Notes under the pieces: model-generated | Database searches by the model: none | What the model was told of the DNA's origin: nothing | What the model saw: the letters and a program-made list of their open reading frames with translations, nothing else | Source of the DNA: a virus | DNA length: 49,037 nucleotides | Reading direction: 5' to 3' (one strand) | IMG/VR virus record: IMGVR_UViG_3300045988_028139 | Program-made: the position numbers and the translations under genes | In this document: piece after piece, positions 1 through 49,037 of the stretch | Layout: each line of letters starts with the position of its first letter | Position numbering within the stretch: position 1 is the first letter of the stretch

Positions 1-55
1 GTATGGTCGCAATTTATAATCGTTTCCATAAGCCAGAGGTAGCCGTCCTCGTTCG
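1..55. repeat. Terminal duplication, copy 1 (identical to 48983-49037); assembly overlap of a circular molecule
   Basis: gtatggtcgcaatttataatcgtttccataagccagaggtagccgtcctcgttcg is read at both ends, and one ORF continues in frame across the junction. Confidence 0.95.
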
Positions 56-548
56 GGAACTTCCGGCGGAGTATGTCGAGCAGTACCCGGTGATCCACCC
101 GGTAAAAATACTTTGATACGTCCAGTTTCAGGTAGTACCATTTGCCCGGCTTCCGATCCACGAGCGTGCACCAGTATTGAAGCCGGTCGGCTGCTCTGGT
201 GGTTCCTTTTCCCACCCTGCACCCGTAGCTGTGGTATATCATGCCATTGTCGAGGTGTTGGTTTGTCTGGAGGTAGATCGCCCACTGCACGACACGATCC
301 CGGAAGCCCAGAGCCATGACGAGCCGTTTCTTCGGTTCATGGACGTAGAACTGCCGGTACCGGCCCACTTTGTAGGTGTGCCAGATCAGGTCGTTTTGTA
401 TGCTGATCAGGTTTTCCTCCAGATTCGCCGCGAAGGCGGTCACGTCGTTGCGGTACCACTTCTCGCTTGCTGCCTCGTGGTATGCGTCCAGAAGATTCTC
501 CCACGAGTATATTCTCTCCAGAAGGGAGGGCTGGTTTCTTGGATCCAT
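1..548 (-). CDS. DGR reverse transcriptase, N-terminal 182 codons; the gene wraps the window ends and continues at 48982..48385 (381 aa in total)
   Basis: ATG at 548-546 follows GGAGGA. My translation is MDPRNQPSLLERIYSWENLLDAYHEAASEKWYRNDV...HEPKKRLVMALGFRDRVVQWAIY...YGCRVGKGTTRAADRL...LKLDVSKYFYRVDH, with no stops. The codon at 2/1/48982 joins ORF 48385..49011 in frame. Confidence 0.93.
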   Translation of the reverse strand, partial: MDPRNQPSLLERIYSWENLLDAYHEAASEKWYRNDVTAFAANLEENLISIQNDLIWHTYKVGRYRQFYVHEPKKRLVMALGFRDRVVQWAIYLQTNQHLDNGMIYHSYGCRVGKGTTRAADRLQYWCTLVDRKPGKWYYLKLDVSKYFYRVDHRVLLDILRRKFPNEDGYLWLMETIINCDH

Positions 549-830
549 GTCCTCGTTCCTCCTTGTGTTGTCATAATTATGGCCCGCGTTGTGACATTCC
601 TCGGCGAGATCTTTCCTCTGCGGTCGCCACGCCGCAGGATCCGGATCCCCCTTCTGCCCGCATAGCAGACAACGGCCAGCCTGCGCGGTTTGCTCGGCGT
701 CCCCGGTGGCCTCCACCGGCAGAGCAGCACGAGCGTGTATCTTTGGCCTTGTCGGCCGGGAAATGCATCCCTTTTGCCTTGGTGTTTCTGCTGGGCCTTG
801 GCCCTCAGAAAATAAACAAATAAGGCAAGA
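549..830 (-). ncRNA. TR-to-RT spacer, presumed part of the DGR template/priming RNA
   Basis: Non-coding gap between the TR and the RT start. It contains the GGGCCAAGGCCC hairpin just 3' of the TR and a GGATCCGGATCC palindrome. ORFs listed here look spurious. Confidence 0.45.
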
Positions 831-944
831 GCGGCACGGAAGCCGATGTTCGTGTTCACATTGCTGCGGGAGTTGTTGCCGTTGAGGTAGAACACACCAG
901 CGTTCGCACCGTTGTTCCAGTTGCCCCCGCGATACACGCAGCGC
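831..944 (-). repeat. DGR template repeat (TR), 114 bp
   Basis: Aligns gap-free with 1414-1527 and 40253-40354. Every mismatch is at a plus-strand T, which is an A on the coding strand. The TR frame reads YRGGNWNNGANAGVFYLNGNNSRSNVNTNIGFRAA and is rich in AAC codons. Confidence 0.95.
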
Positions 945-975
945 CTCCTTTATCTCGACACATTCCCCACAGGCT

Positions 976-1320
976 TTACTCGTTCGACTTTTTCCAGCCG
1001 CCGAGCATACGCCCGATTTCGTTCAGCTCCTTGCTCCATATTTCGTGGAGCCCCGGAGAGATCAGGCGATCCTCCGGAGAAACTGCCGTGTCTACGAGAG
1101 AGCGCAGCACGTCCAGCTTGGTGTCCATTTTGTTCTGGAGTTCTACCCGGCGCGAGCCTCTGGCCCGGTTGGCCTCAATGCAGAGCTCCAGCATATCCAT
1201 GAACGCCGCCGTCATGTGCTTGCGATACTCGAATTTTTCGGGTTTTCTCATATTTGCGGTGCGTTCGCTCACCCGGATCATGCTCCGAACGATACGCTGC
1301 CGCAGTTGTAAGTTGTCCAT
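976..1320 (-). CDS. avd: DGR accessory variability determinant (Avd-like small helical protein)
   Basis: 114 aa, lying between target and TR as in canonical DGRs. The C-terminal ...EIGRMLGGWKKS resembles the Avd signature. RBS AAGGAG. Confidence 0.75.
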   Translation of the reverse strand: MDNLQLRQRIVRSMIRVSERTANMRKPEKFEYRKHMTAAFMDMLELCIEANRARGSRRVELQNKMDTKLDVLRSLVDTAVSPEDRLISPGLHEIWSKELNEIGRMLGGWKKSNE

Positions 1321-1342
1321 GTTGTTACTCCTTAAAAGGGTA

Positions 1343-1367
1343 GAGGGTGGCTTGGTGGGCCACCCTC
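1343..1367 (-). terminator. GC-rich hairpin downstream of VR1 (9-bp stem GAGGGTGGC/GCCACCCTC, 7-nt loop); DGR-type post-VR hairpin and/or weak terminator
   Basis: Read directly; 47 nt 3' of the VR1 end and followed by UACCCUUUU. Confidence 0.5.
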
Positions 1368-1391
1368 ATGCCAGATTTTCAGATTGCCGGA

Positions 1392-2489
1392 TTACCGGAT
1401 TTCCGGGATATAAGCGGCACGGAAGCCGATGATCGTGGACACAGCGCCGCGGGAGTTGTAGCCGCTGAGGGAGAACACACCAGCGTCCGCACCGCTGCCC
1501 CAGTAGCCCCCGCGATACACGCAGCGCTCGGCTACGTCGTTATTCCACCACATGTAGTCGCCCTCGTATACGTCAGTAGTGACGTCAGAGTCCGGGAGAA
1601 GGGCGAGAGCGCGCAGCATAACTTTGGCAGCGTCTCCGATCGAGCTGTCGGCAGCAACCTGATAAAAGGCGCAGCTTCGGCTTTCATCTTTGGCGTTGGT
1701 GATCGAAGTAGAGTACGTCCATTTGTTGTTCACATAGTCCAGTTTTACGGTTTTACCGGAAACATGGGCGGAGCTGTCGGTTGTATTGCTCTCAGGATCC
1801 ACGAGGGCGCCGTCTGCGGCGTTGATAGCCTTCCAGCATGTGCTCGTTGCGTTCTGAGGGTTGTCCGGATCGGCTGCGTCGTTGTTTGCAAGGATCTGAA
1901 GCTCGCCCCAAACAAGGCGGATTCCTCCCTGCCATTCCCACACGTTGCCGTTCAGATCCCAGATACCAGCCATGGTCTTGTCGTGGCTCCATGAGATCGG
2001 GCCGGTGCCAGTTGCAACTCTCGCGATCTTGCCGCTTTCGTAGTAGCTCGGCACGGCTTTGTAATTACTTTCGCGACTGTCTTTGCCGTAGTTGTTGTTA
2101 CCATACGGGAGGAAGCCGTTTTTCTTGCACCAGAGAGCGATCGCGGCCCATTCTGCGTTAGTGCTCAGGTGCCAGCCTGCGCCCTTGGCCTCGCAGCGTG
2201 CGCGTGCGGTGTCGAAGTTGATACTTGCGGTCGGATCTTCGCCCGGCAGGCTGTACGCTACGGAGTTGTAAACCTTGGCCTGATACTTGCCGTAGTAAAA
2301 GCCGGGGATTTCCACGCCGTTGACGATAAAGGCCGGGTGGGTGCTGTCATTTCCGCCGGTGAGTACGTCCGAGTTCTTAAACTTCGGGATATACACCAGA
2401 ACGGAAGGGAGATCGGTGTCGTCTGTCTTGACGACGTTGTTCGGGCAGATCATTTTTACTGCCAGATTGGTGAGGTCAAAATTTGCCAT
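1392..2489 (-). CDS. DGR target protein 1: FGE-sulfatase/C-type-lectin-fold receptor-binding (tail fibre tip) candidate
   Basis: 365 aa. FGE-like motifs CEAKGAGWHLSTNAEWAAIALW and GNVWEWQGG. C-terminal ...VYRGGYWGSGADAGVFSLSGYNSRGAVSTIIGFRAAYIPEIR carries VR1. It is the last gene of the tail module. Confidence 0.88.
   Translation of the reverse strand: MANFDLTNLAVKMICPNNVVKTDDTDLPSVLVYIPKFKNSDVLTGGNDSTHPAFIVNGVEIPGFYYGKYQAKVYNSVAYSLPGEDPTASINFDTARARCEAKGAGWHLSTNAEWAAIALWCKKNGFLPYGNNNYGKDSRESNYKAVPSYYESGKIARVATGTGPISWSHDKTMAGIWDLNGNVWEWQGGIRLVWGELQILANNDAADPDNPQNATSTCWKAINAADGALVDPESNTTDSSAHVSGKTVKLDYVNNKWTYSTSITNAKDESRSCAFYQVAADSSIGDAAKVMLRALALLPDSDVTTDVYEGDYMWWNNDVAERCVYRGGYWGSGADAGVFSLSGYNSRGAVSTIIGFRAAYIPEIR
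1414..1527 (-). repeat. DGR variable repeat 1 (VR1)
   Basis: 114 bp compared with the TR: 14 mismatches, all at TR adenines on the coding strand. It ends about 6 codons before the stop. Confidence 0.95.
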
Positions 2490-2509
2490 TTTCTTGTGCT
2501 CCTTTCTGC

Positions 2510-2878
2510 TTATTCAATGCTCCAGAGGATCAGCTTCACCTCTGCCATGTCGAGCGGGTTCTTTGTGCGCTCTACGGTCTGGCGGTTGGTATCGCCGGAC
2601 TCGTCGGCGCCTTCCTGCGGTTCGATCGGTGTCTCGGTATAGGTTGCGGCCGGGATCTCGATCTGGGCCACATAGCGGCCGCCGGGCTGGGTGCCGAGCA
2701 TGAGATCACCGCCGCGATCCATGCACACGTCGAGGGTGCGGGCCTCGTCGCCCTGATACTTGGTAACCTTGACGCTGAGCGCGTCGTCGTCGAAGCTGAG
2801 ACGGTAGCCGTCCTGCTCCCACTGGATCTTTTCGCCGGTGTTCTTCTCGATCACCTGCACGTCGTTGATTTTTGCCAT
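2510..2878 (-). CDS. Hypothetical protein (tail-fibre region)
   Basis: 122-aa ORF with RBS AAGGAGG, packed tightly in the tail operon. Confidence 0.6.
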   Translation of the reverse strand: MAKINDVQVIEKNTGEKIQWEQDGYRLSFDDDALSVKVTKYQGDEARTLDVCMDRGGDLMLGTQPGGRYVAQIEIPAATYTETPIEPQEGADESGDTNRQTVERTKNPLDMAEVKLILWSIE

Positions 2879-2881
2879 GGT

Positions 2882-3307
2882 TTATTTACCTCCTTTGATT
2901 CTTAAAATAAGGGTGGCGCTCTCGGCGCTTCCGTCGTACTTGACCTTGAAGCCGTTGAGCTGCTTGTCGTAGATCTGGATCTCGCCGACATTTCCGGTGT
3001 GGGCCTGAATATCCACGTCCACGGTGTAGTCTGTGTTGTCGCGAGTGATCGCAAGGCTCACGGTCTTGGTGGAGTTGTTGAACGGATAGCTCGCCGTGTT
3101 TTTCAGTTCTACGACGTGGCGCTCGATCTCTGTCTGAGACTGGAGCTCTCCGGCTGCGATCAGGAGCATGGCAGCGGCCACGCTGGCGTCTGTGATCCCG
3201 CTCTCCATGTTGTTGAAGTGGGCGGCGCTCTGATCGGTTCCGGCCTGAATGACCTCGCCACTATCGACGTCTACCACTTTGTCGAGCCATTTTGTTGCGT
3301 TATACAT
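2882..3307 (-). CDS. Hypothetical protein (tail-fibre region)
   Basis: 141-aa ORF with RBS GGAGGA. Confidence 0.6.
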   Translation of the reverse strand: MYNATKWLDKVVDVDSGEVIQAGTDQSAAHFNNMESGITDASVAAAMLLIAAGELQSQTEIERHVVELKNTASYPFNNSTKTVSLAITRDNTDYTVDVDIQAHTGNVGEIQIYDKQLNGFKVKYDGSAESATLILRIKGGK

Positions 3308-3327
3308 GTGTCTGCTTCCTCCTTCCT

Positions 3328-3639
3328 TTATGCTGTGACTTCATAGATCGGGATCGTGATCTTGATCATGGTTCCCTGTCCGGCCACTTTGTTGATAGTT
3401 CTCTGCTGGTATGCTGCCTGCTCCCCGTAGGTGTCGATCAGACGGGAGGCGTTGATCGTGCAGGCGATAGAGTCCAGCGTCGGGAACGTCGCCATAACTA
3501 CCACGTTTTCGCCTTCGATCTTTTTCTGGTTGATCGTTCCGCGGTGCCATGTGCCGTTTGTCTGAGCCTCGACATAGGCGAGAGAGCGGAGCCACTGCTG
3601 CCGCCTTCGTCCCATGTAGGCTTCGCCGAAGTATGCCAT
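3328..3639 (-). CDS. Hypothetical protein (tail-fibre region)
   Basis: 103-aa ORF with RBS AAGGAGG. Confidence 0.6.
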   Translation of the reverse strand: MAYFGEAYMGRRRQQWLRSLAYVEAQTNGTWHRGTINQKKIEGENVVVMATFPTLDSIACTINASRLIDTYGEQAAYQQRTINKVAGQGTMIKITIPIYEVTA

Positions 3640-3658
3640 TTTGTGCCCTCCTTTCGGT

Positions 3659-4573
3659 TTATTCCCCGCAGCGCTTAGTTCCGCATTTTACGAACGGATA
3701 GCAGAACAGGGCCGCCTTTTCGTTCGTGGCTGCTGCGCGTTTTATAACTGAGCCCAACGTCCCCGGCCGTGGAGTTATTCCACATTCAGGGTAGTTGTAG
3801 CGGAACGCCTCGGTGTCAGGCTCGGCTGCAGCCGCTTGCTTTACGACGGCGCCGAGTGTTCCGGGCTGCGGATATGTTCCGCAGGTTGTAGTTCCGGCGT
3901 GAGTGTAGTCGTATAGGTACGGCTTCACTTCCGGATCTGTTTCAATGCTCGGCTTTATCACGAAGCCGATCGTGGCCGTTCGCGGGTTGGTACCGCATTT
4001 CACAAAATCATAACGGTGCAGCTCCGTGTTCAGCGCACACTCAATACCGGGATCCGGCCCCTGCTGCCAGTAATAGAAAACGCCCGCGATATGCGAGCGC
4101 ACATTTTTGGCAGCCTGAACGGCGTCAACAAATTTATTAAAATTTTCGCCGTCGGTGTTCGCGTTTGTGGTTAGAGCCGCGAAGGTGTACGGGGAGTCGT
4201 CCATCTCGAACCACTCCATGACATAGCCCTCGCCGAAGTATGCACCGATCAGGCGCTCAACGGCCCACTTGGTACCGCGTTTTCTTTTGATCTGCTGCGC
4301 GAGCTTGATTGTGTTCCGCTTCTCTGTCAGACTCATGCCTTCGGAGTCGTACCAGTCAATGTCCAGCTCCCACGCCATTTCGTTGCACTCCGCCTCTGTG
4401 AGCTCGTCCACCTTGTCCCATGTGCGGATTGTGGCCAGACGTTTGCCCGGCTCACCTATGAGCTTGTTCACGGCCTTGCTGAGTGCGATCGCTGCCTCGT
4501 CGTCCTGCATGAAGGCGGGCAGCAGTTTTATAAAATCCATGTTTGACACTTTCATGCCGCCCATGCTGTCCAC
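3659..4573 (-). CDS. Baseplate/tail protein, P2 gpI-like (XkdU position); the start is more likely the ATG at 4564
   Basis: N-terminal ...LLPAFMQDDEAAIALSKAV...EMAWELDIDWYD...EKRNTIKLAQQIKRKRGTKWAVERL matches the tail-protein-I pattern. The C-terminus has repeated CGT-x-P-x-PGTLG-x-V-x-K units. Confidence 0.7.
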   Translation of the reverse strand: MDSMGGMKVSNMDFIKLLPAFMQDDEAAIALSKAVNKLIGEPGKRLATIRTWDKVDELTEAECNEMAWELDIDWYDSEGMSLTEKRNTIKLAQQIKRKRGTKWAVERLIGAYFGEGYVMEWFEMDDSPYTFAALTTNANTDGENFNKFVDAVQAAKNVRSHIAGVFYYWQQGPDPGIECALNTELHRYDFVKCGTNPRTATIGFVIKPSIETDPEVKPYLYDYTHAGTTTCGTYPQPGTLGAVVKQAAAAEPDTEAFRYNYPECGITPRPGTLGSVIKRAAATNEKAALFCYPFVKCGTKRCGE

Positions 4574-4578
4574 CTCCT

Positions 4579-5925
4579 TTATCCTCTGACGATATGCTTC
4601 ACGGTCTTTTTACCGGAGAACTTGGCCACGGTCGTGCTGTTGAGCTCGGTGTATTCCGGTTTGATGATCTGCACACGGGTGGCTCCGATCAGATCGTCGG
4701 CCCAGTCAGGGCAGAGGATCCGCTTCCGGAGCTCGTCTGGGTTTATGTCCTGATTCAGTGTGGAGCCCTGCCAGTTGATATACTGATCAATAGCCCCGCC
4801 GGATCCTTCCACGTTCTGCACTACTTCTGACTCGTTGGCTTTAGTGGTGTAATAGGTGAGCTCTATGTCATACTCGTGAGTTTCCGGAGCTTCCACCGTT
4901 ACCATGTCAGTGAGAGGGCGAACGTCGTCCGCAGAGCAGGCAGCCAGCACGTCGGCCAGCACTTCCTCGCTCGGAATCTGTCCTCCGGCGCAGATCGGCA
5001 CGATCTTGACGCGGCCGTACATATTGCGGCCGATCTGGATCTTTACCGCCTCAGCTCCAGCGAGAGATCCGGAGAGTGAGAGAGTCAGAAGCTCGTCTGC
5101 ATACTCGGCCGTATAGTCGGCCCCTGCTGTGGCTTCGGATCCGTCACTCAGGAAAACCACCAGAGTGTCCGGCAGGAGATTGGCGCCGCCTTGGAAGGCG
5201 TGCCCGGCGTATGTTTTCAGTGTTCTGGTGATCGTTTCCTTTTCGGATTCCACCACTGCGTCCGTGACGAGAGAGTTCGCGGACAGCGCCCAGTATTTGT
5301 AGGCTTTGGCCGGGCCTGCGGTGCTGAGTTTGTTCTCAGCCTCTCGGATTCTCTCACGGTACGGTTCGTCCTCCTCACGGTCGCCGCCGCCTTCTGTTAT
5401 GGTCAGGTTCGTTACTCCGTCGAGCAGTGGAACGTCGGAGACGTCCACGATCTCGGAGATCTCGCCCTCGTCTATGTTGTTGTAGTCCGTGCCGCCTTCC
5501 TCGGCGGTTGCTGCCACGTCCACATAGAGGCTACCTGCATAAAGCACGGCTGTGGTGTCTGTCAGGAAATAGCGAACGAAGTCACCTGTTACTCGAAGTC
5601 CGGCCGGTATAATGATATTAGAGCCCACCGCTTCGGTAACTGTGAACCGTAGGGTGGTAGTGGCGTAGGTAGGATCGAGACGGATCACGTCTCTGTTTTC
5701 TCCCAGAGCGTCCAGAACAGTGCCCCTTGCATATCGGAGCATTTTCTGGCGGCAGGCGTCGTTTACTGTGTTGTAAACAGTGACGATCACCTTCGCCATG
5801 GTGTCGCCGAAGATTCGGCGCTCGTCACCGGGGTAGAGAGGCTCGCCGACGCCGTTCTCTAATTCTTCCAGTATGTCGGTGTAGATTGTTTCGTCGGTTG
5901 TCTCTATGAATTTGAGCTCGCTCAT
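4579..5925 (-). CDS. Baseplate J-like protein (gpJ/XkdT)
   Basis: 448 aa; size, position between gp25-like and gpI-like genes, and overall similarity to the baseplate J family. Confidence 0.72.
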   Translation of the reverse strand: MSELKFIETTDETIYTDILEELENGVGEPLYPGDERRIFGDTMAKVIVTVYNTVNDACRQKMLRYARGTVLDALGENRDVIRLDPTYATTTLRFTVTEAVGSNIIIPAGLRVTGDFVRYFLTDTTAVLYAGSLYVDVAATAEEGGTDYNNIDEGEISEIVDVSDVPLLDGVTNLTITEGGGDREEDEPYRERIREAENKLSTAGPAKAYKYWALSANSLVTDAVVESEKETITRTLKTYAGHAFQGGANLLPDTLVVFLSDGSEATAGADYTAEYADELLTLSLSGSLAGAEAVKIQIGRNMYGRVKIVPICAGGQIPSEEVLADVLAACSADDVRPLTDMVTVEAPETHEYDIELTYYTTKANESEVVQNVEGSGGAIDQYINWQGSTLNQDINPDELRKRILCPDWADDLIGATRVQIIKPEYTELNSTTVAKFSGKKTVKHIVRG

Positions 5926-6203
5926 GCGTCCTCGTCCTCCTTTCTTTGGATAATGTTCACGATCATGCCGAAGTCGCCAGAGAAGGCAGCCGCCGGATCT
6001 GAGGCGATACTGTCAGACTCCACGCGGGGCTCGAAGGTTTCCAGAACCCACTCCGCGTCAGCCACGGCCTCGTCGGTCGCGTTCGGTTTGTCGATCAGAG
6101 TCCCGTCAACGCCGCGCACGCGATCGTATGCGACTTCACCGCGGACGATCCTCAGTAGATTGGCGGCGCACACTTCCGGGCTCCCGTTTCCGCTTGCTCT
6201 CAT
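5922..6203 (-). CDS. Baseplate wedge protein, gpW/gp25-like
   Basis: 93 aa, contains ...FEPRVESDSI..., and overlaps the gpJ-like start by 4 nt as in P2/PBSX modules. Confidence 0.55.
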   Translation of the reverse strand: MRASGNGSPEVCAANLLRIVRGEVAYDRVRGVDGTLIDKPNATDEAVADAEWVLETFEPRVESDSIASDPAAAFSGDFGMIVNIIQRKEDEDA

Positions 6204-6215
6204 GGCGTCACCTCC

Positions 6216-6902
6216 TTATGCGAGAGTTACTTCGGACAGATACACCCAGCTATTGATCCCGTTAGGGTGGCCCAGTAGCACCTTGTTTTGGCTGCTCTTG
6301 ATCTGGCTCACCCTATGCTTTCGTTGTTTTACCCAGTTTGGTATCTTCTGGCCGGTTGCGTACCTGCTGCCGGTCGGCTTCACATAGTCGCCGACTTTGA
6401 TCGTTTTCTTTTTGGCCTTTTTGGCCGCTGTGTTGGTTGTTTTCTTGACGGACTTCGAGGCGGTGCTCGCTTTCACATTCAGCGCGGTGGTGCTTACCTT
6501 CACGCTGGTGGTGGCCGGATCGTATTCCTTGAATGTGAAGGAAAGAGTGGCCAGAAGCAGCCGCCCCTTGCCGTCCACCTTTGTGTTGCTTACCGCGACT
6601 TTTCGGAGCTGGAGCTTCGGCCCCAGCTTCTTGCCGCCGAGATAGAAATAATTCACTTTTGTGACGAGAGCCTTCCAGCTCTGGATCTCCGCCCATACGT
6701 CAACGCCTGCGCCTGAGTGCAGCACGGTGGTGAATGAGAGGGGGAAAAGCTCGGTGCCTCGTTCGTTAGTCGTCTTTTTGTCCTCGGTGCTGGTGTTTTC
6801 GTCGGCCACCTGCTCGTAGGAAAAGGCCAGCCCCTCCAGCGCGACGACTTGTTTTGATGATACGGCCCATTTTTTTGAGCCCCACTGTGCCATTGTTGGC
6901 AT
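6216..6902 (-). CDS. Baseplate-region protein with a C-terminal SH3-like (cell-wall-binding-type) domain
   Basis: 228 aa. The C-terminal IKVGDYVKPTGSRYATGQKIPNWVKQRKHRVSQIK...INSWVYLSEV resembles the endolysin C-terminus (46062..47645). Confidence 0.5.
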   Translation of the reverse strand: MPTMAQWGSKKWAVSSKQVVALEGLAFSYEQVADENTSTEDKKTTNERGTELFPLSFTTVLHSGAGVDVWAEIQSWKALVTKVNYFYLGGKKLGPKLQLRKVAVSNTKVDGKGRLLLATLSFTFKEYDPATTSVKVSTTALNVKASTASKSVKKTTNTAAKKAKKKTIKVGDYVKPTGSRYATGQKIPNWVKQRKHRVSQIKSSQNKVLLGHPNGINSWVYLSEVTLA

Positions 6903-6914
6903 GGCTGTACCTCC

Positions 6915-7265
6915 TTAGTTTGGTTTTTTAGTGGATCCGCTGCCCGTTTCGACGCCTCCGTGGGTGTGCCCGCTCAGGCTTATGCCGCGAGCTGTGACGT
7001 CGCCCTTCGGTACGTTGATATTACCGGCCGAGAGGCTCGGCAGGTAGCACCCCCATTCACCGTCCGCCCGGCCCAGCAGTAGCCCGGTGGAGTCGTCAAA
7101 CTCCACATAAACCACCGCCGTGCCTTTTGAGAGGTTTCCGGTGGATCCGCGGAGGTGCCACGGGATCGTGATCTTTGCGGTTGGCTTAGCCCCGGCGTCA
7201 GACGGTACAACGCGGGCCGTGTTTCCTGATATGCTGGCGATCGTGCCTTTATTGATGTTTCCCAT
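6915..7265 (-). CDS. Small baseplate/spike-region protein (gpV/XkdR position)
   Basis: 116 aa, placed between the gpD-like and baseplate genes. The call is based on position only. Confidence 0.4.
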   Translation of the reverse strand: MGNINKGTIASISGNTARVVPSDAGAKPTAKITIPWHLRGSTGNLSKGTAVVYVEFDDSTGLLLGRADGEWGCYLPSLSAGNINVPKGDVTARGISLSGHTHGGVETGSGSTKKPN

Positions 7266-8182
7266 TAGTAGCCCTCCAGAATGTGTCGGAAGTAGATCGT
7301 GGATTTATTTCCGACAAAATCATGCCGGACTTTATACACAAAAACGGTACCGTCCCACATGGTTGCCCTTGGTGTTGATAGTGTCAAAATGCTGGCGGCT
7401 GCATATCCGGTCATAAGTGACTTGGAAAAGTATCCGGATCGGGCGAACTTGTTCGCGTTCCGCAGCAGCCCCTTGGCGAAGCGTGCCGCCTCTGCATTGC
7501 TGGTTACCTGAATAGGCACCGCAGGGCGGAGCACTGAGCTGTTGGAGCTGTTGGCTATAAATTTTCCGGAGTAGCTTCCGCTTGCAATTTCGCAGGATCC
7601 GTACATTCCGCCCCGGTTGTCCTCATAGGAGAAAACGCCGTTTTCATCTACGGAGAGACTACCGGCTGGAGTCTGCCCCTCTATGTACTGCTCGTTATAC
7701 GCCAGCAGCTTGCCGTCAAATATAAGCATTTGGCAGCCTTCCAGAGTGCAGAGCCGGTGGAATAGGGCGAAGTCTGTCTCGTTGTCCTGCTTAATATACG
7801 GGTAAACCTGATCCGCGCAGCCGTAGTTCTGGAATGTTAGTCCGTGATTTCCTGCGAACTCATTCGCCAGTTGCAGGAACCGGACGCCCTCCCAGCTTTT
7901 GCTCTTTTTTGTCTTGCCGCTTTTTGGCATGGACATGGCTCGGATCGTAAAAAGCCCGTTTTCTGGTTTCATGGAGTGCACGAACATTTTCCCGGTATCA
8001 CTCGCGCCTTCTTTGAATTGCACGGTGTCACCTTCGGCCGGTTGCCACTTGCTCCATGTTCCCTTGGTGTCATTGAAGCGGATCACGAGGGTGTCGGCTT
8101 GCTTTTCTGCGAACATTTCGTGCACGCAGTAGTTCACCGACACGTCCCCGTATATATCCACCCCGTTGTAGTAGAGGTTCAC
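7265..8182 (-). CDS. Tail protein, late-control-D/XkdQ-like
   Basis: 305 aa. Contains ...QLANEFAGNHGLTF...IKQDNETDFALFHRLCTLEGC..., typical of the gpD family. It follows gpX-like and the tape measure. Confidence 0.7.
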   Translation of the reverse strand: MNLYYNGVDIYGDVSVNYCVHEMFAEKQADTLVIRFNDTKGTWSKWQPAEGDTVQFKEGASDTGKMFVHSMKPENGLFTIRAMSMPKSGKTKKSKSWEGVRFLQLANEFAGNHGLTFQNYGCADQVYPYIKQDNETDFALFHRLCTLEGCQMLIFDGKLLAYNEQYIEGQTPAGSLSVDENGVFSYEDNRGGMYGSCEIASGSYSGKFIANSSNSSVLRPAVPIQVTSNAEAARFAKGLLRNANKFARSGYFSKSLMTGYAAASILTLSTPRATMWDGTVFVYKVRHDFVGNKSTIYFRHILEGY

Positions 8183-8427
8183 GCGCTGTCGTCCTCGTCC
8201 TCAGAGTCCCGACGCCACGGCGGCAGAGTTTCCGGCGTCTCTGCACCTTCGACGATCGGCAGCCGGAGGGCCACGTTCGCGTCGAAGATCAGCACGTCCG
8301 CATAGTCGGGGTTAAATTCTGCGATATAGTGCGCCAGCATTTCCTCCCCGTACATTTCGAGGGCCAGCGCGTCGAAGGTGTCCCCTTCGCGTGTCGTGTA
8401 GTCTTTGTAGCCTGTTACTCTACGCAT
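8179..8427 (-). CDS. Tail protein X (P2 gpX-like, LysM-like fold)
   Basis: 82 aa. TREGDTFDALALEMYGEE...NPDY...ALRLPIVE...LPPW parallels P2 gpX. Confidence 0.72.
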   Translation of the reverse strand: MRRVTGYKDYTTREGDTFDALALEMYGEEMLAHYIAEFNPDYADVLIFDANVALRLPIVEGAETPETLPPWRRDSEDEDDSA

Positions 8428-11400
8428 ATTGAGCCACCTCCCGCATTTTTATAAATTCTTCCAGCCAGTCGAAGAACTCGGCCTCGTGGGCTTTGAGCTT
8501 CGCCATGAAGTCGTCCGCGTCGTCGCCGGTTCCTTCTGTCTGGATCTGTGGGCTCCATGTGAAACCGGAGAAGTCGTAGTAAACTACCACGCCGCCACTG
8601 TCTGCCAGACTTCCGAGAGAGAAGTCGTCCAGAGTCAGAAGCCTTCCGGCCGTGCTTGTGAGTCCTTCGCCAGAAGATCCGCCGGTTGTGCTTGCAGTGT
8701 TGAACACTGAGGTGATCATGGTTTCCAACTTATCCCAGAGGGTTGCAAGAGGAACCACCGCCTCGGCGCCAGCTTCACCACCAGCCAGAAGATTGTTACC
8801 TGCTGCGCCGAAAATAGTCGGGCGCGTCAGAATACCGCCGTCCTTGTACCATGAAATACCGAAGTGTGGTACGCTTGGCGGGTTGATCGAGAAGCTGCCG
8901 CTGATACTCACATGAGGGAGTTTCAGGTGTGGCAGGCTCCACGAGAAATTAAACTTTGATTTTAGGGCGCTGATCGCGTTTCCTACGGCGTCCCTTGCTG
9001 CCGACATTTTGCTGCTGATCGTCGAGTAAATACTGGAGAACTTACCCGACACTGTGCTGAGTGCGGAGCTGAGTCCTGAACTCATGGTGGAAGTGATTCC
9101 ACTCATTAAGCTGGAAACGGTAGACTTTGCGCTGCTCAGTTTGCTGCTGATCGTGCTCCGGATGCTTTCCCATTGAGAGGAAGCGGTAGAGCTCACACTT
9201 GACCACGCAGAGCTTGCCACGCTGGTGATCGTACTCGTTGCCGAGCTTACGGCGGAACTGGCCGCCGAGATCTTGCTGCTCACTGTGGAGCTGATTGTGT
9301 TCCAGAGAGAGGAAGCCGTGGAGCTTACGCTTGACCATGCGGAACTTGCCACGCTGGTGATCGCACTCGTCGCGGTGCTTACTTTCTCCTTGGCTGCGTC
9401 GATTTTGGAACCGATCGTGCCCTTGATTCCTTCCCAGAGGGAGGAAGCCGTGGAGCTGATCGCGTTCCATGCTGCGCTTGCTACGTTGGAGATCGCAGTC
9501 GTCACCGTGGTGATCTTTTCTTTTACGGCGTCGATTTTTTCGCCGATCACGCTCTTGATAGTCTCCCAGATAGAGAGCACCGTGTCCTTGCAGTTTTCCC
9601 AGATAAACCGAAACGGCAGCGTGATGATCTGGAAGGCTGCGCTGATAATTTCCTTCACGGCCATGATCCCGACGGTCACAATGTTTTTAATTGTTTCCCA
9701 TGCTCCGGACAAAAATCCGGTGATTGAGTCCCAGATATTCGTGAAGGTGTCGTGGATCTCGGTCATGGTTCCGGTAACGCTCGAATAAATTCCGGATAAA
9801 ATTCCGGAGAAAAACGAGACGATCGCGTTCCATGTGTCCGTGAAAAATGTTTTGATTCCCGTCAGGATTCCGGAGAAAAACGACGAGATCGCGTTCCATG
9901 TGTCTGAGAAAAATGTTTTAACATTCGTCCAGACGGTTTCCCAGTCGGTGCCGAACCAGCCCAGAACGGTGTCCGCCAGAGAGGTGAACGTGCTGATCCA
10001 GTTCTCGAAGGTTGCCACAACGAAGTCCCAGACTGCGCCGAAAATTTCTTGGACGCCCTGCCATACCATGTCCCAGTCACCGGTAAAAATTCCGGCGAAG
10101 ATGTCAAACAGGCCGGTCAGAATGTCGAGGGCCTCGTTCAGAATATTGCTGATCTGCTGGAATACGCCCTCGAAAATCGGAGCGAGCACCTCGCAGAAGC
10201 CGTCCCAGACTGCCTTCATTACTTCGGTTATGTCCTCGAACTCGAACCCCAGCGCGTTGAGCCTGTCCACAATTCCTTGCCCGAACTCGTCGAACTTGGC
10301 CTTGATTCCGTCCCAGATCGCTGTGATCTTGTTCCTAAATTCTTCGTTGTTTTTCCATAAATTCGTAAAGGCGAGAGCCACGGCCGTGATCACTGCGATA
10401 ATAGCAATAGCCGGAAGCGATACGCCTCCCAGTGCTGCAGCGAGTTTTACCAGTGCGCCCTTCACCATTGCGATCTTGCTCGATATGGTTCCCCAGTTCA
10501 TAGCCGCGATAACGGCACCGAGGCCGCTCACCGCTATGGTCACTTCTGGGATATGTCCGCCGAGCCATTCGATCGCCGGGATCACGCCGTTGGTGATAAA
10601 CTGCACACCTGCTCGTAGCTTACTTTCCAGCGCGTCGTAAATTTTGAGCCCCAGTTCCTCGAAGGCGCTGTTCATTGCCGCCACGTCGCCGCTGAGGTTG
10701 TCGTTCATAATATTGGCCATTTCCTCAGCGGATCCAGAAGCTCCGCGGAGTTCTTCCTCGTACCCGGCGATATTGTCCATGCCTTCGTTGAGGATCAGGT
10801 TCAGGCCCTTGGTGGAGTCTGCGGTAAAAGTGGAAGATAGCGCGACGGCTCGTTCTGCGTCGCCCATTCCATTTGTGGCGGCTTCCACTTCTGTGAGAAT
10901 GTCGGTGAGATCTCGGAAGTTGCCCTGTGCGTCCATTACGGCCACGGAGGTTTCTCCGATCTTGATCGCGCCGTCCTTCATTCCGTTGGTTATGTCTCGC
11001 ATAATCGCGGCCATTGCGGTTCCGGCTTCGGATCCTTTGTAACCTTGGTTTGCCATTCCTTCGAGCAGCGAGGTGACGGTTTCGACGTCCTGCCCGGCTG
11101 CATTTAAGTTGGCTGCGCAGTTCTTGTAGGCTTCGCCCAGTGCTTCGGCCGTGGTGTTGCTGTGGCTTTGCGCGTAGGAGAGCAGATCTGCGAAGTATGC
11201 GGCGTCTCCGGCCTCCATGGCGAAGGCGCTCAGGTAGTCCGTTACCATGTCGGAAGCTGCTCCCAGTTCCATGCCAGAAGCGGCGGCCAGATTCAGAACG
11301 CCGCCCAACGCACTTGTGGACTGATCAGCGTCCCACCCGGCGAGGCTCATGTATTTGAGGGCCTCGGCTGCATTGCTGGCCGAGAAAACCGTGGTGGCGC

Positions 11401-12211
11401 CGTATTCTCTGGCGCAGGCTTCCAGTTTCTCGAAGTCCTCACCGGTTGCGCCACTGATTGCCGATACCTCGGACATGGTGCTGGTGAAGTTTTGGCCCAA
11501 CTCTATGACGTTTCCGACCAGATTTTTGATACCGTCCACCGCTCGCATGATCGCGTCGGCTGCGAGATTTGCCAACGTAGCCTTAAACATGGTGAAGCCG
11601 TCGTCTGCCTTTTTGGCCGAGCTTTCGACTTCCTCCAGAGAATTGTCCAACTTGTCCGCTGCGTACTCTGCGTCCGAGAGCTTGGTTTTGTTCTCGTGCA
11701 GTTCACTGGATAGGTCTTGGATCTGTCGAGCGAGTTCCCGCGCTTCGTCGCTGGTTTCCCCTTGTTCGGTTGCAACGTCAACGTATCGCTGCTTTAACTG
11801 TTGGAGGGTGTCCTCCTGTTTGGAGATTGTAGAGCGCAGCGTTTCAGCTTCTCCGCCTGCGTCGTCCATGGTTTCGGACAGGGCACGGGCGGCTTTCTCT
11901 GCCGCGTCCAACGTGCCGCGATTTTCCGTCAGTTCACCGGACAGTTCTTGGATTGTACTCGCGAGCTGTTCGGCTTCTTCGGTTCCTTCTTGGCCGGTCA
12001 CAATGTAGTCGGCGTAGCCTTGTTCCAGATTTTTGAGGACTGTCTCCTGTGTGCTGATCTTTGCCGCTAACTGTGCGGAAGCACCGGCGGCTTCGAGCGT
12101 TTCTTTGCTCATTTCCTCCAGACGAGAGACGGCCGCGTTTATGGCCGATTGAAGGGAGGGGCTGAGGGATCCGGCGATCTCTATCGTAGATTGTAGAGTA
12201 TGGTCTGCCAC
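8420..12211 (-). CDS. Tail tape measure protein (GTG start)
   Basis: 1263 aa with an N-terminal coiled-coil, a central hydrophobic/TM segment and Trp- and Ser-rich tandem repeats. It lies directly after the chaperone pair. Confidence 0.9.
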   Translation of the reverse strand: MADHTLQSTIEIAGSLSPSLQSAINAAVSRLEEMSKETLEAAGASAQLAAKISTQETVLKNLEQGYADYIVTGQEGTEEAEQLASTIQELSGELTENRGTLDAAEKAARALSETMDDAGGEAETLRSTISKQEDTLQQLKQRYVDVATEQGETSDEARELARQIQDLSSELHENKTKLSDAEYAADKLDNSLEEVESSAKKADDGFTMFKATLANLAADAIMRAVDGIKNLVGNVIELGQNFTSTMSEVSAISGATGEDFEKLEACAREYGATTVFSASNAAEALKYMSLAGWDADQSTSALGGVLNLAAASGMELGAASDMVTDYLSAFAMEAGDAAYFADLLSYAQSHSNTTAEALGEAYKNCAANLNAAGQDVETVTSLLEGMANQGYKGSEAGTAMAAIMRDITNGMKDGAIKIGETSVAVMDAQGNFRDLTDILTEVEAATNGMGDAERAVALSSTFTADSTKGLNLILNEGMDNIAGYEEELRGASGSAEEMANIMNDNLSGDVAAMNSAFEELGLKIYDALESKLRAGVQFITNGVIPAIEWLGGHIPEVTIAVSGLGAVIAAMNWGTISSKIAMVKGALVKLAAALGGVSLPAIAIIAVITAVALAFTNLWKNNEEFRNKITAIWDGIKAKFDEFGQGIVDRLNALGFEFEDITEVMKAVWDGFCEVLAPIFEGVFQQISNILNEALDILTGLFDIFAGIFTGDWDMVWQGVQEIFGAVWDFVVATFENWISTFTSLADTVLGWFGTDWETVWTNVKTFFSDTWNAISSFFSGILTGIKTFFTDTWNAIVSFFSGILSGIYSSVTGTMTEIHDTFTNIWDSITGFLSGAWETIKNIVTVGIMAVKEIISAAFQIITLPFRFIWENCKDTVLSIWETIKSVIGEKIDAVKEKITTVTTAISNVASAAWNAISSTASSLWEGIKGTIGSKIDAAKEKVSTATSAITSVASSAWSSVSSTASSLWNTISSTVSSKISAASSAVSSATSTITSVASSAWSSVSSTASSQWESIRSTISSKLSSAKSTVSSLMSGITSTMSSGLSSALSTVSGKFSSIYSTISSKMSAARDAVGNAISALKSKFNFSWSLPHLKLPHVSISGSFSINPPSVPHFGISWYKDGGILTRPTIFGAAGNNLLAGGEAGAEAVVPLATLWDKLETMITSVFNTASTTGGSSGEGLTSTAGRLLTLDDFSLGSLADSGGVVVYYDFSGFTWSPQIQTEGTGDDADDFMAKLKAHEAEFFDWLEEFIKMREVAQYA
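9099..9494 (-). repeat. Three clear tandem 132-bp (44-aa) coding repeats within the tape measure, with degenerate copies on both sides
   Basis: ISNVASAAWNAISSTASSLW... / ITSVASSAWSSVSSTASSLW... / ITSVASSAWSSVSSTASSQW...; the marker gccacgctggtgatcg recurs at 9216 and 9348. Confidence 0.85.
9790..9920 (-). repeat. Two tandem 66-bp (22-aa) coding repeats in the tape measure
   Basis: FFSDTWNAISSFFSGILTGI / FFTDTWNAIVSFFSGILSGI; attccggagaaaaacga occurs at 9801 and 9867. Confidence 0.85.
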
Positions 12212-12215
12212 GTCC

Positions 12216-12343
12216 TCACCTCCTTGTGTGCTTTGGCCTCCTTATGTTTAGCGGCCGATTTTTCTCAGCGCGTTTTTTTTCGGCTGCGAGATCCTCTGCC
12301 GCTTCTGCATACTCTATGATGAAGTCAGTTACTCGCTTTTTTT
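12216..12343 (-). other. Putative -1 frame extension of the tail assembly chaperone (slippage at an A7 run, 12337-12343)
   Basis: The zero frame reads TCG AAA AAA AGC GAG TAA. The -1 frame stays open for 40 more codons (KRVTDFIIEYAEAAEDLAAEKKRAEKNRPLNIRRPKHTRR) up to the TGA at 12218-12216, just before the tape measure start. Confidence 0.5.
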
Positions 12344-12736
12344 CGAGCTCTGTCGTGCTGGTGTGGTAGACTCTGGCGTAGTCGCGGTAGGCTCTGCGGA
12401 GTCGTTTTCCTGTGGTTCCGGCTCCGATTTCAGCATAAAATTTCGGCCGAGGGCCATTACCTCCACAACGTCCGCGCCCTTCATGCGCTCCAGATCGGAA
12501 AAGTCATAAGTCGGATTCACGGCCACGATCGCAGCATAGCCGAGGTAGAGGTGGAGGCCGAAGTCGAACTCTGCCGCTGCGGACACGGACAGGTTCTTCA
12601 TACCTGCGGCCGCTTTTCTCTTTGCCTCAGCAGTTGCGAAAAGCACGCCGTCGATCTCGTTCGTGTCGTACTTCATTTCTGTGATTTTGTCCCCGTTGAT
12701 CATCACGGGATTTTTCAGAGTGAGGGTTCCGTTCAT
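12329..12736 (-). CDS. Tail assembly chaperone (XkdN / P2 gpE analogue)
   Basis: 135 aa, between the tube and the tape measure, with an acidic/Pro-rich tail ending at the slippery A-run. Confidence 0.6.
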   Translation of the reverse strand: MNGTLTLKNPVMINGDKITEMKYDTNEIDGVLFATAEAKRKAAAGMKNLSVSAAAEFDFGLHLYLGYAAIVAVNPTYDFSDLERMKGADVVEVMALGRNFMLKSEPEPQENDSAEPTATTPESTTPARQSSKKSE

Positions 12737-12750
12737 TTTGTTCTCCTTTC

Positions 12751-12787
12751 AAACAAAAAGAGCCCGCCAGTGACTTGACCGGCGGGC
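12751..12787 (-). terminator. Rho-independent terminator after the tube gene
   Basis: GCCCGCC-12 nt loop-GGCGGGC followed by UCUUUUUGUUU on the minus strand. Confidence 0.6.
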
Positions 12788-12811
12788 CGTGGTTATTTTT
12801 TGATTACTGCA

Positions 12812-13321
12812 TTAAAGCAGGTTGTTGATCTGGCTCATGTAGTCCTCGCCGTTGATACGGAGGATCTGAGCCAAACGGTCAACGCAGCAGATCTCGACGC
12901 CATTTGCGTAGATCTGGAGCCTTGTCACGTTGTAAGCGTTCTCGGCTTCGGTTGCGCTGCCGACTTCGACGCCCAGCTCAGGGAATGAGCCCGGCATAGT
13001 ACGCACAAAAGCCTTGCAGCCTTCGGTTGCGGTGGATCCGTCGGATTTTACGACATTCTGAACCCAGCGGAACTCGAAGCTCTGCTTTTTGAGGCGGTTC
13101 ATGCGGCGCAGGCCGTTGTCTACGCCGATCTTTGTAATGGAGAGCTCCATGTTCTCCAGAAGTCCGATCAGTGGCACGGTCATGTTACCCATGGCCTGCA
13201 CGTCAGCGGTTAAAAATTCAATACCGGGCAGAGTGAAGGCGACGTCCTTCGCCACCAGAGTGCTGTCCGCGTATACAGTGTCGGCCACTACTGGGCCTTT
13301 AATATCGAGCCATTTTGCCAT
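12812..13321 (-). CDS. Contractile tail tube protein (FII/XkdM-like)
   Basis: 169 aa immediately downstream of the sheath gene, with tube-family length and pattern. Confidence 0.75.
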   Translation of the reverse strand: MAKWLDIKGPVVADTVYADSTLVAKDVAFTLPGIEFLTADVQAMGNMTVPLIGLLENMELSITKIGVDNGLRRMNRLKKQSFEFRWVQNVVKSDGSTATEGCKAFVRTMPGSFPELGVEVGSATEAENAYNVTRLQIYANGVEICCVDRLAQILRINGEDYMSQINNLL

Positions 13322-13335
13322 TGTTCTGCACCTCC

Positions 13336-14805
13336 TTATTCAGTAGCAAAAAAGGACTGGAAGCCTTCGTCTGTGTAGCATACGCGAGCGGTGCCAGACT
13401 TGAACGGAGGCGTGTTAGTTACGGAGAAGTCCCAAACGAAGTCGCCGTTCAGCATGTTGCTGGTAGGGTTCGCGCTCTCCACAAATTCCACGGACGGGGT
13501 ACCGATCAGGGCGCCGATTCCCAGAAGGGTGTCGAGCTTTTCCTTTTCAAAATTCAGCACGCTGTCCTTGTCCTGCGGAGTCATAGGGCTGTCGATCTCA
13601 GTTCCGTGATCCTTCTGGAAGCTGTTCGTGATATGCTCCAGCATACGGATATTTACGTCGAAGATCGCGCGGGCGTCCATGCTGCCGTTGTACTTGTACG
13701 CAGCAGTATGAGGGCCCCACAATACCCAGCGGCCACCCCAGAAGCAGGCTGTTGTGATTCCTTTTTCGTTGAGCTTGTTCGCGGTTTCCTGATCGAAGCC
13801 GCGGTTCTTGGAGTCCTCACCGAAATACTGGCTCGTGGCCATGATTTCCTTGTTGGACGGAGATTCAAACGGAACGCCGTCGTGGCTCAGGTCTACGCGC
13901 TGCATAGTGGCGGCGCCTACTGTGGACAGCCAGAAGATCCGGCCGTTGCCGTCCTTAATCTTCGGCCAGTATACCTTCGAGAACTCGCTGGTGTAGCCGT
14001 TGTCACTGGCCCATTTCTGAGCCTTTGCGAGCGTGTCGATCTTGGTTCCTTTGTCCTCCAGAGGAACGTCGGCGTGAACGAAGCCGTCCCAGTGGCCGTT
14101 GAGTTTCTGGATAGTGCTCACCATGGCCTTGTATACGGCCGGGATATGACTCCAGCCCGGAGCTGCCAGAATATTGAGCACGGCGTTGTGGTACTGATAG
14201 AGTAGAGCCATGGAAGCCAGTCCGGTATATTCTCCGGTTTCGGTTTTCTCACCGATAATGTCGGCCGCCTGCACCTTGGAAGTATCCACGGTGTCGAAGG
14301 TTGCGGAGAGTTCGGCCCCGTCAGTCTCTTTGAGCAGTGTCACGGTTACTGTGTGCTTTGCCATGCTATAAGAGAGAGCATAGTCCACGCCCTCGGCCTT
14401 GTCAGCGATCGCGAAGGTGTCGAGAATGATCTTGTCGCTCTCAAACTCTGCCTTGCCGTCTGTGAAGGTCAGGGCCTTTGTGGTTTTCTGTGCGGATTTA
14501 TGCACCGCAGGATCGAGCACGTTCACGATATAGATCGGGCCCACATTTCCGACGGTGTTGTCGAAGTGCTCAGCGAACGCAGAACCGAGGGTGAATGTTT
14601 CCCAGTCGTCGGAGTAGCCGACGAGGCTCTGGACTTCGCTCATATTGGTTACTTTTACCGGCATATTAACGAGATCTTTGTCAGCGTAACCCCTGATCAG
14701 GTTCACCGGTGCGGTGCCGATATACGCGGCCACCACGTCGGCCTGAGTGACGGAAGCCACTTTGCTTTCGCCGATTTCGCCATATGCGCCATGCAAATAT
14801 GCCAT
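13336..14805 (-). CDS. Contractile tail sheath protein
   Basis: 489 aa. N-terminal MAYLHGAYGEIGES...YIGTAPVN is typical of sheath proteins, and it sits upstream of the tube gene. Confidence 0.85.
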   Translation of the reverse strand: MAYLHGAYGEIGESKVASVTQADVVAAYIGTAPVNLIRGYADKDLVNMPVKVTNMSEVQSLVGYSDDWETFTLGSAFAEHFDNTVGNVGPIYIVNVLDPAVHKSAQKTTKALTFTDGKAEFESDKIILDTFAIADKAEGVDYALSYSMAKHTVTVTLLKETDGAELSATFDTVDTSKVQAADIIGEKTETGEYTGLASMALLYQYHNAVLNILAAPGWSHIPAVYKAMVSTIQKLNGHWDGFVHADVPLEDKGTKIDTLAKAQKWASDNGYTSEFSKVYWPKIKDGNGRIFWLSTVGAATMQRVDLSHDGVPFESPSNKEIMATSQYFGEDSKNRGFDQETANKLNEKGITTACFWGGRWVLWGPHTAAYKYNGSMDARAIFDVNIRMLEHITNSFQKDHGTEIDSPMTPQDKDSVLNFEKEKLDTLLGIGALIGTPSVEFVESANPTSNMLNGDFVWDFSVTNTPPFKSGTARVCYTDEGFQSFFATE

Positions 14806-14818
14806 GTTTTAGTCCTCC

Positions 14819-15448
14819 TTATAAAAATTCTTCGTATTCTTTCGGGATCGCCGGAGTCGTTCCGATTTCCAGCGCGAAGCTGATCCAGCTATGCCAGTAC
14901 GGGTAGTAGTCCCAGACATTGCCGTCCTCTGTGAACGGGCCGAACTTGATCCCTTGCTCTTTTACGAGCCTATGGCCTGCGATATATTCCGCAGTTTCGA
15001 TCTCGCGGAGTACGAGGTCGGCCAGATTGTAGCAATCGCGCCAGCCGTCCATGTTTCGCGAGTATGTTTTGGCAGCTTCTCCGGTATTGACGTAGTAGGA
15101 GTAGCCGCCGGTTGCCTTCGCGTTTTCGCGAGGGTTGAAAATCTCCCCGCCGTGTTGGCCGGGATTCCAGCAGGCGAGGCAGAGCCGGATCTGGAGCTGC
15201 CTCTTTTTCTGAATAAGCTCGTCGCTTCCTTCCATGAGCTGCACGCAGACGGAAGGGATCGGAGCGGCCACGTTTGGCGGCAGCCGATCCTTTCCCGGAA
15301 CGTATAAAGGGAACGCCGCGGGGTTTACCATAACGACGTCGTAGCCGGTGTCGTTCCGGTAGTCGTCCGGCAGTTTGAGGGTGATCTTGCTGCATACGTT
15401 TTCTGTGAGCCAGCTCACTATTTTGTCGATACTGTTTACCAGTGTCAT
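14819..15448 (-). CDS. Hypothetical virion protein (tail completion/terminator position)
   Basis: 209-aa ORF with RBS AAGGAGG. The call is based on position only. Confidence 0.35.
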   Translation of the reverse strand: MTLVNSIDKIVSWLTENVCSKITLKLPDDYRNDTGYDVVMVNPAAFPLYVPGKDRLPPNVAAPIPSVCVQLMEGSDELIQKKRQLQIRLCLACWNPGQHGGEIFNPRENAKATGGYSYYVNTGEAAKTYSRNMDGWRDCYNLADLVLREIETAEYIAGHRLVKEQGIKFGPFTEDGNVWDYYPYWHSWISFALEIGTTPAIPKEYEEFL

Positions 15449-15463
15449 GCTGCCGTCACCTCC

Positions 15464-15790
15464 TTAGCTCATGCGATTCTGGCGAACCGCGATCTGTACG
15501 AGTCCCATTTCCGACGTGGTAGTGACAACGATCACCTCGCGGCCGTCCAGATTGAGAAGGCGGCCGGGATCCAGATTTTCTGGAAGGTCGGAGGCTTTTC
15601 CCATGATTACCATGTCGGCCTCGTCCATTCCATGAATACGGTTGTCGCCGATTTTACTCAGTTTGGCCATTATGTCGCTGTCAATTACCACCGGGACTTC
15701 CTTCCCTTCGATTCGGTGAAGGTCTGCGAACTCGTCCAGATTCAGGAAAATGTCCGAGAGATCCTGCTTTATTTGGTCTTTGAAGCTCAC
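15464..15790 (-). CDS. Head-tail adaptor/closure candidate (GTG start)
   Basis: 108 aa. Contains ...LDEFADLHRIEGKEVPVVID...LLNLDGREVIVV...; the pattern resembles small head-tail joining proteins. Confidence 0.4.
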   Translation of the reverse strand: MSFKDQIKQDLSDIFLNLDEFADLHRIEGKEVPVVIDSDIMAKLSKIGDNRIHGMDEADMVIMGKASDLPENLDPGRLLNLDGREVIVVTTTSEMGLVQIAVRQNRMS

Positions 15791-15794
15791 GAGC

Positions 15795-16121
15795 TTACGC
15801 CTCGGAAGGTTCCGCCTCGATTTTTGCGGAGCTGTCGGCTTTGGCCTTGGCTGCCTCGATCAGGGCGATCACTTCCTTTTTGCTGCGGACTGCGCTCGCG
15901 TCTACGCCATACGCTGCTGCAGCTTCTCTGAGCTCTGTCATGTTCATGCCGTTGTATTCTGAGAAAGTGCTTTCCGGCTCCGCCTCATACACGGCCACGC
16001 CAGCCTCCACCAGCTCAGCCTCGCGGGCTGCGTTGATAGAGAAGGCAGGAGAGTGTTTCGTCATAGGTTCCACGGTTCCGTTTTTAACGAGCCCGTAGGT
16101 GCCTTTGATCATTCGGATCAT
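15795..16121 (-). CDS. Hypothetical head-module protein with an HeH/Rho-N-like motif (paralog of 16135..16539)
   Basis: 108 aa. MTELREAAAAYGVDASAVRSKKEVIALIEAA; the N-terminus aligns with the neighbouring gene. Confidence 0.55.
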   Translation of the reverse strand: MIRMIKGTYGLVKNGTVEPMTKHSPAFSINAAREAELVEAGVAVYEAEPESTFSEYNGMNMTELREAAAAYGVDASAVRSKKEVIALIEAAKAKADSSAKIEAEPSEA

Positions 16122-16134
16122 GTGCTCACCTCCA

Positions 16135-16539
16135 TTATTCCGGATCTGCTGCGTTCAGATCCGGGAGATCGTCGCCGTCTGTGTCCTCGTCATCAACCAT
16201 GCCGCCAGCGTTTACTTCTGCGGCTGCGATCGCGTCCACATAATCGGCTTTCTTTTTGCAGCCGGTAACGTCAACGCCGAGATCCCCGGCGAGGTTCTGG
16301 AGCTGCTGGATCGTCATTTCTTCGAGCTGGCTCTTTGCAAGGTGGCCGGTCACTTCCTGCTCGTCCGCCTCGTCTACTTCGATTGCGCCGCCGACGTATT
16401 CAGCGACACCAGCAGAGACGAAGTGTTCCGCCTGAGTGTCCTCGCACTCAAACGGGCCATCCGCTGCTGTCATTCTCTTGTGGGCGTGCTTGGCGTCATA
16501 ATAGCCGACGGTTCCCACTGTTACCCTGATTTTTCTCAT
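16135..16539 (-). CDS. Hypothetical head-module protein with an HeH/Rho-N-like motif and an acidic tail
   Basis: 134 aa. MTIQQLQNLAGDLGVDVTGCKKKADYVDAIAAA; RBS AAGGAG. Confidence 0.55.
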   Translation of the reverse strand: MRKIRVTVGTVGYYDAKHAHKRMTAADGPFECEDTQAEHFVSAGVAEYVGGAIEVDEADEQEVTGHLAKSQLEEMTIQQLQNLAGDLGVDVTGCKKKADYVDAIAAAEVNAGGMVDDEDTDGDDLPDLNAADPE

Positions 16540-16566
16540 GGTTTTGCTCCTTTCTACTCGGTACGC

Positions 16567-17643
16567 TTAGTTGATAACTTTCGCCACGCTGAACGGGCAC
16601 TCGTTGTTAGGCATAGGCAGCGGCGCAGAGCTGAGAGTGAGCTCGCGGATGTTGTGAGCAGCGTCGCTGATATACTTCGGCACGTTCACGCCGGTGTAAG
16701 TATGGAACTCACCGTCGGCCTGCTCCACCTGAGTGATCGCGCCGTAAACAGTACGGCCAGCAGCCGGAGCGCCTACCGCGATCATGCCCTGCGGGATATA
16801 CTGCTTTACAGTTCCGTCCAGCTCGGTGTATGTGTCCTCATAAGTGAGGAAGTCGATCATTCGGCCCTTGATATTCAGGCGGGCGATCTTGGAAGCACCG
16901 GCAGGCAGAGTCTCAGGATCTACGCCTCCGATATTGTAGTTGCGGTTGTCGAGCAGTTTCAGGATCCACGGATTGCGGAGGAAAAGATCCGCAACGTCTG
17001 GAGCCATGAGGCACTCAGTCGCAGGGAGTCCTCTTGTGCTCAACATGGAGATCATGGCGGCCACGTCGTCGATCATCTGCTTGCCGCCTGCCTCAGTGTC
17101 GGCCCAGTCTGCGGAAGGGGTATATTTTGCCGGGTTGCTGGTGCCGTCATAGTAACGGACTTCCTTTTCCTCGTAAGTGCCGAGGTCGTTCGTGTACTCG
17201 TGCATAATGCAGCCGTTGGTGAAGATTACCTCGGCAGCCATGGCCTCTTTTCTGCGGGTGTTCATGTCGCGGAGTTCGTCGAGATCTCCGAGCATGATCA
17301 CGCCCTGTCTCTGGGCCGGAGTCAGGTTAGTATAAAGAGCCTCCCCGAAGCCTCTCTTTTTCAGGTCGTCAATGGAGAGTGGGCGCTTCGGTGCAATATA
17401 CGCCGGAGTGAAGCGCTTCATGGTGTAGCCTTCGCGCAGGATCGTGATTCCGCCCTTGCGAGGTGCTACAAAAGGTGCTGCTTTCTTGGATCCCTTGCGG
17501 TATTCCACCAGCACGTCGTCAGTGGCGAACACGTCAGAGGCGGCGTTAGTAGGGAAATAGCGATCCAAAAGGAAAGAGTGAAGCGGCGGGAGCTGCTGCA
17601 CGGAGGCGAGCAGTGTGTGGGTATCATAAAAATTAAAAGCCAT
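16567..17643 (-). CDS. Major capsid protein, lambda gpE-like
   Basis: 358 aa. N-terminal ...YDTHTLLASVQQLPPLHSFLLDRYFP...VLVEYRKGSKKAAPFVAPRKGG matches the gpE-family pattern and follows a gpD-like gene. Confidence 0.85.
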   Translation of the reverse strand: MAFNFYDTHTLLASVQQLPPLHSFLLDRYFPTNAASDVFATDDVLVEYRKGSKKAAPFVAPRKGGITILREGYTMKRFTPAYIAPKRPLSIDDLKKRGFGEALYTNLTPAQRQGVIMLGDLDELRDMNTRRKEAMAAEVIFTNGCIMHEYTNDLGTYEEKEVRYYDGTSNPAKYTPSADWADTEAGGKQMIDDVAAMISMLSTRGLPATECLMAPDVADLFLRNPWILKLLDNRNYNIGGVDPETLPAGASKIARLNIKGRMIDFLTYEDTYTELDGTVKQYIPQGMIAVGAPAAGRTVYGAITQVEQADGEFHTYTGVNVPKYISDAAHNIRELTLSSAPLPMPNNECPFSVAKVIN

Positions 17644-17663
17644 TTGTCTGTCCTCCTTGTTTT

Positions 17664-18071
17664 TTAGTATGCTACGGCGTCAGAGAGCAGGATTCCGGCA
17701 GAGCGGAGCGCTTCCTTGTCCGTTTCGCTGATCGCATGGCTGTTGTCAGTGATCAGGCTGTTCTCGTTAAAATGGCCGGTACGGTATGCAGTCGCCACCG
17801 CGTCGGAAGCCGTTCCGACTTCCACGTCGTCAGCCAGCACGCAGTTGGCCGTCAGTGTCTCGTTGCTTTTCGCAGTGGTACCAAGAATTACACGCAAGCC
17901 GTCGCCTGCGGTACCGGCGGAGAGTGCCAGAACAGTGCCGCGCTTGTAGATTTTGGCCTCTGTGGCTTCCTTACGGATCTTCACAGTGAAAACCTCTGCG
18001 GGCGGGTACTGGCCATTGATCAGGTTGTCGAAGCCTACGGCCCCGATCGTCTCGTCGAGTCTTTTACTCAT
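17664..18071 (-). CDS. Head decoration protein, gpD-like
   Basis: 135 aa between the protease and the capsid gene. Contains ...CVLADDVEVGTASDAVATAYRTGHFNENSL... Confidence 0.62.
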   Translation of the reverse strand: MSKRLDETIGAVGFDNLINGQYPPAEVFTVKIRKEATEAKIYKRGTVLALSAGTAGDGLRVILGTTAKSNETLTANCVLADDVEVGTASDAVATAYRTGHFNENSLITDNSHAISETDKEALRSAGILLSDAVAY

Positions 18072-19321
18072 TACTTCATACCTCCTTTGGTCTGGTTATA
18101 GGCGGAAACTACCGCCTGAATGTCTGCTGCGTCCTGTTCCTGAGCGCTTGCAGGCGTGCCGCCGTTAGGTGCTGCGCCTACGTCTGCGGCTCCGGATTTT
18201 GCTCCCTCTGCCTGATATGCTGCGAGGAAATTCTGGCCTGACGCTGCGCTGGCCTGCATAACACGGAAGCAAAGCTCCTGAGCTGTGCAAGGGTTGTCGC
18301 CGTACTTGGCGTCGTGTACGAGCTGCTGATCCGGGATAGAGGCGGCGATCGAGTCGATCTGCTCGATTCTCTGGCGCTCTGCCGCCACAGCCTCGCTGGA
18401 AGTGTTCTGCGCTTCGGTTCTTGCGTTGGCCTCAATCTGGGCCACGATCTCCGGGTATGCTGCTCTCAGTTCCTTCTCGTCCATAGGTTTGTTACCTCCT
18501 TCTTTTTTTGCCGCCTTTGTGGTCGGCTTCTTTTTATTTGCTCCGGGCTTTGCAGCCGGTGGAGTCGCGATTGCTTTCACCGGGATAGTGCCCGGCACAT
18601 GCTGGAGCCCGTCAACATTGTGGCGTACTCCATTAACAAAAAGCACCTTTCTGTCGGCGCTCATGCTCATTTCTGGATCGTCCTCGTCCTCTTTGATTGC
18701 GTCAGCGAAGCCCTTCTCCAGAGCTTCGCGGCCGGTGAACCACGTCTCCTTGGTCATCATGCTGCGGAGAGTATCGACTTCGATCCCTGTCTTGCTGTTG
18801 TAAATCTCGGCCACGGCCCGCTCGCTGGCGTCCATGCCTTTCATAAGCTGCTTCATGTCCTGCATGTTCATGTAGTCCCAGAGCATAACGCTTACGCCGT
18901 GGATCATAATTAGGGAACCGGGGTACACGGTCACGGTATCACCCGCGCACATGATAACGCTCGCAGCGCTGGCCGCGATTCCCTCGACAATGACGTTCAC
19001 CTCACCGCTGAGAGCTTTCAGCGCGTTGTGGATTGCGATCCCGGTGTAGAGATCGCCGCCGCAGCTATTGAGCTTGACGGTGATGTGCCCCTTGTCTTTG
19101 ACTGCTGCCAGATCCTCCATGAAGCCCTCCGGTGTGATGAAAAGGCCGGGCTCCGGTTCGCCTGTCCACCAGTCAACGGGCTGCTGGCTCATAACGTCGC
19201 CGTAGAGAGTGATTTCTCCCTCGTCGTCGCCGGTGCTGGCCATATTCCAGAACTTTGTCGCCGTGGGAGCTTGTGGAGCAGCAGCCGGGCCCATGATTAG
19301 GCCGCTATGTTTGGTTTTCAT
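18071..19321 (-). CDS. Head maturation protease (ClpP/S49-type) fused to a scaffold-like C-terminal region
   Basis: ITVKLNSCGGDLYTGIAIHNALKAL...EGIAASAASVIMCAGD...IMIHG, followed by an Ala/Lys-rich helical C-terminus. Confidence 0.8.
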   Translation of the reverse strand: MKTKHSGLIMGPAAAPQAPTATKFWNMASTGDDEGEITLYGDVMSQQPVDWWTGEPEPGLFITPEGFMEDLAAVKDKGHITVKLNSCGGDLYTGIAIHNALKALSGEVNVIVEGIAASAASVIMCAGDTVTVYPGSLIMIHGVSVMLWDYMNMQDMKQLMKGMDASERAVAEIYNSKTGIEVDTLRSMMTKETWFTGREALEKGFADAIKEDEDDPEMSMSADRKVLFVNGVRHNVDGLQHVPGTIPVKAIATPPAAKPGANKKKPTTKAAKKEGGNKPMDEKELRAAYPEIVAQIEANARTEAQNTSSEAVAAERQRIEQIDSIAASIPDQQLVHDAKYGDNPCTAQELCFRVMQASAASGQNFLAAYQAEGAKSGAADVGAAPNGGTPASAQEQDAADIQAVVSAYNQTKGGMK

Positions 19322-19325
19322 TGGC

Positions 19326-21020
19326 TTATCCTCCTTGTATGGTTTGCTTTATCTGCTCGCCGATCACGAGACTGCGGAGAGCCACCGTGCCCCTCTTGCG
19401 AGCTGTTTCGGGGTTGTGTGGATTGTCGTCGCCTTCTGGCGGATCCTGTTCGCCGTCCGGTTCCGCTGTTCCGGTGCCGCTCTGGTGCGGATCTGGTTGA
19501 TTGCCTCCGAGCTTTTCGTTTTCACGTCTGAGCTGTTCCACATTGCTGTCCCATTGGCCACCGTTTAAGCGGATCGTGCTCTGCTCGTGAGTGGAGAAGC
19601 CTTCACTGCACGCGAGGATCTCGGCCGTGATTTCCTTCACCGGATCGAGCTGTCCCTGAGACGGGCCGAGCCATTCGCTGCCGAGATACGCGGCGCGGAT
19701 CGCTGGATTCTGGAAAAAGCCCGGCGCATATATGCGGCCACGGGCCACGGCTTCGCTCATCCACACTTCATAGCATGGGCGGCAAAAGTCGTCCGCCAGC
19801 CATTCGCGGCGCATTTTGAACGCCTTCCACGCTTCCAGCAGAGCAGCACGGCTCGCACTGTATGAGGCGTTGAAGGATTTCAGGAGCAGATCGCTGGGAA
19901 TTTCCAGCGCGGCGCCTACTTGTGCACTGATCGCTACGGCGAACTTGTCGAAGCTGCCGTTCGGGTGCGTCGGGTTTGCAAATTCTACGCTTTCACCCGG
20001 CCCCATGACATTGATCTGGCCCGGCCCCATGCTGTACTCGTTCGGGTTCCGCATTTCTCCGGGTGGTACCGGATCCACCTCATTGAATGGCATTTCATCA
20101 GTCGGGGCTTCTGTCTTAATGAAGGCAGTGTAAAAGCTCTCGACGACTGCGGCCATGAGTTCGGACTCGGTATATCTGCGAAGCTGCAGCAGCGGCTCGA
20201 TCACCTGCGCGAGATAACTCACGCCGCGGTACTGATCCGGGCGCTCTGTGTCAATGACGTGGAGCACATTCGGAAGGCCGGTGCTTTGCTGGTATGCCAG
20301 AACGCGGGCCCATTCAGTAACCGGAGCGCCGAGCTCATACGGGTAGTTGCTGCGTATGTGATATGCTACCACCATGCCGTTCTTGTCTACTTCCACGCCG
20401 TCGTATATGGTGTTGCCCGTTTCTGGGTTCTTACCGGTTGTGTAGTAGAGCGTAGTCCCGGCCCCGTAGTTGTTCGGTGTTGCGATTCTGTCGGACTCGA
20501 TCAGGTGGACGCGGAGAGAGTAGGGGAGCAGCCGAGTGGTTTCGTACTGCTTGATTAACCCTATGCAGTCGCCGGAGAGCAGCCACGAGATCAGCGCAAG
20601 CTGCTGGAGCCCGTAGAAGTTATTCATGCCGGTGGCGTCGCAGGCTCTCTTGTTGCTGGCCCAGAGGGAAAACTCTCGCTCTGTTTCTTTCTGCCACCGT
20701 TCTGCCTGATCCGGTGAGAGTCCGAGCACTTCGCGGTCGATCCGGCTTTTAAGCCTGAGCCCGACGCCTACCACGTTTGTGCGGTTGGTTTTGATCGCCG
20801 AGGTAGCGATCGGCGCGGCCATGTATAACATGCGGGCACGCTGTCGCATGGTGTAGTTGTTGAAGTCTATGTCCTCGTGAGCGGATCCGCTGGGAGCATT
20901 AAAACCTTTCACGGCTTTTTTTCTCCAGCTTGCGCCCGCCTCTCCGTAGCCCTTATTCTGAGGGCGTACGTTATCCGGGAGATATAGCCCCCTCGTTTGG
21001 TCGTACTTCGTTTTTCTCAC
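19326..21020 (-). CDS. Portal protein, lambda family (start uncertain)
   Basis: 564 aa downstream of TerL and the gpW-like gene, with portal-family length and pattern. Confidence 0.82.
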   Translation of the reverse strand: MRKTKYDQTRGLYLPDNVRPQNKGYGEAGASWRKKAVKGFNAPSGSAHEDIDFNNYTMRQRARMLYMAAPIATSAIKTNRTNVVGVGLRLKSRIDREVLGLSPDQAERWQKETEREFSLWASNKRACDATGMNNFYGLQQLALISWLLSGDCIGLIKQYETTRLLPYSLRVHLIESDRIATPNNYGAGTTLYYTTGKNPETGNTIYDGVEVDKNGMVVAYHIRSNYPYELGAPVTEWARVLAYQQSTGLPNVLHVIDTERPDQYRGVSYLAQVIEPLLQLRRYTESELMAAVVESFYTAFIKTEAPTDEMPFNEVDPVPPGEMRNPNEYSMGPGQINVMGPGESVEFANPTHPNGSFDKFAVAISAQVGAALEIPSDLLLKSFNASYSASRAALLEAWKAFKMRREWLADDFCRPCYEVWMSEAVARGRIYAPGFFQNPAIRAAYLGSEWLGPSQGQLDPVKEITAEILACSEGFSTHEQSTIRLNGGQWDSNVEQLRRENEKLGGNQPDPHQSGTGTAEPDGEQDPPEGDDNPHNPETARKRGTVALRSLVIGEQIKQTIQGG

Positions 21021-21128
21021 CTCCTTGCAAGTAATTAAAAACGGCAGCGGCCGCGGTATCTAAAGGAGCGAAAATGTCCCGCAGTCGTCGCCGTAGTAAA
21101 GCCAGCCGATCGGCCAGCGTTTACCCAT

Positions 21129-21395
21129 TTACCAGTCGCGGGGCACTACCCCCACGGCACGGCGAGCAGATCCGCCCGCCAGTTCGGCCTCCAGCTCGCG
21201 GACTCGCTTTTGCAGCTTCGCGATCATGTCCTGAACGGAAGCGAGCGAAGTCTGGTACCGTTGCAGGTTTCTGGAGCCGATTGTGTAGAGCTGCACCCCG
21301 TCCTTGCTGAGCATGTCAGCCTCACGGGCCAGATACGCACTGAGTCGCGTCCTCGTTTCTGTGAGCTCTTGCTGTATGGTTTCTTTTGATCTCAT
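21129..21395 (-). CDS. Head-tail joining protein, gpW-like
   Basis: 88 aa between TerL and the portal, as in lambda. Helical; contains ...YTIGSRNLQRYQ... Confidence 0.55.
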   Translation of the reverse strand: MRSKETIQQELTETRTRLSAYLAREADMLSKDGVQLYTIGSRNLQRYQTSLASVQDMIAKLQKRVRELEAELAGGSARRAVGVVPRDW

Positions 21396-21407
21396 GGGTT
21401 CACCTCC

Positions 21408-23330
21408 TTACCACTCGTCGAAGTAGTTCCGGGCTGCCGGTTTTGGTTTTCGGCGCTGCGCCGGTTTGGTTTGCGGCGTTTCTTGGACATTTTTCAGACG
21501 TCGCTCCACCGCGAACATGTCCGGATCTATGATTTTTAGCCCGGCGTTCGCATAGTTTCGGCAGTCGAGGGCCTCGTTCCGGTTGTGTCCGGGGATTTTT
21601 ACCCAGTGCCACTGGTTGCCGCGCTTTGTTTGCGTGAGCTCCAGACGCTCGGAGAGCAGGCCGTTGAAATAGTAGGTGTCGTAGCCGCAGGACTCGTGGA
21701 TCGGAAAATGGCAATATTTTGGGCCAGCCTCCTGAACTTTCAGGCTCGACATGATCGTTTCCTTTCCGGCGTCAACGCCGAGTGTGTAGAGCCAGCAGGT
21801 GATCCGCTTGTTGTCCTTGATCGGAACCTTTGACGGAGGCGTCACGAACGGGATCCCGTCGCCGCCCTTGCCCTTGATAGCAAAAACGCGCTTGTTCTTA
21901 CGCTCACGGCAGCGAGTGTATACCTCTTGGGTGTAATGGCCGCCGGAGTCCACGCAGGTGATTGAGATCCGCAGCCCTTTTCCGTCCTTGAAGCGGTAAA
22001 CGTGGTCGATCACGTCGTCGAGCTGCTGCCATACCTCGTCGGTGTCGGGTTTTCCCATGATGTAGCCCTTTTTTATGCCCCACGTTTCACCGTAGAAGCC
22101 ATGGCCCACGACTTCGTACTCCAAACGGTTGTCCTGAGTATCTACGCCGCAGGTGAGAACGAGAACGCCCTCCGGAACTTCGACGGGAGAGCCGTCGGCA
22201 TTGGTACCGTAGTCCTCGCGCCGGGCCAGCATGGTGTCCTCGTCTGCTATGTCGCCGCGATCCTCCCAGAGCTCACCCAGCAGCGTGTTATAAACTACTT
22301 TGAGCTTCTGAGGATCGTCCTTGGCTTGCAGGAATTTGAGCGCGATCTTTTCCCATGGAGTCCATGGAGAAGAAAAAGCGTTCAGCCAGAAGGAGCGGAC
22401 GCCCTCGTCGTAGGCCGCCGGGTTCTCGGCGATCCACTTTGCAGGCTGCTTCCGCATTTTTTCCTCCGGTACTATGCAGCCGCAGGAGGGGCAGCACCAC
22501 GTAATCGGTCCCACGATCTTGTACGCCTTTTTCCCGCGGACTTTGGCCACTGTATGATCGAAGTGTACGCGGTCGAAGGTGATCTCGCCGTACTCTCCAC
22601 ACTCAGGGCACTGGTGGCACCAGCGTTCCTGTGTTCCGAGGTAGTAGCTGCTTTCGATATTTGAAGCGCCTTTTATGGTCGGAGTTGATACCTCGACGGC
22701 CTTCGCATTGTAGAACGTGGCCTGTCTGGCTTCGGCCAGAGCCCACGGATCACCCTCAGCACCGGCAGACACGGCCCAGCGGTCGCGCTCGTCGCCGAGA
22801 ATGTAGCGGGCGGGAGTGGAAGCCAGAGCGGAGGCGCTGTTGGATCCTGTGATCGTGAGCATACCGCCGGGGAATGACTTCTGGAGGATTGTGTTCCCGG
22901 AGTCTTTGCTTTTGACGTCGGAAACTTTCGCCCTCAGCACCTTGCTGTCTCGTATCATTGGAGCGATACGGAGGCGTGAGAACTTTCGGGCGTCGTCGAG
23001 GGAAGGCTGGACGAACAGGATCGAGCCGGGATCTTGGTCAATAATGTAGCCGATTATGTTCAGCTCCAGCTCAGATTTTCCCACCTGAGACGCTGCCACC
23101 ATTACGATCTTACGGATCTTCGGATCCGTGAACGCTTCCATAGGTTCCCGCAGGTACGGCGTGCGCGAAGTGCGCCACGGGCCAGACTCCGCGGAGTTCT
23201 CCGGGGATAGGCGGCGGTGTCTATCGGCCCATTCGGCCACCGTCAGATCTTCGGGTGGCTTAAAGTTGCGAATGGCCGGTGCTATGGCTGCGTTGAGTTT
23301 CGCGGTGGATTTTTTAGTCGTCGGCTTCAT
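21408..23330 (-). CDS. terL: Terminase large subunit, GpA family
   Basis: 640 aa. Contains ...WADRHRRLSPENSAESGPWRTSRTPYLREPMEAF...VMVAASQVGKSE (Walker A-like). Confidence 0.9.
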   Translation of the reverse strand: MKPTTKKSTAKLNAAIAPAIRNFKPPEDLTVAEWADRHRRLSPENSAESGPWRTSRTPYLREPMEAFTDPKIRKIVMVAASQVGKSELELNIIGYIIDQDPGSILFVQPSLDDARKFSRLRIAPMIRDSKVLRAKVSDVKSKDSGNTILQKSFPGGMLTITGSNSASALASTPARYILGDERDRWAVSAGAEGDPWALAEARQATFYNAKAVEVSTPTIKGASNIESSYYLGTQERWCHQCPECGEYGEITFDRVHFDHTVAKVRGKKAYKIVGPITWCCPSCGCIVPEEKMRKQPAKWIAENPAAYDEGVRSFWLNAFSSPWTPWEKIALKFLQAKDDPQKLKVVYNTLLGELWEDRGDIADEDTMLARREDYGTNADGSPVEVPEGVLVLTCGVDTQDNRLEYEVVGHGFYGETWGIKKGYIMGKPDTDEVWQQLDDVIDHVYRFKDGKGLRISITCVDSGGHYTQEVYTRCRERKNKRVFAIKGKGGDGIPFVTPPSKVPIKDNKRITCWLYTLGVDAGKETIMSSLKVQEAGPKYCHFPIHESCGYDTYYFNGLLSERLELTQTKRGNQWHWVKIPGHNRNEALDCRNYANAGLKIIDPDMFAVERRLKNVQETPQTKPAQRRKPKPAARNYFDEW

Positions 23331-23892
23331 CAGCGGCCACTATAACGTCGCTCCAGCCTTCACGATCCCGCACCCGCCGCTGATATACCGCCGGATCGTA
23401 GTTGTAGTTTGCGAGCTCGTTCAGAATTTTGTAGCACTCCGCCCGGATCAGTGCCGAGGCTTCGTTGGCGCTTGCCACCTGCACAACGTCCATGGCCAAA
23501 CGTCCGGGGAGTGCCATTATCATGCTGCGGACAGTGTAAACGAGGTCATTCGTCACGGCCTCCACGTCCTCGCTGCGGTGCATTTTGCCTTCGAGCTCTT
23601 TCAGTTGCATGGCTGCCATGTCTGCCTTACTGCGTTTCATGTCAGCCTCAGCCCGCAGCTTCTCCATTTCAACCTGAGCGGTGTCGGCGCTTTTGGCCTC
23701 TCGGCCGTTGGCTTTGTCACTCAGGTAACGGATGTAAGATTGCACCGTCGGAAGCAGGTCGAACATATACGGCCGCTTCTGGGCGGCTGGAATAATTCCA
23801 TCTTTTGCGAGCTGCTGGATCCGGCGGTCGGTGACGCCGAACAGCTTCGCAATAATGGCAGCGTTTTGGAGATTCTGCTTGCCTTCCGCCAT
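23314..23892 (-). CDS. terS: Terminase small subunit (Nu1-like, N-terminal HTH)
   Basis: 192 aa. NAAIIAKLFGVTDRRIQQLAKDGIIP...; overlaps the terL start. Confidence 0.72.
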   Translation of the reverse strand: MAEGKQNLQNAAIIAKLFGVTDRRIQQLAKDGIIPAAQKRPYMFDLLPTVQSYIRYLSDKANGREAKSADTAQVEMEKLRAEADMKRSKADMAAMQLKELEGKMHRSEDVEAVTNDLVYTVRSMIMALPGRLAMDVVQVASANEASALIRAECYKILNELANYNYDPAVYQRRVRDREGWSDVIVAADEADD

Positions 23893-24026
23893 GGCGCCAC
23901 CTCCTTTCTTTGAGGCAAACGAAACGAAACGGCCTGAAAAAATTTTTCTGAGTCTGCGCGTGTTTTGGGCTCGCCAGCACCGCAGGCGTTTGGCGGCCCG
24001 GACAGTACCTTCGGGCTGCGGAAAAA

Positions 24027-24191
24027 TTTCGGCGCGGTTGCTCGGTCGAGTTGCTTTGCCTTTTGCTTCTTTGCTTTGGTCGCTTTGTTTCGCTGTTCTT
24101 TGTTGTTGTTGCTTTTGGTTTCGCTTTGGCTTTGCTGTTCGATTGCTTCGCGCTTGGCTTGCTGCTTGGCGCGTGTTCGTTGGCTTGGCTT
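24027..24191. other. Strand-asymmetric low-complexity tract: only 2 A in 165 nt of the plus strand, built from AAGC-type units on the minus strand
   Basis: Read directly. The only A residues are at 24049 and 24142. It lies between the upstream gene stop and terS and is a candidate cos/pac neighbourhood. Confidence 0.8.
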
Positions 24192-24879
24192 ACTTCATGG
24201 CCTGCTGGACGTGGTGGGTGAATCTCTTTTCCAGTCCTTCGCTGATCATTGCCTCGATCGTTTCCTTCGCTCGGCCGTCGATCATCTGGGGGACTGATAA
24301 AGTGTGGACAGCTTCCAGCGGGCCGCGCCCGGAGCCGGTTCTTTGAAATGGAATGGCGGGCACCTTACCCGCCCCCATGAATGTGTTGTCCGGGAGCCTT
24401 GCTCGCTGTCCTTTTATAATCTGGGCGGTTATCTGATACGGTGCCGGTGGTCGAACCGTTCCAACTTCCGGGGAGCTGTTCAGCATTTGGCCGGGAATTA
24501 GGATAGGAGCCCGGCGGCGCTTTGTTGGTCTGCTCTTTGGTGACATCTTGAAGTGTGTCGGCGTCAGTGTGCGGCCTTTATATTCCAGCGTCGCCCCGTC
24601 AACAGATACCCCCGCGACATTTATGTGGGTGGCCCCTCTCTTTTTTTGAGGCCCGGCACTCTTGATCGCGGCGGTGTCAACTCCGTAATGCTGGCGGATT
24701 CCCTTCGATACCCACGCGGGAGCTCTGGAGTTGAAGTCGGATACGGTTCGCTGGATCGCTACCTTGCCCCCGTTTTCGAGCTTGGCGATCTGCTTTGCCA
24801 GTTTGGCGCCGTCCTTCATGGTGACAGTGAAGGCGCCGCTGGTGTGCCTGCCTGATCCGGAGTAAAACAAATTGCTCAT
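24190..24879 (-). CDS. Virion-type protein, tentatively lambda gpZ-like (internal start ATG at 24879)
   Basis: 229 aa from the RBS AAAGGAGG-spaced ATG. The architecture loosely parallels minor tail protein Z; this is a weak call. Confidence 0.35.
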   Translation of the reverse strand: MSNLFYSGSGRHTSGAFTVTMKDGAKLAKQIAKLENGGKVAIQRTVSDFNSRAPAWVSKGIRQHYGVDTAAIKSAGPQKKRGATHINVAGVSVDGATLEYKGRTLTPTHFKMSPKSRPTKRRRAPILIPGQMLNSSPEVGTVRPPAPYQITAQIIKGQRARLPDNTFMGAGKVPAIPFQRTGSGRGPLEAVHTLSVPQMIDGRAKETIEAMISEGLEKRFTHHVQQAMK

Positions 24880-24905
24880 GTGCGCCCCTCCTTTCTGATT
24901 TTGGG

Positions 24906-24940
24906 TATAAAAATACCGCCTTGGGTTTTCCCTTGGCGGT
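24906..24940 (-). terminator. Rho-independent terminator
   Basis: ACCGCC-AA-GGG-AAAA-CCC-AA-GGCGGT followed by AUUUUUAU on the minus strand. Confidence 0.6.
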
Positions 24941-24949
24941 AGTGGTTGG

Positions 24950-25564
24950 TTATTTTGTTTTGGTTCCGTTCGGTGTGAACTCGTGGAGAACATTGTCCGG
25001 TGTTTCTATTCGGATCATGTTCCCAGATATTTTGGCCGAGAACTGGAGCGTCGCGCGTCCTTCGGAGCTGTAATGGATCTTTTTTCTCCAGCTCGCTGCG
25101 GTAGAGAGGTTGATCAGTTTAACATTGACGGCCGGGATCTCTTTGTCGTTCTCGTCGTAGTCGCTGTCGGCGTCGTATACCACAACGCAGAACTCAGGGG
25201 TGAGAGCCCATGCGTCGAGGATAGCGTCCCCGCAGAGTTTCTTCGTGGCGGCTTTTCCTTCGCTCAGAGTAAAGAGAGTGCCTTCGTCGCTCAGTGCGTA
25301 GCCGATCCCGTCGTCAGTTATAACGGCGTCCTCTATGAGTTCCTCCGTTTTTCTTATCCGGATTCCTCTCACCTTTGTTGCGATCGCGATCCCTTCGTTT
25401 GCGTTTGCGTCCATTCCCGTGAGAATATAATACTCGCCAGACTGAGAGGCCCACGCTTTGTCAGCGTCGAACCACTCCTTGCCGTTTCTCGTGAAAATAC
25501 CCGGCTTTCCGTTTCTCTGTGAGATCTCCCAGCTTTCTGCCTTGGTTCCGTTATTTAATCCCAT
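24950..25564 (-). CDS. Hypothetical protein
   Basis: 204-aa ORF with RBS AAGGAGG and its own near-consensus promoter. Confidence 0.6.
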   Translation of the reverse strand: MGLNNGTKAESWEISQRNGKPGIFTRNGKEWFDADKAWASQSGEYYILTGMDANANEGIAIATKVRGIRIRKTEELIEDAVITDDGIGYALSDEGTLFTLSEGKAATKKLCGDAILDAWALTPEFCVVVYDADSDYDENDKEIPAVNVKLINLSTAASWRKKIHYSSEGRATLQFSAKISGNMIRIETPDNVLHEFTPNGTKTK

Positions 25565-25586
25565 TGTGGTGTCCTCCTTATGGTTT

Positions 25587-25603
25587 AGTCATCTTTGGGA
25601 TAT
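25587..25603 (-). promoter_or_regulatory. Third copy (opposite strand) of the promoter-proximal 17-mer ATATCCCAAAGATGACT
   Basis: 15/17 identical to TTATCCCAAACATGACT at 44564 and 44619. It abuts the TATAAT box, as copy 2 does. Confidence 0.7.
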
Positions 25604-25631
25604 TATACAACGGAGCGGCGGTGCTTATCAA
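25602..25631 (-). promoter_or_regulatory. Sigma70-like promoter TTGATA-18 nt-TATAAT
   Basis: Read on the minus strand, about 35 nt upstream of the 25564 start. Confidence 0.6.
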
Positions 25632-25755
25632 TCCTCCGTCCGGAAAATTTGCACCCCTCCCAGTTCTTTTCTGAGGGTAGGCACATAGGAAAAACCGCCC
25701 GGATCTTTATCATGTCCCCGGACGGCTTTCGCTGTTATACAGAGTAGCACGGTGG

Positions 25756-25795
25756 TTTATCCCCTTTTATCCCTTTTTGTCCCTTTTTATCCCCC
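25756..25795. repeat. Four 10-bp-phased units (T3-5 A/G T C3-5; minus strand GGGATAAAA-type A-tracts)
   Basis: tttatcccc ttttatccc tttttgtccc tttttatccccc, with the AT/GT step at 25759, 25769, 25779 and 25789. Confidence 0.8.
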
Positions 25796-25857
25796 TATGT
25801 GCTCGTGAGCGCTCCGCCTGTTGCTTTCTCCTGAGTGGGTGCGTATTTCTTCGAGTG

Positions 25858-25901
25858 CACAAAAAAGCCCGCCGTCGGCCTTCCTGTGGCTTCTGGCGGG
25901 C
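25858..25901 (-). terminator. Probable terminator after the late-regulator gene
   Basis: GCCCGCC...GGCGGGC (21-nt loop) followed by UUUUUUGU. Confidence 0.45.
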
Positions 25902-25905
25902 GTTG

Positions 25906-26409
25906 TTATCCCTGTTCTTGTTTTGCTCTGTATATTCTGGCCAGCGATTGAAGCGCCGAGCCGTGCAGCTTGAATGTTCTTTTGAGGTAGCGCTGCTCGT
26001 GTTCGTCGTAGTCCTCCCGGCTACCATGAAGCGCGGCGCATACTGTCCACCAGTTCGCTGCGTCGAAGTAGTGCATTTCTAACACGGTCTGCTCGTCCGG
26101 CTTTTCCATTTCGGAGATCAGGGCCTCCAGTTCGCTGCGTTCCTGATCCTCGTCTGCGATCATGCGGCGGATCGTTTCCTCCAGTGTTACCTTCTGGATC
26201 ACTTGCCGTTCTTGTTTGCTGGTTCCGTCGCCACCGCCTCCGGATATTCCGTCGAAGCTCGGCGAGGATATGGAGCCCATGACGGCCTCCAGATTCTCCA
26301 GCCGTTCGATCTGGTTGTCGATCCTGCGGTGGAGTGCTGCGTAGCTTTCCAGCTTTTTCTTGATCTCGTCGGTTTCCTTCGGCTGTTTTGCCTCACTGTT
26401 CTTGTGCAT
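25906..26409 (-). CDS. Putative late-gene transcriptional regulator (sigma-70 region-4-like)
   Basis: C-terminal ...TVLEMHYFDAANWWTVCAALHGS...RTFKLHGSALQSLARI resembles r4-type phage regulators. It lies upstream of the packaging genes, and the ATG at 26409 has the better RBS spacing. Confidence 0.45.
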   Translation of the reverse strand: MHKNSEAKQPKETDEIKKKLESYAALHRRIDNQIERLENLEAVMGSISSPSFDGISGGGGDGTSKQERQVIQKVTLEETIRRMIADEDQERSELEALISEMEKPDEQTVLEMHYFDAANWWTVCAALHGSREDYDEHEQRYLKRTFKLHGSALQSLARIYRAKQEQG

Positions 26410-26432
26410 GGGTTCCACCTCCTTTCGCTGGC

Positions 26433-27770
26433 TTATTCCGTGAACATTCTCTCGAAGTGCTCGCGGCCCAGCTCTTTGCCTTTCCTGAACAGTCGGATCC
26501 CGGACGTCTTGCCGGTTGTCCTTATGTAGCGTTTTACGATTGTGTCAACAAACTGAGGACTCAGCTCCATGATGTACGACTTCTGGCCGATACTTTCCGC
26601 AGCGATCAGAGTCGTGCCGGATCCTCCGAAGGCGTCCATAACTCCCTCGGCCCACTGTGTATTGTCCAACAGCTTCTCCAGTATCTCCACCGGCTTTTGT
26701 GTCGGGTGGAGTTCATTCCCGGAGCGGGTGGCTTCGATCACGTTCCCGTAGCCTTTGTGGTTGTCCCACGCTGGCTTTGTACGGTGTGCGAACATTATCA
26801 GCTCGTGCTGAGTTCTCCAGCCCATACCCATGCCCGGCGTTTTCTTATTCCAGACGATCATATTCTTGACGCCGAACCCGCTTTCCTCCATTACGTCGTA
26901 GAGGTAGAGCCACATTCTCCAGTCGGTGAAGCAATAAACCACGGTACCGGTGAACTGTTTCAGGATCGAGCGCATGAGCTGCTGGTACCCGCGAGTGCTG
27001 AGGGTATCGTTCGCGATCGTCACTTTGATTTCCTTCCCGTTTGCGTCGTAGCGTTTGGTTCCGATACTTCCGGTGCTGCGTCCGGATTCCTGAAAACCTC
27101 CGGAGCAGTACGGCGGATCCATGAGAAGGATCTGAGGATCGGATCCGTCGAGCAGGAGAGCGCGATCGGCTTCGTTTGTGCTGTCTCCGCACACGAGGCG
27201 GTGGTTTCCGAGGATCCAGAGATCGCCGCGTTGCGTGATTGTCTGATCTTCCTCCGGAAGCTCTGGGATCTCGTCCGGCTCTGTGAGGTCATTGTGCAGG
27301 GCTTCGGCCAGTCCAGTGACGAGGCTTTCCACTTCCTTGTCGGTGTAGCCGGTCAGCTCCATGGGGATCTCGCCGGTGTCAATGTCGGCGAAAATGTCAG
27401 CCAGCAGCTTGTTGTCGATCTCTGCCAGCTCTGCGATCCGGTTGTCGGCCACCAGATCGGCGTATTCCTCGGCCTCGTTCGTGTAGTTCTGGTAGTCCAC
27501 CGGCACTTCGGTGAGTCCTTCGAGCTTGGCAGCAGCGAGGCGGCCGTGGCCCTTTACTATGAAGCCGGAGCGCTTCGACACTGTGATCGGCGCCCTCCAC
27601 CCGGTCTGGCGGATAATGCGGCCGAGTGCTTGGATCTGTGCGTCCGGGTGTGTGTTCGGGTTCTTCGGGTTGGGGATCAGCTTCTCTATGGCCACGATCG
27701 CGTCATGGGCGCAGAATACCGGTACCCCTCCAGCGGTTGCCTTTGGCTGTGCTTCTGTTTTATAGTCCAT
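26433..27770 (-). CDS. ParB-like nuclease domain fused to an N6/N4 DNA methyltransferase (DPPY type)
   Basis: IEKLIPNPKNPNTHP...VKGHGRLAAAKLEG, then LLMDPPYCSGG and MDAFGGSGTTLIAA. Confidence 0.85.
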   Translation of the reverse strand: MDYKTEAQPKATAGGVPVFCAHDAIVAIEKLIPNPKNPNTHPDAQIQALGRIIRQTGWRAPITVSKRSGFIVKGHGRLAAAKLEGLTEVPVDYQNYTNEAEEYADLVADNRIAELAEIDNKLLADIFADIDTGEIPMELTGYTDKEVESLVTGLAEALHNDLTEPDEIPELPEEDQTITQRGDLWILGNHRLVCGDSTNEADRALLLDGSDPQILLMDPPYCSGGFQESGRSTGSIGTKRYDANGKEIKVTIANDTLSTRGYQQLMRSILKQFTGTVVYCFTDWRMWLYLYDVMEESGFGVKNMIVWNKKTPGMGMGWRTQHELIMFAHRTKPAWDNHKGYGNVIEATRSGNELHPTQKPVEILEKLLDNTQWAEGVMDAFGGSGTTLIAAESIGQKSYIMELSPQFVDTIVKRYIRTTGKTSGIRLFRKGKELGREHFERMFTE

Positions 27771-27954
27771 GTTTTCGTTCCTCCTTTATTTTGATAGGCC
27801 GGTGGCAATACGGGCACGTCCCGGCTTTGATATTTTTCTTTGTGACCGCGCTCGCGATCTCGTAGTACATGTGGCAGCTCGTTGAGTACCACTCTTTAAA
27901 GCCGAGCCCCGGCACCCATGAGCAGGCGCCGGTCTTTTTGCTTGGCCAGCTCAC
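27760..27954 (-). CDS. Small zinc-ribbon protein (GTG start coupled to the upstream stop)
   Basis: GTGA start/stop overlap with 27951..28535. Contains CSWVPG...SCHMYY...CPYCH. The 3' end overlaps the methyltransferase start. Confidence 0.5.
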   Translation of the reverse strand: MSWPSKKTGACSWVPGLGFKEWYSTSCHMYYEIASAVTKKNIKAGTCPYCHRPIKIKEERKHGL

Positions 27955-28535
27955 TTTTTGCCCTCTGTCCGGCGGTCGTCCGGTGCGCACTTGCCGGTTG
28001 GTAGCTGTACGGTATCAATAGTTTGTGCTGCTTTCAGGATTCTGCGGCGGTATTGCTTCCAGCTTTCGTCCTGTTTCTTTACGACGCCATAGATCGGGCC
28101 CACATTGGAGAGGGTGAGCTGTTCCATGGTTTCGTATTTCGGCAGACTGCGCGGGGAAAACCCCAGCTTTTCTCGGATCCTTTTCTCGTAGTCGGTGTTG
28201 TTTTCGCCTTTATTTCTTCTGATACCATAAATGGGGCCGACGCCGTTTAGCGTGAGCCCTTTCATGGATTCGTCCAGAGTGCGGGAGATCTTTCTCCTGC
28301 GATTGTATTCCCTGATCTTTTTCCCAGTTCGCCCGATCCAGATCAGGAGAGCAGCCACCCAGAGAGTGATCAGTAGCAGTGCGGTGGGTACCCACACGAG
28401 CCCGGCGATCACCACCGGCCAGCTCATTGATATAACGTCGCAGGCTTTCAGGATTGCCAGCATGGCCACACCTGCGAGTGTTGCCAGTGTGTAGAGTAAC
28501 GGCCAGCCCATAGGCTTGTTCTTGTTATCGTCCAT
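27951..28535 (-). CDS. Membrane protein with an internal duplication
   Basis: Three predicted TM segments at the N-terminus, then GLTLNGVGPIYGIRRNKGENNTDYEKRIREKL and QLTLSNVGPIYGVVKKQDESWKQYRRRILKA. Confidence 0.6.
   Translation of the reverse strand: MDDNKNKPMGWPLLYTLATLAGVAMLAILKACDVISMSWPVVIAGLVWVPTALLLITLWVAALLIWIGRTGKKIREYNRRRKISRTLDESMKGLTLNGVGPIYGIRRNKGENNTDYEKRIREKLGFSPRSLPKYETMEQLTLSNVGPIYGVVKKQDESWKQYRRRILKAAQTIDTVQLPTGKCAPDDRRTEGKK
27965..27981. repeat. Copy C of the dispersed 17-mer CTGTCCGGCGGTCGTCC
   Basis: Identical to the first 17 nt of 35822 and 36267. Confidence 0.85.
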
Positions 28536-28887
28536 TTCGTCCTCCTTTTCTTTTGGCTGCTCGTCTGGCTGCGCGGTTCGGTCGCACCGGTTCTCGTCTG
28601 ATAGGCCAGATGGAGAGCGGGGCTGGCTTTTCCTGCTTGCTCCGCAGCATATCTCCGCCGATCTTGTGGAGTGCTTCCGAGTAGCTCAGCGCGGTGCTTT
28701 CCGCGAGTCTGCGAGCTTGTTTTTCTATGTCGTCGAGGTCACACTCCAGATAGAAGGCCAGCACTTCGGCGTATTGCCTGCACCTGAGCGCCTCCAGCAC
28801 GTCCCTTGTTATTTTTCCGTCGGGGAAGTAGTGCCTCGCGTCTATTTTGAGATAGTAGAGCCCCTCTGTGTTATTTTCTTCTTTCAC
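28525..28887 (-). CDS. Hypothetical protein (GTG start)
   Basis: 120-aa ORF in the operon with a basic C-terminus. Confidence 0.5.
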   Translation of the reverse strand: MKEENNTEGLYYLKIDARHYFPDGKITRDVLEALRCRQYAEVLAFYLECDLDDIEKQARRLAESTALSYSEALHKIGGDMLRSKQEKPAPLSIWPIRREPVRPNRAARRAAKRKGGRNGR

Positions 28888-29512
28888 GCTTTGCCCTCCT
28901 TCGCTGCGCGCGGTTTGGGCCTTCCTTTCGGAACGGTGACAGAAGCCCGGCTTTGATCGCGCACTCAGTACAGAGCATTTTCGCGCCCTGTTCTTTGGCG
29001 AGGCGGTCAGCTTCCGGGTGTTTCCAGCATTTCCGGCCGCATGTCGGGCACTCGACTGGCTCCCAGTCCGGGTGCTTGGCCTGCACGTCGCCGTTCAGGT
29101 TCTTGTCCAGTGGTAGGCAGATGATCCCGCCCCGGTCAGTCTGCTTTCTCGGTGTCAGATCGAAGCCGTGAGCCCGGAGCTGTTCGCGGGTGTTGTTGGT
29201 GCTTTCTTCCTGCTTTACCTCCAGCACTTCCACCTTGTCCAATGGCAGGCAGAACGAGCCCTGCGGCTCCCATTTCTTCGCCTTCCAGTTCTCTGCGAAC
29301 TTCTCCAGCGTATCGAACGGGCAGAGGCCCGACTCGGTTTCGGTCTGGAATACGGTCTGCATGACTGCCTCGTCCTCTGAGTCCTCCCAGCCGTAGAGGT
29401 GCCAGCTCTCGCGGTTGTCGTAGTCCCACTGTGAGAACCAGAGCACATGGCCGTCGATCGGCCAGCCGGTGCCGGTTACTTTTCCGGTGATAACTTTCGG
29501 TTTATATTCCAT
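28871..29512 (-). CDS. Hypothetical protein with a C-terminal CxxC...CxxC zinc-ribbon
   Basis: 213 aa. Duplicated CLPLDK motif; CPTCGRKCW...CTECA; RBS GGGAGGA. Confidence 0.55.
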   Translation of the reverse strand: MEYKPKVITGKVTGTGWPIDGHVLWFSQWDYDNRESWHLYGWEDSEDEAVMQTVFQTETESGLCPFDTLEKFAENWKAKKWEPQGSFCLPLDKVEVLEVKQEESTNNTREQLRAHGFDLTPRKQTDRGGIICLPLDKNLNGDVQAKHPDWEPVECPTCGRKCWKHPEADRLAKEQGAKMLCTECAIKAGLLSPFRKEGPNRAQRRRAKRERRK

Positions 29513-29526
29513 GGTTTTGTCCTCCC

Positions 29527-29676
29527 TTAGAAAAATCTATTTAATGCGATAACGAGCACGATCACGGCCACGAAGGCGATCGTGATGTTCTGCTGTCTGA
29601 GCCCGTCCTTTTCTCCATTAACTCCAAAAAGCAGGAGAGCAGCCACGAGGGCCAGCACTATGTTTATGATCAGCAT
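29527..29676 (-). CDS. Small membrane protein (49 aa)
   Basis: The internal ATG at 29676 has RBS AAGGAGGA; MLIINIVLALVAALLLFG...FVAVIVLVIAL. Confidence 0.45.
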   Translation of the reverse strand: MLIINIVLALVAALLLFGVNGEKDGLRQQNITIAFVAVIVLVIALNRFF

Positions 29677-29749
29677 GTTCTTGTCCTCCTTTGGTTTGCC
29701 GGGAGAGCTTGGCCCTCCCGGTATGTTCCCGACATTTATGTCGGCCACA

Positions 29750-30493
29750 TTATGCAATGATCGTGATCTTTTCACGTTCCGGAACGTCTGCCAGTGCTTT
29801 GACGAGGTAGTTCTTCACATTGTCCACCGCCTGAGACTTCCAGAGGCCACCGTCAGCAGCCACCAGCTTGAAGGCAGGGGCTCCGCCGCGTCCCTCGCTG
29901 ATTCTGAACACGAAGTCGCTCGCAGGCTGCGGAACTTCCAAAAATGTGCGGTACGGGATCAGGCTCACCGGGTTAGGGACGAAGGCGGCGTCCTTTGTGG
30001 TTACTCCGGTTTTGATGATTGCCTGCTGGCTTACGCCGTCGTCTGAGAAGGTTCCCTGCTGTGTGTTCACGATATTGCTCGCCATAATGGTGACGGCTTC
30101 GCGGTCGTCTGTTTTCTGGAAACATGACTGCATGGCCACGAGGAAGCTCTCCTGATCATATTCGCGGCCGTATTCAAACTGCGGCAGCAGGGCGTTGACC
30201 TCGAACAGAGTCTCACGGTCACGCTCGGCCAGCAGCCCGGAGTAGAGCAGCACCTTTGTGGCGCTTACCACCTGAATGATCATTCTGTCGCGGAGTTCCT
30301 CGCGGCTTTCCTTGATATAGTCCACCAGAGAGGTGAGAGTGGTCGCTTTGATCGGCTCGGCCTTGTCGGCTGCGTCGTAGCGTCTGAGATCCTTCGTGCA
30401 GTATGTCCGGCCGTTGATCTCGATTGTCTCCGGTTTCTCGGCCTTTACGGCCAGCCCTGTGATATATGCGATTGCTTCTTTAATTCCTTCCAT
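29750..30493 (-). CDS. Hypothetical conserved-looking phage protein
   Basis: 247-aa ORF with RBS AAGGAGG. Confidence 0.6.
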   Translation of the reverse strand: MEGIKEAIAYITGLAVKAEKPETIEINGRTYCTKDLRRYDAADKAEPIKATTLTSLVDYIKESREELRDRMIIQVVSATKVLLYSGLLAERDRETLFEVNALLPQFEYGREYDQESFLVAMQSCFQKTDDREAVTIMASNIVNTQQGTFSDDGVSQQAIIKTGVTTKDAAFVPNPVSLIPYRTFLEVPQPASDFVFRISEGRGGAPAFKLVAADGGLWKSQAVDNVKNYLVKALADVPEREKITIIA

Positions 30494-30506
30494 TTTCTTG
30501 ACCTCC

Positions 30507-31109
30507 TTATGCTTCTTTTGCTGGTGCGATTTTTACCACCTTCATGTTATTGCGTCCGCCGGTTGTCTGGTGGTCGTCCGTAGGCTGTCCGGCGGTTTCG
30601 TACACCTCGCCGGTGTCCGGATCGTAGTCACGGCCCGGAACTAATTCGGTAGCGGCAGCAGGTGCCTGTTTTCCCCTGTTTTTAAGATCCAGAGGCTTGC
30701 CGGTCGGATTCTGTCCCGGTGTAGGAGCTGCAGCTTGTGTTTCCTCTGGTTCCTGATCCTGATCGGCGTCCGTGAAGTCGGAGAGATCCATCTGTCCACG
30801 GATCTGCCCGTCGTATTCGGCGATCTCGATCTGGCCGGTTCTCATATTGACACCCATCACCATTTGCGTGTCGATTGCTTCGGTAGCTGCGAGCTTTGTC
30901 GTGACAGCGATCTGGGTTCCTACCATTTGGCGGGTTTTGTTCGGCGTAAATTTAATATTTACCGTGATCTGGCGTTTGGTGGTTGCTTCTGTATTCGGAT
31001 TCTGAATATTTTCGGCCACCTGCATGAGTGCCTCGTTGAGTTTCTCGGCGAAGGCTCCGCCTGCGAGAGCTTCGAGGTTGATCTTTGCCTGTACTTTCTG
31101 CTTTTTCAT
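30507..31109 (-). CDS. Hypothetical protein
   Basis: 200-aa ORF with RBS AAGGAGG and an acidic/Pro-rich C-terminal half. Confidence 0.6.
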   Translation of the reverse strand: MKKQKVQAKINLEALAGGAFAEKLNEALMQVAENIQNPNTEATTKRQITVNIKFTPNKTRQMVGTQIAVTTKLAATEAIDTQMVMGVNMRTGQIEIAEYDGQIRGQMDLSDFTDADQDQEPEETQAAAPTPGQNPTGKPLDLKNRGKQAPAAATELVPGRDYDPDTGEVYETAGQPTDDHQTTGGRNNMKVVKIAPAKEA

Positions 31110-31113
31110 GTGC

Positions 31114-31401
31114 TTACCTCCTTACCGCAGCCCATACGGCTGTATTTTTTCCGGTTCTTTTACTCGGTTTCTTTCCGACGACTTCCAGAACTCCGGCGCC
31201 TTTTAGCTCTGTGAGTCTCGGCGCCACGAAGTTGCGGTCGTAGTATTTCAGGTGGCCAGCAGCCACCAGTTCGTCGGTGATTTCTTCCACGGTCATTGAC
31301 CGGTTTCCGAGGGTTTCCAGTATTAGCTTGCAGCGCTCGCCGCTGCGTGTTCGTATGCCGTCGTAACTTTGGCGGCGTGTCTGTTTAGTAATCCCGTTCA
31401 T
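31114..31401 (-). CDS. Winged-helix DNA-binding protein (MarR-like)
   Basis: 95 aa. ILETLGNRSMTVEEITDEL...VAPRLTELKGAGVLEVV. Confidence 0.55.
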   Translation of the reverse strand: MNGITKQTRRQSYDGIRTRSGERCKLILETLGNRSMTVEEITDELVAAGHLKYYDRNFVAPRLTELKGAGVLEVVGKKPSKRTGKNTAVWAAVRR

Positions 31402-31455
31402 GGTTTCCTCCTTATCTGAACCGGCGGAGCAGTGGCCCCGCTGGCTCTGGTGCTT

Positions 31456-31932
31456 TTATATGTGCCATGTGGCAAACTCGCGCCCGGTGCTTTCCGGACT
31501 CCGCCACACTATGACGGCAGAAGGAAACGGAGCTGCGTCCTCGCCGTTTCCGTCCTCGTCGGTGAATTTCAGGCGGCCGCGGAGGAATCTCACCTCGCTG
31601 GCCTTGCCGAAGATCCAGTCGTGAAAATATGCCGTGTCAGTCCGCGAAGGAATGAGCATAACCACGGTGGTGCCGGGCTTCCGGCTTTCTTCGTAGCCTT
31701 TGCGTACCCAGTCGGCGATTGCTCGGCCGTATGGCGGATTGCAAAACACGCAATACCCCCCCCAGTCTTGCTTTAGGCCGTCGTCGTCCGGCGTGAAGTG
31801 TTTCGCGCACTTGGCGCTTTTGTCGGTGCTGGCCGGATCCAGTTCAAAATGAAATTCGCGATCCAGTTCCGCGAAAAAATCCGGCGGAGTGCACCAGCAC
31901 ATGTTTTTACTGCTCAGCAGTGCGTCGTTCAT
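31456..31932 (-). CDS. dam: Phage-type DNA N6-adenine methyltransferase (Dam-like, NPPY)
   Basis: WCTPPDFFAELDREFHFELDPAS...VFCNPPYGR...MLIPSRTDT...LRGRLKF. Confidence 0.8.
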   Translation of the reverse strand: MNDALLSSKNMCWCTPPDFFAELDREFHFELDPASTDKSAKCAKHFTPDDDGLKQDWGGYCVFCNPPYGRAIADWVRKGYEESRKPGTTVVMLIPSRTDTAYFHDWIFGKASEVRFLRGRLKFTDEDGNGEDAAPFPSAVIVWRSPESTGREFATWHI

Positions 31933-32134
31933 TGGCTTGATCTCCTTTCTGTGATTTGTAGAGCCCGCAGCCGTTCCCGTTGTTCATACACGGATCCGGG
32001 GAGGCCGTGTGGTGCATACAAATTTTTAACGGTTCGCCCGTCTGTTTGTTTATGAGCTTTCCGCTCAGCATGGCGCAGACTTTTGAAATTACAAAAGGCC
32101 CGACTCTGCGGAGCTCGCAGTATTCGCATTTCAT
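31907..32134 (-). CDS. Small Cys-rich protein
   Basis: ATG at 32134 with RBS GAAGGAGG; MKCEYCEL...CMHH...CMNNGNGC. Confidence 0.45.
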   Translation of the reverse strand: MKCEYCELRRVGPFVISKVCAMLSGKLINKQTGEPLKICMHHTASPDPCMNNGNGCGLYKSQKGDQANERRTAEQ

Positions 32135-32739
32135 GGCGTGCCTCCTTCCTCGGTGTAGTCGATCTCCACACCTTCCAGCAATTTGAGGATCCCGGCGATA
32201 TATTGCACGCGGTATGGTTCCAGATCTTCGAGTTTCATGTGCTTGCGTCCGTAGATCTGTTTCATGTCTCGCCATACTTCCCACGGTACCCGGTAGAAGT
32301 TTTCCAGCCCCACGCTCACCATGATGAAGGCAGCAGCTCCGAGCTTGTGGTGGAGCGTCAGGCTTTCCACCTGCTCAGGGGTGAGGCGGCTCTGGTCGAT
32401 CTTGTCGCTGTCGGTGTGCTTTGCCTCAAATACCACGGCCCGGCCGCCCGTGAGTGTTCCCTTGAAGTCAGGCTGCCCGGCTTTGGTGTAGCAAGCAAGG
32501 AACCGGCCCTGTCGGTCTGGCTTCCTGAGTGGTTTCATGGGCTCCGGAGTTTTTTCAACGAAGGCCACGCCCTTGTCACAGTACCAGTTCAGGCTTGCGG
32601 TGATCATATTCTCGAAGTGTTCACCGGCTCGCTTGCTCTGGAGTCCTTTCTGGCTATGCTGCACCCGTGCAAGGGCGGTGCTGGCTGTCGGATCCGGGTA
32701 GCCTTCGCCATTTCTTCCCGGAACCGTGTCCCAACTCAT
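32131..32739 (-). CDS. recU: Holliday junction resolvase, RecU-like
   Basis: GEHFENMI...WYCDKGVAFVEKTPEP...DFKGTL.GGRAVVFEAKHT...LTPEQVESL...GAAAFIMV...YGRKHMKLEDL parallels RecU. Confidence 0.72.
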   Translation of the reverse strand: MSWDTVPGRNGEGYPDPTASTALARVQHSQKGLQSKRAGEHFENMITASLNWYCDKGVAFVEKTPEPMKPLRKPDRQGRFLACYTKAGQPDFKGTLTGGRAVVFEAKHTDSDKIDQSRLTPEQVESLTLHHKLGAAAFIMVSVGLENFYRVPWEVWRDMKQIYGRKHMKLEDLEPYRVQYIAGILKLLEGVEIDYTEEGGTP

Positions 32740-33275
32740 TGATCTACCTCCGGGCCTACGTCTTTGTCGGCTTCCAGTGTGATGTCGTGGCCGGGGTGTC
32801 GTCTGAGCTCGATCGCAAGGTCTAAGATCATTTCGCCATTGATCCGCACGGTGGTGGATTCGATCGCGGCGACTCCGTTCAGGTGCCCGACGTGAGAAGG
32901 GAGAACGATCAGTGCGTCACCGATCGGAAGTGTTTCGGCTTCGCGGTTTCTGTAAAGCTCGGCAGCGTCCCGGATCGGGATCTGGTGCTGCTTTGCGTAT
33001 TCGATCTCGCTTCTCATGCCCTCGCTCGGATTCTCGATACCGTAAACCCAGAGCTCGTCACACATGGCCAGAAGTGAGAGGCCCATGTCTATGCCCGCGG
33101 CGCGTTCCTCCTGCTTGGTGTCGTCAAGAAACTGGGTAAAATATACATGAGGCGCGATCGGGATCACGTCGTCCCAGAGTTCGACGGCTTCGCGACAGTA
33201 GCGCTGGGCTTTTTCTATGTTCTTTTCAATGTCCCCGCGGCACGGGGAGCAGATGTAAACCAGTTTTTTTCTCAT
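32736..33275 (-). CDS. Nucleoside 2-deoxyribosyltransferase-like (DUF4406-type) protein with an extra C-terminal domain
   Basis: KLVYICSPCRGD...NIEKAQRY...CDELWVYG...SEGMRSEIEYAKQHQIPI. Confidence 0.45.
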   Translation of the reverse strand: MRKKLVYICSPCRGDIEKNIEKAQRYCREAVELWDDVIPIAPHVYFTQFLDDTKQEERAAGIDMGLSLLAMCDELWVYGIENPSEGMRSEIEYAKQHQIPIRDAAELYRNREAETLPIGDALIVLPSHVGHLNGVAAIESTTVRINGEMILDLAIELRRHPGHDITLEADKDVGPEVDQ

Positions 33276-33781
33276 GCGCTTGCTCCTTTCATGGTTTTGC
33301 TCAGCAGCTCATTGTATAAATTCCGGTAGAGATCGCGCTCAGTTTCGAGCTTGATCTTTTCAACGTCTGGATCCTGCTGGACGATCTGGAGTGGCTGCTT
33401 GCTTATTTCTTCCAGTAAATGCTCCGCTTCTTTGGCTGCGGGCTTCGGATCCATGAAGTCGATCCCCAGAGAGATTGCCAGAGCAGAGTCCACGGCTGCG
33501 AGCTCGCTCTTTGTCAATTTTCCGATCAGCGTCCCGATCCTTTTCACGCTTACGCTGTTTACCTGTTCGCATAAGACGGTAGAAGGGGAGAGTGCGCTCC
33601 GGATAAATACATGAGTTGGGAGGTCGTTTTTTGGTTTGGTGGTCATGTATACCACTTCCACAACCTCGCTGTTTTCGTTGTTCTTGTCATTGGAGACGAT
33701 CACCGCAGGACGGCCGCCTCTCTGCTCGCTTCCGGTTTCCCGGTATGTGCTTTCGATATAATAAATTTCACCGCGTTTCAT
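33272..33781 (-). CDS. mazF: PemK/MazF-family toxin-like protein with a C-terminal extension of about 55 aa
   Basis: MKRGEIYYI...TGSEQRGGRPAVIVSNDKNNENSEVVEVVYMTTKPKNDLPTHV...VLCEQVNSVSVKRI, then a helical tail. Confidence 0.7.
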   Translation of the reverse strand: MKRGEIYYIESTYRETGSEQRGGRPAVIVSNDKNNENSEVVEVVYMTTKPKNDLPTHVFIRSALSPSTVLCEQVNSVSVKRIGTLIGKLTKSELAAVDSALAISLGIDFMDPKPAAKEAEHLLEEISKQPLQIVQQDPDVEKIKLETERDLYRNLYNELLSKTMKGASA

Positions 33782-34668
33782 GGTTTGGCTCCTTCCTGAG
33801 CAGCCTCAGCGAGTCGCTGCTCTTGTATTTTGCAGGTGTCGGGGTTAATCTCTATCCCGATATAGTTCCGCCCTTCTTTGAGGGCTGCGGCTCCTGTGGT
33901 TCCACTTCCTGAGAATGGATCCAGAACCGTGTCGCCCGGTTTGCTCCCGGCCAGTATGCAGATCTTGGCCAGTTCCTCCGGGAACGTGGAGAGGTGGGCG
34001 CCTTTATATGGCCGTGTGGCGATCGTCCAGACGTCCCGGCGGTTTCGTTTGCCGGTTTCATTTCTCTGGAGCCCGTGGCTGCCTCGATCCACCTCGGCGC
34101 TGTTGGCTTTGGCCTGATCGTGAGTGTAGGCAGTGCCGCCGCGGAAGGTTTTCGCGTTGCCGCGCTTCCGGCCGGGCTTTTTCGGATCGTACCCGACGGC
34201 CAGCTCCTTGACGGCCTCGGCGTCGTAGTAATAGGCGGCCGCTTTGCTGAGTAAAAAAACATACTCGTGAGATCTTACCGGTCTGTCTTTGGCGCTTTCT
34301 GGCATGGCGTTGGGCTTGTTCCAGATAATGTCCGCCCGGAGGTACCAGCCGTCACTTCTGAGAGCCAGAGCCAGCAGCCACGGGATCCCGATCAGATCCT
34401 TGCGCTTGATCCCTCCGTCCTCGATATGCCTCGCGTAGCTGTCGCCGATATTCAGCCAGAGGGTGCCGTCGTCTTTCAGGACTCTGGCGACTTCCCGGAA
34501 GTCTTCCACCAGCTTGCGGGTGTATTCCTCCGGAGAGCTTTCGGTTCCGAGCTGATCGGCGGCTCCGTAGTCTCTGGCGTTGTAGTAGGGTGGTGAAGTT
34601 ACGCAGACGCTGCAGCATTTGTCCGGCAGCTTTCTGAGTTCCTCCAGTGCGTCACCTTGTAGGATCAT
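33778..34668 (-). CDS. DNA methyltransferase, beta class (SPPY motif; N4-C or N6-A)
   Basis: VCVTSPPYYNARDYG ... VLDPFSGSGTTGAAALKEGRNYIGIE. Confidence 0.85.
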   Translation of the reverse strand: MILQGDALEELRKLPDKCCSVCVTSPPYYNARDYGAADQLGTESSPEEYTRKLVEDFREVARVLKDDGTLWLNIGDSYARHIEDGGIKRKDLIGIPWLLALALRSDGWYLRADIIWNKPNAMPESAKDRPVRSHEYVFLLSKAAAYYYDAEAVKELAVGYDPKKPGRKRGNAKTFRGGTAYTHDQAKANSAEVDRGSHGLQRNETGKRNRRDVWTIATRPYKGAHLSTFPEELAKICILAGSKPGDTVLDPFSGSGTTGAAALKEGRNYIGIEINPDTCKIQEQRLAEAAQEGAKP

Positions 34669-35348
34669 CCCAGCACCTCCCCTCTGAGTTCGAGCTTCGT
34701 TTGTTCGACGATCTGGCTCTCCAGTCGGAGGGCACCGCGGGTGATAGCCTCCATTTCCTGCTCTTTCCTGCGGCGTTCGCTTTCCCTGTACTCTATCAGG
34801 CGTTGGCCTTTGTCCGGAAGGGATCCGGCCGCGTTGTCGATCTTCTCGGTTAATTGTGCCGGTGTCATGCTGCGAGACTTTTCCCGTTCGTACATTGGCG
34901 TGTACTGTTGCATGAAGGCTACCCGATCCATGCCGGGCTTGCCGCCTATGTATGCACTGCGGTGCATTTCCCAGAGGGAAGTCCAGCCGATTGACTCAAC
35001 GGCCCGCGCCACCAGAGGCGGAAGCTGGCGGGAGAGATCTCCGTGGTTGAATTGTCCGGCGCTGTACATGAGGTCGCTCACGGCCAGCCATGCCTTGTCC
35101 GGCTCTATGAGTTCCGGGTGCTGGATCTCCAGCATGATCTCCCGGACTTCGGCCACACTCGGCGGCCATTTGTTTGTTGCAATGTGTTTTTTTACTGCCA
35201 GCGCTACGATCCCGGATTCGTCTTGCTCAAACATCATGGCCCAGAGATTCACCGTGGCCTCGATTGCTTTCGCGTCCTTGAACTTGTCAAAATTCGGGTA
35301 GGCGGTGACGACGATCGCCACCAGTCGAGCCGCGTCTGCTTTTGTCAT
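34665..35348 (-). CDS. Helicase-loader-like protein (G39P-type N-terminal domain)
   Basis: LVAIVVTAYPNFDKFKDAKAIEATVNLWAMMFEQDE...WPPSVAEV; it follows the replisome organizer. Confidence 0.45.
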   Translation of the reverse strand: MTKADAARLVAIVVTAYPNFDKFKDAKAIEATVNLWAMMFEQDESGIVALAVKKHIATNKWPPSVAEVREIMLEIQHPELIEPDKAWLAVSDLMYSAGQFNHGDLSRQLPPLVARAVESIGWTSLWEMHRSAYIGGKPGMDRVAFMQQYTPMYEREKSRSMTPAQLTEKIDNAAGSLPDKGQRLIEYRESERRRKEQEMEAITRGALRLESQIVEQTKLELRGEVLG

Positions 35349-36220
35349 ATCTCGAAGCCTCCTTCCTCGTCTGCGATTATCCCCGCGAGCACATCCATGG
35401 TGTCAGGTTTTCCACAATTTCCACCCGGTCGCTGTTGATAGCTTCCGGATCCGGCAGGTGGGAGAGGTTCGTCGTCCCAGCGTCCCTGATTGATCCATGT
35501 TGACGGGTTGGGAATGAAGCGGCCACCTTCTCGCAGCCATTGTTCCGAGGTTTTAGCTGTTGCCACTGCCTGCATGATCTTCTCGAACAGTTCGGCGTCG
35601 GGTTTTGCCTTTTCCCATGCCTTCTGTGCTGCTTTCTTGCCGACTTTCTTCGGGTATGCAGTCCAGAACTCTGCGAAACGTCGTTCCTGAGCGCTTGGCT
35701 GCTTCTCGGCTGCGGGGGTTATGGGGGTATCCCCCTTATTTTCTGGTCTACTCTGGTCTACTCTGGTCTGGTCTACTCTACCTGCGGTCTTTTTCTGGTC
35801 GCTCTTGCTTACGTCCGCAGACTGTCCGGCGGTCGTCCTCCGGTCGTTTGACTTAGCAGCAGCGCGGCGGGCTCTCGAACGGTTTTTCTCATTTTCTCGT
35901 TGTTCGATCAGCTTTCCGGTGTACTCGCTCCAGTCGTGGATCTCCAGAACGCCGTCCTCCGTTACGTCCAGCAGAGACGCAGAGGTCAGGGCGGCCACAA
36001 ATTCCTCCGGATCTTTGTCCCACTGGGCCGCTCTTGCGATCATTCTGTCGGATATTCCAGCGAGGGATCCGTCCGGTGCGTTATCAATGGCCCAGAGCCA
36101 GAACGAGATCAGCAGGCCGAGCATGTGAGCCGGTTCAATGTCGAGCTCGTCAGCAGCAGCCAGCACCTTGCGGTGGTCTTTCAGTTGTTGGTGAATTTGG
36201 ATCCATGCCACTGTCGGCAC
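35345..36220 (-). CDS. Phage replisome organizer (DnaD-like N-terminal domain)
   Basis: WIQIHQQLKDHRKV...LGLLISFWLWAIDNAPDGSL...; iterons lie in the low-complexity linker. Confidence 0.6.
   Translation of the reverse strand: MPTVAWIQIHQQLKDHRKVLAAADELDIEPAHMLGLLISFWLWAIDNAPDGSLAGISDRMIARAAQWDKDPEEFVAALTSASLLDVTEDGVLEIHDWSEYTGKLIEQRENEKNRSRARRAAAKSNDRRTTAGQSADVSKSDQKKTAGRVDQTRVDQSRPENKGDTPITPAAEKQPSAQERRFAEFWTAYPKKVGKKAAQKAWEKAKPDAELFEKIMQAVATAKTSEQWLREGGRFIPNPSTWINQGRWDDEPLPPAGSGSYQQRPGGNCGKPDTMDVLAGIIADEEGGFEI
35723..35800. repeat. Origin-like cluster: GGGGGTATCCCCC palindrome (35723-35735) plus three tandem 10-mers yTCTGGTCTr (35741-35770) and further GGTCT motifs
   Basis: Read directly, inside the organizer linker (protein ...RVDQTRVDQSRPE...). 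Confidence 0.6.
35822..35847. repeat. Copy A of the dispersed repeat CTGTCCGGCGGTCGTCCTCCGGTCGT
   Basis: 24/26 identical to 36267-36292 (differences at positions 19 and 26); lies next to the iterons. Confidence 0.85.
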
Positions 36221-36266
36221 CTCCTTTCGTGGTTTGTTTCTGGTTCGGCCGTAGAGTTCCGCCGGG

Positions 36267-36292
36267 CTGTCCGGCGGTCGTCCTTCGGTCGG
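36267..36292. repeat. Copy B of the dispersed repeat CTGTCCGGCGGTCGTCCTTCGGTCGG (intergenic)
   Basis: Lies in the ssb-organizer intergenic region, 47 nt upstream of the organizer start. Confidence 0.85.
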
Positions 36293-36297
36293 TGTTA

Positions 36298-36699
36298 TTA
36301 GTTAAAAGGAAGCTGTCCGTCGTCCGGTATGTCCATGAATCCGTCGTTGTTGGCGGGCTGAGGATTGCCATTTGCGTTGCCTCCGTTGCTGTCTGCGAAG
36401 TAAATGTTTGAGGCCACAACTTCCACGGCCTTGCGGTTCTGTCCGGTTTTCTCGTCCTTCCATTTACGGGTGGAGATCCGGCCCTCAACTACGATCTGGC
36501 GGCCTTTGGAGAGGTAGCGGCCGCAAAACTCAGCGCGTTCTCTCCAGCACACGATCGGGATATAGTCCGGAGCGGCGTCTTTGTTCTTACTCGGTACCTG
36601 CACGGCGAGGTCGAAGCTCGCCACTGGTGTGCCGCTCTGTGTGTATCTGATTTCAGGCTCCTGAGCCAGACGGCCCAGAAGCTCCACATGATTAAGCAT
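36298..36699 (-). CDS. ssb: Single-stranded DNA-binding protein
   Basis: OB-fold pattern MLNHVELLGRLAQEPEIRYTQSG...VVEGRISTRKW and an acidic tip DIPDDGQLPF. Confidence 0.9.
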   Translation of the reverse strand: MLNHVELLGRLAQEPEIRYTQSGTPVASFDLAVQVPSKNKDAAPDYIPIVCWRERAEFCGRYLSKGRQIVVEGRISTRKWKDEKTGQNRKAVEVVASNIYFADSNGGNANGNPQPANNDGFMDIPDDGQLPFN

Positions 36700-37522
36700 T
36701 GTCTTGTCCTCCTTGCTGCTTTGCGTTGTCCATAGCGGCGCAGGCTTCGTCGTACTGGGCCCGCGTCAGGTTGTGCGGATCCTGCTGTCCGTATTTTTTC
36801 AGGATCCATTCGTTGATCGACTGCTGAGAGTACCCGGCGTCCTCGCCTTTACGGTAGAGGCGGGAGAGCTGAGCGTCTGAGAGTGGTCGTGCGGCGCCTG
36901 AGCGCCCCGTCTGGCCATTTTGTGCCTGCGGCTGGGTGTTTCCCTGCCGGTTCCCGTTCTGAGCTCCTGTGTGCTGTTTCTGGCTCTGCTGAGGGGGTTC
37001 GCTGCTGTGGTCGCTCATGTCTGGATCGTCGTCGCCCTGATCAATGCCGAACTTCTCAAACAGGTAGTATTTGAGGCAGTACGTCCACGCGGAGCCTTTG
37101 GCCTTGTCCGGGCCTCCGTCGTTCGTTCCGATTGCGTGTAGAGTAACTTCCAGAGTCTCGTCCGGGTTGTCTGCGTTCGTCCAGCGGATCGTGAGGTCGG
37201 CCTCGTACACCCAGACAATGCGGTCGCCGTTTCTGGTGTGCTGCGTGAAGTTGGAGTAGTAGATCGGATCCCCGTTTTCACTGTGCCGGGTGGCCTGCTC
37301 GCCTACAATGTCAAAATTGACGCCGAACTCATTCATGGCCGGAGTGAGGAGCTGGTACACGTCGAAGATCTTCGCGAACTTGTACTTTACGCCGTCGCTG
37401 TGGGCCTTCTGGGTGATAGAGGGAACGGCTTCGCGCAACTTGATGAACTTCTGCTGCAGCGTCAGCGGTACCGGTGGGGTGGTGGCCGCCTTTGCGGCCG
37501 CCGTTTCCTTGGTTGTTGCCAT
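36692..37522 (-). CDS. ERF-family single-strand annealing recombinase
   Basis: ...VKYKFAKIFDVYQLLTPAMNEFGV...KAKGSAWTYCLKYYLFEKFGI... Confidence 0.8.
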   Translation of the reverse strand: MATTKETAAAKAATTPPVPLTLQQKFIKLREAVPSITQKAHSDGVKYKFAKIFDVYQLLTPAMNEFGVNFDIVGEQATRHSENGDPIYYSNFTQHTRNGDRIVWVYEADLTIRWTNADNPDETLEVTLHAIGTNDGGPDKAKGSAWTYCLKYYLFEKFGIDQGDDDPDMSDHSSEPPQQSQKQHTGAQNGNRQGNTQPQAQNGQTGRSGAARPLSDAQLSRLYRKGEDAGYSQQSINEWILKKYGQQDPHNLTRAQYDEACAAMDNAKQQGGQDNA

Positions 37523-37533
37523 GTGCTACCTCC

Positions 37534-38190
37534 TTACACGTCCACCGTGAAGGTGTCCGGTTTCTCAATGATCTGCACGCCCTCCACCAGCTCGCCGGTG
37601 GTTTTGTCTACGATCTGGCCGCCTACAATTTCGAGGCGCTTCTTAAACTCGCCCCACTTCGGCTTTTCAGTGCTCTGGATCATATCCTCATTGCCGGAGG
37701 CTTTCAGATAGGCCAGCAGTGTGTCGTCGTCCTGTTTCATGGTGCTGCCGCCGAGTTTCTTCACCAGAGTGCCGGAGAGAAGGCGGTAGCTGTGTTTTGT
37801 CTTGGTTGTCTTGTGTGGGACTGTCTCGAAGTATTCCGCGAGCTTTCCGGTGAGAAAACGGGTGCCGTTTTCATATCTGCGCTGAGCAGCGTCGATTCTC
37901 TGCTGGATCTTCTCGATCTGGCTTTCGCCCAGTGCGGTGATTCGGTCGAGCTCGGTCTTTTCTTCTGCGATTTTTCGGCAGGCCCAGTCGGCGCAGCCGT
38001 CGTCAGTGATACGCCATGCCGGGCGCGGAGCGCTTTCGGTTTCCTCTGTGTCGAACATGTTCATGTCCATGCCTTCCAGCTCGTCCAGTGTTACGGCCGG
38101 AGTTTCCGGCTCTGCGGTAGGGGCTGCGGTTGCTTCTTTGATTTCTGCGGCCTGCTCAGCCTCAGCTATTGCTTTCTTTGTCGTTGCCAT
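37534..38190 (-). CDS. Mu Gam-like host-nuclease inhibitor candidate
   Basis: 218 aa. ITDDGCADWACRKIAEEKTELDRI...KHSYRLLSGTL...VEGVQIIEKPDTFTV parallels the Gam architecture. Confidence 0.5.
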   Translation of the reverse strand: MATTKKAIAEAEQAAEIKEATAAPTAEPETPAVTLDELEGMDMNMFDTEETESAPRPAWRITDDGCADWACRKIAEEKTELDRITALGESQIEKIQQRIDAAQRRYENGTRFLTGKLAEYFETVPHKTTKTKHSYRLLSGTLVKKLGGSTMKQDDDTLLAYLKASGNEDMIQSTEKPKWGEFKKRLEIVGGQIVDKTTGELVEGVQIIEKPDTFTVDV

Positions 38191-38413
38191 GGTTCTGTTC
38201 TCCTTCCTTTGCTTCCAGAGCCTTGCGGGCTTTCTGGAGTTCTGCCTGCGTGTCTCTCAGTTCCTTGTCCTTGCTGGTGAAAAACTGGTACCACTCGCCT
38301 GAGCTTTTCTTGTACTGCTCGGCTTCGGCCTCAGCAGCAGCGGCACGTTCAGCCATGCTGGCAAGTGCAGCCGTGAGCTCTGCGATCACGCTTGGCTTGT
38401 TTTCGTTATTCAT
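38162..38413 (-). CDS. Hypothetical coiled-coil protein
   Basis: 83-aa ORF in the operon. Confidence 0.5.
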   Translation of the reverse strand: MNNENKPSVIAELTAALASMAERAAAAEAEAEQYKKSSGEWYQFFTSKDKELRDTQAELQKARKALEAKEGEQNHGNDKESNS

Positions 38414-39165
38414 TCGGTTGCCTCCTTAAAAAATCGGTGTCCGTTAATGGTCATTACATAGATCTGGGACTCGTGCCACTCGCTGTCCGTGAGAGCGGGA
38501 GCGTAAAAGTATTTGATCGGCTCGGTCGTTGCCACGATCCCGAAGTCGAACACGTCCTGCACGGCTTCGAGGGCTTCCTGAGTCGGTTCCGGGCGGCGCT
38601 TGCTATATGCGTACACGCGCAGCACTTCGTCCGGTCGGATCCCTTCGTCCTCGCAGGTCTGGAGAATACACTGAGCTACTGCGATCTTTCCGGCGAAGGG
38701 TTCGCCTCCAGCTTCGGCCGTGAGCACCTGAGCGATCTCCAGTCGCTCGGCGTCAGTGAGAGCGTAGCGCTTCTGGATCCCTGCCTCTGCGGCCCATGCG
38801 TCTGTGACGTCCTCCCAGCTTACGGCTTGCCCGTCCTTGTAGTAAAAAACGTAGGGCTGAGATTCCTCGGCCACCGGGCTGCTGGTTGTGATCGGGGCTG
38901 TTTTTGTCTGGGTGTGTTCTGAGAACATACCCACGACGCCGCGCACTGCGAACACGATCACCACTGTGGTGACTGCCAGCCCGCCGATCCCTTTCCAGTT
39001 CAGGCGCTTGCAAAAACGGCGCAGCCGGTATAAAATAGGCTTAGGCTTTCGCGTGGTTTTTCGATTGCCTGTGCGGCTTCCCGGTTCCGACGGGTGGCCG
39101 CTTCTTTTTTCTTTGTACCCGGTGTATTCCACCGGGCTGTATACTTTCAGCGAGCTGCTTCGCAT
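38410..39165 (-). CDS. Membrane-anchored cell wall hydrolase, SleB-like (start uncertain)
   Basis: TM segment GIGGLAVTTVVIVFAV, then ...LEIAQVLTAEAGGEPFAGKIAVAQCILQT.... Confidence 0.55.
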   Translation of the reverse strand: MRSSSLKVYSPVEYTGYKEKRSGHPSEPGSRTGNRKTTRKPKPILYRLRRFCKRLNWKGIGGLAVTTVVIVFAVRGVVGMFSEHTQTKTAPITTSSPVAEESQPYVFYYKDGQAVSWEDVTDAWAAEAGIQKRYALTDAERLEIAQVLTAEAGGEPFAGKIAVAQCILQTCEDEGIRPDEVLRVYAYSKRRPEPTQEALEAVQDVFDFGIVATTEPIKYFYAPALTDSEWHESQIYVMTINGHRFFKEATE

Positions 39166-39170
39166 TTCTG

Positions 39171-39905
39171 TTACCTCCTTCTTTGTCTGAGTTTGGCCGG
39201 GAGCGTATAGCTCGGAGCCTGCATGTATTTGTTGAAATTCTGCGGCCAGTAGGCCACCTTTTCGATCCGTTTCCCACTTACTCCATACTTCGGGTTATAT
39301 CCGAACACGTTCACATAGCTGAGAAGATCGGAGCGTTCCGCGTCCATGGCCTTGCACACCTCAAACAGTGCCGCCACGTCGTCGATCGCTCTGTGGGAGT
39401 TCTGAACCTTGTCCTCCAGCTTATAGGTGAGGATCGCGTTCGCCAGCTTGTGAGGATATGCCCGGCGGTCTTTGTAAACGGTTAGGCTGTCCAGATAGTC
39501 GGCAGCTTTCAGGACTTCCGGGCCACCGTTTCCGTGTCTCCGGAGCATTTCAGCAGTAAACAGGAGATCAAACTGTGCATTGTGGGCTACCAGAAGGACG
39601 CGGCCGCCGCCGATCAACTCAGTGAAGCGAGCGGCAGCCTCAGTCTCGGTGATTCCTTCGTTTTCGAGCTGCTCGTCTGTGATCCCTGTTAGCTCGACGA
39701 TCTTCTGAGGGATCCGCTCACCTTCCGGCAGTTTCACGAACACGTCGGCGCTGTCGGCCATGCGGAGGGTGCCCCGTTCGGTTTTCTCGACTCTGATCGC
39801 TGCCAGTTCAATGATCTGGCAGCTTTCAGCTTCGAGCCCGGTTGTCTCAGTGTCAAAAAATACGACTGCTTTGTATTTCGTGAATATGTCCCGGAGCTCA
39901 TTCAT
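39171..39905 (-). CDS. DnaQ-like 3'-5' exonuclease
   Basis: Exo motifs VVFFDTETTGL, LVAHNAQFDLLF and HRAIDDVAAL. Confidence 0.85.
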   Translation of the reverse strand: MNELRDIFTKYKAVVFFDTETTGLEAESCQIIELAAIRVEKTERGTLRMADSADVFVKLPEGERIPQKIVELTGITDEQLENEGITETEAAARFTELIGGGRVLLVAHNAQFDLLFTAEMLRRHGNGGPEVLKAADYLDSLTVYKDRRAYPHKLANAILTYKLEDKVQNSHRAIDDVAALFEVCKAMDAERSDLLSYVNVFGYNPKYGVSGKRIEKVAYWPQNFNKYMQAPSYTLPAKLRQRRR

Positions 39906-41160
39906 GGTCGTTCACCTCTGTTTTGATTGTGATCGAGGTTGTGGCTGCGAGCTTTAACTGCTTAGCGGTCAGCTCGTACATGTCCACGGCTGCGTTCACC
40001 TGAGCCAGTGTGGCGCTGAGTTTTGCAGCCTTGGCAAGTTCTTCGTCTGTTGCCTTCTCTGCCAGTTCAGCGAAGCCTTCCGGATCCTCGCCGTGCGCGG
40101 CTTCGTAGAGCTTCTGAAACTGCCGGGCGAGTGCCTGCTTGATCCGTCCGATAAAGTCCGGAGCTAAAATGCTACGCTTTTTCGGTTCTGGCTGCTTCTT
40201 GTCAGAGTCCAGATCGTCCAGAGTGTCAGAGTCGCAGATAAACCGAACGCAAGCGGCACGGAAGCCGATGCCCGGGCCCACATAGCTGCGGGAGTAGGTG
40301 CCGTAGAGGTAGAACACACCAGCGCCCGCACCGTGGCTCCAGGCGCCCCCGCGAAAAATAACCCGCTCGCCGTTAGAGTCGAGCCAGAAGTATTCGTCGC
40401 TTTCGTAGCCGTCGGCAGGATAGAGGCCGAGATCTTTCAGCTTGTCCGGCACGTCCATGTCGCTGCGAGCTTCCAGATCCGTGAACTTTACGCCGTCGTA
40501 GTCTGTGCCGTCCGGGTGTACCGGTTGGAGGGTGATCTCACCGCCGTGCACGTTGTAGTAAACCGGATCGCCGTCCTCGGTGTAGATTGCCTCCCACTCC
40601 GGCGAGTCTTTGGACTGATCCGCGCCATAGGCTGCGCCGTTGTTCGGGATCACCTGCGGCATACCGTCCATAAATCGAACGCCGCCGGCGTGTTCCCAGA
40701 TGTTACCGCACATGTCAGCTACACCGTAGGCCGTGCCGTCATGGTTCCACTGAACCGGGCCGGATCCGGTCAAGGTCTTGCCGCAGCCTCCTTCGTATGT
40801 AGTGCCGGTCTGCTCCGGGTGGCTGTGACTCTTGCCGCTTGCGGTGTTTCCGGTCGGCATGGTGTCGTTGTCCCAGCTCCAGAAGCCGAGAGCCACCCAC
40901 TCGTCGTTAGTGATCAGGTGCCAGCCTTCGCCCTTGCTCTCACAGAGGCGGATTGCTTCGTCGCGGCTGATATTCACAGCCGGTTTCATAAATGGGAGAG
41001 AGTACGGAACGCCGTCGATCAATGTGTTCTGGTACTTGCTGATCGCGTATTCCTTAACCTTGCGGCCTCTCAGGGTGTCAGGGAGTCCCAGCTCGGACGG
41101 GGTAAAAACCACCATAATGTCCGGGCGCCCGTTTTTGTCGTAAATTACTTCGTTTCTCAT
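39898..41160 (-). CDS. DGR target protein 2: FGE/C-type-lectin-fold paralog with an internal VR and a helical C-terminal extension
   Basis: ATG at 41160 with RBS AAAGGAG. CESKGEGWHLITNDEWVALGFW and GNIWEHAGG. ...IFRGGAWSHGAGAGVFYLYGTYSRSYVGPGIGFRAA is followed by about 117 codons. Confidence 0.85.
   Translation of the reverse strand: MRNEVIYDKNGRPDIMVVFTPSELGLPDTLRGRKVKEYAISKYQNTLIDGVPYSLPFMKPAVNISRDEAIRLCESKGEGWHLITNDEWVALGFWSWDNDTMPTGNTASGKSHSHPEQTGTTYEGGCGKTLTGSGPVQWNHDGTAYGVADMCGNIWEHAGGVRFMDGMPQVIPNNGAAYGADQSKDSPEWEAIYTEDGDPVYYNVHGGEITLQPVHPDGTDYDGVKFTDLEARSDMDVPDKLKDLGLYPADGYESDEYFWLDSNGERVIFRGGAWSHGAGAGVFYLYGTYSRSYVGPGIGFRAACVRFICDSDTLDDLDSDKKQPEPKKRSILAPDFIGRIKQALARQFQKLYEAAHGEDPEGFAELAEKATDEELAKAAKLSATLAQVNAAVDMYELTAKQLKLAATTSITIKTEVNDHE
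40253..40354 (-). repeat. DGR variable repeat 2 (VR2)
   Basis: 102 bp aligned to TR 831-932: 15 mismatches, all at TR adenines. Homology breaks down beyond TR position 934. Confidence 0.93.
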
Positions 41161-41339
41161 GGTTTTGCTCCTTTTCTGTATTTGCTGCGGCAGATCGGGC
41201 ACTTGTAGCCGTACCACGGGATCACCGCCTGCTTGCTTACATTCCAGTCCAGCCCGCACTCTTGGCATACTTCATAGCGGCAGCCGTCGCGCCGGGCATG
41301 AGTACGGGCCCGCTTAGGTTTCGCGAGTCGTTCATGGGA
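41157..41339 (-). other. Open frame encoding a CxxC...CxxC zinc-ribbon with no canonical start codon
   Basis: My translation is SHERLAKPKRARTHARRDGCRYEVCQECGLDWNVSKQAVIPWYGYKCPICRSKYRKGAKP*. An RBS-preceded ATG at 41335 is in the +1-offset frame and ends after 32 codons. Confidence 0.35.
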
Positions 41340-41346
41340 TCACCTC

Positions 41347-42162
41347 CTATCCAGCGGCCAGCCTGCTGCATAGCTGCCTCATAAGCAGCCGCTTGTATTT
41401 CTTCCGGGTTCTCCATTTCCGTGCGTGTTTGTATAGGTGCCACCATTTCGGGTGGGTGTTGGCTCTATATAGTAGGGAGTCCACAAAAGCGTCCACGGCT
41501 TTTCGTGCGTATTGCCGGAACTTCTGGAACCGTTCCGCGAGCACGTCCATGAGTTGTCGGACTGCGCGAGCTGCTGCCTTCATTGCGTCGGCGAGAGCGT
41601 CGAGCAGGGCGGTGGCGGCAGGTGGACCGATCTGGATCGTGAGCTCTGTGTGCTGAGGTTCTGGTGGCGACTCGTCCGGGAGTAGATCGCTTCGCGATTG
41701 ATCCGCAGTTATGAGCTGTTGGCGCTTCTCGTAGTCCTCGACGCTCATGTAACCGTCAAATATGTAGGGATCCGGTTCCTCGGTGGTTTCCTTGCCGTAC
41801 CATGGCATATCTGCCGGGAGATTTTCCGGGCGTGGTATCGGCTCAGGAGGGAAGGCCGTCGAGTTTTTCAGGAGATTGCAGCCGCCTTCGTAGTGCCAGA
41901 GAATACCGGCCTCCAGTTCTGCGATCGTCATGTTCTCGCCGAAGTGCCCGCAGTAGTAGCCGTTCACCATGACAGCGTTCGGATCCTGCTCCAGAATTTC
42001 GGTGGCAGTGCTCAGATCCTCCAGCTCGAAGGTGTCGGAGTCCGAATTGAGCCAGACACTTTCGGCGTGCCAGCTTCGGCCTGTTTTCCATATAATCACC
42101 CACGCTATACCGTCGCGGATTTCTTCGGCGTACTGCCGAGCTATTTCATGTAATGCTGCCAT
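41347..42162 (-). CDS. Hypothetical protein (start ATG at 42162)
   Basis: 271 aa with RBS AAAGGAG; no motif recognised. Confidence 0.55.
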   Translation of the reverse strand: MAALHEIARQYAEEIRDGIAWVIIWKTGRSWHAESVWLNSDSDTFELEDLSTATEILEQDPNAVMVNGYYCGHFGENMTIAELEAGILWHYEGGCNLLKNSTAFPPEPIPRPENLPADMPWYGKETTEEPDPYIFDGYMSVEDYEKRQQLITADQSRSDLLPDESPPEPQHTELTIQIGPPAATALLDALADAMKAAARAVRQLMDVLAERFQKFRQYARKAVDAFVDSLLYRANTHPKWWHLYKHARKWRTRKKYKRLLMRQLCSRLAAG

Positions 42163-42181
42163 GTTGTCGCTCCTTTCTTTT

Positions 42182-42430
42182 TTATATAGTGGGGGATTTT
42201 CGCCCGCGGCACTTAAAGCTCTCAATGAGTCGGCGCTGGGCGAGTTCGGCGCTATACTCTCGGCGCATGTTCTTGTCGAGCTGGCCGGTGTCGCCTCTTT
42301 TCAGTTCTTTATAGATAGTCGCCACATGGACGCCGAGGTCGATCGCAATGTCGGCCGGACGCCCTCCGGCTGCGTATTCCGTCTCGATTTTCTCGCGGTC
42401 GCCGAATGTCAAATATCGGTAGTTTCGCAC
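42182..42430 (-). CDS. HTH-only paralog of the IS30-transposase N-terminal domain (GTG start)
   Basis: YRYLTFGDREKIETEYAAGGRPADIAIDLGVHVATIYKELKRG compared with the transposase FKHLSKSDRIRIETLNNDGKTPKEIAEVVGVHISTIYRELQRG. Confidence 0.6.
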   Translation of the reverse strand: MRNYRYLTFGDREKIETEYAAGGRPADIAIDLGVHVATIYKELKRGDTGQLDKNMRREYSAELAQRRLIESFKCRGRKSPTI

Positions 42431-42494
42431 GTTCTCACCTCTCTTTCTGTGCTTTTCAGGTAAAAAAATAATGCGTCCGGAGGCTTTCGCTTCC

Positions 42495-42548
42495 TTTCGC
42501 ATTTAATATTATCTTTTCCGGAGGGAAAAGTCAAGAGTAAATGCGAAA
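42495..42548. promoter_or_regulatory. Nested inverted repeats (outer TTTCGCATTTA/TAAATGCGAAA; inner CTTTTCC/GGAAAAG) enclosing a promoter
   Basis: Read directly in an AT-rich gap. Confidence 0.7.
42506..42534 (-). promoter_or_regulatory. Sigma70-like promoter TTGACT-17 nt-TAATAT
   Basis: Read on the minus strand. The spacer holds the inner palindrome. It drives the HTH-only gene. Confidence 0.6.
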
Positions 42549-42566
42549 AAAATTAAATAAATTTTA

Positions 42567-43610
42567 TTAGGCCCCCAAAAGGGCGTCCATTTGCTCTTGA
42601 AATACTGCACTGGCTGGCAAAAATCCGAGGATCTTCCGCGGGTAGTTGTTCAGCCAGTTTGTTATTGTCTGGATCACTTCGGCACCGATCTCGTCGAAGT
42701 TCGTCCCCTTTGGCAGCCAGCGGCGGATCATCTTGTTGAGGTTCTCGTTACTTCCGCGCTCGTATGAGCTGTACGGGTGGCAGTAGTAGCACTTCGTCCG
42801 GGATCCCTCCGCCAGTATGCTGCGCTCTATGCCGGGGCAGTCCGCAAACTCGCTGCCGTTGTCTACGGTGATCGTTTGGAACACGCGAGGAAAAAACTCG
42901 CCCCATTCCTTTTCCAGATCGTCGAGGGCTTGCACTACGCTGGCCGCGCTCTTGTCCGGGAGCTTGGCCGTGATCTCGTTACGGGTGAGCCTCTCGGTCA
43001 GGACGAGGATCGCAGCCTTGCCCGGTCTGGCACTCACTACAGTGTCCATTTCCCAGTGCCCGAAGGTGGAACGCTCGCCGATTATCTCCGGGCGTTTTTC
43101 TATACTTTCGCCTTTCGGCGCGCGCTTCTGAGTCTGTACCTTGTGGTAGCTGCGCTTCTTGTCACCCTTGACCGGGAGGTCTTTGTTTGTGAGTCTGAGG
43201 AAGATCCCCTTCTCGATATAACTGTAAATGGTGTTTTTGCTCTTGATCTCTATGTTGAACTGGAGCCCTTGCGCCTTGATTTCTCCCAGCACGGCCTCCG
43301 GGCTGTACTTTTCGTCTGCGATCTTGGTTTCTATATATTCAGCGAGGCGGCGATCGTTTCCGATTTTCAGGTCGGCGCCTTTGGCCGCAAGGTTGGCCCG
43401 GTATTTCATTTCGCTGAGGTCTGAACTGTATCGGGTTTCCTCTGTCCAGTCACTATTCCGGTGCGTGTACTGTCCGCGCTGCAGCTCGCGGTATATTGTG
43501 CTAATATGTACGCCGACAACTTCTGCGATCTCTTTCGGAGTCTTGCCGTCATTGTTCAGGGTTTCGATCCGGATCCTGTCGGATTTACTTAAGTGTTTGA
43601 ATCTTCTCAT
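42567..43610 (-). CDS. IS30-family DDE transposase/integrase (start ATG at 43610)
   Basis: 347 aa. N-terminal HTH, HWEMDTV, TVDNGSEF, YSSYERGSNENLN (DDE) and NNYPRKILG. I found no flanking terminal inverted repeats. Confidence 0.85.
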   Translation of the reverse strand: MRRFKHLSKSDRIRIETLNNDGKTPKEIAEVVGVHISTIYRELQRGQYTHRNSDWTEETRYSSDLSEMKYRANLAAKGADLKIGNDRRLAEYIETKIADEKYSPEAVLGEIKAQGLQFNIEIKSKNTIYSYIEKGIFLRLTNKDLPVKGDKKRSYHKVQTQKRAPKGESIEKRPEIIGERSTFGHWEMDTVVSARPGKAAILVLTERLTRNEITAKLPDKSAASVVQALDDLEKEWGEFFPRVFQTITVDNGSEFADCPGIERSILAEGSRTKCYYCHPYSSYERGSNENLNKMIRRWLPKGTNFDEIGAEVIQTITNWLNNYPRKILGFLPASAVFQEQMDALLGA

Positions 43611-43624
43611 GGGTTTACCTCCAA

Positions 43625-43660
43625 TATACAAAAAATGAGGGGCAGCCGAAGCCGCCCCCT
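43625..43660 (-). terminator. Rho-independent terminator (UUCG loop)
   Basis: AGGGGGCGGC-UUCG-GCUGCCCCUC followed by AUUUUUUGUAU on the minus-strand RNA. Confidence 0.75.
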
Positions 43661-43674
43661 TGAATGTGTGGTGC

Positions 43675-43935
43675 TTATTTCTCATACTCTGCTAAAAGCT
43701 CGGACGTTTCCGCGTCTGTCACTATATCTGAGAGTTTACAACTCAGTGCTTTACAGATCCGCAGCAGCGTGGAGAGCTGCGCCTTGCTTATATCCCGGTC
43801 GCCCTGTTCGTATTTCTGATACATTCGGACGTTTACCCCGGCGGCTTCCGCGAGCTGCGACTGGGAGAGGCCAGCGGCCTGTCTGAGCTTTTGCAGTTTT
43901 TCGTTTTTATAATTTACCTTTACCGTGATTTCCAT
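43675..43935 (-). CDS. XRE-family HTH regulator (Cro-like position)
   Basis: 86 aa. LRQAAGLSQSQLAEAAGVNVRMYQKYEQGDRDI. Confidence 0.8.
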   Translation of the reverse strand: MEITVKVNYKNEKLQKLRQAAGLSQSQLAEAAGVNVRMYQKYEQGDRDISKAQLSTLLRICKALSCKLSDIVTDAETSELLAEYEK

Positions 43936-43961
43936 GTGTCGGCCTCCTTCTTGACTTTGTT

Positions 43962-43999
43962 GTAGCCGGTGGATATAATAAAGGCGGTGGGTGGGATTT
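43962..43999 (-). terminator. Rho-independent terminator in the early leader
   Basis: GGCGGUGGG-9 nt-CCCACCGCC followed by UUUAUUAU. Confidence 0.62.
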
Positions 44000-44015
44000 T
44001 CCCACCGCCGAGCCT

Positions 44016-44141
44016 TTAGGACTGCTTAGGTTTTTGATTTGGCTTTATTGTTATCGTGATCCGTTCCACCGCTTCACTTCTTAAAGCCTTTTCGAGAACT
44101 TCGAGCAGTTCTTTTGTTTGCTTTTCTTTCTGTTCGTCCAC
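44016..44141 (-). CDS. Small leader ORF (41 aa, GTG start)
   Basis: RBS GGAGGA 7 nt upstream. MDEQKEKQTKELLEVLEKALRSEAVERITITIKPNQKPKQS. It lies between the early promoter and a terminator. Confidence 0.35.
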   Translation of the reverse strand: MDEQKEKQTKELLEVLEKALRSEAVERITITIKPNQKPKQS

Positions 44142-44215
44142 CGTTGTGTCCTCCTTTCGTTTCTTCTGTTTTCCTCCTTTTTTCTTACTCAGGTTTTCCC
44201 TTACCTTGTAATATT

Positions 44216-44244
44216 ATTATACACCTACGGGTGTATATAGTCAA
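44216..44244 (-). promoter_or_regulatory. Consensus sigma70 early promoter TTGACT-17 nt-TATAAT with the palindrome TATACACC-CGTA-GGTGTATA in the spacer and -10 region
   Basis: Read on the minus strand; the inverted repeat spans 44218-44237. Confidence 0.7.
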
Positions 44245-44300
44245 GCTCATTTCCTATATTTTCGCGTTTTTTTGCATAAAAAAAGAGACGTTTTCACGCC

Positions 44301-44576
44301 TCATTTTTCATATTCCAGAAGTGTGCAAACGGGCACGTCGAGCACCGTTGCGAAATAATTTAGCTCGAAGTCTGGCACAACGCGGTCGCCGGTTTCGATC
44401 CGACTCACTGCTTTCTGATTCAGATTCAGCCCGGCCAGTTGCAACTTGGCAGCGAGCTGTTCCTGAGATATTCCCGCCTTTTCACGGAGGGCCCGGATCG
44501 CAGGGCCGGAGGCGTTGCACGTTCCATTTGTGTGCTTGTAGAGTTTCAACCTTTCACCCTCCTTTATCCCAAACAT
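44301..44576 (-). CDS. XRE-family HTH regulator (repressor candidate)
   Basis: 91 aa. IRALREKAGISQEQLAAKLQLAGLNLNQKAVSRIETGDR. Monocistronic, with a weak hairpin and U-run after the stop. Confidence 0.78.
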   Translation of the reverse strand: MFGIKEGERLKLYKHTNGTCNASGPAIRALREKAGISQEQLAAKLQLAGLNLNQKAVSRIETGDRVVPDFELNYFATVLDVPVCTLLEYEK

Positions 44577-44580
44577 GACT
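44564..44580 (+). promoter_or_regulatory. 17-mer TTATCCCAAACATGACT, copy 1 (covers the start codon of 44301..44576)
   Basis: Exact repeat of 44619-44635. Confidence 0.8.
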
Positions 44581-44589
44581 GATAGCTTC

Positions 44590-44619
44590 TTGACTTTACC
44601 ATGGCCGGGCGCCTATAAT
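44590..44619 (+). promoter_or_regulatory. Sigma70-like promoter TTGACT-18 nt-TATAAT for the only plus-strand unit
   Basis: Read directly; flanked by the two 17-mer copies. Confidence 0.65.
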
Positions 44620-44635
44620 TATCCCAAACATGACT
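44619..44635 (+). promoter_or_regulatory. 17-mer TTATCCCAAACATGACT, copy 2 (abuts the -10 box)
   Basis: Exact repeat of copy 1. Confidence 0.8.
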
Positions 44636-44674
44636 AAAAGCGAATAAACGCAAAAAGAATTAGGAGGGCATGGC

Positions 44675-44803
44675 ATGGTTGGAAAGAAGGGCCCGTTCGG
44701 TGGGTTTTGTAATTATGGAATTTTTGGGATCTGGGGAAAAGATCCGGAGACAGGAAAGAAAAAGTACAAAAAGGTGGACGCTGTTTCAGAGTGGCAGCAG
44801 TAG
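44675..44803 (+). CDS. Small ORF (42 aa)
   Basis: AGGAGG lies 7 nt upstream of the ATG at 44675. MVGKKGPFGGFCNYGIFGIWGKDPETGKKKYKKVDAVSEWQQ. The listed ORF from 44670 has an RBS spacing of only 2 nt. Confidence 0.4.
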   Translation: MVGKKGPFGGFCNYGIFGIWGKDPETGKKKYKKVDAVSEWQQ

Positions 44804-45312
44804 AGAAGGCGGCAGCTCTTGGCTGCGTGGATCCGCAGAGCGTCGAGGTGATCCCGTTTCTCCCTCCGTCTGAAAAGCAGCAACGGTACGCCGCAGATCT
44901 TGGCGTTCGTCTGCCAGAAGGCTGCACGGTTGTGGACGCCACCGCGTTGCTCAGCAGGGCGGAGAATGGAAGCGATCAGGAACCCGCTCCCGGTCTTGTG
45001 GAGTACGCTCAGAGCTGTGGCGTTTGTTTCTCTACGCTGGCCGGAGAGGGTGGTCTGCTCGACTGTATGGTCTGCCAGCTTCCGATCAGGGAGAAGGCGA
45101 TCCTTTTCGCTCATGCGGTTGCTGCCAGTGTTTCCGGATCCGCTCTGGAGGATCCTCGAAAAGCTCCGCAGTATTTGAAGTTTTGCCAGTTTGCCGATCA
45201 GGTGGCGGGGGATCCTGCTCTTGCGAAGTCGGTAGAGGGCCGCGATCGCTACGACTTCCAGAAGCCAAACACGAGATCGAAGGCATACAAGGCGGCGCTG
45301 GCCTGCTTATAA
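44791..45312 (+). CDS. Hypothetical protein (GTG start), moron/immunity-side candidate
   Basis: 173-aa ORF overlapping the small ORF's end, followed by a bidirectional terminator. No motif recognised. Confidence 0.5.
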   Translation: MAAVEKAAALGCVDPQSVEVIPFLPPSEKQQRYAADLGVRLPEGCTVVDATALLSRAENGSDQEPAPGLVEYAQSCGVCFSTLAGEGGLLDCMVCQLPIREKAILFAHAVAASVSGSALEDPRKAPQYLKFCQFADQVAGDPALAKSVEGRDRYDFQKPNTRSKAYKAALACL

Positions 45313-45357
45313 AAAATAGCCCGGTAGGAGATAACACTCCCGCCGGGCTTTCTTTAT
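45311..45357. terminator. Bidirectional rho-independent terminator
   Basis: AGCCCGG-T-AGGAG-ATAACA-CTCC-CG-CCGGGCT, flanked by AAAAAAT on one side and TTCTTTAT on the other. Confidence 0.65.
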
Positions 45358-45377
45358 GTCCTGAACATGTCAGGGGC

Positions 45378-45905
45378 CTATTCTGTTTTAGATTCAGCGG
45401 CCGGAGCTTCGGCTGCGAGCTGCTGCACCGCAGTGGTGGCGATCGTTGCCGCTACGCTTGCCGCGGTTGTTGCTGCGTCGGCCGTTGCTGCCTTGATCTG
45501 GGACTCGCTGGCGACCTTGGTTTCTCTGCATACCTGCTCGATCTTGGTTTCGAGCCATGCGTCGAAGTCGCCGTAAATCTCACGGAGGGCGGCCACGGTT
45601 GTGTCGCCGAGGATCTCCAGTGTCTTGTTTTTGGACTTCTCGAAGGCTTCGAGCTGCTTCTCTTTTGTGAATTTGCCCTCAGCTTTCAGCGAGTCCGCGA
45701 ACGTCTGGGCTGTGTAGGCCACGGCCTGAGCTACGGCGTCCACTGCCATGTTCATGTATTTGGTGGCTGTCTCATTGTCCAGATCTTTCTCGATCTGGGC
45801 TGTCTGGCGTTTGAGCAGCGCCACGAGGTAGGCGCCACCGGCAGTAATGAGCAGGCAGAGGATCGGCGTCGCTGCGTTGAGGATCTGAGTCATAGTTTCG
45901 TTCAT
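45378..45905 (-). CDS. Holin-like protein (single N-terminal TM plus a long helical domain; LLH-type architecture)
   Basis: ILNAATPILCLLITAGGAYLVALL followed by a charged helical region; last gene of the lysis cassette. Confidence 0.45.
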   Translation of the reverse strand: MNETMTQILNAATPILCLLITAGGAYLVALLKRQTAQIEKDLDNETATKYMNMAVDAVAQAVAYTAQTFADSLKAEGKFTKEKQLEAFEKSKNKTLEILGDTTVAALREIYGDFDAWLETKIEQVCRETKVASESQIKAATADAATTAASVAATIATTAVQQLAAEAPAAESKTE

Positions 45906-46065
45906 GGTGTTGGTTCTCCTTTCTGTTTTCTCCCGGATAGTACGGGCAGTCTTTACAGTCTGTTGCGTCGCATGGTGAGCCGTCCCACTCCACGAGGGAG
46001 CGGATCCAGATCACATGGACGGCCACGGCCACGATCAGCAGCAGGACACTGGCAGCCGTGCTCAT
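45772..46065 (-). CDS. Small membrane protein overlapping the next gene by 134 nt
   Basis: MSTAASVLLLIVAVAVHVIWI...CDATDCKDCPYY; the start overlaps the endolysin stop. The true 3' extent is uncertain. Confidence 0.35.
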   Translation of the reverse strand: MSTAASVLLLIVAVAVHVIWIRSLVEWDGSPCDATDCKDCPYYPGENRKENQHHERNYDSDPQRSDADPLPAHYCRWRLPRGAAQTPDSPDRERSGQ

Positions 46066-47645
46066 TTTGAGACGTTGGCCGCGTCCACCCAGCCGTAGAC
46101 ATTGGACTGGCTGTCAGTGTGTACGATATGGGACGGGTGCTTTGCGCCCTTCACAATTCTGGTGACTTTGGCCGGGCCAGCTTTCGGAGATCCGGCAGCA
46201 GTTGAAGCTGCAGCGCTTCCGTAGTGAGGGCCACCAGAGAACTGAACCACGTCGCCGACTTTGATCTCAGAGCTTGCAGATCCGGCAGCGTTTCCGCCGT
46301 CGGTCGTTACGATTGCGTCGAAGCCCTTCGCTTTCAGCTTTTTGACTTCGGCGTCGGCGTTTGCTTTCTTGGAGTAGGCGCCGGTCTGTACCTTGTAGAA
46401 GCCGCCGGACTGTTTGAGAATGGCGTCAAAACCGGCAGCCTTCACCTTTTTGAGCTGAGCGTCGGCGTTTGCTTTCTGCTTATAGGCGCCGGTCTGGACG
46501 TAGTATTTCACGCCGGAACCGCCGGACGGGGTATTATTTCCGCCGGAGTTGCCGGAGTCAGTAGAGCCGAGCAGTGCGTTGATTCTGTCGGCGAGCTCCC
46601 CATATCTGGAATAAAGCCAGTCGCCGGGGCACGATTTATTCGCGAACCAGCGGTGCGCGGTGAGGACGATCTCGTTCGCCTTCGGCTCGTATGCGAGAGC
46701 CTTCTCCTTGCTGCCGAGCCAGAGCACCTTCGTTTTTCCGTTTCTCTTGCAGATGTCAGCGCAGAGCTTGATCAGTTTCTCATAAACTGCGGATTTCATG
46801 GCGTATGGTTCGGCCTTATCGCTGGCGCACTCGATCGTGATCGCTCGCTGGTCATTTGCGTTGCTGGAGCTGCACCAGCTCCGGTTGCACTCGTCCACGA
46901 TCAGGCAGACGCGGCCGTCGTACCCGATCCCGTAGTTGCAACTTGCGTCCCTGCCTTTAGGGAAGCAGGCGCCGATCGTTTCGGCAGATAACTGGCCGAC
47001 TACGCAGTGTGGCGTCAGGCGGTCGATCGAGTGGGTTCTCTTTCCACTGTGGTTAGGGCTGTAAACTGTGCAGTCCACTAATGAACTATTGCTCATGGTT
47101 TTACCTCCTTGTGTGTCGTTGGTTGTCTTGGTAGCGTATTTGTTGAAGTAGGTCTGCCCGTAGCTGGCCCGCTTTGTCTGGACGCTGGCGCTCTGATCCT
47201 TTGGCTGTTCATATTTGAGCAGCACGGCGTCGGAAGCTTGTCTCACGCTGGTGGCTTTTTTCAGCACGGCCAGCACCGCGGCGTAGCTTTCGGCGAGTTC
47301 TTTCCAGAGGAAGCCGAGCTGAGTTTCCAGATCTCCGATCGAGGCACCGGCAGCCTTGACATAATTCAGGAGCGCCTCCTTGCGGCTCCAGAATGTCCAC
47401 TGCGCGAGGCCGTAGCCTGCGGAGTCATGCACGAAGCCGGTATACTTTCCGGAGTCCACCGCGTCGGTGTAGTCGTCGTCTGTATAGCCGAGCTTTTTCT
47501 CGTAGGTGTTCTGGAGGTTGTGAGGGTTGAGCCCGCTCTCCGCGAACAGGTTCCCCATGAGTCCGGCGGCCCCGTATGAGTTCAGGCCCTTGCCGGTGAG
47601 GAAATTCCAGATCTTTTCCTCGTTGTTTTTTCCAATGAGTGACAT
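46062..47645 (-). CDS. Multidomain endolysin: lysozyme-like N-domain, Amidase_2-type amidase, SPOR domain and SH3-like C-terminus
   Basis: GAAGLMGNLFAESGLNP...GYGLAQWT; HSIDRLTPHCVVG...ITIECASD...LTAHRWF..KSCPG; YYVQTGAYKQKANADAQLKKVKAAGFDA; IKVGDVVQF... Confidence 0.85.
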   Translation of the reverse strand: MSLIGKNNEEKIWNFLTGKGLNSYGAAGLMGNLFAESGLNPHNLQNTYEKKLGYTDDDYTDAVDSGKYTGFVHDSAGYGLAQWTFWSRKEALLNYVKAAGASIGDLETQLGFLWKELAESYAAVLAVLKKATSVRQASDAVLLKYEQPKDQSASVQTKRASYGQTYFNKYATKTTNDTQGGKTMSNSSLVDCTVYSPNHSGKRTHSIDRLTPHCVVGQLSAETIGACFPKGRDASCNYGIGYDGRVCLIVDECNRSWCSSSNANDQRAITIECASDKAEPYAMKSAVYEKLIKLCADICKRNGKTKVLWLGSKEKALAYEPKANEIVLTAHRWFANKSCPGDWLYSRYGELADRINALLGSTDSGNSGGNNTPSGGSGVKYYVQTGAYKQKANADAQLKKVKAAGFDAILKQSGGFYKVQTGAYSKKANADAEVKKLKAKGFDAIVTTDGGNAAGSASSEIKVGDVVQFSGGPHYGSAAASTAAGSPKAGPAKVTRIVKGAKHPSHIVHTDSQSNVYGWVDAANVSK

Positions 47646-47656
47646 GTTCCACCTCC

Positions 47657-48037
47657 TTAGAAGTCGTTGAAGTTGTCCGCCTCTGGCTGCACGCCGTTGG
47701 CGTTCATCAATTTGATTTTGTTTTCAGCCTTGGCCTTCGTGTAGTAAAAACCGGTCGCGCTCGCCATTTCAGCGAACACGGCCGGGATCAGGTAGGCGAG
47801 GGCTGAGGCGTCCATGGTGGAGTAAATAATCCAGCAGGAAAAGACGGTAATTAAGATCGTCACGATTGAAACGCCGCAGAAAATAATTTTTGAAAATTCC
47901 ACCTTTTTGCTGGTGGCTGCAGCCTCTCTCATTTGTTTGATCCGCTTCCGGAGCCGACGGTTTTCGGCTGTCAGCTCTCGGATCCGTTCCTCCGGATCTG
48001 TTTCGGTTTCTACCGGTTCCAGTGTTTCCTCAGTCAT
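47657..48037 (-). CDS. Holin candidate (two TM segments)
   Basis: 126 aa with a charged N-terminus, then IIFCGVSIVTILITVFSCWIIY and LAYLIPAVFAEMASATGFYY. Confidence 0.5.
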   Translation of the reverse strand: MTEETLEPVETETDPEERIRELTAENRRLRKRIKQMREAAATSKKVEFSKIIFCGVSIVTILITVFSCWIIYSTMDASALAYLIPAVFAEMASATGFYYTKAKAENKIKLMNANGVQPEADNFNDF

Positions 48038-48049
48038 GGTGTCACCTCC

Positions 48050-48406
48050 TTAGCTTTCATAAATAGATTCGATCCCCTGCCTCGTCAGGAAGTCCTTCTG
48101 CTCATGTTTGACCTTGGCGGCATAGTCGAGGGCCGCGTGCATATCACCGTTGCAGTGGGCGTCCGGGATCCGCTGCACGGCTCTGGCCGTGGCTTCTCCG
48201 AGGGCGATCGCAGCGTTCACTCCCTGCACTAAAAAAAGCTCCTGCTGTTCGTGGAGCTTTTCGCGCTTGTCCTGAGCTTCTCGTCGCTGTTTTTCTTCCT
48301 TCTCCAGTTTCTTGCTCTGTTTCTGGATTTTCTGCTCGATACACCAGAAGCAGAACCCAGTGATCGCCGAAGGAAGGCAGGCGATCAAAACTGATTCAAT
48401 TCCCAT
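48050..48406 (-). CDS. Membrane/coiled-coil protein, first gene of the lysis cassette (internal start ATG at 48406)
   Basis: RBS GGAGGTGA; MGIESVLIACLPSAITGFCFWCI...; the start overlaps the RT stop by 22 nt. Confidence 0.5.
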   Translation of the reverse strand: MGIESVLIACLPSAITGFCFWCIEQKIQKQSKKLEKEEKQRREAQDKREKLHEQQELFLVQGVNAAIALGEATARAVQRIPDAHCNGDMHAALDYAAKVKHEQKDFLTRQGIESIYES

Positions 48407-49037
48407 TGTGTCACCTCCTGCGGCAGCTCTATGTCTGCCATTTCTTTGCGTTTGAAAATAATATTTTTCTCGATCCATTTCTGGAGCCCGTGAGTGGAGC
48501 AGTGGCCCATAAGTCCGAAGTAGCTCTGCATGGTCGCGTCTACCGCGTCGAAGTCGATCAGCACGGCCTCGTACTCTTTCGCTATGTAGCGCATACGTGC
48601 CTTCATTTTCTTGACCGACTGAGCTGTCGGTTTGCGGTACCCCGGATAGATTCGGCAGCCCACGAAGGTGATCCCGTGCTTGACGAGTCCGATCGTGGTT
48701 TTGCTGTTCAATTCGAGGTGCAGGACTTCGTTCAGATACTTCTCGATCGCAACCCTCCACCGGTTCAGTGTGGCCGCGTCAGGATAGAGCAGCGCCATGT
48801 CGTCCATGTATCTGTCGTAAAAATGGGCTTTCAGCTCGTGCTTGATATACTGATCCAGCTCATTGAGGCAGACGTTCGCGAGTAGCTGGCTCGTGAGGTT
48901 TCCGATCGGCATACCTACCTCGAACAGTCTTTCAGACGGTGGGATCTCGTCGGCGGACTTTCCCGGAGGCAGTCCAAAGGGTGTATGGTCGCAATTTATA
49001 ATCGTTTCCATAAGCCAGAGGTAGCCGTCCTCGTTCG
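48385..49037 (-). CDS. DGR reverse transcriptase, C-terminal part (continuation of 548..1)
   Basis: GMPIGNLTSQLLANVCLNELD, the YMDDMALL (YxDD) box and GITFVGCRIY. 48983-49037 duplicates 1-55. Confidence 0.93.
   Translation of the reverse strand, partial: NEDGYLWLMETIINCDHTPFGLPPGKSADEIPPSERLFEVGMPIGNLTSQLLANVCLNELDQYIKHELKAHFYDRYMDDMALLYPDAATLNRWRVAIEKYLNEVLHLELNSKTTIGLVKHGITFVGCRIYPGYRKPTAQSVKKMKARMRYIAKEYEAVLIDFDAVDATMQSYFGLMGHCSTHGLQKWIEKNIIFKRKEMADIELPQEVTQWELNQF
48983..49037. repeat. Terminal duplication, copy 2 (identical to 1-55)
   Basis: Direct comparison of the two ends. Confidence 0.95.

Follow-up and report, generated by a model that had tools for sequence, protein, structure and literature searches.

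The window, by which we mean the whole 49,037-nt stretch of viral DNA analysed here (IMG/VR record IMGVR_UViG_3300045988_028139), carries an active, canonical diversity-generating retroelement (DGR) of a Lagaffevirus, arranged as target–avd–template repeat (TR)–reverse transcriptase (RT); we put the probability of this reading at about 95%. An earlier note, made from the sequence alone, had proposed a complete cassette, and all of the defining parts are indeed present (Table 1). The three observations which that note had named as speaking against its own claim, namely TR/VR mismatches at non-adenine positions, grouping of the RT with retron or group II enzymes and an RT frame broken at the circular join, were not encountered. 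The complete DGR, its remote second variable repeat (VR) and the RT split by the origin could all be recovered by reading the raw sequence alone.

Table 1. Positions of the DGR components and associated elements in the window
Feature	Position	Strand	Remarks
RT, N-terminal part	1..547	(-)	ATG 545-547; Pfam RVT_1; bRT 8ub7 (E=1.4e-38)
Spacer RNA between TR and RT	548..829	(-)	282 nt; structured, conserved
Segment GGGGAATGTGTC upstream of TR	957..968	(-)	pairs with spacer nt 61-72 (758-769)
Predicted priming adenosines	772-774	(-)	within spacer
Primer-duplex strands	822-828 with 774-780	(-)	within spacer
TR (template repeat)	830..944	(-)	25 adenines, 9 AAC codons
avd (accessory variability determinant)	976..1320	(-)	114 aa; NCBIfam NF033474 DivGenRetAVD; Pfam bAvd
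GC-rich hairpin/cruciform	1343..1367	(-)	arms 1343-1351/1359-1367; 9-bp stem, 7-nt loop CCACCAA
TCYG array after VR1	1372..1399	(-)	+13, +21, +29, +37 from end of TR identity; proposed IMH-equivalent
Target gene 1	1392..2489	(-)	365 aa; C-type-lectin/FGE-fold variable protein, Mtd/TaqVP type; directly after baseplate genes
VR1 (variable repeat at 3' end of target 1)	1413..1527	(-)	14 mismatches, all at TR adenines
Target gene 2	39898..41160	(-)	420 aa; paralogous lectin-fold protein; 5vf4 (E=6e-36); phrog_2889; Lagaffe annotation
TCTG array after VR2	40203..40238	(-)	+13, +21, +29, +38, +45; coding (DSDTLDDLDSD)
VR2 (second variable repeat)	40252..40354	(-)	~38.8 kb from TR; 15 mismatches, all at A
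RT, C-terminal part	48385..48982	(-)	runs on across circular join

Genome identity and context of the cassette

Judged by genome-wide identity and synteny with the type phage of the genus, Faecalibacterium phage FP_Lagaffe (MG711461 / NC_047911), the window is a Lagaffevirus genome, that of a temperate Faecalibacterium myophage of the gut. The overall nucleotide identity is 98.5%; the matching blocks are collinear, share 96.7-99.1% of their nucleotides and span almost the entire 48,982-bp unit, the ends of the window overlapping by 55 nt (1-55 = 48983-49037). Gene order, TR, Avd, RT (98.7% identical), both targets and both VR positions are the same in the two phages. FP_Lagaffe differs in the letters of VR1 and VR2 at A-templated sites, in one TR substitution (T/C at 858) together with its copies in both VRs, in a diverged segment of ~1.45 kb (24192-25641) and in the RT annotated in GenBank, which is longer (437 aa) and starts 56 codons upstream, within the spacer. 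The TR/VR pair and Avd of FP_Lagaffe were described by Cornuault 2018 (PMC5883640), and its second VR by Gulyaeva 2024 (PMC11792537), who also found that both VRs vary across 18 cognate genomes. The DGR of the window is therefore already known and carries little weight as a discovery.

The cassette is preceded by baseplate J/I-like genes and three small ORFs; target, avd, TR and RT follow, and then two small membrane proteins and an endolysin. This order agrees with the annotation of FP_Lagaffe and with the succession of tail genes, DGR and lysis genes that had been read from the sequence before. No tRNAs were found in the window.

Adenine-specific differences between the TR and the VRs

TR and VR1 align without gaps over 115 nt (830-944 / 1413-1527), one more than the 114 bp (831-944 / 1414-1527) of the earlier note. 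Its count of 14 mismatches, all at TR adenines, was reproduced (14/14 at a coding-strand A of the TR; hypergeometric P = 1.3e-11), and so was the total of 25 TR adenines. These had been said to lie mostly in AAC codons; 18 of the 25 fall in the nine AAC codons of the TR frame, which reads RCVYRGGNWNNGANAGVFYLNGNNSRSNVNTNIGFRAA. In VR2, all 15 mismatches over 103 nt are likewise at A (P down to ~3e-12), and the TR/VR alignment suggested as a check thus contains no non-A mismatch in VR1 of the window or in VR2 at 40252-40354. Position 40355 is one more A-site difference of VR2 beyond this interval; the homology of VR2 is shorter because upstream of 40355 non-A departures from the TR set in. TR, VR1 and VR2 share the 3' stretch CATCGGCTTCCGTGCCGC(T) without change, so that the invariance claimed for the last 18 nt holds within the window, while the single A of this stretch is mutated in two relatives (L003 and L005).

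A repeat search of the window returned TR, VR1 and VR2 only, with no third VR. One match with three mismatches at 12942, on the other strand, was dismissed as a likely chance occurrence, since ~0.3 such matches are expected by chance.

Transfer from TR to VR in the lineage of the phage

Comparison of close relatives revealed a conserved TR and hypervariable A-templated columns in the VRs. For VR1 (9 relatives), 24 of the 25 A columns are variable versus 3-5 of the 90 non-A columns; for VR2 (11 relatives), the corresponding values are 25/25 and 4/90. These column-wise counts are free of the boundary bias that is caused by a heavier penalty on non-A mismatches. VR1 of the window differs from that of FP_Lagaffe at 17 of 115 nt, and 16 of these differences are at A-templated sites. 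The 17th (1441, T/C) mirrors the polymorphism of the TR (858, T/C) and is present in VR2 too; across 8 IMG/VR relatives, the TR allele and the VR allele track each other perfectly. The comparative data thus point to one-way transfer from TR to VR in populations, with continuing rewriting of both VRs from the TR in the lineage of the window phage. The DGR is evidently active, where activity is that of the lineage as read from genome comparison.

The same cassette could in principle be a fossil, with TR, VRs and RT preserved in sequence although diversification has ceased; the differences among the VRs of relatives would then be old. The Lagaffe_CP culture, for which no read-level VR variation was found (Gulyaeva 2024, PMC11792537), would agree with such a state. 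However, 16-17 of 115 VR positions differ between genomes whose identity elsewhere is 96-99%, and in each lineage both VRs carry a copy of the recent point change of the TR (T/C at 858). RT and Avd are intact, as are the spacer pairings, and read-level variability of the VR was raised in Lagaffe virions (Cornuault 2018, PMC5883640). We therefore consider a fossil cassette very improbable.

Reverse transcriptase and Avd

Closing the circle at the overlap gives an uninterrupted RT frame of 381 aa, which starts with the ATG at 547, crosses the origin and ends with the stop at 48385. We favour this start over that of the 437-aa GenBank protein because of the alignment with bRT, the RT of Bordetella phage BPP-1, and the AAGGAGG ribosome-binding site located 8 nt upstream. 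The bRT (PDB 8ub7) is also the best solved relative (E=1.4e-38; the best group II RT reaches 8e-12). The YMDD noticed earlier aligns with it, and so do PIGNLTSQ (IGxLTSQ, in motif 4) and the counterparts of K29, F66, R74, I181, G182 and Q187, bRT residues whose roles are described in 10.1101/2023.10.23.563531. The matches listed by tblastn against a phage collection (68 records) were RTs of DGR-carrying or DGR-type phages (among them Saumur, BalMu-1, VP585, VHML and BPP-1). Judged by profile, PDB and tblastn sequence matches, the enzyme sides with the RTs of DGRs. The gene next to the TR, between it and the target, which had been called Avd-like, encodes an accessory protein that scores 93.2 bits against NF033474 DivGenRetAVD (equivalog cut-off 80) and matches Pfam bAvd (PF22296) with E=1e-13.

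Several database records label homologues of the RT as 'retron-type', and weak NCBIfam matches to a group II maturase (100 bits, cut-off 300), to retron St85 and to Drt families were obtained. Such labels and matches might be expected of a retron, group II intron or antiviral RT, with the repeats being paralogous sequence kept alike by gene conversion. The scores against the retron, Drt and group II models are, however, all far below the cut-offs, and the DGR RT of BPP-1 is the better match by 27 orders of magnitude in E-value. Gene conversion is unable to confine differences to the adenines of one copy (P ~1e-11); moreover, Avd is present, and Rfam indicated no msDNA or intron RNA domains nearby. 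We give virtually no credence to a non-DGR origin of the RT.

RNA duplexes bracketing the TR

Covariation supports a structured spacer RNA of the BPP-1 type, and priming from it is what we infer. In an alignment of the spacer (A1), 92.9% of the cells are paired versus 34-49% in slid controls, and 27 pairs show compensatory change versus 8-11 in the controls. The duplex formed by GGGGAATGTGTC with the spacer comprises 12 pairs, with 100% of the cells paired in 12 relatives and 5 pairs compensatory; by analogy, it is the counterpart of the avd:Sp 'stop' duplex of BPP-1. In a second alignment (A2), which covers two adjacent duplexes, 99.6% of the cells are paired, and 10 of 19 pairs are compensatory versus 0-4 in slid controls. 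An invariant AAA follows the primer strand. A local hairpin at spacer nt 59-72, proposed by RNAalifold, was rejected, as it showed no covariation, whereas the long-range duplex with the upstream segment covaries. Rfam recognised no known RNA family in the spacer or elsewhere (whole window at gathering thresholds; 1-1600 at E<=1).

The two RNA duplexes around the TR, obtained from covariation, match the priming architecture of BPP-1. Covariation alone was thus enough to recover the arrangement of the BPP-1 RNP, with a primer and a stop duplex bracketing the TR, in a phage of Firmicutes. The presence of this architecture beside an RT that is only 31% identical to that of BPP-1 supports the claim of a general priming mechanism.

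In the mechanism that we propose, the transcript would include the end of avd, the TR (115 nt) and the spacer (282 nt) and would fold into two adjacent duplexes bracketing the TR, one between spacer nt 50-56 and the 7 nt immediately 3' of the TR, the other between spacer nt 61-72 and the 12 nt on the upstream side of the TR. By analogy with BPP-1, an adenosine where the first duplex ends (772-774) would serve RT-Avd as the primer for cDNA; the complex would copy the TR with misincorporation opposite adenines only and halt near the second duplex. The mutagenised cDNA would then replace the homologous VR in two targets, the lectin-fold protein after the baseplate genes and its paralogue in the early region. 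Recipient VRs differ from the donor TR in what lies behind them, a run of CTG motifs (7-8 nt spacing) and, for VR1 only, the GC hairpin.

The prototype BPP-1 (mtd-avd-TR-brt) has the same cassette order, located between tail and lysis genes. Avd is common to both, as are the residues of the RT at the active site and at the contacts with the template, a target of lectin fold whose VR is C-terminal, and two RNA duplexes on either side of the TR, which in the window would set a spacer adenosine as the primer as in BPP-1. A GC hairpin comes after the target site in both, in the window after VR1. The window differs from it in the length of the spacer (282 nt versus ~144 nt between TR and brt, according to annotation) and in having a second, distant target with an internal VR and no hairpin.

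Target proteins

Both target proteins belong to phrog_2889, and the best solved relative of both is TaqVP of Thermus aquaticus (PDB 5VF4; PMC6328139), with the C-terminal VR segments aligned; the two also agree with the FGE-sulfatase fold. Target 1 matches TaqVP with E=3e-48 over residues 28-361 and also Pfam FGE-sulfatase, and its label in FP_Lagaffe is 'BPP-1 major tropism-determinant-like protein'. TaqVP itself is the target of a bacterial chromosomal DGR and not a phage tail protein. In view of its TaqVP/Mtd-type lectin-fold homology and its place after the baseplate genes, target 1 is most likely the receptor-binding tip.

The VR is C-terminal in target 1. In target 2, the gene for which lies in the early/replication region, it is internal, and ~115 residues that are extra in comparison with TaqVP extend beyond it; internal VRs are rare in lectin-fold targets (Wu et al.). 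The length of target 2 is counted from the ATG annotated in FP_Lagaffe, and the open frame reaches 41268.

Hairpin and CTG array downstream of the VRs

A GC hairpin had been reported 47 nt 3' of VR1; it is present and starts 45 nt past the last base shared by TR and VR1, which is the same place in the numbering used here. In relatives, its stem covaries and its loop is conserved. A consensus scan did not call it an intrinsic terminator, because the T tract is too weak. No hairpin was found downstream of VR2. A GC-rich, A-free 17-mer is common to TR and both VRs and unchanged, and past the shared repeat the sequences behind the TR and the VRs are unrelated, in contrast to the near-identical IMH/IMH* pair of BPP-1. 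The 7-nt hairpin loop also differs from the GAAA of BPP-1, in which a 4-nt GRNA loop is required (PMC3240598). Such hairpin/IMH cases were noted by Wu et al., who found inverted repeats in only 34% of DGRs.

The position of the IMH is occupied by an array of CTG motifs, 3-5 in number and 7-8 nt apart, in the same register behind both VRs. Its unit is approximately W-A-A-W-C-T-G, and it begins ~12 nt past the end of TR/VR identity. The array of the window is regular (4-5 copies), whereas BPP-1 has TCTG/CCTG/CTTG at irregular spacing. After VR1, the first motif falls in the last codons before the stop codon (1392-1394) and the other three are non-coding; relatives have this array almost unchanged, while the stem of the neighbouring hairpin varies among them. 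No description of a periodic element of this kind was found in the searchable DGR papers, and the array may be undescribed. It is quite plausible, although we would stop short of calling it probable, that the array is the true target-recognition signal (IMH) in a large clade of phage DGRs with Avd, marking the recipient as opposed to the donor with or without a hairpin, and that its reader is a protein, either Avd-RT or a replication factor of the host, and not a pairing RNA. With regard to RNA-guided reading, neither a periodic CAG nor any other periodic trinucleotide was detected when 250 nt of spacer and the 120 nt ahead of the TR were examined in 36 lineages, and the spacer of the window contains, by eye, scattered CAGA only.

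The CTG motifs might instead be no DGR signal at all, but a remnant of the common ancestry of the targets or an element of the target-avd junction that acts in translation or transcription, which we regard as possible if rather doubtful. The flanks of the paralogous targets 1 and 2 could derive from one sequence; the VR1 copy lies in the intergenic region before avd, a place where regulatory signals are expected, and the putative link of the array with homing comes from sequence comparison. Yet the register is the same at both VRs, although the copy after VR1 is largely non-coding and that after VR2 codes for an acidic linker, the amino acids of which change between lineages while the TCTG positions stay put. 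Arrays of the same kind occur in 23 of 36 distinct related VR flanks, from DGRs with RTs only 46-60% identical, and in 0 of 36 TR flanks, and they are present in Saumur, BalMu-1 and Dulem virus 37 too. CTG is the sole strongly periodic trinucleotide. In BPP-1, the five differences between IMH and IMH* delete the middle CTG from the TR copy.

The route of the cDNA to its target and its entry there are still an open question (PMC12875486). The CTG array, being conserved, countable and easily mutated and separating VRs from TRs, offers a concrete hypothesis on cDNA targeting, and it could guide the design of synthetic DGR targets. As a speculation, CTG could be seen as the initiation triplet of bacterial primase, in line with a lagging-strand integration model. 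Primases of Firmicutes prefer triplets other than CTG. In phage ACA1, TTG is found where the others have CTG.

The DGR and its repeats

The first 55 nt of the window (1-55) recur exactly at its end (48983-49037), which marks either an overlap left by circular assembly or a terminal repeat, so that the true unit is circular and 48,982 bp long. FP_Lagaffe, a Faecalibacterium phage of the genus Lagaffevirus (MG711461/NC_047911), shares 98.5% identity with the first 12 kb of the window, and matching blocks of 96.7-99.1% identity span nearly all of the window. Homologous genes carry the labels BPP-1 Mtd-like protein, Avd-like protein and reverse transcriptase (RT) in the FP_Lagaffe record, and these genes of the diversity-generating retroelement (DGR) lie between the baseplate and the lysis genes. 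The template repeat (TR)/variable repeat (VR) pair of Lagaffe, its homologue of Avd (accessory variability determinant) and its FGE-superfamily target were described by Cornuault et al. 2018 (PMC5883640), who also reported that reads of virion DNA were more variable at the VR. Gulyaeva et al. 2024 (PMC11792537) reported a second VR and found that both VRs vary among 18 cognate genomes. The DGR is therefore not new. The reading in the earlier note, which was correct in all its items, is that of a complete and canonical DGR, and the element is active in the lineage. What is added here is a co-converted TR polymorphism that independently demonstrates TR-to-VR transfer, the recovery by covariation of a two-duplex RNA architecture of the type found in the prototype DGR of Bordetella phage BPP-1, and a candidate target-recognition array that is worth a bench test.

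Features of the DGR and their coordinates in the window
Feature	Position	Strand	Basis or detail
TR	830-944	minus (cassette)	alignment to VR1
VR1	1413-1527	minus (cassette)	alignment to TR
VR2	40252-40354		second copy; 15 differences from TR, every one at adenine
Avd	976-1320	minus (cassette)	NCBIfam DGR Avd equivalog model, 93.2 bits (cut-off 80)
Target 2	39898-41160 (region 39898-41268)	minus	VR2 internal
Hairpin after VR1	1343-1351/1359-1367		GC hairpin; 9-bp stem, 7-nt loop CCACCAA
TCYG array after VR1	1372-1399	minus	+13, +21, +29, +37 from end of TR identity
TCTG array after VR2	40203-40238	minus	+13, +21, +29, +38, +45 from end of TR identity
Duplex 1	828-822 with 780-774		covariation; UUGCCUU (7 nt directly 3' of TR) with AAGGCAA (spacer nt 50-56)
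Duplex 2	968-957 with 769-758		covariation; 12 nt upstream of TR with spacer nt 61-72

The gap-free alignment of TR and VR1 claimed in the earlier note was reproduced over 115 nt, with 14 differences, 14/14 of them at the coding-strand adenines of the TR (n=25; P=1.3e-11 by chance). The TR reading frame, ...GGNWNNGANAGVFYLNGNNSRSNVNTNIGFRAA, is as had been written, and nine AAC codons hold 18 of the 25 adenines. In VR2, departures from the TR at positions other than adenine appear upstream of TR position 933, and the homology of VR2 to the TR is thus shorter. The invariant 3' 17-mer has three copies only within the window, in TR, VR1 and VR2.

Proteins of the DGR

The prediction of an Avd-like gene between target and TR is upheld by the score on the equivalog model, and the RT frame proved open across the joined origin (381 aa). 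The closest solved relative of the RT is the BPP-1 DGR RT (bRT, 8ub7; E=1.4e-38), versus E=8e-12 for the best group II enzyme and about 1e-10 for retron-type enzymes; against the NCBIfam retron, Drt and group II models it scored far under all cut-offs. The predicted YMDD and DGR-like motifs are present: the alignment to bRT retains YMDD, PIGNLTSQ and the counterparts of K29, F66, R74, I181, G182 and Q187, residues that contact template and nucleotide in bRT (10.1101/2023.10.23.563531). In a tblastn search of a phage collection the matches listed (68 records) were RTs of DGR-carrying or DGR-type phages, among them those of Saumur (48% identity), BalMu-1 (46%), VP585 (41%), VHML (40%) and BPP-1 (31%). 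The RT of FP_Lagaffe in GenBank has 437 aa and starts 56 codons further upstream (an extension over 548-716, minus strand), inside a structured spacer RNA. Since the ATG at 547 is preceded by an AAGGAGG ribosome-binding site and the bRT alignment starts at RT residue 7, we prefer the 381-aa protein, with this ATG as the likely start.

Targets 1 and 2 belong to a common PHROG family and both match TaqVP (5vf4; E=3e-48 and 6e-36), the lectin-fold variable protein of a DGR in Thermus aquaticus (PMC6328139). VR1 forms the end of target 1, and in target 2 about 115 further residues follow VR2, first an acidic linker and then a tail of about 100 residues. The neighbours of target 2, in the early/recombination region and far from the tail genes, are an IS30-type integrase/HTH module on one side and an exonuclease on the other. 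The two-target layout is kept in lineages that are only 61% identical.

Transfer from TR to VR in the lineage

DGR activity was judged by comparing relatives, as a natural experiment. In the 3 kb around the cassette the window and FP_Lagaffe differ at 56 positions, 17 of which fall within the 115 nt of VR1, and 16 of these 17 positions are templated by A. The one exception, at 1441, is T in the window and C in Lagaffe; it has its counterpart in a T/C difference at 858 in the TR, and the matching position of VR2 (40280) has the identical T/C difference, which indicates that a point change in the TR was copied into both VRs since the phages diverged. Judged from these sequences, the T/C at 858/1441/40280 is a natural marker co-conversion. 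In all eight IMG/VR relatives checked, VR1 follows the allele at TR 858.

Among eight IMG/VR contigs with near-identical TRs, 24/25 A-templated columns of VR1 were variable versus 5/90 others; of these five, one follows the TR allele perfectly and another occurs where the TR of that contig gained an A. For VR2, 11 close relatives gave 25/25 variable columns at A, 4/90 at other positions and 30/300 in the flanks. Local TR/VR pairs of about 35 more distant relatives, found by a scan weighted against non-A mismatches, differ almost only at A.

RNA between TR and RT

The spacer between TR and RT (282 nt) is conserved and matched no Rfam family. Its fold shows strong covariation: in 16 relatives 92.9% of the cells were paired, versus 34-49% with the partners slid, with 27 compensatory pairs versus 8-11 in the slid controls. 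The two duplexes around the TR were together 99.6% paired in 12 lineages, with compensatory changes in 10/19 pairs (0-4 in slid controls), and an invariant AAGGG follows the spacer strand of duplex 1. The same two-duplex arrangement is found in BPP-1, where, as seen by cryo-EM, Sp A56 is positioned as primer by the TR:Sp duplex, and the avd:Sp duplex next to it helps to stop synthesis. By analogy, we infer that cDNA synthesis would be primed from one of the adenosines at 772-774, with 829/830 as the first templated base.

Sequences downstream of the VRs

The GC hairpin that the earlier note had placed near VR1 was confirmed; in relatives its position is kept, its stem covaries and its CCACCAA loop is conserved. 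For the BPP-1 hairpin, Guo et al. (PMC3240598) found that both stem structure and loop sequence matter, a rule shared by the VR1 hairpin; the loop required in BPP-1, however, is a 4-nt GRNA instead of 7 nt, and a loop longer by 2 nt abolished activity. GGTA/GATA loops occur in more distant relatives and in phages Saumur, BalMu-1, Dulem virus 37, VP585 and ACA1. No hairpin follows VR2 in the window (40130-40251) or in relatives, where VR2 is diversified as much as VR1, in agreement with published reports that the stem-loop raises efficiency and is not strictly required.

Both VRs are followed by periodic CTG motifs in a common register. After VR1 the motif at +13 falls in the last codons ahead of the stop codon and the remaining three are non-coding; the array after VR2 lies within coding sequence, and where target 2 is only 61% identical between lineages, the peptide changes (SGDSGDLDNLD versus DSDTLDDLDSD) with the TCTG positions unchanged. 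Three or more CTGs in a chain, 7-9 nt apart and no more than 55 nt after the VR, were found in 13 of the 15 distinct lineages of the target-1 search, in 1.2% of background windows and in 0 TR flanks. In an independent set of DGRs with RTs 46-100% identical, 23/36 distinct VR flanks contained such a chain, versus 0/36 TR flanks. Of the trinucleotides, CTG has by far the strongest periodicity; the unit is roughly W-A-A-W-C-T-G, spaced by 7 or 8 nt only, in 3-5 copies (mode four), with the first CTG at median +12. The related loci involved are L003-L063, L084-L087 and L090-L169.

The array lies where BPP-1 has its IMH, the target-recognition signal at the VR end, which as experimentally defined reads GTCTGTGACCACCTGATTCTTGAG; its middle CTG is lost in IMH*, the similar sequence at the TR end. 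According to Wu et al., a DGR with identical IMH and IMH* must draw on sequence further downstream for recognition, and this is the situation in the present DGR. Our limited search of the DGR literature found no description of the periodic CTG element, which on sequence grounds is a candidate target-recognition array. Since the DGR RNA contains no complementary periodic motif, reading of the array by a protein is more likely than by RNA pairing.

Other features of the genome

The genome is collinear with FP_Lagaffe except for 24192-25641, with two minus-strand ORFs (267 and 204 aa), and 27789-28007, both without a megablast match. A 132-nt repeat occurs three times in tandem at 9141-9584 (67-78% identical), in the region matching the FP_Lagaffe tape-measure gene. 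Close to where the endolysin gene ends on its 3' side, two 108-nt tandem repeats (46312-46517, identity 73%) encode repeated ...GAYKQKANADA...KAAGFDA... modules that resemble cell-wall-binding repeats.

Follow-up and report, generated by a model that had tools for sequence, protein, structure and literature searches.

A gut phage genome that appears to be a single IS30-family transposon, with a promoter signature where its ends are joined

The window, meaning the whole stretch of DNA that was analysed, comprises 49,037 nucleotides of the virus record IMGVR_UViG_3300045988_028139. Part of it carries a transposase gene, a much shorter paralog of that gene, and between them a dense cluster of repeats and putative transcription signals. 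The features of this locus are the following:

41347..42162, minus strand: LPD15-domain gene, next after the HTH-only gene and in the same orientation (Pfam LPD15, E 6.9e-42)
42182..42430, minus strand: HTH-only paralog of the transposase N-terminal domain, 82 aa, GTG start (HTH_38, PHROG 11420, paralogy)
42462..42503, minus strand: hairpin with a T7 run, starting 2 nt after the -10 hexamer, its 5' arm being the IRL core (RNA folding)
42493..42520, minus strand: left terminal inverted repeat (IRL), tip at 42520 (constant end of integrated copies)
42506..42534, minus strand: junction-spanning promoter signature TTGACT-17-TAATAT, with the -35 in IRR and the -10 in IRL
42521..42522, minus strand: junction spacer of 2 bp, TC on the minus strand (variable among circle junctions)
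42523..42552, minus strand: right terminal inverted repeat (IRR), tip at 42523 (constant end of integrated copies)
42567..43610, minus strand: IS30-family DDE transposase, 347 aa (profile matches; at the end of integrated copies)
43628..43659, minus strand: intrinsic-terminator-like hairpin with a T-run, between the Cro-like gene and the transposase gene (sequence scan)
43675..43935, minus strand: Cro-like XRE-family HTH gene, 86 aa, directly upstream of the transposase gene (Pfam HTH_3, E 1.8e-12)

The transposase matches the NCBIfam profile NF033563 (IS30 family transposase) over its full length (positions 1-267) with 238 bits, against a cut-off of 80. Pfam finds an HTH_38 domain at residues 4-46 (E 2.9e-11) and an rve core. 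Residues D189, D250, and E289 are unchanged throughout an alignment to which the bona fide IS30-family element IS1070 was added, and the protein shares 26-32% identity over its full length with ISSba16, IS1070, and ISLsa1; no IS30-family relative was found in the PDB. A Cro-like gene likewise precedes the transposase gene in relatives. The terminator-like stem between the two genes (43659-43638, minus strand) has 9 bp, seven of them G-C pairs, and the tail CATTTTTTGT, and no promoter-like site was found between this terminator (43628-43659) and the transposase start. An earlier reading of the window, made from its sequence alone, had described an IS30-type DDE protein directly behind a Cro-like gene and its terminator, and both the transposase with its intact triad and the arrangement upstream of it are borne out.

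The 82-aa protein contains HTH_38 as its only Pfam domain (residues 4-46), is 35% identical to the transposase N-terminus over 78 aa (E 1e-13), and fits the 82-position family PHROG 11420 end to end. It is thus a duplicate of the transposase HTH, as the sequence-only reading had proposed; the 106-aa version of the ORF annotated in GenBank is probably over-extended. The gene is intact in relatives from eight lineages, with pN of 0.19-0.42 versus pS of 0.6-0.9 (reported in place of dN/dS because synonymous sites are saturated in most of these comparisons). It experiences purifying selection similar to that acting on the transposase gene and is not decaying. A decayed IS, which the sequence-only reading had kept as an option, is contradicted by the intact catalytic triad together with the selection on the HTH-only gene. 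The adjoining LPD15 gene opens an early region with FGE-like, exonuclease, Gam, ERF, and SSB genes, the order of which is conserved.

Over the 11 kb tested, the window is 96.4% identical in nucleotide sequence to the phage Lagaffe, and the two are syntenic gene for gene across the whole genome, including all 65 Lagaffe genes. Judged by this synteny, the window holds a complete tailed-phage gene set; it is closely related to the Faecalibacterium phage Lagaffe, one of the "IScream" phages of the gut. In the Lagaffe record (Lagaffevirus lagaffe; MG711461 / NC_047911) the transposase is annotated as 'integrase, IS30 transposase family' and is followed by the HTH-only gene, as in the window. A Pfam scan of 10 larger unannotated proteins gave no tyrosine or serine recombinase domain, and no recombinase appears among the precomputed Pfam labels of called genes in about 20 kb around the junction or in the annotation of the syntenic Lagaffe record, in agreement with the earlier failure to recognize one.

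The gene content of the locus is not new. The text of Cornuault et al. (2018; PMC5883640) already calls the Lagaffe integrase IS30-type, and it reports direct repeats flanking the prophage, cos-type packaging, and the production of virions. According to the text of Wirbel, Hickey et al. (Nature 2025; PMC12823448), a two-gene layout defines the IScream phages. The window has this layout: a full-length IS30 transposase faces outward from one end of the prophage, an IS30-derived gene lacking the catalytic domain faces inward from the opposite end, and, as in IScream phages, no other integrase was found among the proteins and annotations covered. The ends of the experimentally studied IScream phage L106 (CP022413.2) are identical to those of the window; this relative, from B. 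hansenii, yields circles and DNase-protected DNA, as stated in the text of PMC12823448. An IS30 transposase in the place of an integrase, accompanied by a truncated paralog, has therefore already been published (2018, 2025) and is by itself a re-discovery. The main texts covered by a literature search contain no description of ends, duplications, targets, or junction promoters for IScream or Lagaffe phages, and the text of PMC12823448, figures and supplements aside, does not mention inverted repeats, target duplications, target motifs, or promoters. What is added here is the position of the ends to the base, the lengths of the spacer (2 bp) and of the target duplication (15 bp), the single pair of ends, a target rule tied to promoters, and a predicted promoter that is split by integration.

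The ends were located in integrated copies. In 28 such copies with differing host flanks, homology at the right end stops after ...CTTTTCCC, and in 18 copies with differing host flanks the left end starts at CGGAAAAG; BLAST homology to three copies (L002-L004) ends at window positions 42521-42523. Taken together, homology stops exactly within the inverted repeat in more than 45 independent bacterial contexts, with the transposase gene at one end and the HTH-only gene at the other. The arms of this repeat (42495-42519 and 42524-42548) are 25 nt each, 84% complementary, and separated by 4 nt. On the minus strand, IRR reads TTTTTTTCGCATTTACTCTTGACTTTTCCC and includes the core TTTCGCATTTA and the -35 hexamer, while IRL reads CGGAAAAGATAATATTAAATGCGAAAGG and includes the -10 hexamer and the core TAAATGCGAAA. 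What the sequence-only reading had described as nested inverted repeats around a promoter are consequently both prophage ends, abutted head to tail around a spacer of 2 variable bp, as is the case in IS30 circles. The same reading had missed terminal inverted repeats around the transposase gene; there is indeed no inverted repeat flanking the gene on its 5' side, but the nested repeats are themselves the terminal repeats of the phage. The text of PMC5883640 likewise leaves the terminal inverted repeats of Lagaffe unrecognised and expects inverted repeats at the integration site instead. The terminal bases of the two ends are C...C, making them an imperfect inverted pair.

The head-to-tail junction, consisting of the IRR tip at 42523, the 2-bp spacer, and the IRL tip at 42520, is the attP equivalent. 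In the inserted element, the right end is closed by the outward-reading transposase gene, whose stop codon lies 44 bp from the tip in every integrated copy, and the left end opens with the HTH-only gene, which starts 90 nt inside the left tip. The transposase serves as the phage integrase, pointing outward from the right prophage end, which supports the earlier suggestion of a DDE-based integration and excision module. A 55-bp overlap is common to both ends of the window, which indicates a circular assembly, and it is this circular or virion form of the genome that places the repeats side by side. In the integrated element, the terminal repeats enclose the entire 48,982-bp phage genome. The best overall explanation, which we consider probable, is a phage genome of 48,982 bp that in its entirety constitutes a single IS30-family transposon and is represented in the window in circular or virion form.

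These boundaries bear directly on the possibility that the gene belongs to an ordinary or decayed IS30-family insertion sequence, carried as a passenger by a phage that integrates through another, unrecognised recombinase. The protein is a typical IS30-family transposase and insertion sequences are common in phage genomes, yet 42567-43610 is bracketed by neither inverted repeats nor a duplication, as expected from the earlier judgement that this is not a simple IS insertion. Moreover, the limits of the prophage match the repeats beside the gene with single-base precision in all of the more than 45 contexts, the module is conserved in relatives down to 54% identity, and the sets of proteins scanned contained no other recombinase. 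The junction data already refute a passenger IS, and we attach practically no probability to it.

A different reading is offered in the text of PMC12823448, which models IScream phages as composite-transposon-like: two IS30 elements would flank the phage cargo, with the inward one deprecated and decaying (Wirbel et al., 2025). The two genes are paralogous, and the small one may go back to another copy of the IS or to a duplicated transposase gene. The inward IS30-derived gene also varies in length among relatives and is sometimes fused to other domains, according to the text of PMC12823448, and in one relative (L041) it is fused to an XRE-type HTH. A composite transposon, however, has two IS copies, each with its own pair of repeats, and only a single pair was found here. 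The 11-nt core TTTCGCATTTA has two exact occurrences in the 49-kb window, both in the junction repeat, and no inner repeat lies beside the transposase or the HTH-only gene anywhere in the window. Since the core is confined to the two outer ends, the element has one pair of ends only and is a single transposon, not a composite one. The small gene, furthermore, is constrained by purifying selection to a similar extent as the transposase gene, keeps a constant place behind a conserved promoter signature, and forms a phage protein family of its own. We consider the composite-transposon reading very unlikely. The 15-bp duplication and promoter-proximal targets described below are further points that the text of PMC12823448 does not mention.

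The dinucleotide between the ends is informative about excision. Junctions of the form ...CCC-NN-CGG... carry TC, TT, GG, or AG as NN in otherwise identical sequences, and sister sequences in two other lineages (L135/137/141; L183/184) differ at the spacer dinucleotide alone. The spacer is missing from integrated copies. CP085988.1 contains a tandem prophage junction, the spacer of which (TT) is identical to the final two bases of the left flank and differs from the first two of the right flank; this is the one genome in which the flank origin of the spacer could be discriminated. Pattern scans of public collections for circle junctions returned one viral and three metagenome contigs, a number that shows spacer variation but does not support statistics. 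These junction sequences suggest that excision follows the IS30 circle pathway, in which the 3' end of IRR would be joined 2 nt outside IRL. Such joining would leave a circle with two flank-derived bases, which vary between phage isolates.

A close known counterpart is the minicircle and (IS30)2 dimer of E. coli IS30, studied in the Olasz/Kiss laboratory, which involves a DDE transposase of the same family. IS30 circles and dimers have a 2-bp spacing between the ends and a promoter, Pjunc (PMC9333248). In the IS30 intermediate, as in the window junction, the abutted ends are separated by 2 bp and the spacer is lost on insertion; the tandem dimers of IS30 are likewise matched by the tandem prophage junction in CP085988.1. 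The N-terminal HTH, terminal inverted repeats of about 20-30 bp, and the 2-bp-spaced junction are IS30-family traits found in the window. Two others are absent, namely a duplication of 2-3 bp and a compact element of about 1-1.5 kb with the transposase alone: the cargo here is a 49-kb cos-packaged myovirus genome.

The target duplication departs from the IS30 family. It is 15 bp long in all five cases in which both ends are visible (L089/L108; L091/L111; L199; L020, with 66% transposase identity; and L052, with 56%), which come from three lineages. IS30 itself duplicates 2 bp. The sequence-only reading had proposed to inspect prophage ends for IS30-like inverted repeats, which are there, and for a duplication of 2-3 bp, which is not. 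Since 2-3 bp is usual for IS30, the 15 bp seen here require a geometry of strand transfer other than that of the textbook element. By analogy with IS30 biochemistry, the transposase would cut at the 3' tips and join them to staggered positions in the target. Two copies within one genome (L025 and L028) have ends of the family type and no clean target duplication. An exchange of their flanks through inversion between the copies was considered and rejected, as the four flanks, compared visually, do not fit.

Instead of using one attB, the element inserts into many sites of common geometry. Beyond the left end stands a host promoter of the sigma-70 type directed away from the element; the insertion point falls 24-27 nt upstream of its -35, and a T-run is found directly outside the duplicated 15 bp. 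For promoters with a -35 at this distance, a match at 9 or more of 12 positions is seen in 11 of 18 left flanks and one at 11 or more in 8 of 18, against 2% and 0%, respectively, of 860 control windows. The left-junction set includes nine additional junctions from a scan with a left-end DNA pattern; an exact-protein look-up of the LPD15 gene for further left junctions gave no match. Target geometry in the relatives L020, L028, and L052 is the same as in the close kin of the window. On the right flank, apart from a T immediately following the duplication, no mirror-image motif or promoter was found, and the target is accordingly asymmetric. IS30, by comparison, targets palindromic hot spots or its own repeats, whereas this element is found upstream of host promoters. 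Promoter-proximal insertion could in part reflect selection on surviving lysogens and not target choice, but the fixed distance from the promoter argues for the latter.

Joining of the ends also brings together two hexamers that resemble a bacterial promoter. The sequence-only reading had assigned TTGACT-17-TAATAT to the small gene as its own promoter; the signature is present (42534-42506, minus strand) but is assembled from both ends of the element. All 24 distinct junctions of relatives, which span transposase identities of 55-99%, contain TTGAC[AT], followed after 17 nt (22 junctions) or 18 nt (2 junctions) by TAnnAT. The sequence between the hexamers is not conserved, and the flanking inverted cores co-vary. 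After integration, the hexamer standing where the -35 should be agrees with TTGACA in no more than 3 of 6 positions in 17 of 18 copies. The predicted promoter would therefore exist only when the ends are joined and would be destroyed by integration in those 17 copies.

IS30 also has a promoter across its IRL-IRR junction, to which the window signature may correspond. Pjunc drives the IS30 transposase, whereas the promoter predicted here faces the HTH-only gene and the early genes. Because the transposase gene lies upstream of the junction, behind a terminator, a junction promoter cannot drive it, unlike in IS30. Judging by sequence conservation, the joined ends may create a strong promoter aimed at the HTH-only gene and the early recombination and replication genes. 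Integration would split this promoter, so that early transcription from it would be possible only in injected or excised DNA. An analogous dependence on joined ends is known from Tn916, in which one set of genes is expressed only in the excised circular form, as transcription from a complete promoter reads through the joint. The joined ends would alter transcription in the window as they do in Tn916, except that here the promoter itself appears to be split into its -35 and -10 halves.

Alternatively, the hexamers and the hairpin that follows them could be by-products of the requirements of transposase binding, without a transcriptional role, and other promoters could drive the early genes. The support for a promoter comes from sequence, the -10 of the window (TAATAT) matches at 4 of 6 positions, AT-rich ends readily resemble promoters, and a scan returns 10 promoter-like sites in 4.7 kb where 2.2 are expected. 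Against this, the 24 junctions keep the hexamers and their distance while the 17 nt in between diverge almost completely, which is the pattern expected of a promoter and not of a binding site. Junction promoters are also known from IS30 and other circle-forming ISs, and the inner stem of the hairpin is altered by compensatory substitutions. We judge a by-product to be rather unlikely.

For the read-through RNA, the hairpin has a predicted folding energy of -14 kcal/mol, and its outer stem can no longer form in an RNA that begins at least 8 nt past the -10. In other lineages the hairpin is present with different inner stems. It probably acts as a terminator of read-in transcripts, ending those that enter from the host or from the transposase gene. 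Transcripts from the junction promoter, in contrast, would begin within the 5' arm of the hairpin and so would escape termination.

The HTH-only protein is a candidate regulator of this arrangement. It has a recognition helix in common with the transposase, and a parallel change from I/V to R is seen in both proteins of L187 and L190. Most likely, to judge from these sequences, it binds the same core sites as the transposase, and these sites flank the -35 and abut the -10 of the junction promoter. Several insertion elements encode an end-binding domain without the catalytic core that regulates the element itself, as exemplified by InsA of IS1, OrfA of IS911, and Inh of Tn5. These proteins are made from the transposase gene via frameshifting or alternative starts, whereas the HTH-only gene of the window is a separate, diverged paralog (35% identity) at the opposite end of the element. 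By analogy with InsA and OrfA, binding of the HTH-only protein could repress the junction promoter, compete with the transposase, or both.

It is also conceivable that the protein is a positive accessory or directionality factor, which would help to form the synaptic complex and bias the reaction towards excision or integration in the manner of an excisionase. The evidence from its domain, conservation, and position is identical to that for a repressor, and expression from joined ends alone would suit a protein needed right after infection or excision. However, the known N-terminal-only derivatives named above are inhibitors or repressors, and the core site is placed directly beside the -10 and the probable start of transcription, a classic position for a repressor operator. 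In addition, IS30 itself does not need an accessory protein (PMC9333248). A positive role is possible but doubtful, and a repressor remains our preferred assignment.

Combined, these elements outline a scheme in which integration is itself a genetic switch. An early promoter would be split by insertion, a hairpin would insulate the early genes, the HTH-only protein would tune both promoter and transposase, and the transposase, cutting with a 15-bp stagger, would place the prophage in a 'safe harbour' 24-27 nt upstream of the -35 of an outward-reading host promoter. We rate the chances of this scheme as evenly balanced. No part of it appears in the texts of the two papers on these phages (PMC5883640, PMC12823448). 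If confirmed, it would explain how the lysis-lysogeny state is coupled to DNA topology in very abundant gut phages of unusually broad host range, and how they insert into many genomes without damaging genes. The target rule could also aid in calling prophage boundaries for IScream-type phages in metagenomes.

Phages that integrate by transposition have precedents. Mu, like Faecalibacterium phage Mushu, resembles the window in being a tailed temperate phage with a DDE transposase, many insertion sites, and a target duplication. Mu itself is characterized by transpositional replication, MuA and MuB, 5-bp duplications, and host DNA packaged at its ends. In the window, by contrast, the ends are joined with no more than 2 bp between them and no further host DNA, and the transposase is IS30-type; MuA/MuB-type proteins and host DNA on packaged ends, which mark the Mu-like class, are absent. 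The window also differs from Mu in its annotated lambda-like terminase genes, and the text of PMC5883640 reports a cos site. The IS30 transposase was shown to be capable of replacing the lambda integrase, a precedent being the lambda-IS30 chimeric phage of Kiss et al. (2003).

The window and Lagaffe can be compared in detail. The HTH-only gene differs by 1 nt in 321, and the neighbouring genes are 95-97% identical. The two sequences diverge in a segment near 24.3-25.9 kb, and a 1-nt deletion in the window frameshifts its sole opposite-strand gene. The junction spacer is TC in the window and AA in Lagaffe. The GenBank junction of Lagaffe (CC-AA-CGG) is one C shorter than all other junctions, and this short C run may be a homopolymer error.

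The region is 96.4% identical to Faecalibacterium phage FP_Lagaffe, whose annotated genes all map to the window in unchanged order. Positions 1-55 and 48983-49037 of the window are the same 55 bases, so the window represents a circularly assembled phage genome with a true length of 48,982 bp; an identity of 55 bases is typical of a circular contig from an assembler with k=55. The sole segment clearly departing from Lagaffe (window ~24274-25906) carries a neck-protein gene that is 65% identical and an additional ORF of 204 aa with an ATG start.

The Lagaffe GenBank record labels the transposase 'integrase, IS30 transposase family'. The original description calls this integrase atypical and of the IS30 family, and reports that direct repeats flank the prophage and that the phage makes virions with cos ends (Cornuault et al., 2018; PMC5883640). 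According to a later study, such phages form a class, named 'IScream phages', with a full-length IS30 transposase pointing outward at one end and a truncated IS30 gene pointing inward at the other; the prophages are read there as composite-transposon-like, ~1,780 candidates are counted in a gut virus catalogue, and circles were seen experimentally in B. hansenii (Wirbel, Hickey et al., Nature 2025; PMC12823448). The two publications mean that an IS30-type transposase in the integrase position, as flagged in the sequence-only reading, and the interpretation preferred there were already known. By every testable feature, the locus belongs to this published group. The anatomy described below was not found in the text of these two papers or of other searchable papers, as far as that text was available. 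It extends what they state by the exact ends, the single-transposon architecture, a 15-bp duplication and promoter-proximal targeting, as well as by a promoter split on integration, a putatively insulating hairpin and an HTH-only partner under selection.

The genes of the region all lie on the minus strand. A transposase, an HTH-only paralog and a promoter embedded in inverted repeats had been noticed from the sequence alone, and each particular is borne out at these coordinates:

Features around the transposase gene (window coordinates)
42182-42430, minus strand: HTH-only gene, 82 aa, GTG start behind GAGAGGTGA, downstream of the transposase
42495-42519 and 42524-42548: inverted repeat arms of 25 nt, 84% complementary, 4 nt apart
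42534-42506, minus strand: predicted promoter TTGACT-17-TAATAT, found by sequence scan between the transposase and the HTH-only gene
42567-43610, minus strand: IS30-family transposase, 347 aa, NCBIfam IS30-family model
43659-43638, minus strand: strong terminator-like hairpin after the Cro-like gene
43675-43935, minus strand: XRE-type HTH (Cro-like) gene, 86 aa, upstream of the transposase

The transposase matches the NCBIfam model over its whole length (238 bits, cut-off 80) and contains the Pfam domain HTH_38 at residues 4-46 and an rve core. Residues D189, D250 and E289 are the same in every aligned sequence, among them that of IS1070, a bona fide IS30-family element, and full-length identity to named plasmid-borne IS30-family transposases is 26-32%.

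The phage ends were located by fetching bacterial contigs that encode the transposase and comparing them with the window. In three integrated copies, each next to different host DNA, homology breaks off at 42521-42523. Exact-protein look-ups with the HTH-only, transposase and Cro-like gene products supplied further copies and a DNA pattern scan added left ends, for a total of 18 left and 28 right junctions, all distinct. On the minus strand of the window, all integrated copies begin CGGAAAAGATAATATTAAATGCGAAAGG... and finish ...TTTTTTTCGCATTTACTCTTGACTTTTCCC, with the HTH-only gene first at the left end and the outward-pointing transposase as last gene at the right end. The window presents both ends abutted: the right tip (42523), two bases, and the left tip (42520). 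The 11-nt core TTTCGCATTTA has exact matches in the two arms only across the 49 kb; as it is absent elsewhere, there is one pair of ends, and the phage is one IS30-type transposon rather than a passenger carried by a pair of insertion sequences.

Seven further joined-end copies, from viral contigs, metagenome contigs, one bacterial chromosome and the Lagaffe record, match the window except at the two central bases, where TC, TT, GG and AG are found; the Lagaffe record alone has AA and one C fewer. That junction (L001, MG711461, 30420-30460) reads CTTTTCC-AA-CGGAAAAG; the other junctions and the integrated right ends all have one C more, and the shorter run may be a homopolymer error in the GenBank record. 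In two other lineages, sister sequences differ at the spacer dinucleotide only. A variable 2-bp spacer of this kind is the distinguishing mark of circles and (IS30)2 dimers of IS30, where 2 bp taken from the donor flank separate the abutted ends (PMC9333248). The chromosome CP085988.1 contains both prophage ends and an internal end-to-end junction, indicating either a tandem prophage, the analogue of the (IS30)2 dimer, or circle reads assembled into the chromosome. Its TT spacer matches the two final bases of the left flank but not the first two of the right flank; this one informative case fits a model in which the right repeat attacks with its 3' end at a point 2 nt outside the left one. The left end, the internal right-end/left-end junction (spacer TT) and the right end lie in loci L090/L110, L091 and L111 (~3,874,605; 23,654; 72,524), with an apparent first copy of ~41 kb and a second of 48.9 kb, and the tandem could be an assembly artefact from circle reads.

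All five insertions with both ends visible are flanked by a target duplication of 15 bp, whereas typical IS30 members duplicate 2-3 bp:

Target duplications of 15 bp
GTTTTTTTTAATTTT and AGTTTTTCCCGCCTT
TGGACAGTGGCGTTA, in L199, a viral contig
AAATTGTTGTTACCG, in relative L020 (66% transposase identity)
AATTTCGACGCCGGG, in relative L052 (56% transposase identity)

Two copies of a related element in one genome (L025 and L028, both OY760624.1) have family-type ends, but neither copy shows a matching 15-bp duplication.

Insertion sites are many, yet not random. A T-run lies directly outside the duplicated 15 bp in the 18 left flanks and, on the opposite strand, these flanks carry a sigma-70-type promoter match that points outward from the prophage. 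The distance between the junction and the start of the -35 is 24-27 nt in 11 of the 18 at ≥9/12 matches and in 8 at ≥11/12, compared with 2% and 0% of 860 control windows (other offsets, the other strand and right flanks). The relatives L020, L028 and L052 have like geometry (26-27 nt). Host genes beside the prophages, including rpsF, rplS and gyrB, are mostly transcribed away from the phage. No mirror-image signal was seen on the right flank, so the target is asymmetric. The transposase may read DNA sequence, DNA shape (A-tract plus TTGAC) or a promoter-bound protein. Survival selection on lysogens may also contribute to the promoter-proximal pattern, but the fixed distance argues for direct target choice.

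Smaller elements were also encountered. L199 (IMGVR_UViG_3300023718_000067, 7,959 bp) holds a 7.7-kb element with authentic Lagaffe ends and a 15-bp duplication, in which only the left 7.4 kb of the phage (window 35090-42520) is present, joined to its last 245 bp (window 42522-42766). Either this element is a deletion derivative that lacks the transposase or the contig is a chimera. L020 (~4990-11086, ~6 kb) and L052 (6125-11083, ~5 kb) run from left end through HTH-only gene, Cro-like gene and transposase to right end within a 15-bp duplication. Both are too small for phages; the module exists also on small non-phage or satellite-like elements.

Joining of the ends places the promoter's -35 (42534-42529) within the right repeat and its -10 (42511-42506) within the left; of the 17 nt between them, the right tip contributes 6 nt, the left tip 9 nt and the spacer 2 bp. 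Junctions in which a transposase relative is directly followed by an HTH-only homolog, in circular or tandem forms, were collected from genome and viral contigs. All 24 distinct cases (the window's own included; transposase identities 55-99%) have TTGAC[AT] and TAnnAT, separated by 17 nt in 22 and 18 nt in two. The intervening nucleotides are almost wholly different, and the flanking inverted cores co-vary (CGCGATAA/TTATCGCG, CGCAATAA/TTATTGCG, CTGCTTTTA/TAAAAGCAG, CGCACTTA/TAAGTGCG). In 17 of 18 integrated copies, the host hexamer replacing the -35 matches TTGACA at no more than three positions. DNA that has been injected or excised would thus allow early transcription from the junction promoter, and the prophage would not. 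IS30 likewise forms a junction promoter, Pjunc, which drives its transposase (PMC9333248). In contrast, the promoter here faces away from the transposase, towards the HTH-only gene and an early region that contains replication genes as well as LPD15, FGE-like, exonuclease, Gam, ERF and SSB genes. On sequence grounds, the locus belongs to the IS30 family by its transposase, its repeats, the 2-bp junction and the signature of a junction promoter; it departs from the family in duplication length, size, target and the gene faced by the junction promoter.

In every lineage, the left core begins 0-2 nt past the -10 and has a pairing partner 20-45 nt downstream, a third inverted copy that is followed by a T-run; the inner stems vary by lineage while complementarity is kept. 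In the window, read-through RNA folds at -14 kcal/mol immediately before U7, and RNA starting at least 8 nt after the -10 loses the outer stem. The hairpin may act as a terminator for transcripts arriving from the host or the transposase gene, which junction-promoter transcripts would escape because they start within its 5' arm.

The HTH-only protein consists of HTH_38 alone (Pfam), is 35% identical to transposase residues 1-78 (E 1e-13) and fits the 82-position PHROG 11420 end to end. GenBank and gene callers give a 106-aa ORF (window 42182-42502, minus strand) whose ATG falls within the core of the left repeat (TAAATGCG); what relatives and PHROG 11420 conserve is the 82-aa form, which has a GTG start and a strong ribosome-binding site. 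The exact 106-aa product occurs in 8,710 blocks of an assembly collection, against 25 for the exact transposase. Between an integration module and a decayed insertion sequence, the two options left by the earlier reading, the module is upheld: homologs are intact in eight lineages, with pN of 0.19-0.42, far below a saturated pS of 0.6-0.9, and the gene is thereby rejected as a decaying remnant. These values resemble those of the transposase. Compared with Lagaffe, one nucleotide differs in the 321 of the ORF; neighbouring genes are 95-97% identical.

The paralogs are most alike at the recognition helix, VH(I/V)(S/A)TIY(R/K)E, and two lineages with altered cores have the same I/V-to-R change in both proteins, suggesting that the HTH-only protein binds the transposase's cores. 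One core lies just upstream of the -35 and another abuts the -10. Most economically, the protein would repress the junction promoter, compete with the transposase, or do both; N-terminal-only regulators have precedents in IS1 InsA, IS911 OrfA and Tn5 Inh. A positive, excisionase-like role is possible. In L041 (11140-11676), a homolog is C-terminally fused to an XRE-type HTH domain, in keeping with the remark in the IScream study that fusions of the inward gene to other domains sometimes occur (PMC12823448).

In a working model whose entry step, insertion outcome, split promoter and circle structure rest on comparison of sequences, the remainder being what we infer, virion DNA enters with an uncut junction, since on the circular genome ~18.6 kb separate it from cos. 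The junction promoter would then fire the early operon, including the HTH-only gene. The transposase gene appears to have no promoter of its own and sits behind the terminator of the Cro-like gene, so that its protein would be made at low level by read-through. The genome is inserted upstream of a host promoter, with a 15-bp duplication and loss of the spacer, for which the transposase would cut both tips; at the sequence level, integration splits the junction promoter. Upon induction, transcription of the regulatory operon ending in the transposase would allow a circle with a 2-bp spacer to be copied or cut out, rebuilding the promoter.

A 13-nt inverted repeat (92% complementary; window 42531-42543 and 42588-42600) joins the right terminal repeat (CATTTACTCTTGA) to the 3' coding end of the transposase gene (TCAAGAGCAAATG) and might serve as an additional site for the transposase or form a 3' structure in the mRNA. 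The regulatory region contains three near-consensus promoters (11/12), at 43951-43979 (plus), 44590-44619 (plus) and 44244-44216 (minus), which together look like a genetic switch: one diverges from a 91-aa HTH gene toward the opposite-strand gene, one lies upstream of a 41-aa ORF and the Cro-like gene, and one is antisense, just upstream of the Cro-like gene. The sole opposite-strand gene (window 44675-45312, plus strand; 212 aa, function-unassigned PHROG 20233), a candidate lysogeny gene, is oriented divergently from the HTH regulators. Compared with Lagaffe and L090, the window has a 1-nt deletion at ~44790 that splits this ORF into 42-aa and 173-aa pieces; the deletion may be a genuine mutation of the clear-plaque type or have arisen in assembly.
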